NCBI RefSeq assembly: GCF_006345805.1
Contig: NC_043004.1
Coordinates: 52,514,001-52,578,000, forward strand
Length of the DNA: 64,000 nt
Reading direction: 5' to 3'
DNA from: Octopus sinensis
Taxonomy: Eukaryota
Shown here: in pieces, positions 1-64,000 of the stretch
Layout: the number at the start of each line of letters is the position of its first letter
How positions within the stretch are numbered: position 1 is the first letter of the stretch
Translations under genes and position numbers: made by a program
The notes under the pieces: generated by a model
Told to the model about the DNA's origin: nothing
Seen by the model: only the letters and a program-made list of their open reading frames with translations
Databases searched by the model: none

Positions 1-273
1 GAGACAATAAAGCGAAGAAATAAACATTGTGAGAGACAGTGAGGAACTTTACGAAGCATAACTTACTCTTCTTTTGTCTGCTAGAAGCAAATGCGTAACG
101 GCTGGTGAACACTTGTCGGGCCATGAAATCTAGTTAGAACTGATATCATATCATGTGTATGTGTGTGTGTGTGCGTGTGCGTGTGTGCGTGCGTGTATCT
201 GTGTGTGCACACGTGCACACACATGCATATACATATATATACATACATGCATATTATATATATATATATTATA

Positions 274-329
<56 letters not shown>

Positions 330-515
330 GATAGATAGATAGATAGATAGATAGATTGATAGATAAAGATATGCGCACATAGATAGATAAATAGATTTAT
401 AGATGAGCAAGTGGTAAAAATATTAAATTATAGAGCAACAATCTTTTAAATATATGCATTTATATATGCATACATACAAGCAAATATATAGAATGACACA
501 GAGAGACAGACAGAC

Positions 516-688
<173 letters not shown>

Positions 689-1089
689 CGATGGTACGTA
701 GGAATGATGTTTATTTGTAACGCATGCACGTCGTAGCATACAAAATGCATGGAAAAACTGGTAAGAGGAACGAAAAACGACGGAAGGTAGTCTTCCGTTC
801 CATAGGCTCTTCGTTTTTCTGTTCATACGCCTGTCGTTTTTGTTTTCTTATCTCTACTCAAGCCATTTTAAACAACCAATATTCAAATATACAAACAGTC
901 ATGCAATGCACACTTCAGCACACATTGGAAGCACATATTCGAGCACAAGTACTTATGAAGGATTATCACATAACAGAAATAAGTATTAATACATTTACTT
1001 GCATAGGGCATAGATACATATAATACAGACATCCAAACGCGAGTGAGTGTATATGTATATATATATATACACACAAACACACGCACACG

Positions 1090-1140
<51 letters not shown>

Positions 1141-1507
1141 AAGTTAAGTGTAATAAAAACGTTCATAATTATTTCTTACTAGTCTCAACAGAATCCACGT
1201 GGTTGATTTTTAGCTCTCTTATGTGTCCGAATGACCACCGGCTGAAATGGCAGTAGAAATATATTATATATATATATTAGATGTATATATATACATACAT
1301 CTAATTAGATGTATATATTTATATATGTATAGAGATATGTATGTATATGCATGCGTATTTTTTATGTAACCTCCTGCAAGTTAAAAGTCAATACCTTGAT
1401 GATAATCTAACTGAGGTAATTTTGACCTGAAAAGTAACTAGCCGACTATTCCTCATTCACACAAATACTACATCCGCGGTTCCACCAGCGATGAAACATA
1501 TATAGCC

Positions 1508-1570
<63 letters not shown>

Positions 1571-1940
1571 ACATATGTGTGTGTGTCTGTGTCTGTGTCT
1601 GTGTCTGTGTGTATGTTAGATAACAAATAGATTTCGATCTACCTATCTCTCTCTCTCTCTCTCATACACACACTATTTTTTATCTTTAATTGTTTCAGTC
1701 TTACCGAATTACTTGGCAAGTTTGCTTAGTACCTTCAATCAGTTGCAGAAACTATTGGCATCTTTAACTACCATTCCAAGAACGTTACTAAAGATGTTCC
1801 TGCAATAATTGTCTTAAGTATAAACAGTACAGACGCTGTATTTGTAAACGCCGATTAGTACATATATGTGTGCCTGAATGCATACACACAATCATAAACA
1901 CACACACACACATATGTGTACGTGTATTTGAGTGTGTTTT

Positions 1941-1978
<38 letters not shown>

Positions 1979-2489
1979 TAGATAGATATGTATGTGTACG
2001 TATATATATATAATATATATATATATATTATATATATATATATCATAATAATAATAATAATGTATATTATATAGTTAGTATTGTACTAAGAGGCTTCTAT
2101 AATGGATATATCTCCATAATTTACAAAGTCTTAGGGTTTGTTTACAAAATTTACATGTAGTATCGGGCAGTTAAATTATATATTCATAAAATTTGGTTGA
2201 AATCGATGGGTCAGAGTTTGGCCCAACCGGATGCTGAAGGAGCCATGTTAGCGTTCATGTGCGGTTTCGATTTTGGCCAGGGTTAGCTCATCATTTTTCA
2301 GTCAATTGTTTATGTAAAAATGTCGATATAAATCGGAGTATATGTATAATTATCATGGTGCACTATTATATAGTTATTATTGTTCTAAGAGACTTCCATT
2401 GTCGCTCTAGTTCCTTATCTTGTAAAGGATTCGGGTTTGTTTGCAAATATTATATGTAGTTATATATATATATATATATATATACGTAA

Positions 2490-2520
<31 letters not shown>

Positions 2521-2619
2521 AGTGTGTGCATATGCACATATACAAACAGAGGCTTTTATATGAATATACTTATTTATATTTATGTAATTATGTATAGTCA
2601 TACACACGTGTATAGTCTG

Positions 2620-3347
2620 GATTATTTATGAAGGTCTGAACATGCGCAAAAGATTTTTTACATGGCTAGTGACAAATAGAAGGAAAGACACAGCGATGTG
2701 TGCAGAGCGTTGTTTGAGCTCATTACATCAAATCCCAATCTATGTGAGTTTGGTGACCTGTGACGAAAGCTTGACCTACTATTATGATCCAGAGACCAAG
2801 AGACAATGTGTCCAATTGACCGAAAAGCACATGATGTTTCCTTTTTTCGAGAGCACGTACATCATCTACATCCATTGGATTCCTTGTAGTTAGACGGTCA
2901 ACAAACGATTCTTTTTAGAGGTTATGTCGGAGTTCAGGATTTGATTTTGTTTCAAAAGGCCAGATCTCTTTAACTCAGGACAGTGGCACCTAAAGCGCGG
3001 CAATGCACTAGTCCACAATTACATCTTGGTAACAGACTACTTGACAGAGATGGGCATCAAAACTGTCTCATACTGTGTCTACTGTCCAGACTTGCCCCCA
3101 TTATCTTATAGTTGTTCTCCAAACTGAAGGACAACCGCAAGGGTGCCTATTTTGAAGACATTAAGAACATGAATGAGGCTCTGACAAGGGCCTTTAGAAG
3201 AACGCCAGGAGATTATTCATCAAGTGGTACCAAGGCTATAAGTGTATTTCAGTGAGAGGATCCTAATTGGAAGAGTTTTGTACTTGCTTGATATTAACAA
3301 AAGTTTTCCTGAAAATGTCTAAAAGCTGTTGGAATGGATCTTGTATG
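2620..3347 (+). pseudogene. Degenerate mariner transposase (3' half) with decayed right TIR
   Basis: VTCDESLTYYYDPETKRQ (first catalytic D), IHWIP, and YCPDLP (YSPDLAP-like) motifs, with stops and frameshifts. Confidence 0.75.
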
Positions 3348-4393
3348 AAAGTTATAGGATGAAAATACTCTAAAAAGAGACCAAAATGTTTAGTTGATAA
3401 TGAACGATACAATGAAATGAGAGTGAGGCAAAAGAGGAGGGCCTAAAAGTTGTTTTAGCACACTTAATGTCTCTGTTTTCAATTAAAATAATCACCATGT
3501 AGGATTTCCATTTTATAACAGACATCAATTGTATACGTGTCACCAATAACATTCATATAATTTTAAAACATTAAACTTTCCAATTCTGATATAAAGCCTG
3601 AAATTTGGGAGACAGGGCCTTTGTCGTATGTGGTTACATGTATATATACTCTCAACCACGGAACGTTCGAAATTTAAGGTTGATGCCGTCGTGATTCGAA
3701 CGGGAATTGTGAAGTGGTAGAAATGATACTGCAATATACTTTTCCTGCGATCTAGCGATACGACTAATTCGCCATTGATATCCATTAATGCAAAAACTAA
3801 AAACAAAGAAGTATATATTTTAATGTAATTATTATATTTTGAAAACTCAATTTTATTCCTAGTTTCAGTATATGGCTTTATGTTGTTCGTTTAATATGTT
3901 TCTCTCTTCTCCAAGTAGAAATCCCAAAATAATATTCAGCAACCGTTTCTTTATTATATCAGTTGGTACAAATATACATGCGTAAATAAGTTTTATTTAT
4001 TTATTAGCATTTTTTAAAAAAAAAATTTTTTTGGCGTACAACCCAATTTTAATTCGCTAAATTGTAGTTGATCAAACAATATTGATAGTTGTAAAGCTTT
4101 TTTTTCTTTTATCGGGACACATATTCTTTGTTCCCAAGATTCTATCACTGTCAAGAAAAAAAGAAAGAGAACAAGGTTCGCGTTGCGTATTTGAAGAAGA
4201 GGTTTTACGATAAATAGGATCGATGAGAGTAAAATAAACGAACATTAAGAGAAAAAGACAGGGTGGAAGAATGAAGAAAAGAACAGATGCTATCAAGAGG
4301 CAACAAAACAAGTATAGGAGAAGGAAATAGGAAGCAAAAGGAAGATATTTATACTAAGTTCAAAGTACATTCCAAGATATATATGTGTGTGTA

Positions 4394-4456
<63 letters not shown>

Positions 4457-4672
4457 CTAGTTTGCATATACACACATGCATATATACGTCTGCGTGCACG
4501 CATAAACTTGCATATATTTATGCAAAAACGCAGTCATGCTGAAAAAACATACACACTCCCAGATATGCGCACACACAAACACATACACCCGCAAACACTC
4601 ACTCACACCCACGCAGACATACGCACATCCTACACCACTTATATATGCATATACGTCATACACACCATACAC

Positions 4673-4756
<84 letters not shown>

Positions 4757-5310
4757 AGCGCGTTTTACGACTTTGAATAGGCGTATATATACGCACTTAT
4801 GCTACACAGTATAAACAATGCCAGAAGATTTATTACAAACTAATGATCTGTATCATAACAGTATTATTCCACTCATGGTTATTCTACAATATTTGGCATC
4901 GCCTCGAAGGGAGCATCAAAGCTTAATATTATAATTCTACACTCTGTTGTATTGGTATTTCGCTCTAATTCTTTTGTTACAGGCATTTGTATCAATGTAT
5001 CTAAGCGTGAAGCAGATGTCGAGGTGAATATACCGTGTTGTTGGAATATATGTATGTATTCAAGAGATGAGAAATGTTATGTATACAGTTAAGCTACAGC
5101 TATTGATGTATTTGTATGAATAGTTTTAATATATATGTGTGCCTACATGCGTAGGATATTTGGTATTTCAATGTAATTCTTCAAAGAATCGGAATAAGGT
5201 TATTAAAAAATAATCGAACGAATTACGGAGGCAAATAAAAATCTAATTGTGCCATTACGATAGATGTATATATATAAGCATTTTCATATGACCGTATGCA
5301 CGTATATATT

Positions 5311-5370
<60 letters not shown>

Positions 5371-6050
5371 ACGCGTGCACACAGATACATAGAAATATAT
5401 ATGCATACTTAGACTCGTATATATATATATATATAATATCTATATTTTATTATGCACATAGAGCCATATATACATCAATATTGTGCACACACAAAATTAT
5501 ATATATTTCTATATGTGTATATATATATATATATATATAATAAAATTAGTAATGCAATAGTCGAGTGTATTGGCATTAATGTGGTAACACCTGAAATGTT
5601 GTCGTGGTATATGTTTGGCTGATGAAGATGGATCAAGTATATGTGTGCAGGCATATCTTGAAAAATCTGAAACCGGCTCCGGTCCCACATTATCCTTTTC
5701 TAGGTATTTCATCTTTCAGATGTTCTCCCTGGAGGTAAGACAATTTTTTTCAAGTCTGTTGCACTCACGCATTTTGCTAGTACATTCGCGGTGAAGCTAT
5801 ACATTAGCGTCGTATTATTACGTTCGCTATTTCCAGTAAATATCAGTACCTCGTTGTGCAATATATTTACTTCTATGTATATATATGCTTGTGTTCATGT
5901 GTGCATGTGGGCCTATGTGTATATGTAGGTTTGAACCATTGAACCGTAAGCAGAGAGAGATATGTAGAAGTGAAACTATAGATGGAAGACAGCTATAGTT
6001 ACGAGTATCCCAGGACAGCGTTCGATATTAATAAACCTATGTATGTGTGT

Positions 6051-6091
<41 letters not shown>

Positions 6092-6360
6092 CATCAGCAT
6101 AAGTATATGAGCATATGGAAAAGAATATATTTAGAGCGTTGCTCTCATGATTGGAATATGGTGGTTTCCATGAGTGGCGTTCTTGTGCCAAACGCTACAT
6201 TTCATGTGTCTCCACTAGACAGAAAAAATGAATAACCTTGCAATGGACAGGCAAAATGTCCAGCAGAAACATACCCCACGGAATTCGATAACGAGCCTTT
6301 TATGCCTATGGTTTACGAAGGAACTTAGATACTTGTTTTAATGTAAGCTTATATATATTT

Positions 6361-6587
6361 CTTTATTGCCCATAAGGAGCTAAACATAGAGGGGACAAAC
6401 AAGGACAGACAACGGGATTAAATCGATTACATCGACCACAGTGCGTAACTGGTACTTAATTTATCGACCCCGAAAGGATGAAAGGCAAAGTCGACCTCGG
6501 CGGAATTTGAACTCAGAACGTAACGACAGACGAAATACTGCTAAGCATTTCGCCCGTCGTGCTAACGTTTCTGCCAGCTCGCCGCCT
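6361..6587 (-). mobile_element. tRNA-derived SINE, family B
   Basis: Reverse complement of ggcggcgagctggcagaaacgttagcac...gagttcaaattccgccgaggtcgactttgcc. Confidence 0.88.
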
Positions 6588-7429
6588 ATGTAAGCTTATA
6601 TAAACAGTATATATGACTCTATACATGTAATTATTATACACACAGACTCACACACACACGTATGCATGCATATAGTCCTGGTTATGATTCTAAAGAGCAT
6701 CTGGTATTGTGGTTCTGGTTTGGGACTTCAAGCTTTGAGGCCGGTAGAGAAACCCACTTAACTACTATAGTTCCCACAATTAATGAAGCGCGGAGTAACA
6801 GCACCTGTCCGGAAAGTAGGTAATTGAAATATCTAATGACAATCAAGGTGACCACGGTGACAAAAATAAAATACCATAGGCGTCAAGGTGCGGAGTAAAA
6901 GCACGGGGAGTGAGGGAAAGCCCTTGAAGTTATTACAGAATCCAATGACACTCTGACGCACAACAGAGTTTCACGTAATTATTGTTCGTCTCGATTTGAC
7001 CTATCACTAAGTACTTTTTACGGAGACTCAGATGGTGGTACACGCGTTGTACAAGCGTTTATCACTATAATCCCATGGCGTACTACGGTCTCATTTGTCC
7101 TTCATTCAAATGAAAGTTTTATGGCGAGGGAGGAGTACTGACTTGTGCTCACATAATCACTCGGGGGTGTTTCAGACTATGCATATCTCTAGCGGGAACG
7201 AATAATCACCTGAGAGGTCAAGGACGGAGGACAGAAATATCATCAGCAAAAAGGAAGCACAAGTTGACGGCAATTATCCTTCTCTATACATGGCACAAAT
7301 ATTTATCAATATATGAGAATGTATATGTGAGCGTGTGTTTGTATGTGTTTCTTTAAGTACATATATATAATACCTTACATACGTATCTGCATATATACAT
7401 ATATACATACAAATATACATATATTTTCC

Positions 7430-7640
7430 TTCCGGTCTTTCAAAATGTGACCTGGTGTGCACCGTTGGCGATTTTTTTCCCTCTGTCTTCCTTTCTCTGG
7501 ATCTTTCCTTCTCCTATGTTTCCGACGAAGAGCTCCGCTCGAAACGTTAAACCCTCCTTCTTTCCTTCTTTCCTGAGCGTCCAATAATACTATATTTGTT
7601 CCACGTCCTCGCGTTGTTGTGTTTTTTGTGCTTTCTTGTT
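7430..7640 (+). mobile_element. Probable Penelope-like terminal repeat
   Basis: GTTT-CCGACGA-A-GAGC-TCC-GCTC-GAAAC-GTT-AAAC motif at ~7518-7552. Confidence 0.45.
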
Positions 7641-7676
7641 TCGATTGACTTCATATATAATATATATATATATATG

Positions 7677-7732
<56 letters not shown>

Positions 7733-7755
7733 GTATATATATATATATATATGTG

Positions 7756-7801
<46 letters not shown>

Positions 7802-7827
7802 GTGTATGTATTATATATATATATATA

Positions 7828-7873
<46 letters not shown>

Positions 7874-7933
7874 GGATATTATTTCTAAAAATAATATCGT
7901 TAATACATATATGCACACACATATATATATATT

Positions 7934-7995
<62 letters not shown>

Positions 7996-8779
7996 CTGTG
8001 TGTGCGTGCATGTATGTATGTATATGACTGTTTGTCTATATGGATAATTATATTCCTACATTTTCATATTCCAATGCTGGAGCAACCAACGATCCCATTA
8101 TATAATAATTCTTTCCTCTTGCATTCGAACAGTTTGTAAATCTAGATTTATATATAGAATTTTCTATTGCTTAAAAAAAGCCATATAGATAAAGTATATA
8201 TAAAATTATTCCGAATATTAATATCAGTAATATATTTAAGTCTTTCCTTTCAATGCAATTCTAGACGCTTCTATGAAATTATTTTTGTCCGCGCTTGATC
8301 CCTTCTTGCAGTGCTCCTGACATTTTCTATATTGTTAATGTCTTTATGCAATGTGTTTTAAGGGCTATCAGATAGAGCCAGTTAATATTCTTATTTTCAT
8401 TTCTTTTTTTTTTCGTTAACAAGCACCCTTTCATGGTGTATTTCATGGGGACAAAACACAAAAACTATAAAACTTCCATAGTACATTTCCAAGGTCAACT
8501 CTTCCGGTATCTAGAGACATCCCATGAGTTGACAAAATCGCCCGCATAAAATTTGATGGGAGAGGAGGCGCTTTGTTGCGTTGCAGTTTACAGATTTTGC
8601 TATTCTATTAATGAGGTTTTTTTTTAATCCTCACTGCTTGTCTCAAAAATATTAGGACACTTAAACGAAAATACGCTGTTAGTCGTTTGACCGCATGCGA
8701 CACGTTCATAATGAACGACAGTTCAGATAAAAGGATTTTTTGGATGCAGGAGGAAAGAGTGAGAGAATTTTATGGCGAA

Positions 8780-8896
8780 AGAGTCTGCCGGAGCGGGATG
8801 GAGTTTAGGTGTTTTGCTCATAAACGCACACATCGTCCGGTCTTAGATTCGAACCCGCGAGTCCGCTGCTCTAACCACTTGGCCATGTGCCTCCAC
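8780..8896 (-). mobile_element. Divergent family C SINE head fragment
   Basis: gtggaggcacatggccaagtggttagagcagcggactcgcgggttcgaatc on the minus strand. Confidence 0.65.
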
Positions 8897-9871
8897 AGAA
8901 TAGTATATATGGTAGGCAAATTCAATACGTAAAATATAGGCATTGGGTCAAGACTAAAAGTGTGAAGATTTGGCAATAACATAGGCAATAACTCAAGGAA
9001 TGTTTACTGTGAATTTGTTTTTAAATATAGATTTTACTGTAATATATATCTAATTTTTGTACTATTCTGTTTATTGTACTAATTACCAACTTCTATTTTT
9101 ATAACCTCTTCAAATTTGTAATAATTAATTAATAATTAAAAGAATCAATTGTTTTAAAGTGCAAAAAATATTTTGATTGAGTTATTTTTAATTGTTAATA
9201 GAAGTAATATATACTAGCAAATAGAAGTATTATAACTTGTAATAAAGTTTTTAGTTTTAATAAAAGCTAATATTTTCTAAATCTAAATATTTTATTTGAA
9301 ATTTTATCCTTAGCTGCAGTATTTGAAGTAAAGTTTTTCTTGTTTTCTACCTTACCAGATGTAATAAGTTGTCGTGAACTTTCACAAGAGTTATAACTTC
9401 TTCTATTTTCCAGATTTATAATCTTAAGAATACTATTTCCCTTGCTCGCAATTTCCATGAAATATATATTTCTTGCATGGATATTTAAAAAATGTATTAA
9501 CCGTTCGAATGCCCTTCATAGTCTTATTTGGGTGCCTATGAGGTACTGCCCATTGCGTTGACTGACTTCTTGTTTCATAATCATGTCATTAAATAAGTGA
9601 TCTGTTGTGAAACTCCACAGAGAGGTTTAGTTACCTTACTGAAACCTATTTCGCTTCCTTCATACATCATCAGACGTGCCACAAGATTTCCATGCGATAC
9701 GATAAGTCATCATTTCTTTTCACATTCTCATGTCATACCAGTACATATTCCATTGACGACTGCTCTTTATGTGAATTGCTGGTAGTAAATATTACATTGC
9801 TCACTCTGAAAAAATCGGATGCAATATCTAAAAAAAATATCGGGAAATTTTTCTATAATTCTTAACATAGT

Positions 9872-10188
9872 TCTCTTTTACTCTTTGACTCTTTTACTTG
9901 TTTCAGTCATTTGACTGCGGCCATGCTGGAGCACCGCCTTTAGTCGAGCAAATCGACCCCGGGACTTATTCTTTGTAAGCCCAGTACTTATTCTATCGGT
10001 CGATTTTGCCGAACCGCTAAGTAACGGGTACGTAGACACACCAGCAATGCTGGGGGGGAGGGACCAACACAGACACACAAACACATACATATATATATAT
10101 ATATATAAGACAGGCTTCTTTCAGTTTCCGTCTACCAAATCCACTCACAAGGCATTGGTCGGCCCGGGGCTATAGCAGAACAGTGTGG
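9872..10188 (-). mobile_element. Body of tRNA-derived SINE (family A) interrupted by the gag-element array; B-box segment deleted
   Basis: Matches the intact copy at 17797-18236 (gccttgtgagtggatttggtagacggaaactgaaagaagc...gcggtgctccagcatggccgcagtcaaatgactgaaacaag). Its head lies at 15808-15831. Confidence 0.9.
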
Positions 10189-10206
10189 CTGGCTAGCAAG
10201 CTACTT

Positions 10207-12195
10207 TATTTCATATGATTTGCCACTAAGGCAGTACAAAGAGTAGCTGCGGCCTGGACAAAAACATTAATGAATGATGGTGATGGACGAAGATGGGGTT
10301 GGGAGAAGACGAAAGCGCCCGCCGACTTTCGCTTCTCTAAGACATTGTCCTTTTTTTTCAAAGGTTTTACAAAGATTTCAAATTTTACAAATTTTACCAG
10401 AGGCAATAAACCTCTTTTTCAATATAATACAATGTTCAGTAAGTCTATGTTACCCGGCCGACCAGCGCTCTTGCCTCAACGAGGCAATCATCGCTGGTCA
10501 GTTCGTGGTCTAGAGGTATTATTTGAAATGAGTCCATCGGGAAGGAACCCGTGATCCTGCCCAGATTACCCCTCCTTATGACCTCCGCAGCCAGCTGCGA
10601 AGGCCACTCGGGGTCCTCCGTGCAGGACCGAAGTCCCTCCCATTTTACTCATTTTACTCATCTCACCTTCCACTGTTCCACCTTTAAAAAAGAGAACCAC
10701 AAATTGTGTCCCACAAATTGTTCCTCAGGCGGCACACCCGCCTGAGAAGACTTCGGGGACGCCGTCTGCGTATCACAATCCGCCGGCGGCGTCCCGTTTC
10801 TCCTCTTCCTTTTCTTCTTTTTATCTTGGGCCGCGGGAGGTTGAGGTTGAGGTGTTGCACACACCGGGTTCTCTTCTTCTCCCGCAGCTTCCGGGTCTTT
10901 TGGTGGGTCGCCATTGCTCGCCACTTTTCTCTTTCTCGTTGAGGAAGTCGTCGCTTCCCCGCTCTGTTTCTCTCCCTCCATCGGGGGGGGGGGGGGCAGG
11001 GAGAGGCTACGACATCAAATGCTCCAGGATCCTACTTTGGTCCCTGGGGCAGTTTTTCCTAATATGGTCGGTGTCCAGGCACAGGTGACACTTGTGGAAG
11101 GGCGTCCCTCAAGCATTACCGGACACCTGTACCCGGCCATCCTCAAGAAGTCCGGCAAAACCAGACCTTTGGCTGATTGGGTCCATAGGGTCAAAGTAGC
11201 TATTGACCCCTCCCAATCAGCCGCAGCCTGTACTCTTACGTTTAGGAGCTTGGCGCTATTACCACCCAGACCCCGGCGGATAGAGTCCTCTATACACTCG
11301 GGTCCAACGCCGGGTGGTAAGCCGCAGATCCAAGCTCTCAACAATTTTTGTCCCTTGTAATTAGGGAGGAACAATATCTCCTTGCCCTCAATGGGCTTGC
11401 TTGCAAAGTCGCAAGCTGCTTTAGGGGAGTCAAACAGCAACCAAACCGTTGCGTATTTGACTCCCGGTGCGATGTATTTAACGGCTGGCATATAGTCTGC
11501 CAGCTCGTTAACAATAGTGGCCTTTGGAAAGACAGCTATGGTGTTGAGCAACTTTGAATAAGTCCTCAACACCACGGTCCTCTAGCTCTTTCAGATATCT
11601 TTTGGGAGGTGTCAACTCCCATATGGTGAACTCCTTTGCCATAACAAAAGTTCAAAAAACAGTTCAAAGTGATAAAATAAAATAGACAAAAAAAGGAGAA
11701 TAAAAACAGAACAGAAGGGAAGAAACAAAATTCGAAACAGCAGTTCAAAAAAGTCTTTTTAAAATAAAAGATAGCAGAAGAGAGTTCAAAATCGAGGCAA
11801 AGGAATTAATTTTTTTCTTTCTTTTTTCCCGGCCAAAAGGTATTCCAGGCCACTGGTGAAAATAATCCCTGGTACTCCGTTGATAAATCCGAAGACAAAG
11901 GCAATTACACACGTTAATTTTTTAGGTGGGGCTACGCCTTCTCAAAAACACAATTCTCACTACAAAGTGTGTCTTTATACTCGACCACAGGCAGGAAAAA
12001 AATGTCTGGAGCAAAGTGGAGTTTATTACTTGCTAAAAAATATTAAATGCTAAAAAACATTAAATGCAAGCAATAAACTTCACTAAGCTCCTAAAAATAC
12101 AAAACGCCTACCTGTAGTCGAGTCAAAAGTTCAACAATTCACGTTGAAACACGTGACAACTGGAGCATCAAAACAACACGTCTGAACACGTCAGA
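10207..12195 (-). mobile_element. ORF1-only non-LTR retroelement, copy 1 (~2.0 kb)
   Basis: Bounded by target repeats at 10189-10206 and 12196-12211. 5'UTR (~550 nt) and 3'UTR align with element 3. Ends in hairpin + AATAAA. Confidence 0.75.
10445..11642 (-). pseudogene. Frameshifted ORF1/gag-like gene of element 1 (close relative of the element 3 ORF)
   Basis: ATG at 11642 gives MAKEFTIWELTPPKRYL (element 3: MAKARNFTVWELAPPKKYL). Frameshift into track ORF 11015-11575. Knuckle CHLCLDTDHIRKNC is in another frame. C-terminus WPSQLAAEV...ELTSDDCLVEARALVGRVT* matches WPPRVAAER...DLSSQSCLQAARQFASGT*. Confidence 0.8.
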
Positions 12196-12211
12196 GGTTA
12201 GCGAGCTACTT

Positions 12212-13656
12212 TATTCTATCAGATTTGCCATAAAGGCAGTACACAGATGGGACACTACAACACATGTGGGGACAGATAACAATTAAAAAATAAAATATGA
12301 TATAATGGATGAACATGAAAATGCACATGAAGAACAAATTAAAATATGATAATATGAATGATATCTGAAAATGATATTATGAAGAGTGTGCTACTCACCC
12401 CACACTGAGTAACACAACTCCCTGTCTCTAGGTCCTGAGTCCTTTTTCTCTTTTCGTTCAATCCTGTCACTTGATGGTAACCTTCTCTCCGTCATGCATT
12501 CATAACCTTTTTCGCCGGGAGGGGGGGTCTTCTAAATTTTGTGGTGTCTGTTCTTTTTTTTTCTTTTTTTCTTGAGGGGAAATGGGGTGGGTGGGTTCGT
12601 GTCTGTATGGGGAGGGTGGGTCTGAGTGGTCTTGGGTGGGATGGGGTTGGACTGGGGTGCCACATCATACTCAGTGTCTTTTCTTTTTTTTCTCTTTCTT
12701 CTTGTGCGCTCTGCAACTTTCCATTCCTCCTTTTCATCGCTTCCTTCGTCTATTTTTTCTTTTTCCTCTTTTTTCTCTTCTGTCTCCGCAACCACATCCT
12801 CGGCCGTAGTCTTTCGTAGAGGGCAGTATGCTCTAATGTGGCCCTTTTGGCCACATTTAAAGCAACGTGGTACTCTGCCCTCTACCCACACCCTCAGAAC
12901 GATTTTCCCCAGCGTCACAGTTTCTGCCAAGTTCTCAAGTTGTTCCTCCTCTGTCTGAATGATTAATTCGAGCGTCCTTCCTTTGCACACTCCTTCTGTT
13001 TCTGTGGCTTGGAGGACAGCCACCTTCTCCTCGCTTCCAACAAGGACAGCTGCTGCTATCCAAGCCCCTTCTACGTCCGGCGGAATTGCTTCTACCCTCA
13101 CTTTGGAAGTTTTTCTTCCAAGGTATTTGGGCAGAAGCACTACCTCCTCCGTTTTCACCACCACACTTGCCAGCCTCATTGCCTCTTCAGCTGTCCTAAA
13201 TTGGACAATCATTGTTCCGTATCTTTTTCCTTTTGTGATGTATGTGATTTCTTTTGACCTCTCTCTTAGCGCTCTTTTTGTATCTGCTTCCACCGGTTCA
13301 GCCCTTTTTCCTTTTAAAGGGAACACCTTATAGGTGATAGTCTTTCTTTCTATCTTCTCCATGATTCCTTTGGGGGGCGACAGTCTTACGTCCCCTTCCA
13401 CCTTCTGTAGCATCTTGCCATAGTTTTTCAAACCAGCCAAGTCCAGCTCCTTTCGTCTCTTCTCCGTGATCTCTGCAAAACTCTTGTTCTTTTCAAGCAT
13501 ACTGTCCATTGCTATGACCGCCCTCACGAGCTCCACCTCTGAAGACAACTCAGACCCGGTAAGGTCTGAGTACATTGTCTCACCGCAGCAACAACACCGA
13601 CGTCCGACTCGCACACAAACGACAAACCAAATGCACTATGGGTAACCGGAAGCAAG
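12212..13656 (-). mobile_element. ORF1-only non-LTR retroelement, copy 2 (~1.45 kb, divergent family)
   Basis: Flanked by identical AAGTAGCTCGCTAACC copies (12196-12211 and 13659-13674). ~80-nt 5'UTR, single ORF, 3' hairpin + AATAAA. Confidence 0.75.
12532..13575 (-). CDS. 347-aa ORF1/gag-like protein (RRM-like + CCHC knuckle) of element 2
   Basis: First ATG at 13575 within the 360-aa track ORF. Contains VWVEGRVPRCFKCGQKGHIRAYCP. Aligns with the element 3 protein (LSPPKG~LAPPKK, FRTAEEA~FDSAEEA, LLPKYLG~FLPSYRG, IPP~LPP). Confidence 0.78.
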   Translation of the reverse strand: MYSDLTGSELSSEVELVRAVIAMDSMLEKNKSFAEITEKRRKELDLAGLKNYGKMLQKVEGDVRLSPPKGIMEKIERKTITYKVFPLKGKRAEPVEADTKRALRERSKEITYITKGKRYGTMIVQFRTAEEAMRLASVVVKTEEVVLLPKYLGRKTSKVRVEAIPPDVEGAWIAAAVLVGSEEKVAVLQATETEGVCKGRTLELIIQTEEEQLENLAETVTLGKIVLRVWVEGRVPRCFKCGQKGHIRAYCPLRKTTAEDVVAETEEKKEEKEKIDEGSDEKEEWKVAERTRRKRKKRKDTEYDVAPQSNPIPPKTTQTHPPHTDTNPPTPFPLKKKRKKKNRHHKI

Positions 13657-13674
13657 CTGGTTAGCGAGCTACTT

Positions 13675-15790
13675 TATTTCAATTATTTGCCACTTAGGGC
13701 ATCACACAGAGGTAGAAGTAGCTCCGGGCTGGACAGAGACATTAATGGATTATGGTAATGATGGATGAAAATGGTGATGGGAGAAGTCAGAAGCGCCCGT
13801 CGACCTCTGCTTCTCTAATACAATGTTCTTTTTACAATGTTTTTAAATTTTACAAAATTCAAAATTCAAAAATTTCAGAAAATAACAGTGTTCAATGAAT
13901 ACATTTAGTAAAATGTTCAAAAATGTTCAAAATGTTCAAATTACACTTTTTCAGACGAGGTGATAAACCTCCTCTTCAACATGTTTAAAAATGTTCAAAA
14001 TGTTCAAAAAGTGTTCAACAATTCTCCCCGTCAGGTCCCCGAAGCAAATTGTCTTGCCGCCTGCAGACAACTCTGCGACGACAAGTCGGGGCCTGCGAAG
14101 AGAAAGGTAAAGTACCTTCTTTCAAAGGTCTCTGCGACCCTTGATAAGATAGCCTCCGTTACCCTTTCCGCAGCTACCCGCGGAGGCCATAACGGATTTC
14201 TTGAGCCGACCGCGCCCTTGCGCTCTCGGTCGCTCAAGCCATTCAAGAAATCCTCCACCTCCTCTCCCTTGTGGTAGAGGAGGAGAAGCATCTCCTCTTC
14301 ACAGGAGTGGACCTCCAGTGGCTCACTTCCTACTGGCGGAGCCTTGTCCGCGGGTGGCACACATCCCACCCGCGGCTCCGTCGGCGACACAGAAACGTCA
14401 GACGTCCGACCTCTCCTTTTTCTCCTCCTTCTTTTGGGGGAGACTGCTAACCCAGGGGACTCCGTCACCAGACACGGGGGATTGCTATCCCCCTCCGCCC
14501 CCTGAGCGTTCTTTGGTGGGCAACCATTGTTGCTCGCCGGCCTCTTTCTTTTCGTGGAGGCAACCTCCTCCACGACTTCCACCGTCTCCCCCTCCAGTGA
14601 GGGGACGGCGGGCACCTTTTCCTTTTCATGTTCCGGGGCGGCACCACGGCCCCCGGGACACTTCTTCTTAATATGTCCAGGCTCCGAGCACCGGTGACAC
14701 TTGGGGGCGCGTCCCTCAAGCATCACCGGGTACCTGGACCCGGCCATCTTCAGGAAGTCCGGAAAAACCAGACTCTTGGCCGACTGGGTCCACAGAGTCA
14801 AAGTGGCCTTTGACCCTTCCCAGTTAGCCGCAGGCTGCATTTTAACGTTGAGGATCTTGGCGTCCCTGTCACCCAGCCCCCGGCGGATAGAGTCTTCTAT
14901 CCACTCGGGTTCAAAGCCGGGCGGCAGGCCACATACCCACAAACGTAACAGTTTTTCCCCCCTGTAACTGGGGAGAAACAGAATTTCATCGCCCTCAATG
15001 GGCTGGCTTGCACATTTGCAAGCTTCTTCGGCGGAGTCAAATAGCAACCAGACCGTTGCGTGCTTGACCCCCCGTTGTATATGTTTAACGGCTGGCATAT
15101 AATCTTCCAGCTCGTTCTCAATGGTATCTCTCGGAAAGACCATTATGGTGTCGAGTACCTTTGAAAATGTTCTCAGCACCACGGTTCTTTCCTCAAGATC
15201 ATGTAAATATTTTTTGGGAGGTGCTAACTCCCACACAGTAAAATTCCTTGCCTTCGCCATAACGTAAAATACAATAGTTCAATAATAACTAAATTTAGCC
15301 ACAGAAAGGAGAATAAAAATGTAACAGAAGGGAAGAAAAAATAAAAATGGCAGTTCAAAAAAGTTTTTAACAAATAAATGATAGAAGAGAAAGAGAGTTC
15401 AAATTAGGCAAAGGAATTCAGTTTTCTTTTTTTTCTCACTTCTTCGGCCAGAATGTAATCCGTGCCAAATGCATTGGTAAGACCCTTGGTAAACAATCCT
15501 TGGTAATCCCGTGGACACACAATGACGATTTCACAATAATCTCTTCAGTCGGACCAAGCCGCTTCAAAAATACAATTTCTTTCGCTCGACACAGGCAGAA
15601 AAATTACATTCGGAGAAAAGTGGAGCCTTATTACTTCCTAAAAAATATTAAATGTTAAAAAACATTCATGCAAGCAATAAAGCTTCACTAAACCCACAAA
15701 AACACAAATTTCCTACCTTTAGTCGAGACGACAGTTCAATATTTCACGTTGAAACAACGAGACATCGGAGCAGCAAAAAAACACGTCCGT
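13675..15790 (-). mobile_element. ORF1-only non-LTR retroelement, copy 3 (~2.1 kb)
   Basis: Bounded by target repeats at 13657-13674 and 15791-15807. ~530-nt 5'UTR, intact ORF, ~355-nt 3'UTR. Confidence 0.75.
14031..15260 (-). CDS. Intact 409-aa ORF1/gag-like protein (RRM-like region + CCHC zinc knuckle) of non-LTR element 3; L1/Tx1-type
   Basis: ATG-initiated long ORF with CHRCSEPGHIKKKC (Cx2Cx4Hx4C) preceded by VMLEGR, then a basic/proline-rich linker. Homologous by eye to the two neighbouring ORFs. Confidence 0.8.
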   Translation of the reverse strand: MAKARNFTVWELAPPKKYLHDLEERTVVLRTFSKVLDTIMVFPRDTIENELEDYMPAVKHIQRGVKHATVWLLFDSAEEACKCASQPIEGDEILFLPSYRGEKLLRLWVCGLPPGFEPEWIEDSIRRGLGDRDAKILNVKMQPAANWEGSKATLTLWTQSAKSLVFPDFLKMAGSRYPVMLEGRAPKCHRCSEPGHIKKKCPGGRGAAPEHEKEKVPAVPSLEGETVEVVEEVASTKRKRPASNNGCPPKNAQGAEGDSNPPCLVTESPGLAVSPKRRRRKRRGRTSDVSVSPTEPRVGCVPPADKAPPVGSEPLEVHSCEEEMLLLLYHKGEEVEDFLNGLSDRERKGAVGSRNPLWPPRVAAERVTEAILSRVAETFERRYFTFLFAGPDLSSQSCLQAARQFASGT

Positions 15791-15831
15791 CTGGTAAGAA
15801 GCTACTTACCACACAACCACTCCTGCGCCTA
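15791..15831 (-). mobile_element. 5' head (A box) of the split family A SINE plus target-site copy
   Basis: Minus strand reads aggcgcaggagtggttgtgtggtaagtagcttcttacca, nearly identical to the SINE heads at 17797 and 58030. Confidence 0.88.
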
Positions 15832-17050
15832 GTTCATGTAAATATTTTGCCTATCCAAATTATTTTTGTATGTACGCAAGTATGTATATCATTCTATAAA
15901 ATGAGCTCATGGAGAGAAAAATGTCAGCTAAAAAGAAACGAGGAAACAGGAGGTTATCGTTGGATGTGCCAGAAACAGCAGCTAATCCCCCCCTTAAATC
16001 ACACCTTTTTCGTCCGAAAAATATTTTCATATTTTAAACAGAAACAATTGCTGATTCGAACTGTTCGTATTTGAAAACTACTATTAAAAAAAATTAGAAA
16101 GAAGTCGAAATTTTAGGATTTCTGGAATGGGCGAGTGTTAATGAAAAAATTTTTAAAGATTACAATATTGCTTTTAATTTACGTTACATTTTTTGTTTGA
16201 AAATAAATGTATTGGGAATTGTAATGGTGATCGCCGATTCCCAAAACTGTTCATTTTTTTAAACTCCAGAACTCCTCCCATCGTTTCTAAATGCGGAGTG
16301 TAAAAAAACAAAACAAAATAAAATAATGGCCAATATTGGTAATTAGTGGGGGAGGGGAGGGTTTAAAACAATTCATAAATGTTCAATTTTTTAGTTTTTG
16401 ATTTCTAGAAATTTTTTCAAGAGTATTATGGGAAAAAGAAATGGATAAAATCGGTCCGGAAATAATGAAATAATGAAATAAAGATCTTCTCCCCACCATT
16501 TGCAAGAGTGAAAAAGAAAATTAGTAAAAAATCCTTCTCAAAACTGAGAAATTCCAACTATGAGGGTATGCTCTTCTGAAAGTTCGCCAAGACGTTCTAT
16601 TATGAAAATTACCCGGAAACTGCAGGAGCTTGTGTGTGTGTATGTGTGTGTGGGTGTGTGTGTGTATAAGAAGGAAAAGGAAATGGAGATTGGGAAGTTA
16701 ATAATTATTTATAATTGTTTATCATTAACAGCAAATCAATTATCATCCATTATAGATGTTTCAATTAATATTCAGTATATATTAAGTAAATATTAAATTT
16801 ATATGACTTGGGTAAAGTATCTTCAGACGGAAAAAATATATTCTTGGATGTTTTATATGTGCTTATTGAATCATTGCAGCAGACTAAATGATACGGTTTA
16901 TGGTTTGTATTGTTATATGTTCGGGCGATGGCTACTCAGGTTCATTGGTGATAAAACAGAATAGGTATATAGAATTAGAACATTAAATGAATAAATTAAA
17001 TAGAGATAATAAATGAAATTTAAATTTAAATAAAGTAAGTTTATAGTTAA

Positions 17051-17431
17051 CTAGCAGTATCGCCCGGCGTTCCTCGGGTTTGTAAGGGAAATAACTATAT
17101 AAGCATTTTTAGAGAGTTATAGCCAAAAACTAGCAAAAAATGCATTAAAAATGGAAAAAAAATGATGGTAAATTTTTTTCTAAATCATTGACTCATCGTA
17201 GACATTGTTAGAGAGTTACTTCCCTTATATAATAGCGAAAAAATGCATTAAAATGGAGAAAAATGATGGTAATTTTTTTTTTAATCGTAGACTCATCGTA
17301 GACGCGCGCTAATACCAAGAAGGGCTCGATATGAATCACGACTATAAGATAACCGGTTGGGGTTAAACTGCACCGCAAAATGTGGGAGTAGTTAGGAGAC
17401 AGACACCCAACTTGACTTTTATATATAAAGA
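17051..17431 (-). mobile_element. Non-autonomous Helitron
   Basis: Minus strand begins TC (TCTTTATATATAAAAG) and ends with the subterminal hairpin cccgag..acgccggg and CTAG, inserted between A and T. Second copy at 42646. Confidence 0.8.
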
Positions 17432-17671
17432 TAAGAAAATGAAGCATTCGTATACAAGGTATAAATAAATTTATGAAAATTCGTATATTTGCAGTACGCA
17501 CGTATACATGTACACACATATATATATGTATCCGTACATCCATATGTATATACAGAAACACACGCATATACTCTCACATATACATACATCAACACGTGCA
17601 CACATATCTACGCGTATGCGTATATATGCGCGAATACATTGATACGTATGCAAACTTACGCATACGTGTAT

Positions 17672-17779
17672 ATATCACGTTGAAAGCACCGGTTCTCGTC
17701 CGATCACCGAAGTTAAGCAACGTCAAGCCTAGTCAGTAGTTAGATGGGTGACCGCTTGGGAAACCTAGGTGCAGTAAGC
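17672..17779 (+). rRNA. 5S rRNA-derived copy (probable pseudogene or variant)
   Basis: atatcacgttgaaagcaccggttctcgtccgatcaccgaagttaagcaacgtc...gatgggtgaccgcttgggaaacctaggtgcagtaagc follows the metazoan 5S pattern. The first ~10 nt are absent or displaced and there is no oligo-T terminator. Confidence 0.9.
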
Positions 17780-17796
17780 GTAACACATTGTTTCAT

Positions 17797-17985
17797 GGGC
17801 GCAGGAGTGGCTATGTGGTAAGTAGCTTGCTTACCAACCACATGGTTCCGGGTTCAGTCCCACTGCGTGATACTTTGGGCAAGTTTCTTCTACTAGAGCA
17901 TCGGGCCGACCAAAGCCTTGTGAGTGGATTTGGTAGACGAAACTGAAAGAAGCATGTCGTGTATATGTATATATATATATATATG

Positions 17986-18022
<37 letters not shown>

Positions 18023-18236
18023 AGGTGTCTGTGTTTGTCCTCCCAACATCGCTTGACAACCGATGCTGGTGTGTTTACGTCCCCGTAACTTAGCAGTTCG
18101 GCAAAAGAGACCGATAGAATAAGTACTAGACTTACAAATAATAAGTCCTGGGGTAGATTTGCTCGACTAAAGGCAGTGCTCCAGCATGGCCGCAGTCAAA
18201 TGACTGAAACAAGTAAAAGAGTAAAGAGTGAAGAGA
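17797..18236 (+). mobile_element. tRNA-derived SINE, family A (intact reference copy)
   Basis: A box tggctatgtgg, B box ggttcagtccc, internal (TA)n, 3' tail gtaaaagagtaaagag. Confidence 0.9.
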
Positions 18237-18454
18237 ATATATATATGCGATTACACCTTTTACCAATCACCCCAAAGAAGAAGTTAATATAGATTCCGAT
18301 TGGTTAATGAAAGTTTGAATTACTATATAGCGTTTCAAGGAAGCATATCTGTGTTTAACGAGTGCTGATTAATTTGCTATTAATTATAAACAATTATTAA
18401 CTTCATAATCTCCATTGTCTTTTACTCCTTGTACATGAATGTAAACTATATGGT

Positions 18455-18509
<55 letters not shown>

Positions 18510-18683
18510 CTATTGTTTCAAGGCAATTAATTACCCCCAAATACTAGGCATTGAGCCAGAATTTCCTTGGAAGTAGCCATCTCGTCATGAAGTTAAAAAA
18601 GCCTTAAATCGAGTATATATATGTGTGTGTGTGTACGTTTACCTAAACATACCACACATATATAATATATACATATATATATA

Positions 18684-18807
<124 letters not shown>

Positions 18808-19030
18808 ATAGTATTGCGGATTATTTTGTAAATAACTGTACATGGATTATGAAAACATTCATTTTGCTCGGTTGCTCAAATTCAACTTTGAACAATTTCT
18901 AGTCTATTTGTATAACGGATTGCAGATCCACCAATTCCTCTGGATATTATCAGTCTGCAATGACGGTTTAAACATATAAAAGACTAGCTCTAATCTATTT
19001 TTGAAAATGCTATGAACAGTAAGAATTATA

Positions 19031-19120
19031 TGTGGATGAATTATCTATGCCTGTCTAATAAACGAATATATAAAACATAGATTCAGTGACTTAATACCTA
19101 AAGATTTCGTAGTGCTCTGT

Positions 19121-19213
<93 letters not shown>

Positions 19214-19534
19214 CATCCATCATTATCATTCTATCTAGATCTATCTATCATACGACTCTGTTCTTCATTGCAGGTGCTGATTTTGAATCTAAGATACTAG
19301 AAATTGCATTTCTCGATAAGTGTGCTATTTTAAATGCTTAAGGTAATAAATAGAAAGTATGCGAGAATAGAGAGAAACATGAAAAAGAGACAGAAGACAT
19401 ATAGTGGAAGACCTAAAAAAGCGATAAATGATATTTATACATTTTATCGGCAGACGTGAATTGTATACTAAACGAACGAATATATAAAACATAGATTCAG
19501 TGACTTAATACCTAAAGATTTCGTAATGCTCTGT

Positions 19535-19584
<50 letters not shown>

Positions 19585-19585
19585 C

Positions 19586-19677
<92 letters not shown>

Positions 19678-19806
19678 ACTAAGAAATATATGTCTTGAAA
19701 GTGCATGTGCGTGTGCGTGTGTGCCTGTCTACATGACTACGTTAGTGTGTGTGTGTGCGTGTGTTTGTATGTATGTGGATGAATTATCTATGCCTGTCTA
19801 ATAAAC
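19031..19806 (+). repeat. Locally duplicated segment with two (CTAT)n tracts
   Basis: aacgaatatataaaacatagattcagtgacttaatacctaaagatttcgta precedes (CTAT)n twice. tgtggatgaattatctatgcctgtctaataaacg occurs at 19031 and 19775. Confidence 0.85.
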
Positions 19807-20235
19807 GCGGCAATGCTTAATAGAACATATCTCGGCTCATCATCAAACCAAAATTTAAAATTCTCTATGGAACTGTATATCATTGACAAATAAGAGTTAG
19901 AATTCTTTTCAGCTTTGTCGAAAATGACATTTGAATATTAAAACCAGACCAGCTATACATTAAATATCGAGGTGGTCCGAGTACATCGTGTTGATAAGCC
20001 ACAGCAATTGTGAAATATCACTGTCTACGCTTTTTTGGTGATTCTTGGCGAATTGTCCTGCATCGCCTGGGGCATTCGATGTTCTTCAATACTCGGCGTC
20101 GCGTCTGATGCTTTTCACGGACGCTACAAGACAACAAAATGTGCGTATAAACAAAATACATACACTATATATGTGTAACTGATAATGCTTACAATTCTAT
20201 AGCTGCTTTTAATTCGCAATTTAATATATATATAT

Positions 20236-20277
<42 letters not shown>

Positions 20278-20489
20278 GATAAATCTCAGAGCGAGTTATA
20301 AACAGTAGCAGCAACACATCGTGACGTATATTTGCTATTTGAATATGGCTAACCCCTAAGGGTGGATGGTACTGTAGTTTGTAGCCCCAGGAGGACACCT
20401 CCTCCAGCTAGCTATAGACACACTTTCTTTCTGTGCCCTATCAGTATTTGCAAAGGGAAGCCATCCTTCCCGTCTTCAACTTATGATAC

Positions 20490-20533
20490 ACACGGACTCA
20501 AGTTTCAGGGTATTGACCCGTCATCGGCGTGTG
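20490..20533 (-). ncRNA. Minimal type I hammerhead-like motif (U4C variant) within a Penelope-like repeat (~20335-20540)
   Basis: CACACG-CCGATGA-C-GGG-TCAATA-CCC-T-GAAAC-TTGA-GTC^CGTGTG. Confidence 0.55.
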
Positions 20534-20599
<66 letters not shown>

Positions 20600-21431
20600 A
20601 TATATGTAGGTTTCTATGTATTTATGTATAAATATGAATATCTGCATGTAGATATGAATACATAAATGTGATAGAAGAGAGTGTGTCTTCGAGTCTGTTT
20701 GTATGTGTGTGTTTGTGTGTCTGTATTGTACGCAGGATATGTTTGTCCAACGCACTACGTATTATGCATCTATGCCATTAATTCAAATAACCATATTTGA
20801 TGTAATGTGAACATTAAATCAAGAACACAATAGAATATAATCGGATGCCGTGCAAGTTCACCTAACAAGAGCATAAAAGAATATATTGACCGTCATTATT
20901 TAGATTCCTTTATTTAATATATTCATTTATTTAATAATATAATTGATACACTGTACTGTCATTGTTCACGTGTTTCTAATCAGCCAATCACTGATTAGAA
21001 ACCGTTCGAACCAACTAAGTGACAATTATTTTAAAAACTTATTTAAGAACAAATATATCACAGAACTTCGTTGGAAAGACACTGCATCTTAATGGTTTCT
21101 TGCCGTTGGTCTCCCAAGTAGATTCCGCGTACCATTTTCACCCTGGCAGGGCATACTTCACTGTGAAGCTATGGTAAATGACTATTTCCAAAAATATTGT
21201 GCGGTGAGAAAATAATCATTACTTTGTTATGTCTTGGCCTATATACGCTGCTCAGTTAAATCGCGCGACAGCATCCATGTCGCACAATATTTTCCACTGC
21301 TGGTATTTTCAGAAGACAATTTCTCATTCGTCTTGGTATTCATCATCTAGTCTAATTGTTAAAAAACAATACTTAGATACATGTAAACCTGTCTGTTCTC
21401 CTATGCGCTCGCCATCATCTTAAATGTATAC

Positions 21432-22600
21432 CCCACTATCCTCCACTCAGTTTAATAACAGCGGATTTCTCTGAACAAAATGCTATCTGGATGTCATGAG
21501 GTAAAAATTGTACTGTCTGAATAAGGGAGTCCAGTTGACCTCTGCTAGCTCCGCATAGCTTTAAATCATCTATAAATAACAAGTGGTTAATTGGTCTCAT
21601 ATTTCTGTGCAGTTTGTAACCAGCTTTCATATTCTTCAGAAACATGGAGAGCAGTAACATACTAACAATAAGGCTGATAGTCTCTCCTTTTAATATTTTT
21701 TGCTTGATGTCGACTTGCTCGATGTCCCTTCCACCAGCTGTCAAAACTATTCAAGTTCCTCACTGAGTTTTTAAATTTTTAGTTACTCTGACCATATCCA
21801 GTAATTTTAGAATCCACCAGTGAGGAACCACATGATATACCTTCTTGTTGTCAATGCAAGCCATTGTTTGTGCTGCCAATCTTCTTCGATAATTCCTCAA
21901 AATTATCTTATCAATCACCAACTGATCCTTTATTCCATGTCATCCCTTTCAGCAGGCTTCTGTTCATCCGCTAAGAGTTACTTACTTTCAAGATTGTACG
22001 ATGTCTTTGACATTATCCCATTTAGAAGACCCCACATCTCAGGTAAGCAAGGAAACGGGCGATAGTTGTTGGCCAGGGTACCCTTGGCTGGGTTCTTCTG
22101 AATCATCGCAGTTCTTCTTTTGACCATCTATCCTGGTACAATTCCTTGATGTGAACGACCTTGCAGAAGGATATCTTGATCCCAAGTCCCTGAACTAGAC
22201 GCGGGATAACTGCCTTCCATGTTTTCATCTTGCCAACTCTGGCTTGAATATCTTTCAGTGTGATGGTAACATCCTAATTTATCTCTGTGCCCCGGAATTC
22301 TTCTTCCACTTCATGGAGCCAGGGTGCCCTATTGTGTTTAACGTCATCAGACCAGATCTTGCTCCAAAACAAAGTTGCTTATTTGAGATCAGATAAAGTT
22401 GCCTGTTCCTTATCTCCTCCATCCAGAGTATCACAGAACAGCTTCTGGTTTGTTGTCGCTTTTTGTTTCAACTGAAGGCATCTTTCCTCATGTCTTTTGA
22501 TTTCCATTCCACTCGCTTTGATCTGTTCTTTTAACATATCCGGTATAAGTAGAGTGTCTTTGACCACTAAGTGATATTTTCTTATTCATGTAATTCTGTT
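21432..22600 (-). mobile_element. R4/Dong-type non-LTR retrotransposon fragment (pre-RT to RT5, degenerate)
   Basis: LKEQIKA..IKRHEER..Q, NYRPFPCL, IDKII..., and INHLLFIDDLKL motifs. 5' end abuts (TAA)n. Confidence 0.78.
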
Positions 22601-22696
22601 CTAGTTATTATTGTAGTTATTATTATTATTATTTTTATTATTATTATTATTATTATCATTATTATTATTATTATTATTATTGTTATTATTATTATT

Positions 22697-23157
22697 GAGT
22701 GAGAGAGCAGTGCATGCCATCAAAGTGACACTGGGGTAAAATATACGAAGCCCAATATACCCATCATGACTACCCGTCTTATAAAGGTACACCAGGCACA
22801 TGCATCACATCCATATGTGCGCGACATGGTGATCTCATATCAAGATAAATAGCACATGACCTTGCAGGTGGGGCCCAGTTAGAATTTTCTTCAGGTTGAG
22901 TAGCCCATCCCGCTCAAAAGGTCCCTGAATAAGGGTTGTTTAAGGATGTTGAAAGAACCACCCATGTTTCCAGAGGTGAATTATTCAAACCTCAGAGAAT
23001 CCCTCTTAACACATGGCTATGATGCTCCCCCACTACTTCTGCTCGTGATCAGAGATGCACATATCGTCAGCCACTAAGGGACATGCTCAACTGGTTAAGG
23101 TCAAACAACTGACAAGCAAATCTGTGGTATTGAGCAGAATATTTGCTGTAGCCCATC

Positions 23158-23161
<4 letters not shown>
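22697..23161. repeat. ~465-bp non-coding interspersed repeat flanked by (TAA)n on both sides; internally deleted copy at 24551-24702
   Basis: Shared gagagagcagt.catgc.atcaaagt.a.actggggtaaaatatac and cactaagggacatgctcaact.gttaaggtca blocks. Confidence 0.8.
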
Positions 23162-23208
<47 letters not shown>

Positions 23209-23241
23209 TATTATTATCATTACTATTATTATTATTATTAC

Positions 23242-23312
<71 letters not shown>
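23161..23312 (+). repeat. (TTA)n microsatellite (further tracts at 22605-22696, 24331-24545, 24720-24920)
   Basis: Direct inspection. Confidence 0.97.
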
Positions 23313-23314
<2 letters not shown>

Positions 23315-24330
23315 TTTGCACTTTTCGCACGCAGTTTCCAATATAGAACTTTTGCTACCTGGTCGTGTTGCCACATCTTGTGGTTTTGGGCAAGTCAAGG
23401 GCACTCGTTCGTGATATGAGGAATGGTTTCTTCCACTCTATTCCAGATTCGGCAGAGCATGGACACTTGCTCATTCATAAGGTTAACTCTCCAATTTGTG
23501 GCCAGAGCTTGGTTCTGCACTGCCAGTATAGGCTCTCGGTCTCTTTAGGGTTTTTTTTATCACCCAAACCCATCTATTTTTCCTGCAACTTCTGTCGTGA
23601 CTACATGGAATTAATTGTGTAGTCCCTCATTGCGTAATTCATCTTCTTGTCCTTTTTAAATTTCTTCCATTGTTTTCCCTTTTTTATTTGCTCTCAATAC
23701 TCCCTCGTTCTTGACGTCACTAGCAAAGTGTCTTTACTTTCGACTACGTTTCTCATTACACTCTCGAATTCGAAACGCACGCATTTTTCCCACACTTATC
23801 AGTCCCCTTCCTCCTTTTGCTCTCTCCATGTATAGCCGATTATTATATGCACGTGGAGGATGGACTCCATGCATCGTTAGAATCTTTCTTGACTGTCTTC
23901 CGTCTAATTTAGCCCCTACTCAGTTTACTTGAGTATTTCAGCGACGAATTCCTGCAACTCATGCAACCGCGCGCGAGTTTATTGCCGAAATTATATTTCT
24001 TGCATTCGGCTTTGAAGCCAGTTTTTTTCTCACTCGCTGCAGGTACTCTCTTTTAGTATTTTTCTTTCGTGTCATGGTGTTTGATTCTAATTGCCTCAAG
24101 TATTCCCCGGTAATTATAGCTGGACTGAGTTTGATTTATCTTCATCATTTCATCACTTCTGTTCTGGCAGGCTTTCCCCGTCTCATCACCATATTTTAGC
24201 AGAGTTTGAGAATCTACACTCCACCTTAATGCCTTTGTAGGAAGTCAGCACATGACTGCACTAGGCTGTGTAGTTTTGCATCAGTATTTGTGCATAGCTT
24301 CACGTAGTCCATGAATAGCAAATGGTTTAG
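23313..24330 (-). mobile_element. R4/Dong-type fragment (RT5 to CCHC/RLE region) embedded in (TAA)n
   Basis: NHLLFMDYVKL at its 5' end. ETIPHITNECP.LAQ..KMWQHDQVAKVLYWKL near its 3' end. Confidence 0.75.
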
Positions 24331-24343
24331 TTTATTATTATTA

Positions 24344-24414
<71 letters not shown>

Positions 24415-24459
24415 TTTATTTTTATTATTATTATTATTATTATTATCATTATTATATTA

Positions 24460-24495
<36 letters not shown>

Positions 24496-24750
24496 CATTA
24501 TTATTATTATCATTTTTATTATTATTATTATTATTATCATCATCATTACATGAGAGAGCAGTACATGCAATCAAAGTTATACTGGGGTAAAATATACTAT
24601 GCCCTCGACACATGGCAATGATGCTACCCCACTCTTTCTGCTCGTGGTCAGCGAAGCTCATATGGTCAACCACTAAGGGACATGCTCAACTAGTTAAGGT
24701 CATCATTATTTGTTGTTGTTACTATTATTATTATTATTACTACAATTGTC

Positions 24751-24781
<31 letters not shown>

Positions 24782-25930
24782 CCATTATTATTATTATTAT
24801 TATTATTATTTTTATTTTATTTTTATTTTTATTATTATTATTAATATTATATTATTATTATTATTATTATTATTATATTATTATTATTATTATTATTATT
24901 ATTATCATTATCATCATCATTGACTTTGCACAGCTTCTAACACTGGAGATGTATTACAGTGCCATCTGTTCACTACCAGTGAACTAAGGCTACACCCCTT
25001 ATTTTTCGATCACGATCCAGAGTATAAGAGCGGCTCTAAGAAATGCTGTTTTCCGCAAGTGCTCCACCAGGGGTCTAATAATTATTGGTACTACTACCAC
25101 ATTTTTTCATCGATCAGAGCTACTTAACCTCTCAAGCTAACCAGTCATTATTATTGTCATCCTCCTCTCCCTCCTCCTCCTCTCCTCCTGACTGTTTCTC
25201 TCCCGCAAAATTTCAGGCCTTGTGCCTAGAGTAGAAAGGATTAGATTATTCTTATTATTATCATTAACGTTTCAAATTTATTTGACAATGAAAACTACTT
25301 TATAGTGTAAATAATCACTAAGTAGTAATTATATTAATGAGTTAAAATCCTACCGACAACTCTTTATTTTATGTTGCCTTCCATAACACACCGGATGCCC
25401 TCTCTACACACGTACATACACACATACACATACATACGCACAAAATGTATGCATTAAATAAACTGGCTACATTTCAAATAATGATTAAATATTGTACAGA
25501 ATACATTTGATTCCTATTTGCATCTATTTTTATAGTAGTGCACTTAAGAATAATTTTTGAAGTGAATTTCTAATCTGCTACGCTTGGATGATACGTGTTT
25601 CAAAATCTTTGATCAGTTGACCATGATTTTCCACACAATGACCACCGTTCAATATCCACTAACATACTGGCTTAGTCCAAAAAGAATTCGTTTTTGTTTC
25701 TTGCGTTGTTAAATCAATAAAAAATATCACGTTTTATATGTCATTGTTCGTTTTCTGTGTAGACGGGTTAAAAAGCTCTCTGTAATCAGATGGACGTATC
25801 CTGTTTCAAATATATGAAACGTAATAGGGAAACAGTGCGCGGGTATATTTTACAAAAACGTTCTCGAAAACGGGTAAGGTTAGTATTATTTAAAATCTGC
25901 ATCTATTTCAGCAGTTATTTATGATGTATG

Positions 25931-26270
25931 TGAAGGCGCGTGGCTTAGTGATAAGAGTGTTCGACTCAAACGTAAGGTCGGGCGTTCAAATCCCGGTAAC
26001 TCGTTGTGTTCTTGAGCAAGACACTTTATTTCAGGTTGCTCCAGTCAACTCAGGTGACAAAAAAGAGTAGCACTTGTATTTCAAAGGGTAGGCATTGTCC
26101 CATTCTGTATCTATGTGACTCTCCCTGAGAACTACGTTAAGGCTTCGAGCGTCTCTGGAGTGCTCAGCCACTTGTACGTTTAATTTGGTGAGCGAGATCA
26201 ACAGGAACTGACGGAATGCCAGTAATGGTGTATGTAATGCATACAAACATACCGAGTGTTTACTGAGGCA
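25931..26270 (+). mobile_element. Older tRNA-derived SINE (distinct family)
   Basis: tRNA-like head ggcgcgtggcttagtgataag...gttcaaatcccgg followed by ttgagcaagacactttatttcaggttgctccagtc, a typical SINE central-domain-like motif. Confidence 0.65.
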
Positions 26271-27092
26271 AGTTGTCAGTTTTATCTTTGCAGACATACT
26301 TCTTCGTTAATTCTCAGTTGGGAGTGTTCTATTTCTGGGCAAATATCTACTATGTCAAAGTAGGGCTGTCTTAAACATAATGTCACTTACTGCTGTTATT
26401 TAACAGCCGGGACATCTGGTCGAGAAGGACTCTAATAAAAGACAAGAACAATAATGTCGTGTACCATTTCTTTATAGAGTAATGCACAATTAACTTACAT
26501 AATACATAATTTTTCTTGTTTTAAAAACTACGAAACAACATGAGGGAAATTTGGATGCTACTTCTAGCAGTTCAGATGATTCTATAACAGATCACTTTAC
26601 TTAAGTTGCTACTGGGAAATGGTACCGCTAGGCAACAAAGGTGGGTCACCTGGTAGTTACGTTGTTGAATAGGGAATCGTAAGAGCACCATTTCAATTCC
26701 TAGCAATGCTGGTGTGGTATGTTTTCTCCTTGTGCAAGGCATTTCATTTAAAATTTACACTCGAGTTTAAATTAAGATTGTGTTGCGCCTGCACTAGAAT
26801 TTTGTGTTACAGACATGTATCCATAAATCATGCAAATACACCTAAACCTTTCGCTTACAACACACAAGATGAGATTGAAGACAGTTATTTGACATTCCAT
26901 GAGAAGGGAAACCCAGCCTTGACAGTTTATTTTTTAACTGTGGTGTCATTAGCACGAATTATTAAGTTTAAGTAATGTTACGGTTGAGGTGGTTGTCTAC
27001 ACCTTCTGTGGCTATTTAATCACCCATAATGTACGACGACTTTATATCATCACATTTGTTCCAACATCTCTCAATTCATCTCTTTTTTTAAA

Positions 27093-27680
27093 GGTGGCGA
27101 GCTGGCAGAAACGTTAGCACGCCGGGCGAAATGCTTAGTGGTATTTCGTCTGCGGTTACGTTCTGAGTTCAAATTCCGCCGAGGTCGACTTTGCCTTTCA
27201 TCCTTCCGGAGTCGATTAAATAAGTACCAATTACGCACTGGGGTCGATATAATCGACTTAATCCGTATATCTGTCCTTGTTTGTCCTCTCTGTGTTTAGC
27301 CCCTTGTGGGTAGTAAAGAAATAGGTATTTCGTCTGCGGTTACGTTCTGAGTTCAAATTCAGCCGAGGTCGACTTTGCCTTTCATCTTTCCGGGGTCGAT
27401 TAAATAAGTACCAGTTACACACTGGGGTCGATATTTCGACTTAATCCGTTTGTCTGTCCTTGTTTGTCCTCTCTGTGTTTAGCCCCTTGTGGGTAGTAAA
27501 GAAATAAGTATTTCGTCTGCCGTTACGTTCTGAGTTCAAATTCCGCCGAGGACGACTTTGCCTTTCATCATTTTGAGGTCAATAAATTAAGTACTAGTTG
27601 TGAACTGGATTTGATCTAATCGACTGCTCCCCCCTCCACTAAAATTTCGGGCCTTGTGCCTAGAATAGGAAAGAATTCAT
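27093..27680 (+). mobile_element. Family B SINE with triplicated body
   Basis: One head followed by three successive gtatttcgtctgc...gagttcaaattc...gactttgcctttcatc units. Confidence 0.88.
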
Positions 27681-27929
27681 CTCTCTTTACCATGACTCAG
27701 TATGGTTTCTCACCTCTCACTCTCTCTTTCTTTTACCTCTGAGACAAAAACAAAAGACTGTATGCATATGAAAAGTACAGCAGAGAAACCTCCCGTTAGT
27801 GAAATATCTTCGATTAAATATAATCCACATCTTTCTGGTAGAAAATCGGTAGAAACTGTGAAACCTGTTAAAATTTTAAGTATATAGATACAGAAATGTT
27901 TTATTCTCAATGCATTTTCAAGTTCTATT

Positions 27930-27967
<38 letters not shown>

Positions 27968-28099
27968 TATATATATATAAAACTTATTTGGAAATGGATG
28001 CGTGGCGTTCCATCATATAAGAACAAAATAATAAATAAAACATATGTAATTATATACATACATATATATACGTACCTACATCTATATGTATATATACAT

Positions 28100-28500
28100 G
28101 CATATATGGGTACAGGTCACCAGAAAACGTCGAACACAATGAGAAACGAAAACATAAAAACAAAACCAAGGAAACGGACATTTTTTAAACAACGAAAAAA
28201 CAGAGTACAAGACATACAACACAAGGGACATTCCCCTTCTTCAGTCGCCTCTGCTTCGTCTACTCTGTGTGTCGAAGGTAAAAGTGAAACACGACTTAAT
28301 TGAAACAGTCCTTCCCGCAGAGCAAATTAAATAAAAGTTTAGATTTTTTGGGGAGGGGTAAAAGTGGTAAAACAGGACAGTAATGACAATACAAATAAAA
28401 ACAATAAAAGACAGGACAAGGAGAATAAAAAGGAGAATAACACAAACATTAAGGGCTGTTAAGCCTGAACGAAGGAAAAATTATTTTGAGCGCTTTGAAA
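28100..28500 (+). repeat. Unclassified interspersed repeat (related pieces at ~39750-39900 and ~40625-40710)
   Basis: Shared tacagg..acca..aaaacgt.gaacacaa.gagaaacgaaaac and aattaaataaaa...ggggtaaaa blocks. Confidence 0.55.
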
Positions 28501-28568
28501 ACGGCTTGAGTGCGACAGAGAAAGCCGTCTACACTCATATATATATGTATATATATGAGTATGTGTGA

Positions 28569-28633
<65 letters not shown>

Positions 28634-29420
28634 ATGAATTTGGTTCGGCATAGCCATATGTAGAATACGTTTTTAGAAACCAATGTATTTTGTTTTGGGA
28701 CAATGCACCGCATGTTTTATCATGTATAATTTATGCAAAACCACACCTGCATACAAATGCACAAATGCACACACACACACACTAAGACCTGCATACGCAT
28801 CTAAGCACACACACGCTCACACGTACGCACACATGTACCTGCACTTACAACAGTTACTTATACTTAGACATATACATAGAGGTGCTGCTTAAATGTTTAT
28901 CAACGCACATTTCTTGTCACGCGTCGATAAACAGAGAGGCAAACCTTTACCATCGCACCCAAACAAACCTAAACATACATCTTTGTCCTTATGTCCAAAA
29001 AGAAATTAGTTGCGATGTTTCTATTCATATATCCACGAATATAGAACAGTGAGAAACCATTCTCTTCGTATTGTAGATTATAATGAATGACTATAGAATA
29101 TTTCGCTGGAATATTAACCACAATCACGTTTCACTTGCTTTTATTCTATGCTAGGAGAGCAATAGAAAAATATATAGATGTCTATATAGGTACATGTGTG
29201 TGTAATGCGTGCGTGTATGTGCGCGATCGCGTGTGTGAATGTATGTATATGTGTCAGCGGCTGAGGACATGTATGTGGGTTTGTGTATTAGTAAATATAG
29301 CAAATGCCTATGTCTATGTATATACATAGTTACAGACATACAACATACATATATAGACATAATTATACACATGCATATACACATGCGTAGACAAATAATT
29401 TTTATACGTATATACATATT

Positions 29421-29479
<59 letters not shown>

Positions 29480-29880
29480 TACATATACATATACAGATAT
29501 ATATATATATATATATAGACAGATACATATACAGATATACATAGATAGATAGATACCTACATACATATATGCATACACACTACGTGTTTAGTGTTGACTA
29601 TGGAGGAAAATGAATAATTAATAATATAATGGAAATTTCTATTTATATTTTAGTCGAATCGGTCTCTTGGTACTTCCAAGTGAACGCCGGCAGGTAACAG
29701 AATCCTCAGGCAAATTAGAGGAAATATATATGTAGGATTGTATCTATCTATCTATTTATCTGTATGTCTGTCTGTCTGTCTGTCTGTTTATCTAGCTATC
29801 AATCAATCAATATGTATGTATGTATATATATATATATATATACACAATGCATATATATATATACATACACATATATACAT

Positions 29881-29921
<41 letters not shown>

Positions 29922-30344
29922 ATATATATATAATATACATACATGCATTCATACATATATATATATATATATAATATATATATATATACATACATTCATA
30001 TATATATATATATGAACGCATGTGTGGATGAATGTATATATGTATATATAATTTAATATAAACCGTAACTAAATAAGGGTCACAAAGATTTCATGTTGTG
30101 GAAAGTCAGTTTGGTAGATTTCATATCATGACTTGTGACACCAAGCAATCCTTCAATCTTAGATAGGCAACATTGGCGGTCCTGCTATTAACGGAACAAT
30201 AAACTATGTATGTATGTATGTATGTATGTATGTATGTATGTATGTATGGATGGATGGATGGATGGATGGATGGGTGGATGGATGGATGGATGGATGGATG
30301 GGTGGTTGCAAGTGTGTATGTATGTATGTGTGCATGTATACATA

Positions 30345-30652
30345 AAGAGACCGATAGAATAAGTACTGGGCTTACAAAGAATAAGTCCCGGGGTCGATTT
30401 GCTCGACTAAAGGCGGTGCTCCAGCATGGCCGCAGTCAAATGACTGAAACAAGTAAAAAAAAAAAATGTTTGTGTTTCTATATATGTGTGCGTGTGTGTG
30501 ACGGGCTTTCCCGTCTACGAAATCTACTCACAATTCTTTGGTCGGAGGAGGCTATTTTAGAAAACTTTTGCTCCAGGTGCCACGCATTGGGACTTTTTCC
30601 GGATGCATGTGGCTGGTAAGCAAACTACTTGCTACACAGCCACTCCTGCTCC
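30345..30652. mobile_element. Family A SINE fragments (3' part on +, 5' part on -)
   Basis: Similarity to the 17797 copy. Confidence 0.75.
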
Positions 30653-30763
30653 TATACAATATAAGATTATATACAAGCACACACATATGTATATATCTAC
30701 ATAATGTATTATATATTTGTATATATATATTTATATATTAACAAATACACACGCACACACGCG

Positions 30764-30798
<35 letters not shown>

Positions 30799-30850
30799 GT
30801 GTGTGTGTGAGTACGCATCTTTCTCTCGCTATATATATATATACATATAT

Positions 30851-31225
30851 TCTTTTACTCTTTTATTTGCTCTGTTATTGACTGCGGCCGTGCTGGATCA
30901 CCGCCTTTAGTCGAACGAATCGATTCCAGTACCTATTCTGTATAAGCCTAAAGCTTATTGTGTCGTACTATTTTGCCGAAACGCTAGACTACGGGGACGT
31001 AAACACACCAGCATTGGTTGTCAAGCGATGGTGAGGGACAAACACAGACATACCAACATACACACTCACATCATACACACACACGCGCGCACACACACAC
31101 ATATATATATACGACAGGCTTCTTTCAGTTTCCGTCTACGAAGGTACCCAAGTTGTCACGCAGTGGGACTCAAGCCGGAACCTTATGGTTGGTAAGCAAG
31201 CTACTTACCACGCAGTCACGCTTGT
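30851..31225 (-). mobile_element. Family A SINE (degenerate)
   Basis: Similarity to the 17797 copy. Confidence 0.8.
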
Positions 31226-31659
31226 AGCTGTATCTGTATATGTTAAAATAATAATTTACGGAAAACGCTTTGACTTTGCAAATAGGACTCCTACCCCAAT
31301 ATGCCGGTCACAGACTAATGATGCAGACTAGTCAACCAGTATTTTCGGTTTGCATATTGCTGTACCGATATAATTTAGGATAAATATAATAATGATTTCA
31401 ATTTTTAGGACAAAGACAACAAATTCAGGACGGCGATGAATCGAGTTCGTTGGCCCCAGTACTCAAGTTAACGCCCACGTAAGGATGAAAGACAAAGTTG
31501 ACCTCGAAGGCATTTGATCTCAGAACATAAGGACGGATGAAATGCCACAGAACATTTTGCGCGGTGTGGTAACGATACTGCCAACTAGACGCCTTAAATG
31601 ATGAATATAATACTAATAGCAATAATCCTCTGATGAAATTTATAAACATCTAATGCGTC

Positions 31660-32140
31660 GCTTCCCGCGTTTCCACAAAACTTAAGCCGCTCAAGCTGTT
31701 CGCAGTAGATCGCCTTTGTTATTGTTTGGTTTGGGTTTAAAAGTTCAAAGTGGACTAAACGTTTCATATCCCACCCCACACACAACACCACCTTATGTGG
31801 GTGAACACCGTCATTAGCTTGGGGTACCGGTATTTTTCCTTTTCCTACCAACTGTCTTCATTGTTTGACGTTTTTATAGAGAACCCATTTCTTGTCGCCA
31901 TTCGCTATTCAGTCCCAAAAGGGTTCATTCGTGAGACGTGACAACTAAGAATAGCACATATTCACTCACTGCTTGCGATTAGGCTCAGAAATTTTGTGAG
32001 GAATCCATTGGCCTAATTTGCTGATTTTTCCGATGGTATGCAGGTGTCGATGAATTCTACCAGGGTTTGCCAGACATACTTGTCGAGCTCAAGTTATATT
32101 CCAGTGCGGTGTTCGTCTTCTAGGCTGTAGTTTCCTGCTT
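31660..32140 (-). pseudogene. Mariner transposase fragment
   Basis: HPHKVVLCVGWDMKRLVHFELLNPNQTITKAIYCEQLERL is a mariner catalytic-domain motif. Confidence 0.75.
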
Positions 32141-33071
32141 GGAATTTATGGAGCCATCGTTCACTCTGGTTTACGCTTATTGTGTGATCCCCATATATTG
32201 CATTAATATTTCTCGCACTGTCCGTTGCGTTGTGGCCTTTATTGAACTCATAACTCAAAATATGCTAAATATACTTTTTTGCTATTTCCATTATAGTTTT
32301 GAGAATATAACTCTTAAATTCGAACTGCACCCTTCAAAACTTGCACTAAGAATAAAGACAAGACAGAATTATCACCTGTTTTTACAGTAAGTTGATGCAG
32401 TTCGTTTACCCTGTCCATCTCCGACTTTTAGTTCATGTAATTGAAAAAAACCGCATTTTTTATGGGATGACACAGGATACACATAAATCAATATCTATAA
32501 TTCTGAAATGTTTGTCTGATTTTGGCATTGGAATGGGTTAAGGGCCACTAGATCCCGTCGGATTGACTCTAAAATTTACAGGGACATGTAAAATGAGGTG
32601 TGGATGCGAGTGAGCTAAGTTAGAAATCCCTGTCTAGGTTAGAAATTCCTAAGTGTGGTTACTAGGGTGAAACACGCACACTTTGACAAGTCTCCTCACA
32701 TTCTTTTATGTATCTGTCTTCCTCCGTTTCTCTCTCTTTCCTCCCTTCCCTTCACGTTCTCTCTATAATGTCGTTTCACACCGTCTACTTCCCTTTTCTT
32801 CCCTTTCTCTCTATAACGTCGTTTTACAGCGTCCTATATCTTCCCCCGCCGCCTTTGACAGCGCTTTCACACTCTCTCTCTACGTCTGTCTGCATTCATA
32901 CAGAGAATTATCATCGCCACCACTACCACACAATCATGTAAACAAATATTATGAATCAGATATTTATTGGGTTAATTTATATATATATATGTTTGTGTAT
33001 GTGTTCTATATATAAATATGTATATATAATTCATATATACAAAGTGTATATATCTGTATTTATATATATAT

Positions 33072-33360
33072 ATCACGTGATCACGTGACCGACCAGACCA
33101 TCAGATGTTGTTACATATCACTGGTCATTAGCCTTCGAATGACGCCACCCCGCTGGCTAAGCGAGCAGGCCAACAGAAGAGAGAGTGAAAGAAAGAGTGG
33201 TGAAAGAGTACAGCAGGGATCACCAGCCCTGCCGGGGCCTTGTGGAGCTTTTAGGTGTTTTCGCTCAATAAACACTCACAACGCCCGGTCTGGGAATCGA
33301 AACCGCGATCCTCCGACCGCGAGTCCGCTGCCCTAACCACTAGGCCATTGCGCCTCCACA
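33072..33360 (-). mobile_element. tRNA-derived SINE, family C
   Basis: Minus strand head gtggaggcgcaatggcctagtggttagggcagcggactcgcgg...ggtttcgattccc. Ends in the tcacgtgatcacgtga tail. Confidence 0.88.
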
Positions 33361-33463
33361 TTTTTATATATAATATACGTATATATATATATATATTATA
33401 TATATATATATATATTATATATATATATAGTATAATATATATATATATAATATATATATATAG

Positions 33464-33660
33464 ATCTATACAATTGTTACATTACTCGGTATTCAAGATA
33501 AAACTCTGAGTTCAGATGCCGAGTGGAAATCCACAACACCATCTCTTCGGTTATCTGGCTATAGCCAGATAACCGAGAGATGGTGTTGTGGATTTCCCAC
33601 TCGCATCTGAAACTCAGAGTTTTCTCTTGACTACCGAGTAATGTAACATATTGTATAGAT
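33464..33660. repeat. Near-perfect palindrome (arms ~98 bp, loopless centre at 33561/33562), Penelope-like terminus
   Basis: Arms are reverse complements. Carries a CCGAAGA...GAAAC hammerhead-like motif. Confidence 0.85.
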
Positions 33661-33730
33661 AAATTTCCTCTATTTACATAATATTGAGGTCTCTTTCTTC
33701 TTTTTTCTTCTTATAATTACCCGTTTATCA

Positions 33731-33764
<34 letters not shown>

Positions 33765-33775
33765 TTATATATATA

Positions 33776-33816
<41 letters not shown>

Positions 33817-33870
33817 GTATTTACGGGAAAAATCAGATTAAGGATTGAATCCACTTTTATAGTAAAATAT

Positions 33871-34212
33871 TATATAATATTAATTAGAGACAAAACCACT
33901 ATTATGCAAATCAAACAAAGAAAGACTTAATCCAATACATAAAACATTTATATAAATTAAATAAAATTAAGTTATCCACTACAATTGTTTCTTGTCACTT
34001 CTAAGACATTCATCAGGTGGTTTTCAGACCTTCTATTAGAATTGAATAGAAGGTCTGAAAACCACCTGATGAATGTCCTTAGAAGTGACAAGAAACAATT
34101 GTAGTGGATAACTTAATTTTATTTAATTTATATAAATTTTTTATGTATTGGATTAAGTCTTTCTTTGTTTGATTTGCATAATAGTGGTTTTGTCTCTAAT
34201 TAATATTATATA
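33871..34212. repeat. Near-perfect palindrome (arms ~167 bp, 7-nt loop 34038-34044), Penelope-like terminus
   Basis: Arms are reverse complements. Each carries a CTGATGA...GAAAC...GTA motif. Confidence 0.88.
34061..34107 (+). ncRNA. Minimal type I hammerhead ribozyme-like motif (mirror copy on - at ~33975-34020)
   Basis: CCAC-CTGATGA-A-TGTC(loop)GACA-A-GAAAC-AATT-GTA^GTGG. Intact core with stems I-III. Confidence 0.6.
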
Positions 34213-35331
34213 TATATAATGTGTGCATTATCCATTGGCGACTCTTTTTTCCTCAAATGAAAGGCGTGACCTCTAGGATAAAATTCCTCATCTTATAAAA
34301 TGTGGCCCGAGTAGACACGAATGAAATCGGGTTATATTAACCAAAATGTGAAACGGGGTCTAAATGGGGCTGGAAGAGGATTACAATTTATAGGAGCGGG
34401 TGTTTAGGAATTATCTGTTAGATCAAGCTAAAAAATTTGCGCCAGCCTTTAAATCGTCAATGAGTTGCTGTCCATGATGAAGAAGTTTTGAATGCTTGCG
34501 ATGTTGAGTCTACTGTCGTGAGACAGAATCACTTCAAAACTTGGTGTTTAGGAATTTTCTTTTACATCAAGTTCAAAATTTTACGCCATCCGTTAAACTG
34601 CCACTACGTTGCTGTCCGTCGTTAAGAAATGCCAGCCATGGTAACTCTACTATCCTCAGATTCTATCCCTTCAAATTTTGGTTTCCAATATTTTAAAAAT
34701 TTTTATTCAGCTCGCAAGTTCGTCTGTCCCTTTTAAATGCTTGTATTTTGCTGTCTGCCTTGAAGCAGACCTTTCCGTTGTCACTGCCTGATATTTATGA
34801 TTGATCTTTCAAACTACTTTCTTTCTCAACTTACTCAAGATCTTCTGTTGTTTATAAATGGGAGACAGAGAGATAGAGAAAGATAGAGAGTAAGAGAAAG
34901 CGAAGGAGAGTCCGAGAGAAAGGAGGAGTAAGAGAGTGAGAAAGTGAGAGATAAAGGAGAGAGAAACAAAGAGGGAGAATGTGGTGATAAAAAACTGAAT
35001 GTAAGCAACTGAATATAAGCAACCACACTGTTACCCGGGCGTAGAGCGGGTCACCTTAAGCTAGTTTTATATAAACGTTAGTTTGCAATGTTTCACCAAA
35101 GAGCAGAATTATAAATGTGACTAATGTGTTAGAAAGAGAGATATTGCCGAAATAAGACCTAAAATACTCTAATGCTGTAGTCAACGTACATAACTGTAAA
35201 TGTATACAGGATAAAGGTCCCTGTTAGAGTATATGCATGCATTTATGTCCGTTGACTACAGCATTAGAGCATTTCTACTCATATATATATAGATATATGT
35301 ATATGTATATGTATATATATATGTATATATA

Positions 35332-35372
<41 letters not shown>

Positions 35373-35431
35373 CACATAAGTATGTATATATATATACATA
35401 CTTATGTGTATGTATATATATATATAATATG

Positions 35432-35476
<45 letters not shown>

Positions 35477-35654
35477 CATACACATAAGTATGTATATATA
35501 TATACCTACATATATATATATATACATATATATAATATATATATATATATATACATACACACACACACACACAAACATTATATATATATATATATATATA
35601 TATACATACACACACACACACACAAACATATATAATATATATATATATATATAT

Positions 35655-36063
35655 GGCGGCGAGCTGGCAGACACGTTAGCGCGCCGGGCGAAATGCTTCG
35701 CGGTATTTCGTCTGCGTTACGTTGTGAGTTCAAATTCCGCCGAGGTCAACTTTGCCTTTCATCCTTTCGGGGTCGATAAATTAAGTACCAGTTATGCACT
35801 GGAGTCGATGTAATCGACTTAATACCTATGTCTGTCCTTGTTTGTCCCCTCTGTGTTTAACCCCTTGTGGGTAATAAAGAAATAGGTATTTCGTCTGCCG
35901 TAACGTTCTGAGTTCAAATTCCGCCGAGGTCAACTTTGCCTTTCATCCTTTCGGGGTCGACAAATAAAGTACCAATTTCGCACTGGAGGCGATATAATCG
36001 ACTCAATCCCTTCGTCTGTCCTTGTTTGTCCCCTCTATGTTTAGCCCCTTGTGGGCAGTAAAG

Positions 36064-36068
<5 letters not shown>
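35655..36068 (+). mobile_element. Family B SINE with duplicated body
   Basis: Head plus two body units. Confidence 0.88.
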
Positions 36069-36087
<19 letters not shown>

Positions 36088-36097
<10 letters not shown>

Positions 36098-36368
36098 GTC
36101 GCTATCAGGTCGCTATATATACACAAGCACACACACTCACATACATACGCACACACACATATATGTAAACAATTTTATATAAATTATGTGTGTATGTGTA
36201 TATATATATATATATTATATATATATATATGTATTATTTCCATTTAAATTGTGTATATCATACACACATACGCATACATATATGTATATACATGAAGAAT
36301 AATACACACGCGCACACTTATACGCATATATAAATACATAGACACATACCGACACACACACATATATC

Positions 36369-36440
<72 letters not shown>

Positions 36441-36548
36441 CATACACACACATAATTTATATAAAATTATTTACATATATGTGTGGTGCGTATGTATGTG
36501 AGTGTGTGTGCTTGTGTATATATAGCGACCTGATAGTGACCTGTATAT
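36088..36548. repeat. Inverted repeat (arms ~120 bp) around a (TA)n/(CA)n spacer
   Basis: tacaggtcgctatcaggtcgctatatatacacaagc... versus ...gcttgtgtatatatagcgacctgatagtgacctgta. Confidence 0.8.
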
Positions 36549-37029
36549 ATGCTACATGCAATTAAATCTAGATGGCTAAATCTATATTTGTGAATAATGA
36601 AGCAGCGACGCCAAATGTTTCACTTATACAGTGAAGCACACAAATCCCATTACATATGTTTACGTACCTTATTCCGTGCAGAAGTATAGTCTATTAATTA
36701 TACACTGCATTTATACAGACGTGTGTGTGTGAGCGTGTATGAATGTATATACGCACCTATGCCTGTTCGAAATATTTTAGCATACATGCGTGTGTAGGAT
36801 CCATATTTACTTATGTCTGTACATATAAATATACCGACATTCATGCATACAATTCCCTTCTGTATTCATGATCATTCGTGATTGTCTGACACTGAATAAA
36901 TATAACTGTACTTCTCTATTAATAAAATAAAACTAAATGATTCACTTCAGACTTACAACAAGAAAAATAAATTAACCAAGATATATAAAATATATTAAAA
37001 TCTTTCGCTAAGAATAATGCTTTTGTAAT

Positions 37030-37166
37030 AATGATGATGATGATGATGGTGATAACAACAACAAAATAATAATAATCATAATAATAATAATAAAAAAATT
37101 AATAATAATAAAGATAATAATCATGATGATGTTGATGATGATGGTGATGATGATGATGATGATAAT

Positions 37167-37237
<71 letters not shown>

Positions 37238-37260
37238 TAATAATAATAATAATAATAATA

Positions 37261-37327
<67 letters not shown>

Positions 37328-37350
37328 TGATAATAATAATAATAATAATA
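37030..37350 (+). repeat. (AAT)n/(GAT)n compound microsatellite
   Basis: Direct inspection. Confidence 0.95.
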
Positions 37351-39160
37351 TTAGCAACAATAACGACGACGAAAACAACAATAAAATCAATAACAATATT
37401 ACTACATGAAACAATGTGTAATATATATATATATATATGTACGTATATATACATATATATGTGTATGTGTGTGTGTGTGTGTTTGTGTTAATATATACAA
37501 ATACATAAATGCATATATATATATATATATATATATAAGCGTTTATGTATTTGTATGTATATATGTATATGTTCACTTGTGCGTGCTTTTATGTTTGTGT
37601 GTGTTAGAGATAGAAATGTTATCATTAGCTTGATTCTTTGCCTTCACAGGTTTTCCTGTTAATGATGTTGCAGAGAATGACGTTATTAGCATTGAGTAGG
37701 AGTGTGCAATATAATCAGAAATATTCTACAATGCATCAGATACACGCTACATTCAATTAACCTTGGAAGATATGTCAGCCATCTTTAGAGGCAAGGACTT
37801 CTAAAATTTCTGTAGTTTTCAATGATTCTATATAATATTTTTAAAATAGTTCAACTATTAGATTCAGCTTTTTGAGCAGTTGCTAGTTTTTTTCTTCAAG
37901 TAAATATTGGTTTCAAATTTTGGCACAAAGCCAGCAGATTTTGAGGACAGGCCATCAAATCGACTGCCAATGTTGAAATGCAAAAATCTACCTCGGTGGT
38001 GGATGAACACATAACTTCATGAAAGAGAAAATGCCGCTAATTATTTTACCCGGCGTACCTACGATTCTGCCAGCACGACGCCTTTTATCAAGTAAATATT
38101 TCGTATTTGTGTTCATCTGATTCATGCTGCTATCGACTGGTTTTGGAAATATTGTTATATATCTTAGAATTATGATTGCAATAGATTGCTTCTATTTATC
38201 TCTTATGGCATCACATATCATTTATCATACGGATTGTTCTTTAATATATTGATATATTTTTATGCTAAAATTTGACATTCAATCTCAGTATAGATTTGGT
38301 ACAACTCTGTAACCATGTCAGATAAATATTTAAATAAAGCGCTTTTGCAATGGTTTCTTCGTGTTTACATATACCTAATCATATCCAATAATTTCATGAA
38401 TACACGAAGACACATTATCATGGTTGGTAAATGCTTAGTAGCATGTATACAAGGACGAGCTTTTGCAAAGAAAAAAGAATAATCGGATTTAATACTCCTA
38501 TGACAAGGTTATAATTGTAACGAAACTATTTGGAGATGAAAATTGTGCAATAAAATAGCAAGTACAATGAAATTAATGAGAAATATTAAAATATAAAGAA
38601 ACTATGGATGTCCATAGGGTAATAACGAAAACGGATTCTACTCCCTTCATTACGCGGGTTCTAAAAATAACGCATAAAGAATATAATTGAATCATTAAAG
38701 CGTTGTCTTGTCAGCGAGTAAAAGCAAATAATTCCCATCGAATATATTTTACCCTGTCCTGCTTGCATGAATTAGGGTACATATATATAAGACATAATGA
38801 TAAATTAGTAGGATTAATAATCGCCTCCAAAGCGTTGTCTAATACTGTGAGATGTACCTTATTTTAGAACAAGAAGAAAACTAGAATGTAAAAGTGAATA
38901 TGAGATATGTATCATTAATCTGTTAAGTGTAGAGATAATTCAATGAGGAAAAGCTAAGCTGTATTAAACTGTGTACCTTGACAGGGGACACGACGAGTAT
39001 TTTTGTTAAACAGGTGAATATAACTTTAACATTAATTACAATAATCCGTTTAGCTGCTGCTGAATAATAAGAGAACACCCGGAGTTGAGTTCTACCTTAC
39101 ACAGAGCATTTGGTAATGTCATATGTCGGTGTGTGTGTTTATATATATATATATATATAT

Positions 39161-39577
39161 ACTCTTTTACTCTTTTACTCATTTCAGTCACTTGACTTCG
39201 GCCATGCTGGAGCACCGCCTTTAGTCGAGCAAATAGACCCCGGGACTTATTCTTTTTAAGCCCAGTACTTATTCTATCGGTCTCTTTTGCCGAACCACTA
39301 AGTGACGGGGACGTAAACACACCAGCATCGGTTGTCAAGCAATGCTAGGGGACAAACACAGACACACAAACATATACAAACACACACACATATATATATA
39401 TATATACATATATACGACAAGCTTCTTTCAGTTTCCGTCTACCAAATCCACTCACAAGGCATTGGTCGGCTCGGGGCTATAGCAGAAGACACTAGCCCAA
39501 GATACCACGCAGTGGGACTGAACCCGGAACCATGTGGTTGGTTAGCAAGCTACTTAACACACAGCCACTCCTTGCCT
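39161..39577 (-). mobile_element. Family A SINE
   Basis: Near full-length similarity. Its empty target site reads aagtagcttgctaaccaacc. Confidence 0.88.
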
Positions 39578-39618
39578 ATATATATATATATTTATATATA
39601 TCTATATTATATATATAT

Positions 39619-39663
<45 letters not shown>

Positions 39664-40311
39664 TATATATATATATATACGTGTGGTATATATATGGTGT
39701 GTGGTGTGTGTGTGTGTACAGATGTTAGATAGAGAGAGAGGCCGAAGCACTCCTTCCTGCAAAAGGAATTAAATAAAATTCTTTTGCAGAGGGGTAAAAC
39801 AAGTGACAAGAACAGGACGTAAAAGCAATACAAATGAAGAAAAAACAGTAGAAAAAACAGTACAAATAAAGAATAACAGGACAGGAAACCAACAAGAAGG
39901 GCTTTTTTAGGCCTAGACGGTGTAAAAATTAGTTAGAACGCATGTGAAAAATCGACTTGCGAAAGACAGGGAATTCGATGTATGCTTGTTGAAAGCACGG
40001 AGCTGAAAGAAAGTTTAGTAGCACTCTGGTCAACGGCCAGAGAGAGGAGGAGGAGGAGAGAGAGAGAGAGAGAGAGAGGGGAATAGAAACTAGAAAGGGT
40101 GAAAAATAAGGAGGAGAGAGACAAGTAGAGAGGAAGATAGACAGGCAATGAGGAATGGTCAAGTAAAGAGTAAGAGTGCGCGTCATGATTATTCAAATAA
40201 AAACTTACTTGGAGAAGAGAAACAATGCGTGCGTCGGTCATATAATAAATAAATAAAATATATGCATATACATACATATATGTACATACTTACATCTATA
40301 TGTATATATCA

Positions 40312-40390
<79 letters not shown>

Positions 40391-40560
40391 ATGTGAAATA
40401 GAAAGATGAATAATCTGTTGCACATTAATCAAAAGTTTAACGATACGAAGCCTTTCGAAATTGTGTCAATCGGAATTTGGTAAATTGTGCCTTTCGAAAC
40501 ACGTGTAGAATGAAATAAAACGATTTCTGTTCAATCTTCGTTCAACTCCATTTCTTCAAT

Positions 40561-40602
<42 letters not shown>

Positions 40603-40904
40603 ATATATATTATATATATATGAGTACAGGACACCACAAAAGAACGTAGAACACAACGAGAAACGAAAACAAAATCGAACAAGGAAACGGACTTTTTTTA
40701 ACAACGACAATATATATATAATGATTTCAACAATATGGAGGGCATAAGTGGTTAACATATGTGTGTGTGAGTGTAGCACTTTTGGTTGTTTTATATATAA
40801 TATAATATAATATAGAAATATATCCATAACGAATCACTTGACCATTTAAAACCTTACTACAATCATGCTACCCACATTCCTTATTATTCTCCCTTCTCTT
40901 TCTT

Positions 40905-40997
40905 GTTGTTGTTGTTGTTGCTCTTCTTCTTCTTCTTCTTCTTCTTCTTCTTCTTCTTCTTCTTCTTCTTCTTCTTCTTCTTCTTCTTCTTCTTCTT
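40905..40997 (+). repeat. (TTG)n(TTC)n microsatellite
   Basis: Direct inspection. Confidence 0.95.
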
Positions 40998-41280
40998 CCC
41001 TACCAAGAATTCACAACGACCTCGAACCCTCAGCAGTATACAAGAAAGAGAGAAACATGCAGAAACAAGGAAAATGCCACTTGTATTTAAACACTATGCA
41101 AATATTCTCTTAAAAAACTTTTCTCTTAATGTTTCCCAAATTTAATTGTTTTCCACACTTACAGTTGAAAAAGTCTCAACGACTGAAACCAGCAGTGAAA
41201 TGTTTTTTTTATAAAATTATTTTAGCATTTTCTACCTTGACTTATTTCAATATATATACATATACATATGCATATATATG

Positions 41281-41435
<155 letters not shown>

Positions 41436-42597
41436 TTAAAAATCTAGCTAGGTGATAAATAAATCGGTCATAGAACTGGATACTAATAGATTTAAATGTT
41501 AGCAGGTATAAACATTTTCAGTTGCTATTTTTCGTGAAATATTTAAAAAGATATGTCGATCTCATTAAGTCTCATTATATTCAAACGATATTTTATTATT
41601 CTTGAAAAACTTGGTTTTCTTAATGAAGTGGAAACATCTGTAATTTATGAGTTGTTTCACTTCCTTGTATAAAATAAGTAAATTGAATTGAATTTATCAT
41701 TTAATGATTAAATTATTCTATTGTTGAATTTATTGTTTTGATTTCCATTTCTAATTTATATATATATTAATATTATTATTAATATTATTATTATTATTAG
41801 TATCATTATCATCATTATTATTATTATTGTTGTTGTTATTATAATTATTATTATTATTATTATTATCATTACTATAATTATTCTTTTATGAGACATATAT
41901 TAACTGAGGATATTTACTCGCATAAATTTAAGCACGTGGTATTTCATTATGTGGAATGATTTTTTACGCGAGTAACATCCATACAAATGGATCTGCTCTC
42001 TGTTGTACAAAGAAGGTAAATTTATAAGCAGCAAAAAAAGTAACACTGTTTGATGATACAGATAAAATTTATACAAAAACATAAGGGGCCTGAATAGGAT
42101 GAATAAAAATCTTAGATGAGATGGGATTAGGAGGATGAAAAAGGGACGGGTAAATCCTAGTATGAGCTAAAGCTAGAAGATACAGTAAAAGGTACACGTT
42201 TAATGGTTTCAACAATATGGAGAGCATAATTGCTTAAGATGGAGTTACACAAATTCAGTAGGAAGCAAGAAACGCAGCAGGAAACTCAGGTAATATCATG
42301 AAAATGGAAAATTTGTAGTTTGCTATAATAAAAGCCTAAATTTCGGACAAAAGATTTCTTTTTCATATTTGTTATAATGGTTTTGAAAAGTAGACGGGGA
42401 GATTGGCCGTATTTTATCAATACTTGTTTAAGGCCAAGTGATGTTCAAAAAACAAGCCAATAAGGTATAGTGCGATACTAGCGAGTTGATCTCCACCAAA
42501 GTGGATCATATAATGTGTGTATGCGTATAATTGTATACATTTATGTATATATTATGTATATATATTATAGTATATATATTATATATATAATATATAA

Positions 42598-42633
<36 letters not shown>

Positions 42634-42645
42634 ATATAATATATA

Positions 42646-43038
42646 CTAGCAGTATCGCCCGGCGTTGCTCGGGTTTGTAAGGGAAATAACCATATAAGCA
42701 TTTTTAGAGAGTTATAGCCAAAAAATAGCAAAAAATGCATTAAAAACGGAAAAAAATGATGGTAATTTTTTTTAAAGATCGTTGACTCATCGTAGACATT
42801 TTTAGAGAGTTACTTCCCTTATATGATAGCGAAAGAATGCATTAAAATGGAAAAAAATGATGGTAATTTTTTTTTTAAATCGTAGACTCATCGTAGACGC
42901 GCGCTAATACCCAGAAGGGCTCGATATGAATCACGACTATAAGATACCCGGTTTTGGTTAAACTGCACCGCAAAATGTGGGAGTAGTTAGGAATCTAAAT
43001 CGTAGGAGACAGACACACAACTTCACTTTTATATATAA

Positions 43039-43041
<3 letters not shown>
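42646..43041 (-). mobile_element. Non-autonomous Helitron (same family as 17051)
   Basis: Near-identical sequence with the same 5'-TC / hairpin / CTAG-3' termini. Confidence 0.8.
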
Positions 43042-43074
<33 letters not shown>

Positions 43075-43299
43075 GTAACCAATCCGCATGCAGATTGTGG
43101 AGGCATATTCCATTGCCCCACGTGCCCTTACATCTCTGTCTATTTATGTATGAATGTAAGTATATATGAAGGTATATATATATACGTATGTATGTATATA
43201 TCTCTCTGTCTGTCTGTATGTCCGTGTGCGTGTGACTGTCCATCTATCTATGTACTTAGCTATCTATATACATATAACCATACATGTATATTTGTGTGT

Positions 43300-43335
<36 letters not shown>

Positions 43336-43693
43336 AAGTGGGTACAGAGAATAACCCGGAATTTGGCAGTTATTTTATTCCTTTAGTTTCACATGTTTAC
43401 ATGTTTAATGACTCTGTCGTTTTTTTTCTTCGCCTCTCCCATGGCAAAAATTGACAAACTGGGGAAAAGCACGGCAAAACGAAGACGCCCAACGAGGTAG
43501 TACGACTACAGCTGACGGCGCCGCTCGAAAAAGTGATTTCTGAGGGTCTCGTCAAGTGGCTACTAGCAGCGTAAGCACTAAGTATAACAAGCATGTGCTA
43601 CAGAGAACCAGTTACATTTCGGTATCCCATCATGCATACATACATACACACATATACATACATACACACATGTATATATACATACATACATAT

Positions 43694-43733
<40 letters not shown>

Positions 43734-43931
43734 TATATAGATAGATAGATAGATATGTAAATATATATGTATATATATATATAATAAGTAATATATATTG
43801 TATATATATATAAGTATATATATATATATATTATATATATATGGGTATATATATACATACTTGTATATATGTATATATGTATGTATATATATGTATATAT
43901 ATATATGTGTATATATATATATATTACATAT

Positions 43932-43966
<35 letters not shown>

Positions 43967-44029
43967 TATATATATATTATATATATATATATACATATAT
44001 ATATATAATATATAATATATTATATATAT

Positions 44030-44082
<53 letters not shown>

Positions 44083-44345
44083 CAAAAATATATAATATAT
44101 ATATATATATATATACATGCCCGCAAACATACCAATAACCGATCACATATCCATAAAAAGTAGCCCGCTTGGCCTTGAAATACTCTGTTTGATATTCTGA
44201 CTAATGGCCGGGCGTGTTTTAATTACTCACAAATATATCTTCTGCATAAAGTATTGAGTGCAAATTACTTTGATGTATAAGCATATTTGTACACACGCAC
44301 AAATATGTTCGTATGTATAAATATATGAAGATATATATCTGTTTA

Positions 44346-44384
<39 letters not shown>

Positions 44385-44391
44385 ATATATG

Positions 44392-44443
<52 letters not shown>

Positions 44444-45308
44444 TTTGTGTGGTTATGTATGTAATTATATATATATATATATGTATGTATGTATATGTAT
44501 GTATGCATGTATGTATCTGTTTTGAAGTCCTTTCAGAATAGCCACAATGGACTCTTGCAAATTACCGAAATGCCATTCCGCTTGAAACGCGTTATTTTGG
44601 CGGTTTCTATTAATTGCAGGGCAGCTAACATTTCCAGTAAATAATCGCAACACCACCAATTCTGGGAAATCAAAACAGCAACTTCTCAATGAATATTTAT
44701 AATCCCTTTCTCTTGCAGAAACATGGCAAAATCCCTTATGAATAGTTATAAAACATACTTAAAATGTTCCAAAATTCTAGATGTTCCGCCCATCCTTACT
44801 AAACTAGAATATAGAAGATCAAAGAAACGCAGAGGATATTATATAACATGGAGCTGTTCTTGTGGTTCATGTTTGTTTTCTAAAATACAGGTTAAATGAT
44901 GAATTTTAATGTTGCTACCAAAATCCACATCAAAGAGGTGGATGAAGGTAGCGTTTTCATTACATTTTTTTGTTACTCTGTTTCACTTTTTATTATTATC
45001 CCCCTTTGGCCAATGCTCACGCCCCTCCCCCTCCCTGACTTTCAAGAAAGACAATACATACACATACATATACACATATATAACTTGTATTCATATGCAT
45101 TTCAGAGAAACACATACAAACACGCACACATAAACGGACACGCACACGCACCCACATGTATATATATATGTATGTATATATTTTCCTATACACGCATAGA
45201 AGGAAACATAAATACACTATATACATATAGCATATATATATATTTACATATATATATATATGTATATATAGAATATATATTATATATATGTTTATGTATA
45301 TATATTTG

Positions 45309-45340
<32 letters not shown>

Positions 45341-45496
45341 TATATAAATAAATATATATGTGTATATAAAATATATATATATATATATAAATAGATAGAT
45401 GTATATATATATAATATATATACATATATATATATATATTATATATATGTTTATGTAAATGTTTATATATATATACATATATATATATATATACAG

Positions 45497-45527
<31 letters not shown>

Positions 45528-46132
45528 TATGTGTATATATAAATATATATATATAAATATAGATATATGTATATATAAATATGTATATATATATATCATA
45601 TATATATATATATATATGACTTTGGCTCTCTTAGATAATTCTTCTAAGCCAATATATTACAATGCAACAACATACAATGCATACAATACGCGGAAGAAAA
45701 GCGATACAAACCTCATTTATGGCCGCAGCAATATCCAAGTTATATTCGCTGACGTCATTGTTTACCTTATATGGTCACACAGCTGACTTTGATCCATCCT
45801 CTCCGATGCAAATACGCGCAGAACCAGAGCTGCATTCGAGCACATTCAAACATGCGTTTATATTTACACACATTCTAGCTGTGTTTTTCTCTGGTCCTGT
45901 ATACCCCTCTCTCTCTCTAAATCATTTACTCGTTCTCTCCCACCCCCACTCCCTCCTTCCCACTCGCTCTGTTTCTTTTTCGATCACTTTCTTTCCTCTA
46001 GGGTAATCTTTTATGATTGAAGATAGAACATTTACACATATTTTATGTAAAATAACGATATATGTAGTTGTCAAAAGAAATTTAATTACATACATCGATA
46101 CACACATTTTTGCATACATGCATATGTATATA

Positions 46133-46167
<35 letters not shown>

Positions 46168-46440
46168 CCGGAGTAAACACATAAATGTGAAACAAGGTGG
46201 GAAAAAGAGTACTCAAATACCAGAGGTAGAGTAATATGCTTTATTTAAAAGCAGCAGAAATTTAAGAAAAGCTGTTACTCGGAGTTTCACGTTCCCGTCG
46301 TCGGACAGTTTTTAACAATTTCGACTTAACCTGTGTTAGACTATCTGCGAAAACCACCTTAGTGACTGCAGTTGTGTACAATCCAATATTTGATCATGTG
46401 AATTTGACACTTCAGTTAAATTTCCGCTGCTTTTAAATAA
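46168..46440 (-). mobile_element. Penelope-like terminal repeat with hammerhead-like motif (46272-46308) and ~25-bp inverted repeat
   Basis: CTGT-CCGACGA-CG-GGAA-CG-T-GAAAC-TCCGA-GTA^ACAG. Inverted repeat tatttaaaagcagcagaaatttaa / ttaaatttccgctgcttttaaata. Partial copies at ~53038-53120 and ~55350-55420. Confidence 0.55.
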
Positions 46441-46441
46441 C

Positions 46442-47245
46442 ATATATATATATATAAATATATCACGTGATCACGTGACCGACCAGACCATCAGATGTTG
46501 CTACACATCGCTGGTCACAATGCGTTCGCATTGTTTTAGCCTTCGAATGACGACACCCCGCTGGCTAAGCGAGCAGGCCAACAGACGAAAGAATGAGAGA
46601 AAGAGTGGTGAAAGAGTATAGCAGGATCACCCCCCCCCCTGCCGGAGCGTCGTGGAGTTTTAGTGTGTTTTCGCTCAATAAACACATAAAAGGCCCAGTC
46701 TGGGAATCGAAACCGCGATCCTACGACCGCGAGTCCGCTGCCCTAACCACTGAGCCATTGGAAACAAATTGATCAAATATTGTAAGGCATACTGCACACA
46801 AACACACACAAACACACACAAACATTCATCCACACGCAACATCAATACATATATATATATATAAATATATCACGTGATCACGTGACCGACCAGACCATCA
46901 GATGTTGCTACACATCGCTGGTCACAATGCGTTCGCATTGTTTTAGCCTTCGAATGGACACACGTCGCTGGCTAAGCGAGCAGGCCAACAGACGAAAGAA
47001 TGGAGAAAGAGTGGTGAAAGAGTATAGCAGGATCACCCCCCCCCCTGCCGGAGCGTCGTGGAGTTTTAGGTGTTTCGCTCAATAAACACAATAAAAGGCC
47101 CAGTCTGGGAATCGAAACCGCGATCCTACGACGCGAGTCCGCTGCCCTAACCACTGAGCCATTGGAAACAAATTGATCAAATATTGTATTGTAAGCATAC
47201 TCGCACACAAACACACACAAACACACACAAACATTCATCCACACG
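46442..47245 (-). repeat. Tandem duplication (~405-bp unit) containing a family C SINE in each copy (46462-46760, 46869-47164)
   Basis: Both SINEs share the same 5' truncation and the flanking gaaacaaattgatcaaatattg. Confidence 0.9.
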
Positions 47246-47272
47246 CATACATACATACATATATTATATTAT

Positions 47273-47307
<35 letters not shown>

Positions 47308-50300
47308 GGATTAGTGTCTGTGGTGTGTATATATGTGCTTATGTGCCTGTGTGTCTACTTTTTTATCTCCCATCTTCCCAGCGTTGCTAAAATAAAACAC
47401 GGCTGAAAAACTGGACGCTATTTGGTAAACTCGGCCTCTATCCCCACACTGGAGGCCTAGTAGTTTCATTAGAACGAAGTTCAATCATGGATATTAATCA
47501 TAACCTTTATATATATGTGCGTGTGTGTGTGCGTTTGTGTGTGTCAGTGAGTGTGTGTGGGTGGGTGTCTGTGTATGTGTATATATCAAGTGTATATATA
47601 AAGGGTAACAGATACACTACTTATATATATATATATACATACATACATATAATATGTATTGTACACGCACACGCATACATATGTAAAAACATGTATTGAT
47701 GAGGCGGTTAACTTTACTTGATTTATATGTATATATTTTCTACTAATATATACTTTACTACTAAATCATATATATATATATATAAATACTACTGCTGCTG
47801 CTACTACCATCATCACTACCACTGCGACAGCTAACTACTATTTTATGACAATTGAAATTCTCATTAACAAGGCGAATAGAGATCCTTTGAGAAACACAAT
47901 AATGCTTTCTAGCCAGTACTTATTTTTCATTCAAGAGAGTAGTATCTATTCAAAATATTTAAAACGCTGAAGCGATTGACCAGTTTTGTGTACACAATAT
48001 CGTTTCTATTGAAGACAGACTCGCATAAAAGGGCTGATGTCAAAGATGAAATACAGCGCCATATACACACACTTTTATACACACACACATATATACATAT
48101 ATATGCGTATGTATAATATATCTAAATATATTCAATATGTGTAGATGTTTTTTTCTAATGGTGTACAGGAGTTTTATATTAAGAAAAGAAGAAAGTTGTC
48201 AGTATCTGATAAATACTACATTGGAAGCACTTTCGCGCCCAACAGGGACTCGTGACTATTGGAAATTCTTCCCGTATTTGTGATTGCAGTTAATTGAAAT
48301 AGGTCAGTAGTTCAATTTGTTTACTTGGGTTTTTGGAAAAAGAATGTTTGAGAGCGGTTACTCAAGATAGTTCTTAGTCATTTTAAAGCTATATGTGAGT
48401 GAGTGTATTGTGTGCGTATCTGTGCATATGCCTGAGTGTATGATAAATTTTAAAAACAAAGCTTGGTTTGAAAAGAATGAAAAGATTTAGAAATAAAAAG
48501 GTGTTCTCTTCGATGGTTGATTTGATGACATGTCAAAATTTATCAAACATTTAATCAATTGCAAATAAATTCCTGTTGTTAGTCTTTAAATAGCTGACAT
48601 GGATTTGATCATCTGTTATGTGGCTGCTTATTGAAGAATAAGACGTAAGAAAATGGTGTTTTAAGGTACATATTTCGCAACATGACTGGGAAGGCTTTTA
48701 AATGTGTGCGTTTGTAAGTGTGTTATTTAAGACTTAATTTCTCCAGTAATATGAGTAGCAATATGAATATCATCATTAATAAAATGCAGTGATTACTCGC
48801 TTTGGTTCATGTGGAAAAGTAACCTTTTAATAAATATTCCTCACCTTTTTATAAATATACTTTGAACATGTTTAATTTTGTTGATATTTTTTTTCTTTTT
48901 ACATAAAATGCTTTTCCATTTCTTACAGGTATTTTGTATAATCTCCTGAGCATTTATAAAGTGGAAAGGTCTTGAATTTGTTGTTTCCGCATAATTGTAC
49001 GTTTCCTTAGCAAAAGAAAAATTAGTCGATTTGAATTTATTGCATTGAATACGTTGATCATAACTGGATCATGTTCGTTGAGAAACGGAATAGAATTTTT
49101 TTCGACTGTTTTCCTCGGCCTTCTTAGTTGTACAATATCTGGGTTCGCTGCTCATATAATCCCTTTGTTTATTAATTTCTCGGGGGCATTTTGAAGCTAT
49201 AGGAAGCCATTAAGTTCATTAAGTCGAAATTATCGTAATTTTTGGTCAATCACAATGCAAAAGTATATTGTGTCACATTATGTGGAATGTTCTGCTTGAT
49301 GTATGAGGGCTGGCAAGATCAAAGGATAGAATATTTTTGTGTGTCTATCTTAACATATATCAGTTGTTAGTTTGGATTTACATAATTTCATGTAAATGTA
49401 TAAGAACAGAAGGTGACTATAGCTAGTTTCTGTTATGAATGGAATATATTGATGAAGGGCGTTGATAATGTTATTGAATAATTGCAGTACATCATTTGAT
49501 TTACCCCTGAAATAAAATAGTTATCAAGGAAGCGTTTCCACTTTTCTATAATATACTTTTGAAATCTTGATAAAACGTTTTCTCTACTTCCTTGCATAAT
49601 GTTTCTTTCAAGAAATCCTTCACTTGATCGGCATATAGAAGCGGAAATTTCGTCGCAGTTGCAGTGCCCTTTATTTGCCAATATGTTTTACGATTGAAGT
49701 TGCATGCCCTTTCTTCTTGTATTAAACGTATAGCTTTGTGATGAAATCAGTTTTCACTTGTTCGACCCAGTACTTGACTACTTCCAGACAGTGTGTGTGA
49801 TATTTTAATATAAAGGTTACTAATACTGAGCCTTGTTAAGAAAGTTCTTTCTGAGGGGATAGATGGGACGAATTTGAGAAAATCTATGCCCTCTTCTATA
49901 TAGCAGGGTATTTTAATGTGCATATTGGTTGGGGAAGAAGGTCTCTAAAACGACTCAGTCTTAGAGTTGGAAATTGTGGCCCTGTATCTATTGGTCTCAA
50001 TTTAAGATCAGTGAGTCTTATTAATTTTATATTCTGTTTACTTATTGCCCTCTGAACTTTTATGGAATTTGGTAATACGTAGAACTTTTAAGTTTGCATA
50101 AATAGCCCTTTCCTTTTGCTTTCCTGCATTTTAAAATTTCTTATAATAATTTTGATCTGCTGCATGATCAACCTCAGCAGAATTCGAACTCAGAATGTAA
50201 AGCCGTACGAAATGCCGCTAAGCAGTTCCTCCACCGCGCTAATGATTCTGCCAGCTCGTGCCTTAATAATTCAAAATATTGCTCACAAAAAATGTTTAGT

Positions 50301-51260
50301 TCCTGGTTGATTACATTATCAGATGAAATCGCAATTATGACACTAGTCGTTAGAGAACCTACAGATTTAATCTCGTCAACAATCAATCAATTTGCTAAAT
50401 ACACCGGGATCTTTGTATTATCTTGCAATTATAGGCGTCATCAGGTGTGAGGATCCGAGTTTCTGCAAAATTATGACAGAGACAACCTAAATTAATTATC
50501 AGTTTCTAAAACTGATTACCTCTTTTACAGATTATGGGAAAATATTTGTTCCTTTGGTTTCGCTCTTTAATGCATATTGAAGAATGAATTTAGGGAACAC
50601 CAACTGAGCTATTGCAAAATGGATTCAACAAAACGTAGGAAGTAGATACGGGAGATTCTCGGAGGCACACTAATCCCATTTAAGCATGGACTGCAGGCAA
50701 TAGAAAACTACAAGATCCTAGAACTAAACAAAACATAAATCAAATATTTCTACTTAATCCGTACACAGTATATCACGTTGAGCCCCTATTACATCGAGTT
50801 TATTAACCCATTAGAAAACGTCTTCAAGGTTACAAACACAGGCTGAGTTTGGTAAGTCAGACGTGCTAAAAGCTGCATAGAAAATCGTAGCGACAGATTA
50901 CGTGAGTAAAATGTTATTGTTCAAAGAATCGTGAAATTTTATGTCCCTTTTATTAATTTGTTTCTTTATTTTATATTCTCGGCTGGTTTAAGGCACCGGT
51001 GTGTCTGTGTATATGTATGTATCTGCGCGAAATGAGCTGCGCGTGTTTAATAAATAAATGGAAAATCTTTCTAACTTCTTAGTCACTCAATCTATCTATC
51101 TATCTATCTATCTATCTGTCTTTCTGTCTGTCTGTCTGTCTATCTGTATGTCTGTCTGCCTGTATGTATGTGTCTGTATATATGCTTCTATTTGCCTATT
51201 TATCAGTGTATCGAATACATACATACACACATGTATACAAACACACACATACATACATAC

Positions 51261-51344
<84 letters not shown>

Positions 51345-51907
51345 TATATATATATGCATATATATACATATATATATACGCACACAGACACATTACACTA
51401 CTGATAACCAAGAAACGAACAGAAAGGTGTATCCCCACATGCACCAACAGCATACACACACACACATACACGCACACAAACAAACACAACAGACCAAATA
51501 CAGATGCACGCACATTTATACACCCGCACACACACACAAGTACGACAAAGCAAATACAGATGCACACAAACATAAAACACACACACAAACACACACACAC
51601 ATACAAACACAAACACACAAACACACTCAAACATATCTCACTGGAGGAGTGCCACATGGCATAAACTGCACCAGAAGCAGCTTAAATTTTTTATGAATTG
51701 TGACGTCATTTCACGTAGGTGTTGCAGCATTTCTCACCTGCTATTTTACTTGGTGAAATGCATCGTCATCTTCGTCGATGTCATCGTTGCTACAATTATT
51801 ATTAGCACTTAATTCTTTCTACATTTCTTAAACTAACTTCCTCAGAAGAGTCAACTTCAACATCGCTATTATAATTCCTTTCGTAGTCAACAGCTACGCA
51901 GTTATAC

Positions 51908-52126
51908 TCATCATCATTATCATCACGTCATCGTCATCATCATCATCATCATCGTTGCCGTCGTCGTCATCGTCGTCGTCTTCGTCATCGCCATCAATGT
52001 CATAATGATCATGGTCATCCTCACTGTCATCGTCATCCTGCAATTCCTCCTACTACCACACCTCCACCTCCTCATCATCATCAGCAGCATTGTGATCATC
52101 ATTATCATCCTCACCATCACCATCAC

Positions 52127-52161
<35 letters not shown>

Positions 52162-52286
52162 ACAACAACATCACCAACAACATCATAGTCACATTTACCA
52201 TCATCATTATCCCCATCATCATCATCATCGTCGTCGTCATCGTCATCGTCATCATAGTCATCATCATCACTGTCATCATCACCATC

Positions 52287-52318
<32 letters not shown>

Positions 52319-52346
52319 CATTACCGCCACCACCACCACCACCACC

Positions 52347-52379
<33 letters not shown>

Positions 52380-52440
52380 TTCATCATCGTCATCATCATC
52401 ATCATCATCATAATCATCATCACCTTTACCATGATCATCA
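51908..52440 (+). repeat. (CAT)n/(CAC)n/(CGT)n compound trinucleotide tract
   Basis: Direct inspection. Confidence 0.95.
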
Positions 52441-52746
52441 TAGAGAGTGTCCCTCGCAGCTATCAATCCGCCAGCACAAAATTGTGCCCTTTCGCTCCCT
52501 TCGTCCGTTCTTCGTTGAAGAAGATAGTGATCCTCGCTTGATTACTTGTCGATTTCTCTATGAATAATGAATTACGAAATAAAAAAAAAAAGATCATTGG
52601 TAATGTGTAATAGCAGCAACAATTTGATGTAGAATGGCCTCAATTTGTTCTCAGTTACATTTCAATGTCAGTGAAATCCTTGAACTCCTCCCCTTTCTCT
52701 TCCCCCCACCTCATCATCATCATCATCATCTTTACTCCACCAACAT

Positions 52747-52747
<1 letters not shown>

Positions 52748-52831
<84 letters not shown>

Positions 52832-52835
52832 GCTG
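52748..52835 (+). repeat. (CTA)n(CTG)n microsatellite
   Basis: Direct inspection. Confidence 0.95.
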
Positions 52836-53984
52836 CCAGTTTTTTTTGCGTACGCGAGTAAAGATTTGTTATATATTAACAAAAGAAATGACTTTTATTT
52901 TCTGAATATGAACTGCAGTGAAAATGAATTCTTACAAAATGTCGGCAGTATATCGCTAGAGATGTCGATGGGTCTTTCGGAGACAGCGACACTAACATAA
53001 CAAAGACACATATATAGGCATATAGTAGCAGGTTCTAGTTAGACTGTCTCGGCAAACCACCTTAGTGACTGCCGTTGTGTACAGTCCAATATTTGATCAT
53101 GTGAATTTGACACTTCAGTAAGTTCTTCAGTTAAGAAGGACTAAAACAAATACTTTCTCTCTCACTCTTTCTCTCTCTCTCTTCGCCTCTCTACCTCTAA
53201 CATTCTCTTTTTCTCTCTGTCTTCCCCTCTCTTTTCCTTTGTCTCTCTCTCTCTTTCTCTCTTTCTTCCTCTATGTGTGTGTGCTTGTGTGTGGATGTGT
53301 ATCTGTGCGTAATAAGCGAATAAGAAATGAAGACATGAAAATTCCTTATTACATAGTCATTTATTTAATTCCTTGTTACTGCTCCCTAATCGACTGACTT
53401 TTGGTTCTGAAGCATATGTATACTGAGTTCTAGCTCCAAGTTATTAGCATCCCTGTGTGTAAGCGAAATAACAAATACAACAACAACAATAACAACAGCC
53501 ATATTAATTATATGTATTTGTGCATGTGTTTTCTCTTTGACTTCTCATCCGCCACACTCTCCAACTCGCGGTCATCGTAAACAAGAAAGTTTTTTTTTCT
53601 TTTTCATCCTTTCCCCTCCAACACGCGACCACGCTCACTTCAATCCATATTTTCCTCAAATTATTCCTTCATTCTTTTCCTTTGTTAATACTGTTTCTTG
53701 TTCTGCTCATATTTGTAATTTCAAAATTTCCCGTTTCTTTTAATCCTTAACAACTTTATTGATTGTCGTTTTGTTTTCAGTTACAAATTAGAAACCATTT
53801 GCTCATATCCACTGAAGTCTTTCGATGGCAGTAGATGTGTAGAGGAATTAGAGCAAATCCATATTATGTTGAGCTTAATTATATCACTATTCAGTTTTCG
53901 TCACATACATCATGGTACTTATATACTCTCCGTTTTAAGGTTGTTTATATCTAAACGATTTCAAAAGTAATGTTTCTTTCAAAT

Positions 53985-54590
53985 TTTTGCACAAGGCTTG
54001 CAATTTCGAGGGATCGAATAAATCGATTACATCGACCCCAGAATTCACCTGGTCCTTATGTTATCGACCCCGGAAAGATAAAGGACAAAGTCAACAATGG
54101 TATATATTCGACTCAAAACGTAAAGACAGATGAAATGCCGCCAAGTGTTATACTAATATCTCTGACAACTCGCTGCATTAATCACAATAGCAATATCGAT
54201 CTCAAATGTTGGCACAAGGGAGCAATTTCGAGGAGTGGTAAGTTTATTACATCGACCCCAGTGCTCAAATAGTGCTTATTTTATTAGCCCGAAATGATGA
54301 AAGGTAACGTCGAACTCTGCGGACTTTGAACTCGGAACGTAAAGACTAGCGCCACCTTAATCTCAATAGTAATATTGGTTACGAATTTTGGCACAAGGCA
54401 AGCCAATTCCGAGTAGGGCTTAGTCGATTGCATCCACCACAATGCTAGAGTGGCACTTACTATATCGAGTCCGAGAGTATGAAAGGCAAAGTCGACTTCG
54501 GTGGAATGTGAACTCAATATGTATTGACAGACGAATTGCAGCTCAGAATTTTCCCCGACGTGCTAACGATTCTGCTAACTCGCAGCTCTA
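53985..54590 (-). mobile_element. Cluster of degenerate family B-like SINE fragments
   Basis: Repeated atcgacccc / gatgaaaggcaaagtcgac / gaactca..aacgta motifs. Confidence 0.6.
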
Positions 54591-55271
54591 ATCGCAAAAG
54601 TAATACTGAAATTTATTATGTAGTTTTTATTTTCGTGATTGTAGTTCAGGTTTCTGATGATTTGTAAAGGATGACTTACTTTCTCGTATTTCAGTAATAT
54701 TTGCAACATTTGGCAGTATATAACATCTGATATTAAATTGTACACACCATATGATTTTTAAACACCATATGTATTTCGATAATGTTGTGCTGTTTCTTTT
54801 GCCTGACAAGTTGTTTAAAGCCGGTGGCATGATTTATGTGCTGGCTCCTGAAAAATCTCCTCGCATAAATCTCTATATGATTAAGGAAACTGGATTATGT
54901 TACAGTTAAGTTTCTTTTTTATGATTTAGTTTTAAAGAGAAAATATTTCTTTCTTCTCAGTGGGTTTTAAAAAGGTTGCCATCTATCAAATGTTACTTTA
55001 TACGATGTGCACTAGGAGTTATCTTGGAAAGAAGAAAACTTTATGTGTTTCGGATTGCTTGTCAATACATATTTGAAATTAATTTGTTACGTATACTATT
55101 TTTTAAAGCTTGTCGTAGTTATCTCTATCTGTCTCTCAGCCTCCCCCCTGTCTGTATGTGTATACACACATATATATATATGCAGAGAGAGAGAGAGCGA
55201 TATATATATACATACATCTATCTAACAATATATATATATATCCATTATATACATCATATATTTATATATAT

Positions 55272-55349
<78 letters not shown>

Positions 55350-55441
55350 CACCGGAGTAAACACATAAATGTGGAAAAAAGAGTACTCAAATACCAGTGG
55401 TAGAGTAATATGCTTTAAATAAAGTATATTATGTATGTATG

Positions 55442-55492
<51 letters not shown>

Positions 55493-55524
55493 GTGTGTGT
55501 GTGTGTGTATGTGTGTGTGTGTGC

Positions 55525-55571
<47 letters not shown>

Positions 55572-55759
55572 GAAAATATATATGCATATGTATATTTATA
55601 TATATATATATATATATGCATATATAATATATACATATCATACATATGTAAATATATATGAATATGTATATATATATATGGTTGTGGTATGTATATGAAT
55701 ATATATACATACATACACACACATACACACAAACAAACACACACTCTATCTCTCTCTCT

Positions 55760-55791
<32 letters not shown>

Positions 55792-55821
55792 GTGGAAGGT
55801 TTGGAGATGATGTACAGGTAT

Positions 55822-56149
55822 TATATATTAGAAGAAATGAGGTAATCAGAAGATCGGATGGTTCATATTTATAGATATTTATTATATATTACATTTTTTA
55901 CATATATATATCATATCATTCAGATCATATCATTCAGATTATTAGCGCTTTCTCCTATTCTAGTGGGGTTTTCAAATCAAATTAATTCCTTTGTGGAATT
56001 AATTTGATTTGAAAACCCCACTAGAATGGGAGAAAGCGCTAATAATCTGAATGATATGATATATACATGTAAAAAATGTAATATATAAATAAATATCTAT
56101 AAATATGAACCATCCGATCTTCTGATTACCTCATTTCTTCTAATATATA
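55822..56149. repeat. Near-perfect palindrome (arms ~160 bp, 5-nt loop 55990-55994)
   Basis: Arms are reverse complements and end in (TA)n. Confidence 0.88.
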
Positions 56150-57290
56150 TATGAGGGGCGTTCAATAAGTAATGCCCTGACCCACTTCCCATAGCAGTAG
56201 AGCAACGAAACTTGGCACAGTTATTAGTCTTTTTCTACATAGGAACCACCCAGAGTTACGCATTTCTCCCATCGTTTGATGCGGCTCTGGAGACCGTTTT
56301 TGTAGAAGACCCCAGCTTGGTCCTCCAACCTCAACGTGACTTCAGAAATCAAGGCTGCATCATCTGGGAAACGCTTTCCTTTCAAAAACAACTTCATGAT
56401 TGGGAAGAGGTGAAAATCAGAGGGTGCAAGGTCAGGAAAGTAGGGGGAATGGGGAGGAGTTCATAGCCATACGCCTGTGCTTCTGATCTGGCGACAAGCG
56501 AGTTGTGGACCGGAGCGTTGTCCTGCAGGAGGAGGATGCCTTTGCTGATCTTGCCCCACCTCTTGATTTTGAAAACTTCTGTTAATTTCCTCAAAAGTGA
56601 AGCATAATAGGCTCCTGCAATTGTGGCACCCTTTGTCAGGAAATCTGTCATCACTACTCCGTCCTGGTCCCAGAAGACTGTGAGCATGACCTTGCCAGCG
56701 GAGGGCTGCACCCTTGCCTACTTTGGAGGGGGTGAGTCACGGTGCTTCAACTGCATTGACTGGGCTTTGGTCTCTGGATTATCGTGATGGACCCAGGTTT
56801 CATCCAGTGTAATCAGTCTTTTGAAAACTTTTGATTCATCTTCTTGGCACATCTCCAAATTCACCCTCGAGGACTCGACGCGTTCTTGCTTCTGGAAAGG
56901 CGTGAGCAGCCTGGGAATCCATATGGCAGACACCTTTTGCATATGCAAATGGTCATGAATGATAGTTTCCACAGACTCGGTACTAATCTCGACCTCATGG
57001 GCTATTTAGCGAATAATTATGCGTCGATCTTCCAAAATGGCAGCCTCAACTTGACGGACAGATGCCTCATCAATGGCAGAAGGGGACGACCAGATCTGGG
57101 AGCTGTTTCCACAGAGTTCCGACCATGTTTGAATTCACGATGCCAGCGTTTTACAAGGTCATATGATGGGGCATCATCACCATAAGTTTCATCAAAAGTC
57201 TCCCGTGGTGTGCGTCCTTTCAAATACAAAAACCGGATATATGTATATATATATATATATATATACCTTGACATGATTCTGATGTATTCA
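56150..57290 (-). mobile_element. Mariner (irritans-like) element with frameshifted transposase
   Basis: TA + TIR tgaggggcgttcaataagt at 56150. HTH region KRWHREFKHGR...RSGRP, WIPRLLT, ITLDETWVHH, LLLQDNAPVH, and PYFPDLAPSDFHLF across frames. The other TIR was not found. Confidence 0.88.
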
Positions 57291-58029
57291 ATAACTGATC
57301 CTAGAAAACTATCTTCCAGTAAGCAATCTCATCCTACATTGAAACACTTAAAGCGAGAGAGCTGAAAGGAAAATTAAACTGCATACTCAAAAGCGTGAGA
57401 AAACAATTATTTAAAACATGGAAAATGTAGAATATATTAAACGATAGCGAGTAAAAAAGTTAGAAAGGGGACTAATGAGGCATAGAACAATAAACGTATT
57501 GTCAAATGAAACTACCACGATGCTTTCATGAATAAATATTTACCAAGAAAAAGACCTCTGCAATTGATTGCACACACACACACACTCACACTCACTCTCG
57601 CACACACTCATATGCACACGCACACACGCACACACACACACCAATGCTCGATAACGTAAAAATAATTTAGACTGTGCTTCAACTTACAATATGTAATCAG
57701 TGGTCGTTACTTTATATTGTTAATCAATATTACTTCAAATACGGTTACGTAGCAACAATTCTTTATTTAAATCATTCCTATAAGGTCAGAAATCGTAAGC
57801 CTATACGTTAATCCAAGTTGGATTTATGTATTTCAATATGTTTTATGATCTACTGAAGAATTCTATGTACACAGATTTGAAAGTATGGATTATTCCCGAG
57901 TTTTTGACATGCTCTTTCTCTCTTTTTTTCCCCTCGTATATACGTGTGCGTCTGCGTATGTCTTCCTTTGTGGTTTGTGCGTTAGTTGGTGCGTATGTTT
58001 GTGTGATGACTGTGTCTTTGTTTCATATG

Positions 58030-58201
58030 AGGCGTAGGAGTGGCTGTGTGGTAAGTAGCTTGTTTACCAACCACATGGTTCCGGGTTCAGTCCCACTGCG
58101 TGGCATCTTGGGCAGGTGTCTTCTGCTATAGCCCCGGGCCGACCGATGCCTTATGAGTGGATTTGGTAGAGGGAAACTGAAAGAAGCCTGTCCTATATAT
58201 G

Positions 58202-58274
<73 letters not shown>

Positions 58275-58420
58275 GTATGTGTGTGTGTTTGTGTGTCTGT
58301 GTTTGTCCCCCGAGCATTGCTTGACAACCGATGCTGGTGTGTTTACGTCCCATCATTTAGCGGTTCGGCAAAAGAAACCGATAGAATAAGTACTGAAAGA
58401 AGCCTGTCGTATATATGTAT

Positions 58421-58487
<67 letters not shown>

Positions 58488-58700
58488 ATGTTTGTGTGTC
58501 TGTGTTTGTCCCCCTAGCATTGCTTGACAACCGATGCTGGTGTGTTTACGTCCCCGTCACTTAGCGGTTCGGCAAACGAAAAAGATAGAATAAGTACTGG
58601 GCTTACAAAGAATAAGTCCCGGGTTCGATTTGTTCCACTAAAGGCGGTGCTCCAGCATGGCCACAGTCAAATGACTGAAACAAGTAAAAGAGAAAAGAGT
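58030..58700 (+). mobile_element. Family A SINE with internal duplication of the middle segment
   Basis: Segment gtgtctgtgtttgtcccc...gatagaataagtact occurs twice. Confidence 0.88.
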
Positions 58701-58890
58701 ATGAGTGGTTTGAAGGAAAACATGTGGAATGCGTAATCAAAAGATATAGATAAACACACATTGAGCATTTAAGACCAAAATAAAGATTGACTCATTAAAA
58801 GGCTAAAAAATAGTGAAATCGAATAATGAAAATGGAATGATAAACGAGCTGCTAAATATTAAAGGACGTCAAATATAGAAAGGGTCTTCT

Positions 58891-60420
58891 GTGAGAATGT
58901 GAGAATGTGTGGAAAATGTGAGAATGTGGAGAATGTGAGAATGTGTGGAGAATGTGAGAATATGGAGAATGTGAGAATGTGTGGAAAATGTGAGAATGTG
59001 GAGAATGTGAGAATGTGTGGAGAATGTGAGAATGTGGAGAATGTGAGAATGTGTGGAAAATGTGAGAATGTGGAGAATGTGAGAATGTGTGGAGAATGTG
59101 AGAATGTGGAGAATGTGAGAATGTGTGGAAAATGTGAGAATGTGGAGAATGTGAGAATGTGTGGAGAATGTGAGAATGTGGAGAATGTGAGAATGTGTGG
59201 AAAATGTGAGAATGTGGAGAATGTGAGAATGTGTGGAGAATGTGAGAATGTGGAGAATGTGAGAATGTGTGGAGTATGTGAGAATGTGGAGAATGTGAAG
59301 ATGTGTGGAGAATGTGAGAATGTGGAGAATGTGAGAATGTGGAGAATGTGAGAATGTGTGGAGAATGTGAGAATGTGGAGAATGTAAGAATGTGGAGAAT
59401 GTGAGAATGTGTGGAGAATGTGAGAATGTGGAGAATGTGAGAATGTGTGGAGAATGTGAGAATGTGAGAATGTGGAGATGTGAGAATGTGTGGAGAATGT
59501 GGAATGTGGAGAATGTGAGAATGTGTGGAGAATGTGAGAATGTGGAGAATGTGAGAATGTGTGGAGAATGTGAGAATGTGGAGAATGTGAAAATGTGTGG
59601 AGAATGTGAGAATGTGGAGAATGTGAGAATGTGTGGAGAATGTGAGAATGTGAAGAATGTGAGAATGTGTAGAGAATGAGAGAATGTGGAGAATGTGAGA
59701 ATGTGTGGAGAAGGTGAGAATGTGGAGAATGTGAGAATGTGTGGATAATGTGAGAATGTGTGGAGAATGTGAGAATGTGTGGAGAATGCGAGAATGTGTG
59801 GACAATGTGAGAATGTGGAGAATGCGAGAATGTGGAGAATGTGAGAATGTGTGGAGAATGTGAGAATGTGGAGAATGTGAGAATGTGTGGAGAATATGAG
59901 AATGTGGAGAATGTGAGAATGTGTGGAGAATGTGAGAATGTGGAGAATGTAAGAATATGTGGAGAATGTGAGAATGTGGAGAATGTGAGAATGTGTGGAG
60001 AATGTGAGAATGTGGAGAATGTGAGAATGTGTGGAGAATGTGAGAATGTGGAGAATGTGAGAATGTGTGGAGAATGTGAGAATGTGGAGAATGTGAGAAT
60101 GTGTGGAGAATGTGAGAATGTGGAGAATGTAAGAATGTGTGGAGAATGTGTGAATGTGGAGAATGTGAGAATGTGTGGAGAATGTGAGAATGTGGAGAAT
60201 GTGAGAATGTGTGGAGAATGTGAGAATGTGGAGAATGTGAGAATGTGTGGAGAATGTGAGAATGTGGAGAATGTGAGAATGTGTGGAGAATGTGAGAATG
60301 TGGAGAATGTGAGAATGTGTGGAGAATGTGAGAATGTGGAGAATGTGAGAATGTGTGGAGAACGTGAGAATGTGGAGAATGTGAGAATGTGGAGAATGTG
60401 TGAATGTGTGGAGAATGTGT
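58891..60420 (+). repeat. ~1.5-kb minisatellite; 36-bp higher-order unit built from GAGAATGT subunits
   Basis: Unit GTGGAGAATGTGAGAATGTGGAGAATGTGAGAATGT repeated with few variants. Confidence 0.95.
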
Positions 60421-60529
60421 GGAAGAAAACTAGTGAAAACGATAGACAGTAGCAGCTGCAATAACAACAAGCAACAACAACAGCAACAACAACAGCTACC
60501 ACAACAACAGAAATAATAATAATTATCAA

Positions 60530-61362
60530 GAAGTACAAGAGAAGACATAAAAACCTGAGCATGGGCTAGGATGATTATCGCAAAGCATACGATATGATAC
60601 AGTAATCCTGGATTATAAGAAGAATGAAAAGTTATGGAGTAGCTGAGAATATGAGAAGCCCTATACGAAACAGCATGAAATGTTGGAGAACGGAATTGAC
60701 AGCAGGAGAGTAATTACTAGGAGAGGTGAAAATCAAGAGAGGAATATTCCAGGGAAACGGTGTGTCCCCACTGATATTCGTGCTTGGAACGATCCCCTTC
60801 AGTGAAACACTACAGAGAACAAAGTTGTGGTATGATATTGGAAGAGTTAAGGGAAAACTAAACCACTTGCTATTCATAGACGACCTGAAGATATTCGCAG
60901 AAAGTGAGGCAGAACTGGACACCCTAATCTAGTCTCTGCGGATTTTCCCCAATGATTTTAAGATGTATTTTGGACTTACAAAATGTGCTACTATGGGGAT
61001 GAAAAGAGGAAGGCTTGTCAGGAGAGAGGGCATATCGCTACCAAGTGTTGAAATGATGAAGGTCATTCAAACCCCAATTCAGCTATATATACCTGGGAAT
61101 ACTTGAGGCAGATAGAATCAAATACCAAGACATGAACGCCAGAAAAATAATTTCAGTAATAAACTCGCGCGCAACCGCAGTACTTGGTTATGGCGCTGGA
61201 ATCCTAAATGGATAGAAGAGGAGCTAAAGGAGATAGACATGAAGTCAAGAAAGCTCCTAACGATGCATGGTGCTCATCATACACATGCAGACATTAAATT
61301 CCTACACATGAAGACAGCAAATAGAGGAAGGGTACGTTTAAGTGTGGAGGACTGCGTGCGTA
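60530..61362 (+). mobile_element. R4/Dong-type RT fragment
   Basis: DYRKAYDMI, VKIKRGIFQGNGVSPLIF, LNHLLFIDDLKIFAESE, LSVEDCV. Confidence 0.82.
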
Positions 61363-63510
61363 TCTAAACCACTTGAGCCAGCAGCTTTGAATTCCGTCTG
61401 GTCCTGTCGCTTTCCAGTTTGGCAGTTTCGATATCTGTGCAATGACATCTTTCGTTGTTATGCGCACATGGGCGTGTCATGCTGCCTCCGGGTGATGGAG
61501 TTCGAATCTCACGGAATGAATCCACTCAGCTCTGTGGTTGTGCAAAACATCTTTCCCCTAGATGTTCTTCCAAAATTGGCTGGTTTCTTCTACTTCAGGA
61601 ATGTATCAACTTCTGTTTCCTCCTAAGCCCTTCAAACATCTGCATCTGTCTGTTTCAGAATAACCGGTTTTGCTGGAACTGCGATATACGGCTAGTGTAG
61701 CGCTGCACCTTTAATATTTTAACCCGCACACGTTGTTTTAGAGTTTTGATGATAGTTTTGAAACCTTTCTTTTCTACTTGGTACCTCGCGCCAAGATATG
61801 CCCAAGATATTGCGCCAAGATATTGCGTTGCAATTAGACAATTGCCTATAGAGCGGTATAGTATGGATGGTAGTGGATGGTAGAGGGAAAAACAACATTG
61901 TTAATGAAAGATCGGTCAAAGGGCAATGAAGCTGGCAATTACCGACCCATTGCTTGTCTTAACCTCCTCTGGAAAGTATTGACAGGTACTCTCACAGGGA
62001 AAATATATACGTTCTTTGCGGAAAACAATCTTCTGTCAGTAGAACAAAAGGGTTACCAAAAAGGATCCAAGGGCACCACGGACCACTTTGTGATAGACAA
62101 GGTTATAATGAAGAACTGTAAACGGTACCAAAAACTTCCTGCATGGCCTGGATAGACTTCAAAATGACTTACGACATGTTACTGTATTCGTGGATTTCGG
62201 AAAAACCCGACAGGTGTGGAATAGCTGAGAACGTGTGTGCACTGATTAAGAACAGCATACCTAGTTGGAAAACGCATCTTTCCTGTAACAACCAACACTT
62301 AGTCGAGGTAACAAATCAGTAGTCCTACGTAAAATCAACGTGCACTATGAGATGAGAAAGAACGGACCTCGCCTCAACCACCTTCTCTTCATGGATAATT
62401 TAAAACTGATTGCAAAATCAGAGCCTGAAATGAAGAGGCTGGTTGAGACTGTGCAAATGTGCAGCAAGGATACAGGGATGGAATTCAGTATCTCGAAATG
62501 TGCGGTGCTTACTTTGAAGCGAGGGAAAACAGTATATTGCAGGGGCATAGAATTGCCAAACAGAGAGAGAATGGTAGACTCGAATGATGATGCTGGGTAC
62601 AAGTCCCTTCGGATCCAGGAGTTGGACAATATCTTGCACAGAGTAATGAAAGACAAGGTCACCTCTGCATATTTCAAGAGCCTCAAACCTCTCTTGAAAT
62701 CGGAGCTCAACTCAAGGAACCTTGTGACTACTATCAACATATGGGCTGTTGCTGTAGTCCTCTACAGTGCACCCATCCTTAGATAGACACAAGTGGAAAT
62801 TGACCAACTCAATAGCACTACTCGAAAGTCAATGATAATGTAGTTGCCCTCCACGCTAAGGCAAATGTACACAGGCTCGCCATGAAGGGAGTTATGGGTG
62901 GACGTGAACGGGTCAGCGTACGGGATTGCATCATCATTGAAAGAAGAAACATGGCAGAAGGAGTTAACAAAAATGGACTTGAGTGTGCTCATGAATTCCG
63001 TACATGAACGGTCAACGAGAGACAAGAAACCTTACTCCGTATGGAATTACAGGGTTAGTTCCACCGAGAAATCAACAAATCAAAAGACCATGAAGCATCA
63101 TGGAGGTGGCTCAACAAGGGTGCCCTAAAAAAGAATACCGAAAGCCTAATCATCGCGTCACAGGAGCAGGCATTGAATACCAACTCAGTGAAAATATATA
63201 TATATATATACCACACAATTGCATCGAACCTCTGCAGAATGTGTGGGTAGAGGGTCGAAAGTGTGACTCACATTGTTAGTCCTTTTGAAGTCTTGCACAG
63301 AAAGAGTACAAATGTAGACACGACAAAGTAGCCCAAAACCTCCACTGGCTACTATGCCGTAAATATAGATATGAGGTTACGAGTGCTTGGTACCAACATA
63401 CACCGGAAAATGTAATGAACAAAAAATGCAAGGCAAAAATCCTCTGGGACTTTCATTTCCAGACAGACAAAGTGTTAGAGCACCGAAGGCTGGATATAGT
63501 AACCTTTAAG
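61363..63510 (+). mobile_element. R4/Dong-type element with inverted 5' segment (61363-~61790 on -) and RT-RLE part (~61790-63510 on +)
   Basis: Minus: LKQRVRVK...QFQQNRLF...KLPNWKATGPDGIQSCWLKWF. Plus: DIALQL..WMVEGKTTLLMKD..NYRPIACL, LNHLLFMDNLKL, KSELNSRNLVTTINIWAV, RHDKVAQNLHWLLCRKY, KILWDFHFQTD...HRRLDIV. Confidence 0.82.
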
Positions 63511-64000
63511 AGGGGCAAAAAAGACAATGGAAAAATAATTTAACAGAGACGGCTCCTATACAAAAATATCTCTTAAATAGTGAAATTATATATTTTTCTG
63601 ATCTTTATTCAATCACTGCATCAATCCAATTACATTCTTAACACAGCATTACAATCATGATGAAAATCAGAAACTATATATAGTGGTTAAACCTATAAGG
63701 AGTAAACACAATCGTAGTAGTTTCTTTCTGTCGATTAGAAATTGAAGTGAAATTTTAAACGTTTTGCTTTCTTCGTATGGAAATTTTTACTTAATCACCT
63801 CTTTCGTTGTATACGAACAAACTGTAAATACTAATACGTAAGCACAAAGGATGCTCCCCCAGTGATGTAAAGAGCAACAAGTACAAGAGCAACATATATT
63901 CTATCAGCCAACTACCTATTAATGCGCCTTAAAGGATAATATCAGGACTGAGTAAAATATATAACGTTTGCTATCCATTTTTTTTTTTTTTGAAATTCCA

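What the first reader, a model, noticed from the sequence alone, without database searches (positions are those of the whole stretch)
10189..15831. Head-to-tail array of three gag/ORF1-only retroelements stacked inside one SINE (candidate site-specific 'half-Tx1' system)
Seen: three same-orientation units (2.0, 1.45 and 2.1 kb). Each has a 5'UTR, a single CCHC-knuckle ORF and a 240-355-nt 3'UTR ending in AATAAA. None has endonuclease or RT coding sequence, and there are no LTRs. Four copies of a ~17-bp motif separate them, and the SINE head and body flank the array. Established: Tx1-clade LINEs are often sequence-specific (Keno targets U2, Mutsu targets 5S, Dewa targets tRNA arrays). ORF1-only elements exist (HAL1 'half-L1'; gag-only HeT-A forms head-to-tail arrays). 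Inference: a non-autonomous ORF1-only family, mobilised in trans, that targets a SINE or tRNA-like site. I know of no description of this combination, but could not search.
Basis: partly seen in the sequence, partly recalled or inferred. Interest (0 to 1): 0.9.

Follow-up and report, generated by a model that had tools for sequence, protein, structure and literature searches.

The report
ORF1-only LINE copies stacked in SINE
Three retrotransposon copies that encode only the RNA-binding ORF1 protein sit head to tail at one exact spot in an octopus SINE. They are the stripped-down relatives of a site-specific L1/Tx1-type LINE lineage; this is a real finding of moderate interest and not a new kind of element.

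Summary
On the minus strand, 10189-15829 holds three same-orientation units of 1985, 1445 and 2116 nt. Four copies of a 17-18-nt motif (AAGTAGCTYGCTWACCAG) separate them. That motif is a piece of the tRNA-derived head of an abundant octopus SINE, and the SINE's head and body flank the array.

Each unit has one ORF with two RRM-like domains and a CCHC knuckle. None has endonuclease or RT sequence, LTRs or a poly(A) tail.

The ORFs are homologous to ORF1 of full-length octopod LINEs with APE endonuclease, RT and zf-RVT. The closest solved structure to that ORF2 is human L1 ORF2p. Those full-length LINEs are themselves sequence-specific and form head-to-tail arrays that sandwich short duplications.

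ORF1-only derivatives recur in this lineage. Units 1 and 3 are colinear over their whole length with dN/dS about 0.25, so they spread as ORF1-only elements. A homologous Octopus sinensis copy starts at the same SINE position.

Two things are not shown: the autonomous partner that targets the SINE, and Tx1-clade membership, which rests on association only. Each ingredient has precedent (HAL1; Tx1-Mar/SINEU tandem insertions), so I call this a new variant of a known kind.

The parts
15808..15829 (-). 5' part of the host SINE's tRNA-derived head (GGCGCAGGAGTGGTTGTGTGGT), which contains the A-box-like segment.
   Evidence: Continuous with intact SINE copies at 17795-, 58030- and 39560-.
15791..15807 (-). 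Target-site copy 1 (J_R), AAGTAGCTT-CTTACCAG. It is part of the SINE head.
13675..15790 (-). Unit 3, an ORF1-only element of 2116 nt. The 5'UTR is about 530 nt. The ORF at 15260..14031 is intact at 409 aa. The 3'UTR is 354 nt and ends ...GTGGCAAATAATTGAAATA.
   Evidence: The ORF model shows two RRM-like domains plus CCHC. It is homologous to ORF1 of full-length LINEs at E 1e-20 to 1e-27.
14658..14699 (-). CCHC zinc knuckle of unit 3 (CHRCSEPGHIKKKC).
   Evidence: Pfam zf-CCHC 19.2 bits, just under the 20.8 cut-off. The motif is explicit in the sequence.
13657..13674 (-). Target-site copy 2 (J_32), AAGTAGCTCGCTAACCAG.
12212..13656 (-). Unit 2, an ORF1-only element of 1445 nt from a different ORF1 lineage. 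Its protein is 26% identical to that of unit 3. The ORF at 13614..12532 is intact. The 3'UTR is about 320 nt and ends ...ATGGCAAATCTGATAGAATA.
   Evidence: It is 35-40% identical to ORF1 of full-length LINEs B, C and D in L003 (E 1e-38 to 1e-44).
12823..12864 (-). CCHC zinc knuckle of unit 2 (CFKCGQKGHIRAYC).
12192..12211 (-). Target-site copy 3 (J_21), AAGTAGCTCGCTAACC plus TCTG. The 16-nt core is identical to copy 2.
10207..12191 (-). Unit 1, an ORF1-only element of 1985 nt. It is colinear with unit 3 from end to end. The ORF is broken by frameshifts near 11575 and 11095 and by stops near 11015, 10660 and 10650.
   Evidence: blastn gives 74% identity over 1175 nt and 76% over 225 nt. tblastn aligns unit 3 aa 4-405 along unit 1.
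10189..10206 (-). Target-site copy 4 (J_L), AAGTAGCTTGCTAGCCAG. It is continuous with the rest of the SINE.
9880..10188 (-). Rest of the host SINE: body, internal microsatellite and tail. About 42 nt of the B-box region are missing next to the array.
   Evidence: Alignment by eye to three intact copies.
10207..10246 (-). Conserved 3' terminal module of unit 1: a small hairpin TGCC-N5-GGCA, then AAT...GAAATA. The same module lies at 12212-12251 in unit 2 and at 13675-13714 in unit 3.
   Evidence: 52-nt repeat family D3. Alignment with the 3' ends of seven related LINE copies.

Best explanation
The array is three independent insertions of non-autonomous, ORF1-only derivatives of an octopod L1/Tx1-type LINE lineage. 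It can be thought of as a 'half-LINE'.

Each unit is transcribed as an RNA of about 1.5-2.1 kb. That RNA encodes only ORF1p, which has two RRM-like domains and a CCHC knuckle. The RNA ends in a conserved module of about 45 nt: a small hairpin, then AATAAA, then GAAATA, with no poly(A).

A related autonomous LINE supplies the APE endonuclease and RT in trans. The endonuclease nicks one defined site in the tRNA-derived head of an abundant octopus SINE, between the A-box-like and B-box-like segments, in one orientation. The RT recognises the shared 3' module and copies the RNA by target-primed reverse transcription. A second nick 17-18 nt away duplicates AAGTAGCTTGCTTACCAG.

The recognised sequence lies in or next to the duplicated stretch, so every insertion regenerates a usable target. 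Later insertions then stack head to tail.

The likely order is units 1 and 3 first and unit 2 last. Unit 2's two flanking motif copies are identical, and it went in between the other two.

What is shown: the anatomy, the ORF1 homology, the absence of EN and RT, reuse of the same site, and the behaviour of the relatives. What is inferred: trans-mobilisation, the nick positions, the role of the hairpin and the insertion order.
For: 1. Anatomy and target.
- The four motif copies are a segment of the SINE head. The outer two run straight into the SINE head and body.
- Five unoccupied SINE copies in the window carry the intact site.

2. The ORFs are LINE ORF1.
- In O. sinensis (L003, L012), O. vulgaris (L013) and O. 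bimaculoides (L015), homologous ORFs lie directly upstream of an ORF2.
- That ORF2 has Exo_endo_phos (3.6e-15), RVT_1 (2.3e-31) and zf-RVT (2e-8).
- ORF2 matches human L1 ORF2p colinearly, at 1e-14 for EN and 9e-40 for RT, ahead of R2.

3. Fold.
- The AF2 model of unit 3 aa 1-221 has pLDDT 73.7.
- Its best Foldseek PDB hits are tandem-RRM proteins at E about 1e-4 and probability 1.0.
- CX2CX4HX4C follows.

4. No EN or RT remnant lies in the units and there are no LTRs.

5. The ORF1-only state is heritable.
- Units 1 and 3 are colinear over 5'UTR, ORF and 3'UTR.
- dS is about 0.8 and dN/dS is 0.25. Against the O. sinensis copy, dN/dS is 0.21-0.26.

6. ORF1-only derivatives recur in the lineage.
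- L003_A is flanked by a 16-nt TSD, GGATGTGATATAATGA. It shares the 3' end of the neighbouring full-length LINE and keeps the ORF2 start.
- L014 holds another ORF1-only copy.

7. Same site elsewhere. The O. sinensis homologue (P0001, L001) starts right after ...GTGTGGTAAGTAGCTTGCTTCC of a SINE head.

8. Relatives are sequence-specific and stack.
- The L012 copy lies in an (ATT)n microsatellite.
- L003, L013 and L015 hold head-to-tail arrays of full-length copies with a recurring junction motif.

9. Unit 2 belongs to a different ORF1 lineage, yet it shares the last 50 nt or so and the target with units 1 and 3. This fits a target and a 3' module dictated by one partner enzyme.

10. Precedent. 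Tx1-Mar LINEs and SINEU share a target in Mariner-N4_AMi, and tandem insertions there sandwich a 16-nt TSD (PMC4494074).
Against: - No autonomous element with this exact 3' end and this SINE target was found. The tools could not search an octopus genome by DNA, and the one metagenome scan gave only chance bacterial hits.
- Site specificity rests on four events. Three share one locus, and the fourth (L001) has lost its 3' junction.
- The four motif copies differ at 1-4 positions. The inner two are identical to each other but not to the outer two. That also fits 3' flank carried in the RNA from a donor locus.
- The 3' hairpin is only 4 bp, with one compensatory change across subfamilies. This is weak support.
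- Transcription, and activity in the present genome, are not shown.
Confidence: 0.75

Rival explanations
1. The units are dead relics. Full-length site-specific LINEs inserted here and each later lost ORF2 by local deletion, so there is no mobile ORF1-only family.
For: - Internal deletions clearly occur in this lineage. L003_A and the L014 copy keep the ORF2 start codon and then jump to the 3'UTR. L014 5965-7036 has EN fused to the ORF2 C-terminus.
- Unit 1 is decayed.
Against: - Units 1 and 3 share the same ORF1-only organisation end to end at 74% nucleotide identity with dN/dS 0.25. This points to an ORF1-only common ancestor that kept coding.
- Two of the three ORFs are intact.
- L003_A has its own 16-nt TSD as an ORF1-only unit.
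- Three independent clean deletions in one array are unlikely.
Confidence: 0.08
2. The array was not built by three separate hits on this SINE. The inner motif copies are 3' flank carried in read-through RNAs. Alternatively, an array formed elsewhere and was copied here in one event by template switching or recombination between occupied SINEs.
For: - The two inner motif copies are identical (AAGTAGCTCGCTAACC) and differ from both outer copies.
- Arrays of relatives are common, so donor arrays exist.
Against: - The identical inner pair is exactly what a last insertion of unit 2 into a slightly mutated copy would produce.
- The units belong to very different families.
- The outer copies are continuous with the local SINE.
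- Sequential insertion sandwiching a TSD is the documented route for Tx1-Mar/SINEU (PMC4494074).
Confidence: 0.12
3. A tandem cluster of host, possibly domesticated, RRM-CCHC genes that happens to lie in a SINE.
For: - Two ORFs are intact and under purifying selection.
- RefSeq models a homologue as a gene in O. sinensis.
Against: - The units are bounded by target duplications inside a SINE.
- They share a LINE 3' end.
- One copy is decayed.
- The homologues are ORF1 of full-length LINEs.
- The two intact ORFs are only 26% identical.
Confidence: 0.03
4. Assembly artefact: mis-joined repeats.
For: Repeat-rich region. No reads were available to check.
Against: - The units are too divergent to be collapsed or expanded copies.
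- The junctions are clean and regular.
- The same architecture appears in three other assemblies (L003, L013, L015).
Confidence: 0.02

Closest known systems
HAL1 ('half-L1') of mammals
   Same: - A non-autonomous LINE derivative that encodes only ORF1p and depends on a full-length relative.
- It arose several times independently (PMC5753468). ORF1-only derivatives here also arose repeatedly, in at least two ORF1 lineages.
   Different: - HAL1 derives from mammalian L1. Its ORF1p is type I (coiled coil, RRM, CTD) with no CCHC, it has a poly(A) tail, and it has no sequence-specific target.
- Here ORF1p is type II-like (RRMs plus CCHC), the 3' end is a defined non-poly(A) module, and insertion is site-specific.
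Tx1-clade sequence-specific LINEs and their partners: Tx1L in Tx1D, Keno in U2, Kibi/Koshi in microsatellites, Tx1-Mar with SINEU in Mariner-N4_AMi
   Same: - APE-type LINEs of the L1 group.
- Each subfamily has a defined target, which is often another transposon or a microsatellite.
- TSDs are about 16 nt.
- Non-autonomous partners share the target.
- Tandem insertions sandwich a TSD (PMC4494074).
- L1-Tx1 families are annotated as recently active in O. vulgaris (PMC13282606).
   Different: - The non-autonomous partner here is protein-coding (ORF1-only), not a short SINE. SINEU also has poly(A).
- The target is the tRNA-derived head of a SINE.
- Clade membership of the octopod lineage was not tested by phylogeny.
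HeT-A of Drosophila telomeres
   Same: A gag/ORF1-only non-LTR element that forms head-to-tail arrays and relies on RT supplied in trans.
   Different: - HeT-A belongs to the Jockey clade.
- It adds to chromosome ends without an endonuclease target or TSDs.
- It serves telomere maintenance.
- The array here is internal, bounded by TSDs and inside a SINE.
Internally deleted non-autonomous LINEs (Bov-A from Bov-B, Vingi derivatives)
   Same: 5' and 3' parts of a LINE are joined by an internal deletion and mobilised through the shared 3' end (PMC4494074, discussion).
   Different: Those are mostly non-coding. Here a complete ORF1 is kept under purifying selection.

Membership tests
LINE ORF1p, type II-like (RRM(s) plus CCHC) | Homologous ORF lies immediately upstream of an APE+RT ORF2 in full-length elements. 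| tested here: met
   L003 B, C and D, L012, L013, L015 and L002. E-values against the window ORFs are 1e-12 to 1e-44.
LINE ORF1p, type II-like (RRM(s) plus CCHC) | RRM fold. | tested here: met
   - The AF2 model has pLDDT 73.7.
- Foldseek gives tandem-RRM proteins at E about 1e-4 and probability 1.0.
- TM-scores are low (0.27-0.38) because the relative domain orientation differs.
- No Pfam RRM hit.
LINE ORF1p, type II-like (RRM(s) plus CCHC) | CCHC zinc knuckle C-terminal to the RRMs. | tested here: met
   CX2CX4HX4C is present in all three units. Pfam zf-CCHC scores 19.2 and 19.7 bits, just below the 20.8 cut-off.
ORF1-only non-autonomous LINE (HAL1-like kind) | Encodes ORF1 but has no EN or RT. 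| tested here: met
   tblastn with EN, RT and the ORF2 C-terminus finds nothing in 10189-15831. The unit lengths of 1.45-2.1 kb leave no room.
ORF1-only non-autonomous LINE (HAL1-like kind) | Propagates as such: several copies with the same structure and their own TSDs. | tested here: inconclusive
   - Units 1 and 3 are colinear.
- L003_A has its own TSD.
- Only a handful of copies could be seen. No genome-wide count was possible.
ORF1-only non-autonomous LINE (HAL1-like kind) | Shares its 3' end with an autonomous partner. | tested here: inconclusive
   - The 3' module is homologous to that of full-length relatives.
- L003_A matches its neighbour B nearly exactly.
- The exact partner of the window units was not found.
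HAL1 proper (mammalian L1 derivative) | Derived from mammalian L1, with type I ORF1p and a poly(A) tail. | tested here: not met
   Octopod host, CCHC-type ORF1, no poly(A).
Tx1 clade of non-LTR retrotransposons | RT groups with Tx1 in a phylogeny (RTclass1/Repbase). | not testable with these tools
   - No reference Tx1 sequences were at hand.
- The RT search returned no clade names.
- The units themselves carry no RT.
Tx1 clade of non-LTR retrotransposons | L1-group architecture: APE EN, RT and a C-terminal zinc-binding motif. | tested here: met
   Shown for the full-length relatives only.
Tx1 clade of non-LTR retrotransposons | Sequence-specific insertion. | tested here: met
   - SINE head site used four times.
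- (ATT)n target in L012.
- Recurring junction motifs in L003 and L013.
- Small sample.
HeT-A-type telomeric gag-only arrays | Terminal (telomeric) location, no TSD, Jockey-clade gag. | tested here: not met
   The array is internal to a SINE with unique sequence on both sides, and it is bounded by TSDs.
LTR retrotransposon or retroviral gag | Long terminal repeats, PBS/PPT, pol. | tested here: not met
   No flanking direct repeats beyond the 17-18-nt motif plus the 3' end. No pol.

The most novel reading that the evidence does not exclude
A dedicated SINE-head-targeting branch of the octopod L1/Tx1-type LINEs exists. Its main passengers are protein-coding ORF1-only elements from at least two deeply diverged ORF1 lineages (26% identity). 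These lineages independently acquired, or swapped, the same 45-50-nt 3' recognition module, perhaps by template switching inside arrays. Purifying selection on the ORF would mean that these parasites must bring their own ORF1p in cis while borrowing EN and RT. Each insertion splits the A-box and B-box of the host SINE, so one retroelement family systematically disables copies of another.
Probability: 0.35. Interest if true: 0.6.

Novelty: new variant of a known kind. Interest (0 to 1): 0.5.

Why it matters
- It gives a natural case in which ORF1p and ORF2p functions are split between a site-specific LINE and its coding parasite. That makes the cis requirement for ORF1p testable outside mammals.
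- It adds a SINE head to the list of targets used by L1/Tx1-type endonucleases. A defined 17-18-nt target and a short 3' RNA module are the ingredients people look for when studying or re-using site-specific retrotransposition.
- For octopus genomics, some 'uncharacterized proteins' and gene models in O. sinensis, O. vulgaris and O. bimaculoides are ORF1 of these elements.
- Stacked arrays of this kind will be mis-annotated by automatic repeat pipelines.

Tried and rejected
1. Looking for the autonomous partner or more copies.
- Exact-protein look-ups of the window ORFs found nothing.
- O. bimaculoides UniRef homologues are not in the contig index.
- A metagenome scan for the 3' junction pattern gave eight bacterial chance hits.
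- Look-ups of more distant ORF1 homologues gave other subfamilies with other targets.

2. Origin by splicing.
- A perfect 5' splice-site-like AAGGTAAGT sits just before the ORF2 ATG in full-length relatives.
- Two ORF1-only derivatives keep that motif and the ATG, so they were not made by splicing from that donor.
- I rejected splicing in favour of internal deletion.

3. ARAGORN finds no tRNA in the SINE heads and Rfam gives no tRNA hit. 'tRNA-derived' therefore rests on the A-box-like and B-box-like layout read from the sequence.

4. A formal covariation count on the 3' hairpin was not run. MAFFT put unit 3 out of register. Only one compensatory pair is visible by eye.

5. The RT homologue search gave 1433 hits but no clade names, so it did not settle Tx1 membership.

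6. A pol III read-through or 5' transduction origin for the SINE head in L001 was considered and rejected. The B box lies downstream of the insertion, and T-runs occur at the element's 5' end.

Full report
**Observation**

Read in that orientation, the layout is:
- SINE head, GGCGCAGGAGTGGTTGTGTGGT: 15829-15808.
- Motif copy 1, AAGTAGCTT-CTTACCAG: 15807-15791.
- Unit 3: 15790-13675, 2116 nt.
- Motif copy 2, AAGTAGCTCGCTAACCAG: 13674-13657.
- Unit 2: 13656-12212, 1445 nt.
- Motif copy 3, AAGTAGCTCGCTAACC plus TCTG: 12211-12192.
- Unit 1: 12191-10207, 1985 nt.
- Motif copy 4, AAGTAGCTTGCTAGCCAG: 10206-10189.
- Rest of the SINE: down to about 9880.

The motif is not private to the array. It is the segment GGT-AAGTAGCTTGCTTACCA-ACC of the tRNA-like head of a SINE. 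Intact copies of that SINE lie at 17795-, 30615-, 31191-, 39555- and 58030- in the same window. With up to three mismatches the 16-nt core occurs 8 times against 0.36 expected.

No unit is flanked by long direct repeats. The only repeat shared by all three is a 52-nt family made of the motif plus the element's 3' end. All units end ...GGCAAAT-N4-5-RRAATA and abut AAGTAGCT directly. The 'AATAAA' therefore straddles the junction, and there is no poly(A) tail.

The host SINE copy also lacks about 42 nt of its B-box region just beyond the array.

**What the ORFs are**

- Unit 3 has an intact 409-aa ORF (15260..14031).
- Unit 2 has an intact 360-aa ORF (13614..12532).
- Unit 1 carries the same ORF as unit 3, broken by frameshifts and stops.

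Pfam sees only a borderline CCHC knuckle. Two further lines of evidence identify the protein:
- Fold. An AlphaFold model of unit 3 residues 1-221 (pLDDT 73.7) consists of two alpha/beta domains. Its best PDB matches are tandem-RRM proteins such as hnRNP A1 UP1, IMP3 RRM12 and Hrp1.
- Family. A full HMMER scan of 1.8 billion representatives found about 50 relatives. All the named ones come from octopods: Octopus bimaculoides, O. sinensis, O. vulgaris and Argonauta hians.

Genomic context was decisive. In O. sinensis (L003, L012), O. vulgaris (L013), O. bimaculoides (L015) and a Logan contig (L002), the homologous ORF lies directly upstream of a second ORF.
- That ORF has an APE-type endonuclease, a reverse transcriptase and a zf-RVT motif.
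- It aligns colinearly with human L1 ORF2p, at EN 1e-14 and RT 9e-40, ahead of R2.

The window ORFs are therefore ORF1 of an L1/Tx1-type LINE lineage. tblastn with the EN, RT and C-terminal parts of these ORF2s finds nothing in 10189-15831, so the units really are ORF1-only.

**Is 'ORF1-only' a family trait or local decay?**

Units 1 and 3 are colinear from the first to the last base. blastn gives 74-76% identity at both ends. tblastn aligns unit 3 residues 4-405 along unit 1, and the middle region aligns at z about 8.5. Their common ancestor was already ORF1-only.

Between units 1 and 3 and the O. sinensis homologue, dN/dS is 0.21-0.26 at dS about 0.8-1.1. The ORF stayed under selection while the lineage diverged.

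ORF1-only derivatives recur elsewhere in the lineage:
- L003_A is a relative of unit 2. It has its own 16-nt TSD (GGATGTGATATAATGA) and the same 3' end as the full-length LINE next to it. It still carries the ORF1/ORF2 junction and the ORF2 start codon.
- L014 holds another such copy.

This parallels HAL1, which also arose several times (PMC5753468).

**Site specificity**

All three units lie in the same orientation as the SINE, at the same nucleotide.

A homologous element in O. sinensis (P0001, 60% identical to the unit 3 protein) begins immediately after ...GGCTGTGTGGTAAGTAGCTTGCTTCC of a SINE head at an unrelated locus. Its 3' part has been lost.

The relatives behave in the same way:
- One full-length copy sits in an (ATT)n microsatellite, with (ATT)n on both sides (L012).
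- Other full-length copies form head-to-tail arrays with a recurring junction motif of about 17 nt (L003, L013, L015).

This is the behaviour described for Tx1-clade LINEs. It includes tandem insertions that sandwich a 16-nt TSD in the Tx1-Mar/SINEU system, which targets a Mariner element (PMC4494074). L1-Tx1 families are annotated as recently active in O. vulgaris (PMC13282606).

**The 3' module**

Unit 2's ORF1 is only 26% identical to unit 3's. It is closer to the ORF1 of the L003 LINEs, at 35-40%. Even so, unit 2 shares the last 50 nt or so, and the target, with units 1 and 3.

That module aligns with the 3' ends of seven related LINE copies. The shared layout is a 4-bp hairpin, then AATAAA, then a terminal GAAATA:
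- The hairpin is TGCC-N5-GGCA in the window.
- It is GCCC-CTTGT-GGGT in L003 and L013.
- One pair changes from G-C to C-G between the two.

I infer that this module is what the partner RT recognises. The support is thin.

**Mechanism**

I infer target-primed reverse transcription in trans.
- The first nick is at GGT|AAGTAGC on the bottom strand.
- Priming occurs on the A-rich RNA 3' end.
- A second nick 17-18 nt downstream gives the duplication.
- The duplicated stretch carries the target, so the site is regenerated and re-used.

The two inner motif copies are identical and differ from the outer ones. This fits unit 2, the shortest unit with an intact ORF, inserting last between units 3 and 1. 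It also fits 3' flank carried over in the RNA, and I cannot separate the two.

Insertion splits the A-box-like and B-box-like parts of the SINE head, so the host SINE copy is inactivated.

**What remains open**

- I did not find the autonomous partner with this 3' end and this target. The tools cannot search octopus genomes by DNA, and the protein-based look-ups reached only other subfamilies.
- Tx1 membership was not tested by phylogeny.
- Genome-wide specificity rests on four events.
- No reads were available to verify the assembly. However, the divergence of the units and the same architecture in three other assemblies argue against an artefact.

**Verdict**

What appears new is the combination:
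- a protein-coding, ORF1-only parasite of a sequence-specific LINE;
- drawn from two ORF1 lineages with one 3' module;
- aimed at the head of a SINE.

I rate it a new variant of a known kind, with interest 0.5.

Noticed in passing
window 17666-17780 (+): Full-length 5S rRNA match (Rfam RF00001, 81 bits, E 1e-15). It lies 14 nt upstream of a complete copy of the same tRNA-derived SINE (17795 to about 18180). It could be a 5S pseudogene, a 5S-headed composite SINE or a chance neighbour.
   Followed up: no
L003 10980 and 16258; L002 about 1846; L003 4027; L014 about 11352: A perfect 5' splice-site-like AAGGTAAGT lies 1-5 nt before the ORF2 start codon in related full-length LINEs. Two independent ORF1-only derivatives keep it together with the ATG. 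Its function is unknown; U1 binding, regulation of ORF2 translation and splicing are possibilities.
   Followed up: partly
L012 about 9780-15350 (O. sinensis CM016872.1): A full-length relative (ORF1, EN, RT) is inserted in an (ATT)n microsatellite, with (ATT)n on both sides. This subfamily targets a microsatellite, like Kibi and Koshi.
   Followed up: partly
L003 4300-20850; L013 4400-19200; L015 10000-20300: Head-to-tail arrays of three or more full-length LINEs of this lineage occur in O. sinensis, O. vulgaris and O. bimaculoides. Short recurring junction motifs separate the copies, for example ACTGAATACTCGTCAT in L003.
   Followed up: partly
L014 5965-7036 and 9260-11900 (O. vulgaris OX597819.1): An EN domain is fused directly to the ORF2 C-terminus with the RT deleted. 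Nearby, an ORF1-only copy is enclosed in an inverted duplication of about 600 nt that includes its own 3'UTR and flank.
   Followed up: no
window about 10176-10188: The host SINE copy lacks about 42 nt (the B-box/T-arm region, TTCCGGGTTCAGTCCCACTGCG...) immediately 3' of the array, compared with the other copies in the window. This could be a target-site deletion at insertion, a later deletion or a SINE subfamily difference.
   Followed up: no
window 58893-60419: A 36-nt minisatellite with 42 copies and 94% matches (consensus GAGAATGTGAGAATGTGTGGAGAATGTGAGAATGTG). It produces long spurious ORFs on both strands.
   Followed up: no
window 60573-62786 (+): Decayed reverse transcriptase of an unrelated LINE (Pfam RVT_1, 4e-5). 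It is only distantly similar to the RT of the lineage discussed here.
   Followed up: no
P0001, P0006, P0008, P0013, P0017, P0021 (RefSeq/GenBank gene models): Several 'uncharacterized protein' or misnamed gene models in O. sinensis, O. vulgaris and O. bimaculoides are ORF1 of these LINEs. One example is 'EPM2A-interacting 1-like'.
   Followed up: partly

What the first reader, a model, noticed from the sequence alone, without database searches (positions are those of the whole stretch)
10207..13701. Shared 3'-terminal hairpin + AATAAA module in otherwise divergent elements
The last ~35 nt of each unit (minus strand) are TGTACTGCC-TTAGT-GGCA-AATCATATGAAATAAA (hairpin at 10221-10233), TGTACTGCC-TTTAT-GGCA-AATCTGATAGAATAAA (12226-12238) and TGTGATGCC-CTAAGT-GGCA-AATAATTGAAATAAA (13688-13701). 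The TGCC/GGCA stem is invariant while the loop varies. Element 2 shares little else at the DNA level with elements 1 and 3. Established: stringent-type LINE RTs recognise 3' stem-loops. Inference: this is the cis signal for the partner RT and a handle for finding it.
Basis: partly seen in the sequence, partly recalled or inferred. Interest (0 to 1): 0.7.

Follow-up and report, generated by a model that had tools for sequence, protein, structure and literature searches.

The report
Shared LINE/SINE 3' tail hairpin in octopus
The small hairpin plus AATAAA that ends the three units is real: it is the common 3' tail of an octopus L1/Tx1-like retrotransposon family, also carried by reverse-transcriptase-encoding copies and by an abundant SINE, and the three units are gag-only (ORF1-only) family members inserted one after another into the same site of another SINE.

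Summary
On the minus strand, three retroelements lie head to tail: E3 (15790-13673), E2 (13647-12210) and E1 (12195-10205). Each encodes only an ORF1-like protein with two RRMs and a CCHC knuckle. All three sit inside one tRNA-derived SINE, cut at GGTAA|GTAGCT.

The 14 nt after each AATAAA is a copy of the SINE target site, not part of the module. E2 is flanked by a perfect 14-bp duplication.

The tail is a 4-bp stem, a 5-nt loop and a 12-16 nt A-rich end. It recurs on full-length LINEs of O. sinensis, O. vulgaris and Argonauta hians. Their ORF2 has endonuclease, RT and zf-RVT domains and matches human L1 ORF2p at E 2e-71. The tail also recurs on other ORF1-only elements and on a second SINE in this window.

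Across 23 distinct tails, 93% of stem positions pair and three of four pairs show compensatory changes. Family-wide the loop is the conserved part (YTWRT, mostly CTTGT).

This is most likely a stringent-type template-recognition tail. That function is inferred, not tested. The exact RT partner with the TGCC/GGCA stem and the SINE target was not found. I rate it a new member of a known kind, of moderate interest.

The parts
15791..15829 (-). 5' part (head) of the target tRNA-derived SINE ('SINE1'), GGCGCAGGAGTGGTTGTGTGGTAAGTAGCTTCTTACCAG. Its last 17 nt (15791-15807) are the left copy of the target site.
   Evidence: aligns with four intact SINE1 heads in the window up to ...CTTACCA, then diverges into E3.
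13673..15790 (-). E3, an ORF1-only retroelement. Its intact ORF (15260-14031, 409 aa) has tandem RRMs and a CCHC knuckle. It has no ORF2. It ends ...TGCCCTAAGTGGCAAATAATTGAAATAAA.
13673..13709 (-). E3 3' tail module: hairpin at 13688-13701 (6-nt loop), followed by a 15-nt A-rich end containing AATAAA.
   Evidence: covariance-model hit 13680-13709, E 0.0066
13659..13672 (-). GTAGCTCGCTAACC, a copy of the SINE1 target site between E3 and E2. It is the left target-site duplication of E2.
   Evidence: identical to 12196-12209
13648..13658 (-). AGCTTGCTTCC, an 11-nt 5' extension of E2. It is a different variant of the same SINE1 site and matches the flank in L001. It was probably carried over from E2's donor locus.
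   Evidence: the origin is inferred
12210..13647 (-). E2, an ORF1-only retroelement of a divergent lineage. Its ORF (13575-12532, 347 aa) is intact. It is the youngest insert.
12210..12247 (-). E2 3' tail module: hairpin at 12226-12238, followed by a 16-nt A-rich end.
   Evidence: covariance-model hit 12218-12247, E 3.7e-4
12196..12209 (-). GTAGCTCGCTAACC, the right target-site duplication of E2.
10205..12195 (-). E1, a decayed relative of E3 (74% nt identity). Its ORF1 is broken and the CCHC knuckle is lost.
10205..10242 (-). E1 3' tail module: hairpin at 10221-10233, followed by a 16-nt A-rich end.
   Evidence: covariance-model hit 10213-10242, E 3e-6
9873..10204 (-). The rest of SINE1, starting with the right copy of the target site (10189-10204, GTAGCTTGCTAGCCAG). 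It has an internal deletion and ends in (GTAAAAGA)-like repeats.
17813..17839 (+). Intact SINE1 head, that is, an unoccupied target site. Others lie at 31187-31213 (-), 39536-39562 (-) and 58046-58072 (+).
6360..6389 (-). The same tail module at the 3' end of a second tRNA-SINE ('SINE2', about 6590-6350), which has a 15-bp duplication TATATAAGCTTACAT. Stem GCTC/GGGC.
35851..35880 (+). SINE2 tail (stem ACCC/GGGT). Further SINE2 tails lie at 27290-27319, 27473-27502 and 36035-36064 (+), and a second subfamily tail (GGGC/GCCT) at 27640-27669.
13711..13725 (-). GGAGCTACTTCTACC in the E3 3' UTR. Nine of its nucleotides are complementary to the target-site start AAGTAGCTC. E1 has GCAGCTACTC at the homologous place (10241-10250). 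Its role is unknown.
   Evidence: 10 of 2000 shuffles reach 9 nt

Best explanation
The module is the common 3' tail of an octopod LINE family of the L1 superfamily (Tx1-like). It consists of a 4-bp stem closed by a 5-nt YTWRT loop and followed by a 12-16 nt A-rich end without a poly(A) tail.

The most likely mechanism is as follows. The family's ORF2 protein (endonuclease plus RT) recognises this tail on the RNA and starts target-primed reverse transcription there. Any RNA that ends in the tail is therefore copied. That includes full-length LINEs, ORF1-only derivatives such as E1-E3, and a tRNA-derived SINE.

E1, E2 and E3 are three such non-autonomous ORF1-only elements from two divergent lineages. 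They were inserted one after another, in the same orientation, into the same position of a SINE head (GGTAA|GTAGCTTGCTTACC). Each insertion duplicated about 14-17 bp of target, which is why each unit is followed by GTAGCTYGCTARCC. E2 came last and landed in the duplicated site between E3 and E1.

AATAAA probably also serves as the poly(A) signal of the pol II-transcribed members. Their transcripts would then run a few nucleotides into the target-derived flank.

Shown here: the anatomy, the duplications, homology of the tails, covariation of the stem, and presence of the tail on RT-encoding copies and on a SINE.

Inferred: recognition by the RT, poly(A)-signal use, and the sharing of one partner by the two lineages.
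For: **Anatomy**
- The split SINE and the duplicated site are shown.
- E2 is flanked by identical 14-mers.
- An independent O. sinensis copy of the E3 lineage (L001) is preceded by the same SINE head, ending at the same position.

**Proteins**
- ORF1 has two RRMs and a CCHC knuckle.
- E2 and E3 ORF1 are homologous.
- A profile search finds 876 representative proteins at E <= 0.001; every member whose source names an organism (11 looked up) is from Octopus or Argonauta.

**RT-encoding relatives with the tail**
- L002...AGCC-CTTGT-GGCC-AATAAA.
- L004 and L005: GCCC-CTTGT-GGGT-AATAAAGAAATCA, with an intact 1132-aa ORF2 that has Exo_endo_phos, RVT_1 and zf-RVT domains. It aligns to human L1 ORF2p residues 6-891 at E 2e-71.
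- Argonauta L009: TGCC-CTTGT-GGCG-AATAAAGAAATG, with a 16-bp duplication.

**Other non-autonomous carriers**
- ORF1-only elements L003 (17-bp duplication) and L008 (11-bp duplication, stem AGGC/GCCT).
- SINE2 copies.

**Structure**
- On 16 tails, 92.2% of cells pair against 73.8% in shuffles, 3 of 4 pairs change on both sides, and the covariation score is 0.487 against 0.162 (0/500).
- On 23 distinct tails found by a covariance model, 93.4% of cells pair and the score is 0.510 (0/500); slid controls reach at most 46%.

**AATAAA**
- It is present in 12 of 12 LINE and ORF1-only tails but in only 2 of 10 SINE2-type tails. My count is; Fisher p is about 1.4e-4, but the copies are not independent.

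**Precedent**
- Stringent L1-clade tails with compensated hairpins shared with SINEs are known (PMC3472496).
- Tx1 elements target other transposons, with tandem inserts sandwiching a 16-bp duplication (PMC4494074).
- L1-Tx1 families averaging about 5.4 kb per insertion are annotated in O. vulgaris (PMC13282606).
Against: - No functional test was possible.
- The stem has only 4 bp, and the local folds are no more stable than shuffles.
- Many of the 23 tails are related copies, so the number of independent compensatory events is small, roughly 3-5.
- No RT-encoding copy with exactly the E-type tail (TGCC/GGCA followed by AATC...AATAAA) or inserted in the SINE1 site was found. The nearest are L009 and L002.
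- More distant ORF2 relatives are not informative: L006 (39% identity) lacks a clear stem, and the element end in L007 is undefined.
- Target specificity is lineage-specific. L003, L008 and L009 sit elsewhere, and one E2-like copy (L095) shows no SINE1 head upstream.
Confidence: 0.75

Rival explanations
1. The module is mainly a 3'-end processing signal (AATAAA plus an upstream element) for pol II transcripts of these elements, not a reverse-transcriptase recognition signal.
For: AATAAA is kept in all 12 LINE and ORF1-only tails examined but in only 2 of 10 SINE-type tails (my count). In the E lineage it sits at the very end of the element.
Against: - The stem-loop is kept, with compensating changes, in the pol III-type SINE2 tails that have lost AATAAA.
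- The elements carry no poly(A) tail.
- The position of AATAAA relative to the stem shifts between lineages, while the stem and loop stay.
- The two roles are not exclusive.
Confidence: 0.12
2. The head-to-tail array arose in a single event. The RT would have jumped from the 5' end of one template RNA to the 3' end of the next (E1, then E2, then E3), each RNA carrying a few nucleotides of read-through flank. On this view the 14-mers are transduced flanks, not target-site duplications.
For: - The two internal 14-mers are identical to each other but differ from the outer SINE copies.
- E2 carries a donor-derived 11-nt 5' extension.
- Head-to-tail arrays are frequent in the family (L004, L005 and SINE2 units).
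Against: The three elements differ greatly in decay. E1's ORF is broken, while the ORFs of E2 and E3 are intact. A perfect duplication around the youngest-looking element and diverged outer copies is what sequential insertion predicts. Tandem inserts sandwiching a duplication are attributed to sequential insertion in Tx1-mobilised SINEs (PMC4494074).
Confidence: 0.1
3. The shared tail reflects local sequence homogenisation (gene conversion within the array), or derivation from the SINE target, or plain chance. On this view it is not a family-wide functional element.
Against: The same module ends elements at unrelated loci in three other genomes and in other places of this window. Intact SINE1 copies do not contain it. 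The shuffles exclude chance.
Confidence: 0.02

Closest known systems
Stringent-type LINE/SINE common 3' tails with a conserved stem-loop (eel UnaL2/UnaSINE1; monocot LINE1-1_ZM with ZmSINE2/3, PMC3472496)
   Same: A short 3'-terminal sequence is shared by an autonomous LINE and by non-autonomous elements that are otherwise unrelated. The hairpin has compensatory stem changes and conserved loop nucleotides. There is no dependence on a poly(A) tail.
   Different: - The host is an octopod and the LINE is L1/Tx1-like.
- The stem has only 4 bp.
- The non-autonomous users include protein-coding ORF1-only elements as well as a SINE.
- No assay exists.
Tx1 group of the L1 clade: target-specific LINEs such as Tx1L, Keno, Kibi, Koshi and Tx1-Mar with SINEU (PMC4494074)
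   Same: - APE-type ORF2 of L1 type.
- ORF1 with RNA-binding domains and a CCHC knuckle.
- Insertion in one orientation into a defined site of another repeat.
- Target-site duplications of about 16 bp.
- Tandem inserts sandwiching a duplication.
- One relative here sits in an (ATT)n microsatellite (L002).
   Different: The target here is the head of a tRNA-derived SINE. The copies seen at that target are ORF1-only and non-autonomous. Clade placement by RT phylogeny was not done. Several relatives (L008, L009) are not in recognisable repeat targets.
HAL1 ('half-L1'), ORF1-only L1 derivatives of mammals (from my own knowledge: Bao and Jurka 2010)
   Same: Non-autonomous elements that keep an intact ORF1 and lack ORF2, presumably mobilised in trans by the ORF2 protein of a full-length relative.
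   Different: Here at least three deeply divergent ORF1-only lineages exist: E3/E1, E2/L003 and L008, with ORF1 identity of about 25-50%. They share only a structured tail rather than a poly(A), and some are target-specific.

Membership tests
Stringent-type LINE/SINE shared 3' tail | The same 3'-terminal sequence is present on an RT-encoding LINE and on otherwise unrelated non-autonomous elements. | tested here: met
   Tails of L002, L004, L005 and L009 (ORF2-bearing), against E1-E3, L003 and L008 (ORF1-only) and SINE2 copies.
Stringent-type LINE/SINE shared 3' tail | A stem-loop supported by compensatory substitutions. | tested here: met
   92-93% of cells pair, 3 of 4 pairs change on both sides, 0 of 500 shuffles reach the covariation score, and slid controls reach at most 46%.
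Stringent-type LINE/SINE shared 3' tail | The tail is required for retrotransposition or RT binding. | not testable with these tools
   This needs a retrotransposition or RNP-binding assay.
L1 superfamily, Tx1 group | ORF2 has an N-terminal APE endonuclease, an RT and a C-terminal zinc-binding domain, and is of L1 type. | tested here: met
   One search finds Exo_endo_phos, RVT_1 and zf-RVT. One search matches human L1 ORF2p at E 2e-71 over endonuclease and RT; R2 proteins match only over the RT, at E 1e-24 or weaker.
L1 superfamily, Tx1 group | RT phylogeny places the element inside the Tx1 clade. | not tested
   No reference Tx1 RT set was available. Indirect support: the closest named relatives are fish ORF1-ORF2 proteins with RBD_ZCCHC3 x2, CCHC, APE, RT and zf-RVT domains, and published annotations list L1-Tx1 in octopus (PMC8967140, PMC13282606).
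L1 superfamily, Tx1 group | ORF1 has RNA-binding domain(s) followed by a CCHC knuckle. | tested here: met
   zf-CCHC scores just below the Pfam cut-off (19.2 and 20.3 against 20.8 bits). The AlphaFold model has two RRM-like domains with block pLDDT about 58-90 over residues 21-200. Foldseek matches tandem-RRM proteins at E 1e-5.
L1 superfamily, Tx1 group | Sequence-specific insertion in one orientation, with target-site duplication. | tested here: met
   For the E lineages, E1, E2, E3, the donor-derived 5' extension of E2 and L001 all lie at the same SINE1 position. This is not general in the family: L003, L008 and L009 are elsewhere.
HAL1-like ORF1-only non-autonomous LINE derivatives | An intact ORF1, no ORF2, bounded by target-site duplications, and sharing its terminus with a full-length LINE. 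| tested here: met
   E2 (1.45 kb, perfect 14-bp duplication), E3, L003 (17-bp duplication) and L008 (11-bp duplication). The window holds no RT ORF.
Helitron 3' end (hairpin 10-12 nt before a CTRR terminus) | No target-site duplication, insertion between A and T, 5' TC, and association with Rep/helicase. | tested here: not met
   Duplications of 14-17 bp are present. The elements encode ORF1, and their relatives encode APE and RT. The CTAA/CTAG after AATAAA belongs to the SINE target.
LTR or solo-LTR with AATAAA in R | Long terminal direct repeats bounding each unit, a TG...CA boundary, and 4-6 bp duplications. | tested here: not met
   Apart from the terminal module and the 14-mer, the direct-repeat matches between units are the collinear E1/E3 homology and short low-complexity matches, not repeats bounding a unit.

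The most novel reading that the evidence does not exclude
In the E lineages, the choice of the SINE-head target may be carried at least partly by the non-autonomous RNA itself rather than only by the partner's endonuclease. AATAAA sits at the very end of the element, so transcripts should run into the duplicated target sequence. That read-through could anneal to the nicked target. In E3 and E1, an internal 3'-UTR segment (GAGCTACTT, complementary to the target start AAGTAGCTC) could also pair with the target or with the read-through flank. This would amount to RNA-guided homing of a gag-only retroelement into a SINE.
Probability: 0.12. Interest if true: 0.75.

Novelty: new member of a known kind. 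Interest (0 to 1): 0.42.

Why it matters
SINEs are a large fraction of Octopus genomes (11.6% of the O. vulgaris genome in PMC13282606). The papers I could read discuss RTE and Dong LINEs (PMC9115989) but name no partner LINE for the SINEs.

The shared, covarying tail links one abundant tRNA-SINE family and a set of gag-only elements to L1/Tx1-like LINEs. This gives a concrete sequence handle for censuses and for retrotransposition assays.

It also adds an animal example of a structured, stringent-type tail within the L1 superfamily. Finally, it shows a target-specific lineage that homes into a SINE head, which explains head-to-tail nests that automated annotation would fragment.

Tried and rejected
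- **Helitron end** (hairpin plus CTRR) and **LTR** readings were rejected on duplications, coding content and the SINE origin of the 14-mer.
- **Rfam and ARAGORN** on the region found no ribozyme, tRNA or known RNA family. There were only two sub-threshold miRNA-model hits.
- **Thermodynamic test** of the local hairpins was not significant.
- **Homologue search with the E3 ORF** returned a single protein. The window's own ORF is not on record, and O. bimaculoides homologues have no contigs on record.
- **Metagenome scan** for GGCAAAT-N6-12-AATAAAGTAGCT gave 85 hits, and none of the 25 contexts I read had the flanking stem plus SINE1-site context; I take them for chance matches.
- **L006 and L007** (distant ORF2 relatives of unknown taxa) gave no usable tail.
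- **L095** (an E2-like copy) lacks the 3' end and shows no SINE1 head.
- **Names attached to ORF2 homologues** were uninformative for clade assignment.
- **Search for the RT-bearing partner** with the E-type tail in the SINE1 site found nothing in about 216 kb of cephalopod sequence.


Full report
**Observation**

The hairpins lie at 10221-10233, 12226-12238 and 13688-13701, and AATAAA ends at 10205, 12210 and 13673.

A pattern for the module has no chance expectation in shuffles. The 20-mer AATAAAGTAGCTYGCTARCC occurs three times without mismatch, against 0.02 expected.

blastn confirms that E2 shares only its last 38 nt with E1. E1 and E3 are 74% identical over about 1.2 kb. Folded alone, the last 60 nt are no more stable than shuffles (z -0.15 to -1.07). 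The local evidence for a structure is therefore weak, and the case rests on relatives.

**What surrounds it**

The window is AT-rich eukaryotic DNA. All protein relatives that carry an organism name come from Octopus and Argonauta.

The three units are retroelements that each encode a single protein.
- E3 runs 15790-13673, with an intact 409-aa ORF.
- E2 runs 13647-12210, with an intact 347-aa ORF.
- E1 runs 12195-10205 and is a decayed relative of E3.

The E2 and E3 proteins are homologous although only 26% identical (E 1e-21). They have a CCHC knuckle just under the Pfam threshold. An AlphaFold model shows two RRM-like domains, with block pLDDT of about 58-90 over residues 21-200. These match tandem-RRM proteins in the PDB. 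This is the architecture of a LINE ORF1 protein of the RRM-plus-knuckle type. No reverse transcriptase ORF exists in the window.

**The array sits inside a SINE**

Upstream of E3 lies the head of a tRNA-derived SINE: GGCGCAGGAGTGGTTGTGTGGTAAGTAGCTTCTTACCAG, at 15829-15791. Downstream of E1 the same SINE continues from GTAGCTTGCTAGCCAGCC... to its (GTAAAAGA)-like end at 9873.

I aligned both flanks with four intact copies in the window. Both flanks contain AAGTAGCTTGCTTACCA, which is a target-site duplication of about 17 bp. The 14 nt GTAGCTCGCTAACC that follows E3 and E2 is a further copy of this site.

The two copies flanking E2 are identical. E2 is therefore the youngest insert and landed in the duplicated site between E3 and E1. 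E2 also begins with AGCTTGCTTCC, a different variant of the same site. I read this as sequence carried from a donor locus that sat in the same SINE position (inference).

An independent copy of the E3 lineage in O. sinensis (L001, protein 60% identical) is preceded by the same SINE head, ending at ...GGTAAGTAGCTTGCTTCC. All five observable events of these two lineages thus map to one position. That is target specificity, not coincidence.

**Relatives with a reverse transcriptase**

A profile of the ORF1 proteins finds 876 representative proteins at E <= 0.001. I fetched the loci of several.

| Locus | Source | Element | Flanks | Tail |
|---|---|---|---|---|
| L002 | O. sinensis | ORF1 plus broken ORF2 | (ATT)n on both sides | ...TGTGTGTC AGCC CTTGT GGCC AATAAAAAGAATTA |
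| L004, L005 | O. sinensis, O. vulgaris | head-to-tail arrays of about 5.3-kb full-length elements | next array unit | ...GCCC CTTGT GGGT AATAAAGAAATCA |
| L009 | Argonauta hians | full-length | 16-bp duplication | ...TGCC CTTGT GGCG AATAAAGAAATG |

- L002.
- L004 and L005. One ORF2 of 1132 aa is intact. It has Exo_endo_phos, RVT_1 and zf-RVT domains. It aligns with human L1 ORF2p over endonuclease and RT at E 2e-71, whereas R2 proteins match only the RT.
- L009.

The closest named relatives outside cephalopods are fish ORF1-ORF2 proteins. These have two ZCCHC3-type RNA-binding domains, a knuckle, APE, RT and zf-RVT. Published annotations list L1-Tx1 families in octopus, including 13 recently active ones in O. 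vulgaris averaging about 5.4 kb per insertion (PMC8967140, PMC13282606). I therefore place the family in the L1 superfamily and call it Tx1-like. No RT phylogeny was done.

**Other users of the tail**
- L003 (O. sinensis) is a 1.6-kb ORF1-only element inside a second tRNA-SINE, with a 17-bp duplication.
- L008 (O. vulgaris) is another ORF1-only element with an 11-bp duplication. Its tail is AGGC CTTGT GCCT ATAATAAAGAGAAA.
- That second SINE ('SINE2') itself ends in the module. Window 6590-6350 (-) ends ...GCTC CTTAT GGGC AATAAAGAAATA and has a 15-bp duplication. Further copies lie at 27290, 27473, 35851 and 36035.

An autonomous LINE, protein-coding non-autonomous elements and a SINE sharing one tail is the classical signature of stringent 3'-end recognition.

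**Is the hairpin real?**

On 16 tails, the 4-bp helix pairs in 92.2% of cells (shuffles 73.8 +/- 3.8, 0/500). Three of four pairs show changes on both sides, and the covariation score is 0.487 against 0.162 (0/500). Slid controls reach at most 45%.

A covariance model built from these found 24 matches in 216 kb, including new ones in Argonauta and a second SINE2 subfamily. On the 23 distinct rows the figures are 93.4% paired and 0.510 (0/500).

Pair types:

| Pair | Types seen |
|---|---|
| 1 | GU, AU, GC, UA, UG |
| 2 | CG 11, GC 9 |
| 3 | CG 19, GC 2, UG 1 |
| 4 | CG always |

Many tails are related, so independent events are few, but the direction of the evidence is clear. Family-wide the loop is the conserved part (YTWRT, mostly CTTGT). 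The E loops TTAGT and TTTAT fit this pattern, and E3 has one extra base.

The A-rich end after the stem is 12-16 nt long. AATAAA directly follows the stem in most lineages and has moved to the very end in the E lineage. It is present in 12 of 12 LINE and ORF1-only tails but in only 2 of 10 SINE-type tails (my count). This suggests an added poly(A)-signal role in pol II-transcribed members.

**Mechanism proposed**

The ORF2 protein of a family member binds the stem-loop tail and starts target-primed reverse transcription at the A-rich end. The staggered cuts give duplications of 11-17 bp.

E2 and E3/E1 share nothing at the DNA level but the tail and the target site. This is most simply explained if both are mobilised by the same partner, one whose endonuclease prefers GGTAA|GTAGCT. 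That partner was not found. All of this is inferred from anatomy and from precedent. PMC3472496 covers stringent L1-clade tails with compensated hairpins. PMC4494074 covers Tx1 target specificity and tandem inserts sandwiching a 16-bp duplication.

**Rivals**
- A pure 3'-processing role is contradicted by retention of the stem in SINE tails that lack AATAAA.
- A single-event template-switch origin of the array is possible. It is less likely given the unequal decay of the three elements and E2's perfect duplication.
- Local homogenisation and chance are excluded by the distant copies.

**Novelty**

The kind is known: stringent LINE/SINE tails, Tx1-like target specificity and ORF1-only derivatives. 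New here, as far as the searchable literature shows, are four points:
- an octopod L1/Tx1-like family with a structured tail;
- its pairing with an abundant octopus SINE;
- several deep ORF1-only lineages;
- a lineage homing into a SINE head.

**Limits**

No octopus-wide DNA search was possible. Sampling was restricted to loci reachable through annotated proteins.

Noticed in passing
window 27290-27502 and 35851-35900 (+): Three SINE2 tails are each followed directly by internal SINE2 sequence, (G)GTATTTCGTCTGC, which is about position 47 of the SINE. This gives head-less units of about 183 nt in tandem. Either SINE2 inserts preferentially at that internal site with homology-assisted 5' joining, or the units were amplified as a satellite.
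   Followed up: partly
L004 and L005 (whole loci): Full-length 5.3-kb L1/Tx1-like elements form head-to-tail arrays of at least three copies in both O. sinensis and O. vulgaris. Each tail abuts the next 5' UTR (...GGGTAATAAAGAAATCA|TAGACACTGA...). The target at the array ends was not seen.
   Followed up: partly
L004 ~8982, L005 ~9333, L002 7803, L009 ~9587, L003 ~8900, L008 ~9152; window ~12400 (-): A 5' splice-site-like GGTAAGT (variants GGTGAGT, GGTAGGT) sits just after or near the ORF1 stop, both in full-length and in ORF1-only relatives. The gene call for P0011 spans 6.9 kb of L002 and the protein matches L002 only up to 7803, the position of this motif, as if the model were spliced there. 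It may relate to ORF2 expression or to the origin of ORF1-only forms.
   Followed up: no
window 13711-13725 and 10241-10250 (-): The E3 3' UTR contains GAGCTACTT, complementary to the target-site start AAGTAGCTC (9 nt; 10 of 2000 shuffles do as well). With the flank included, the fold scores z = -3.0. E1 keeps AGCTACT at the homologous place, and E2 has nothing comparable.
   Followed up: partly
P0003 and P0051 (proteins): An O. bimaculoides protein model fuses the N-terminal half of an E2-like ORF1 to a C2H2 zinc-finger array. Another protein carries an ORF1-like stretch inside a protein with Helitron_like_N and PIF1 domains. These may be chimeric gene models, captures or exaptations.
   Followed up: no
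window 10150-10204 (-): The right-hand part of the target SINE1 lacks about 45 nt present in the intact copies, between GTTC and CTTC. This deletion removes the B-box-like GGTTCAGTCCC region.
   Followed up: no
window 58850-60560: A long tandem repeat reads as open frames of up to 567 aa on both strands and has an extreme GC skew (0.66 in 58-60 kb). It appears unrelated to the finding.
   Followed up: no
window 13840-14020 and 10360-10430 (-); L008 9380-9500: The 3' UTRs of E3, E1 and L008 contain short tandem A/T-rich motifs (TTTGAACATTT, GTAAAATTT and TTGTAAAGT repeats) upstream of the conserved tail.
   Followed up: no
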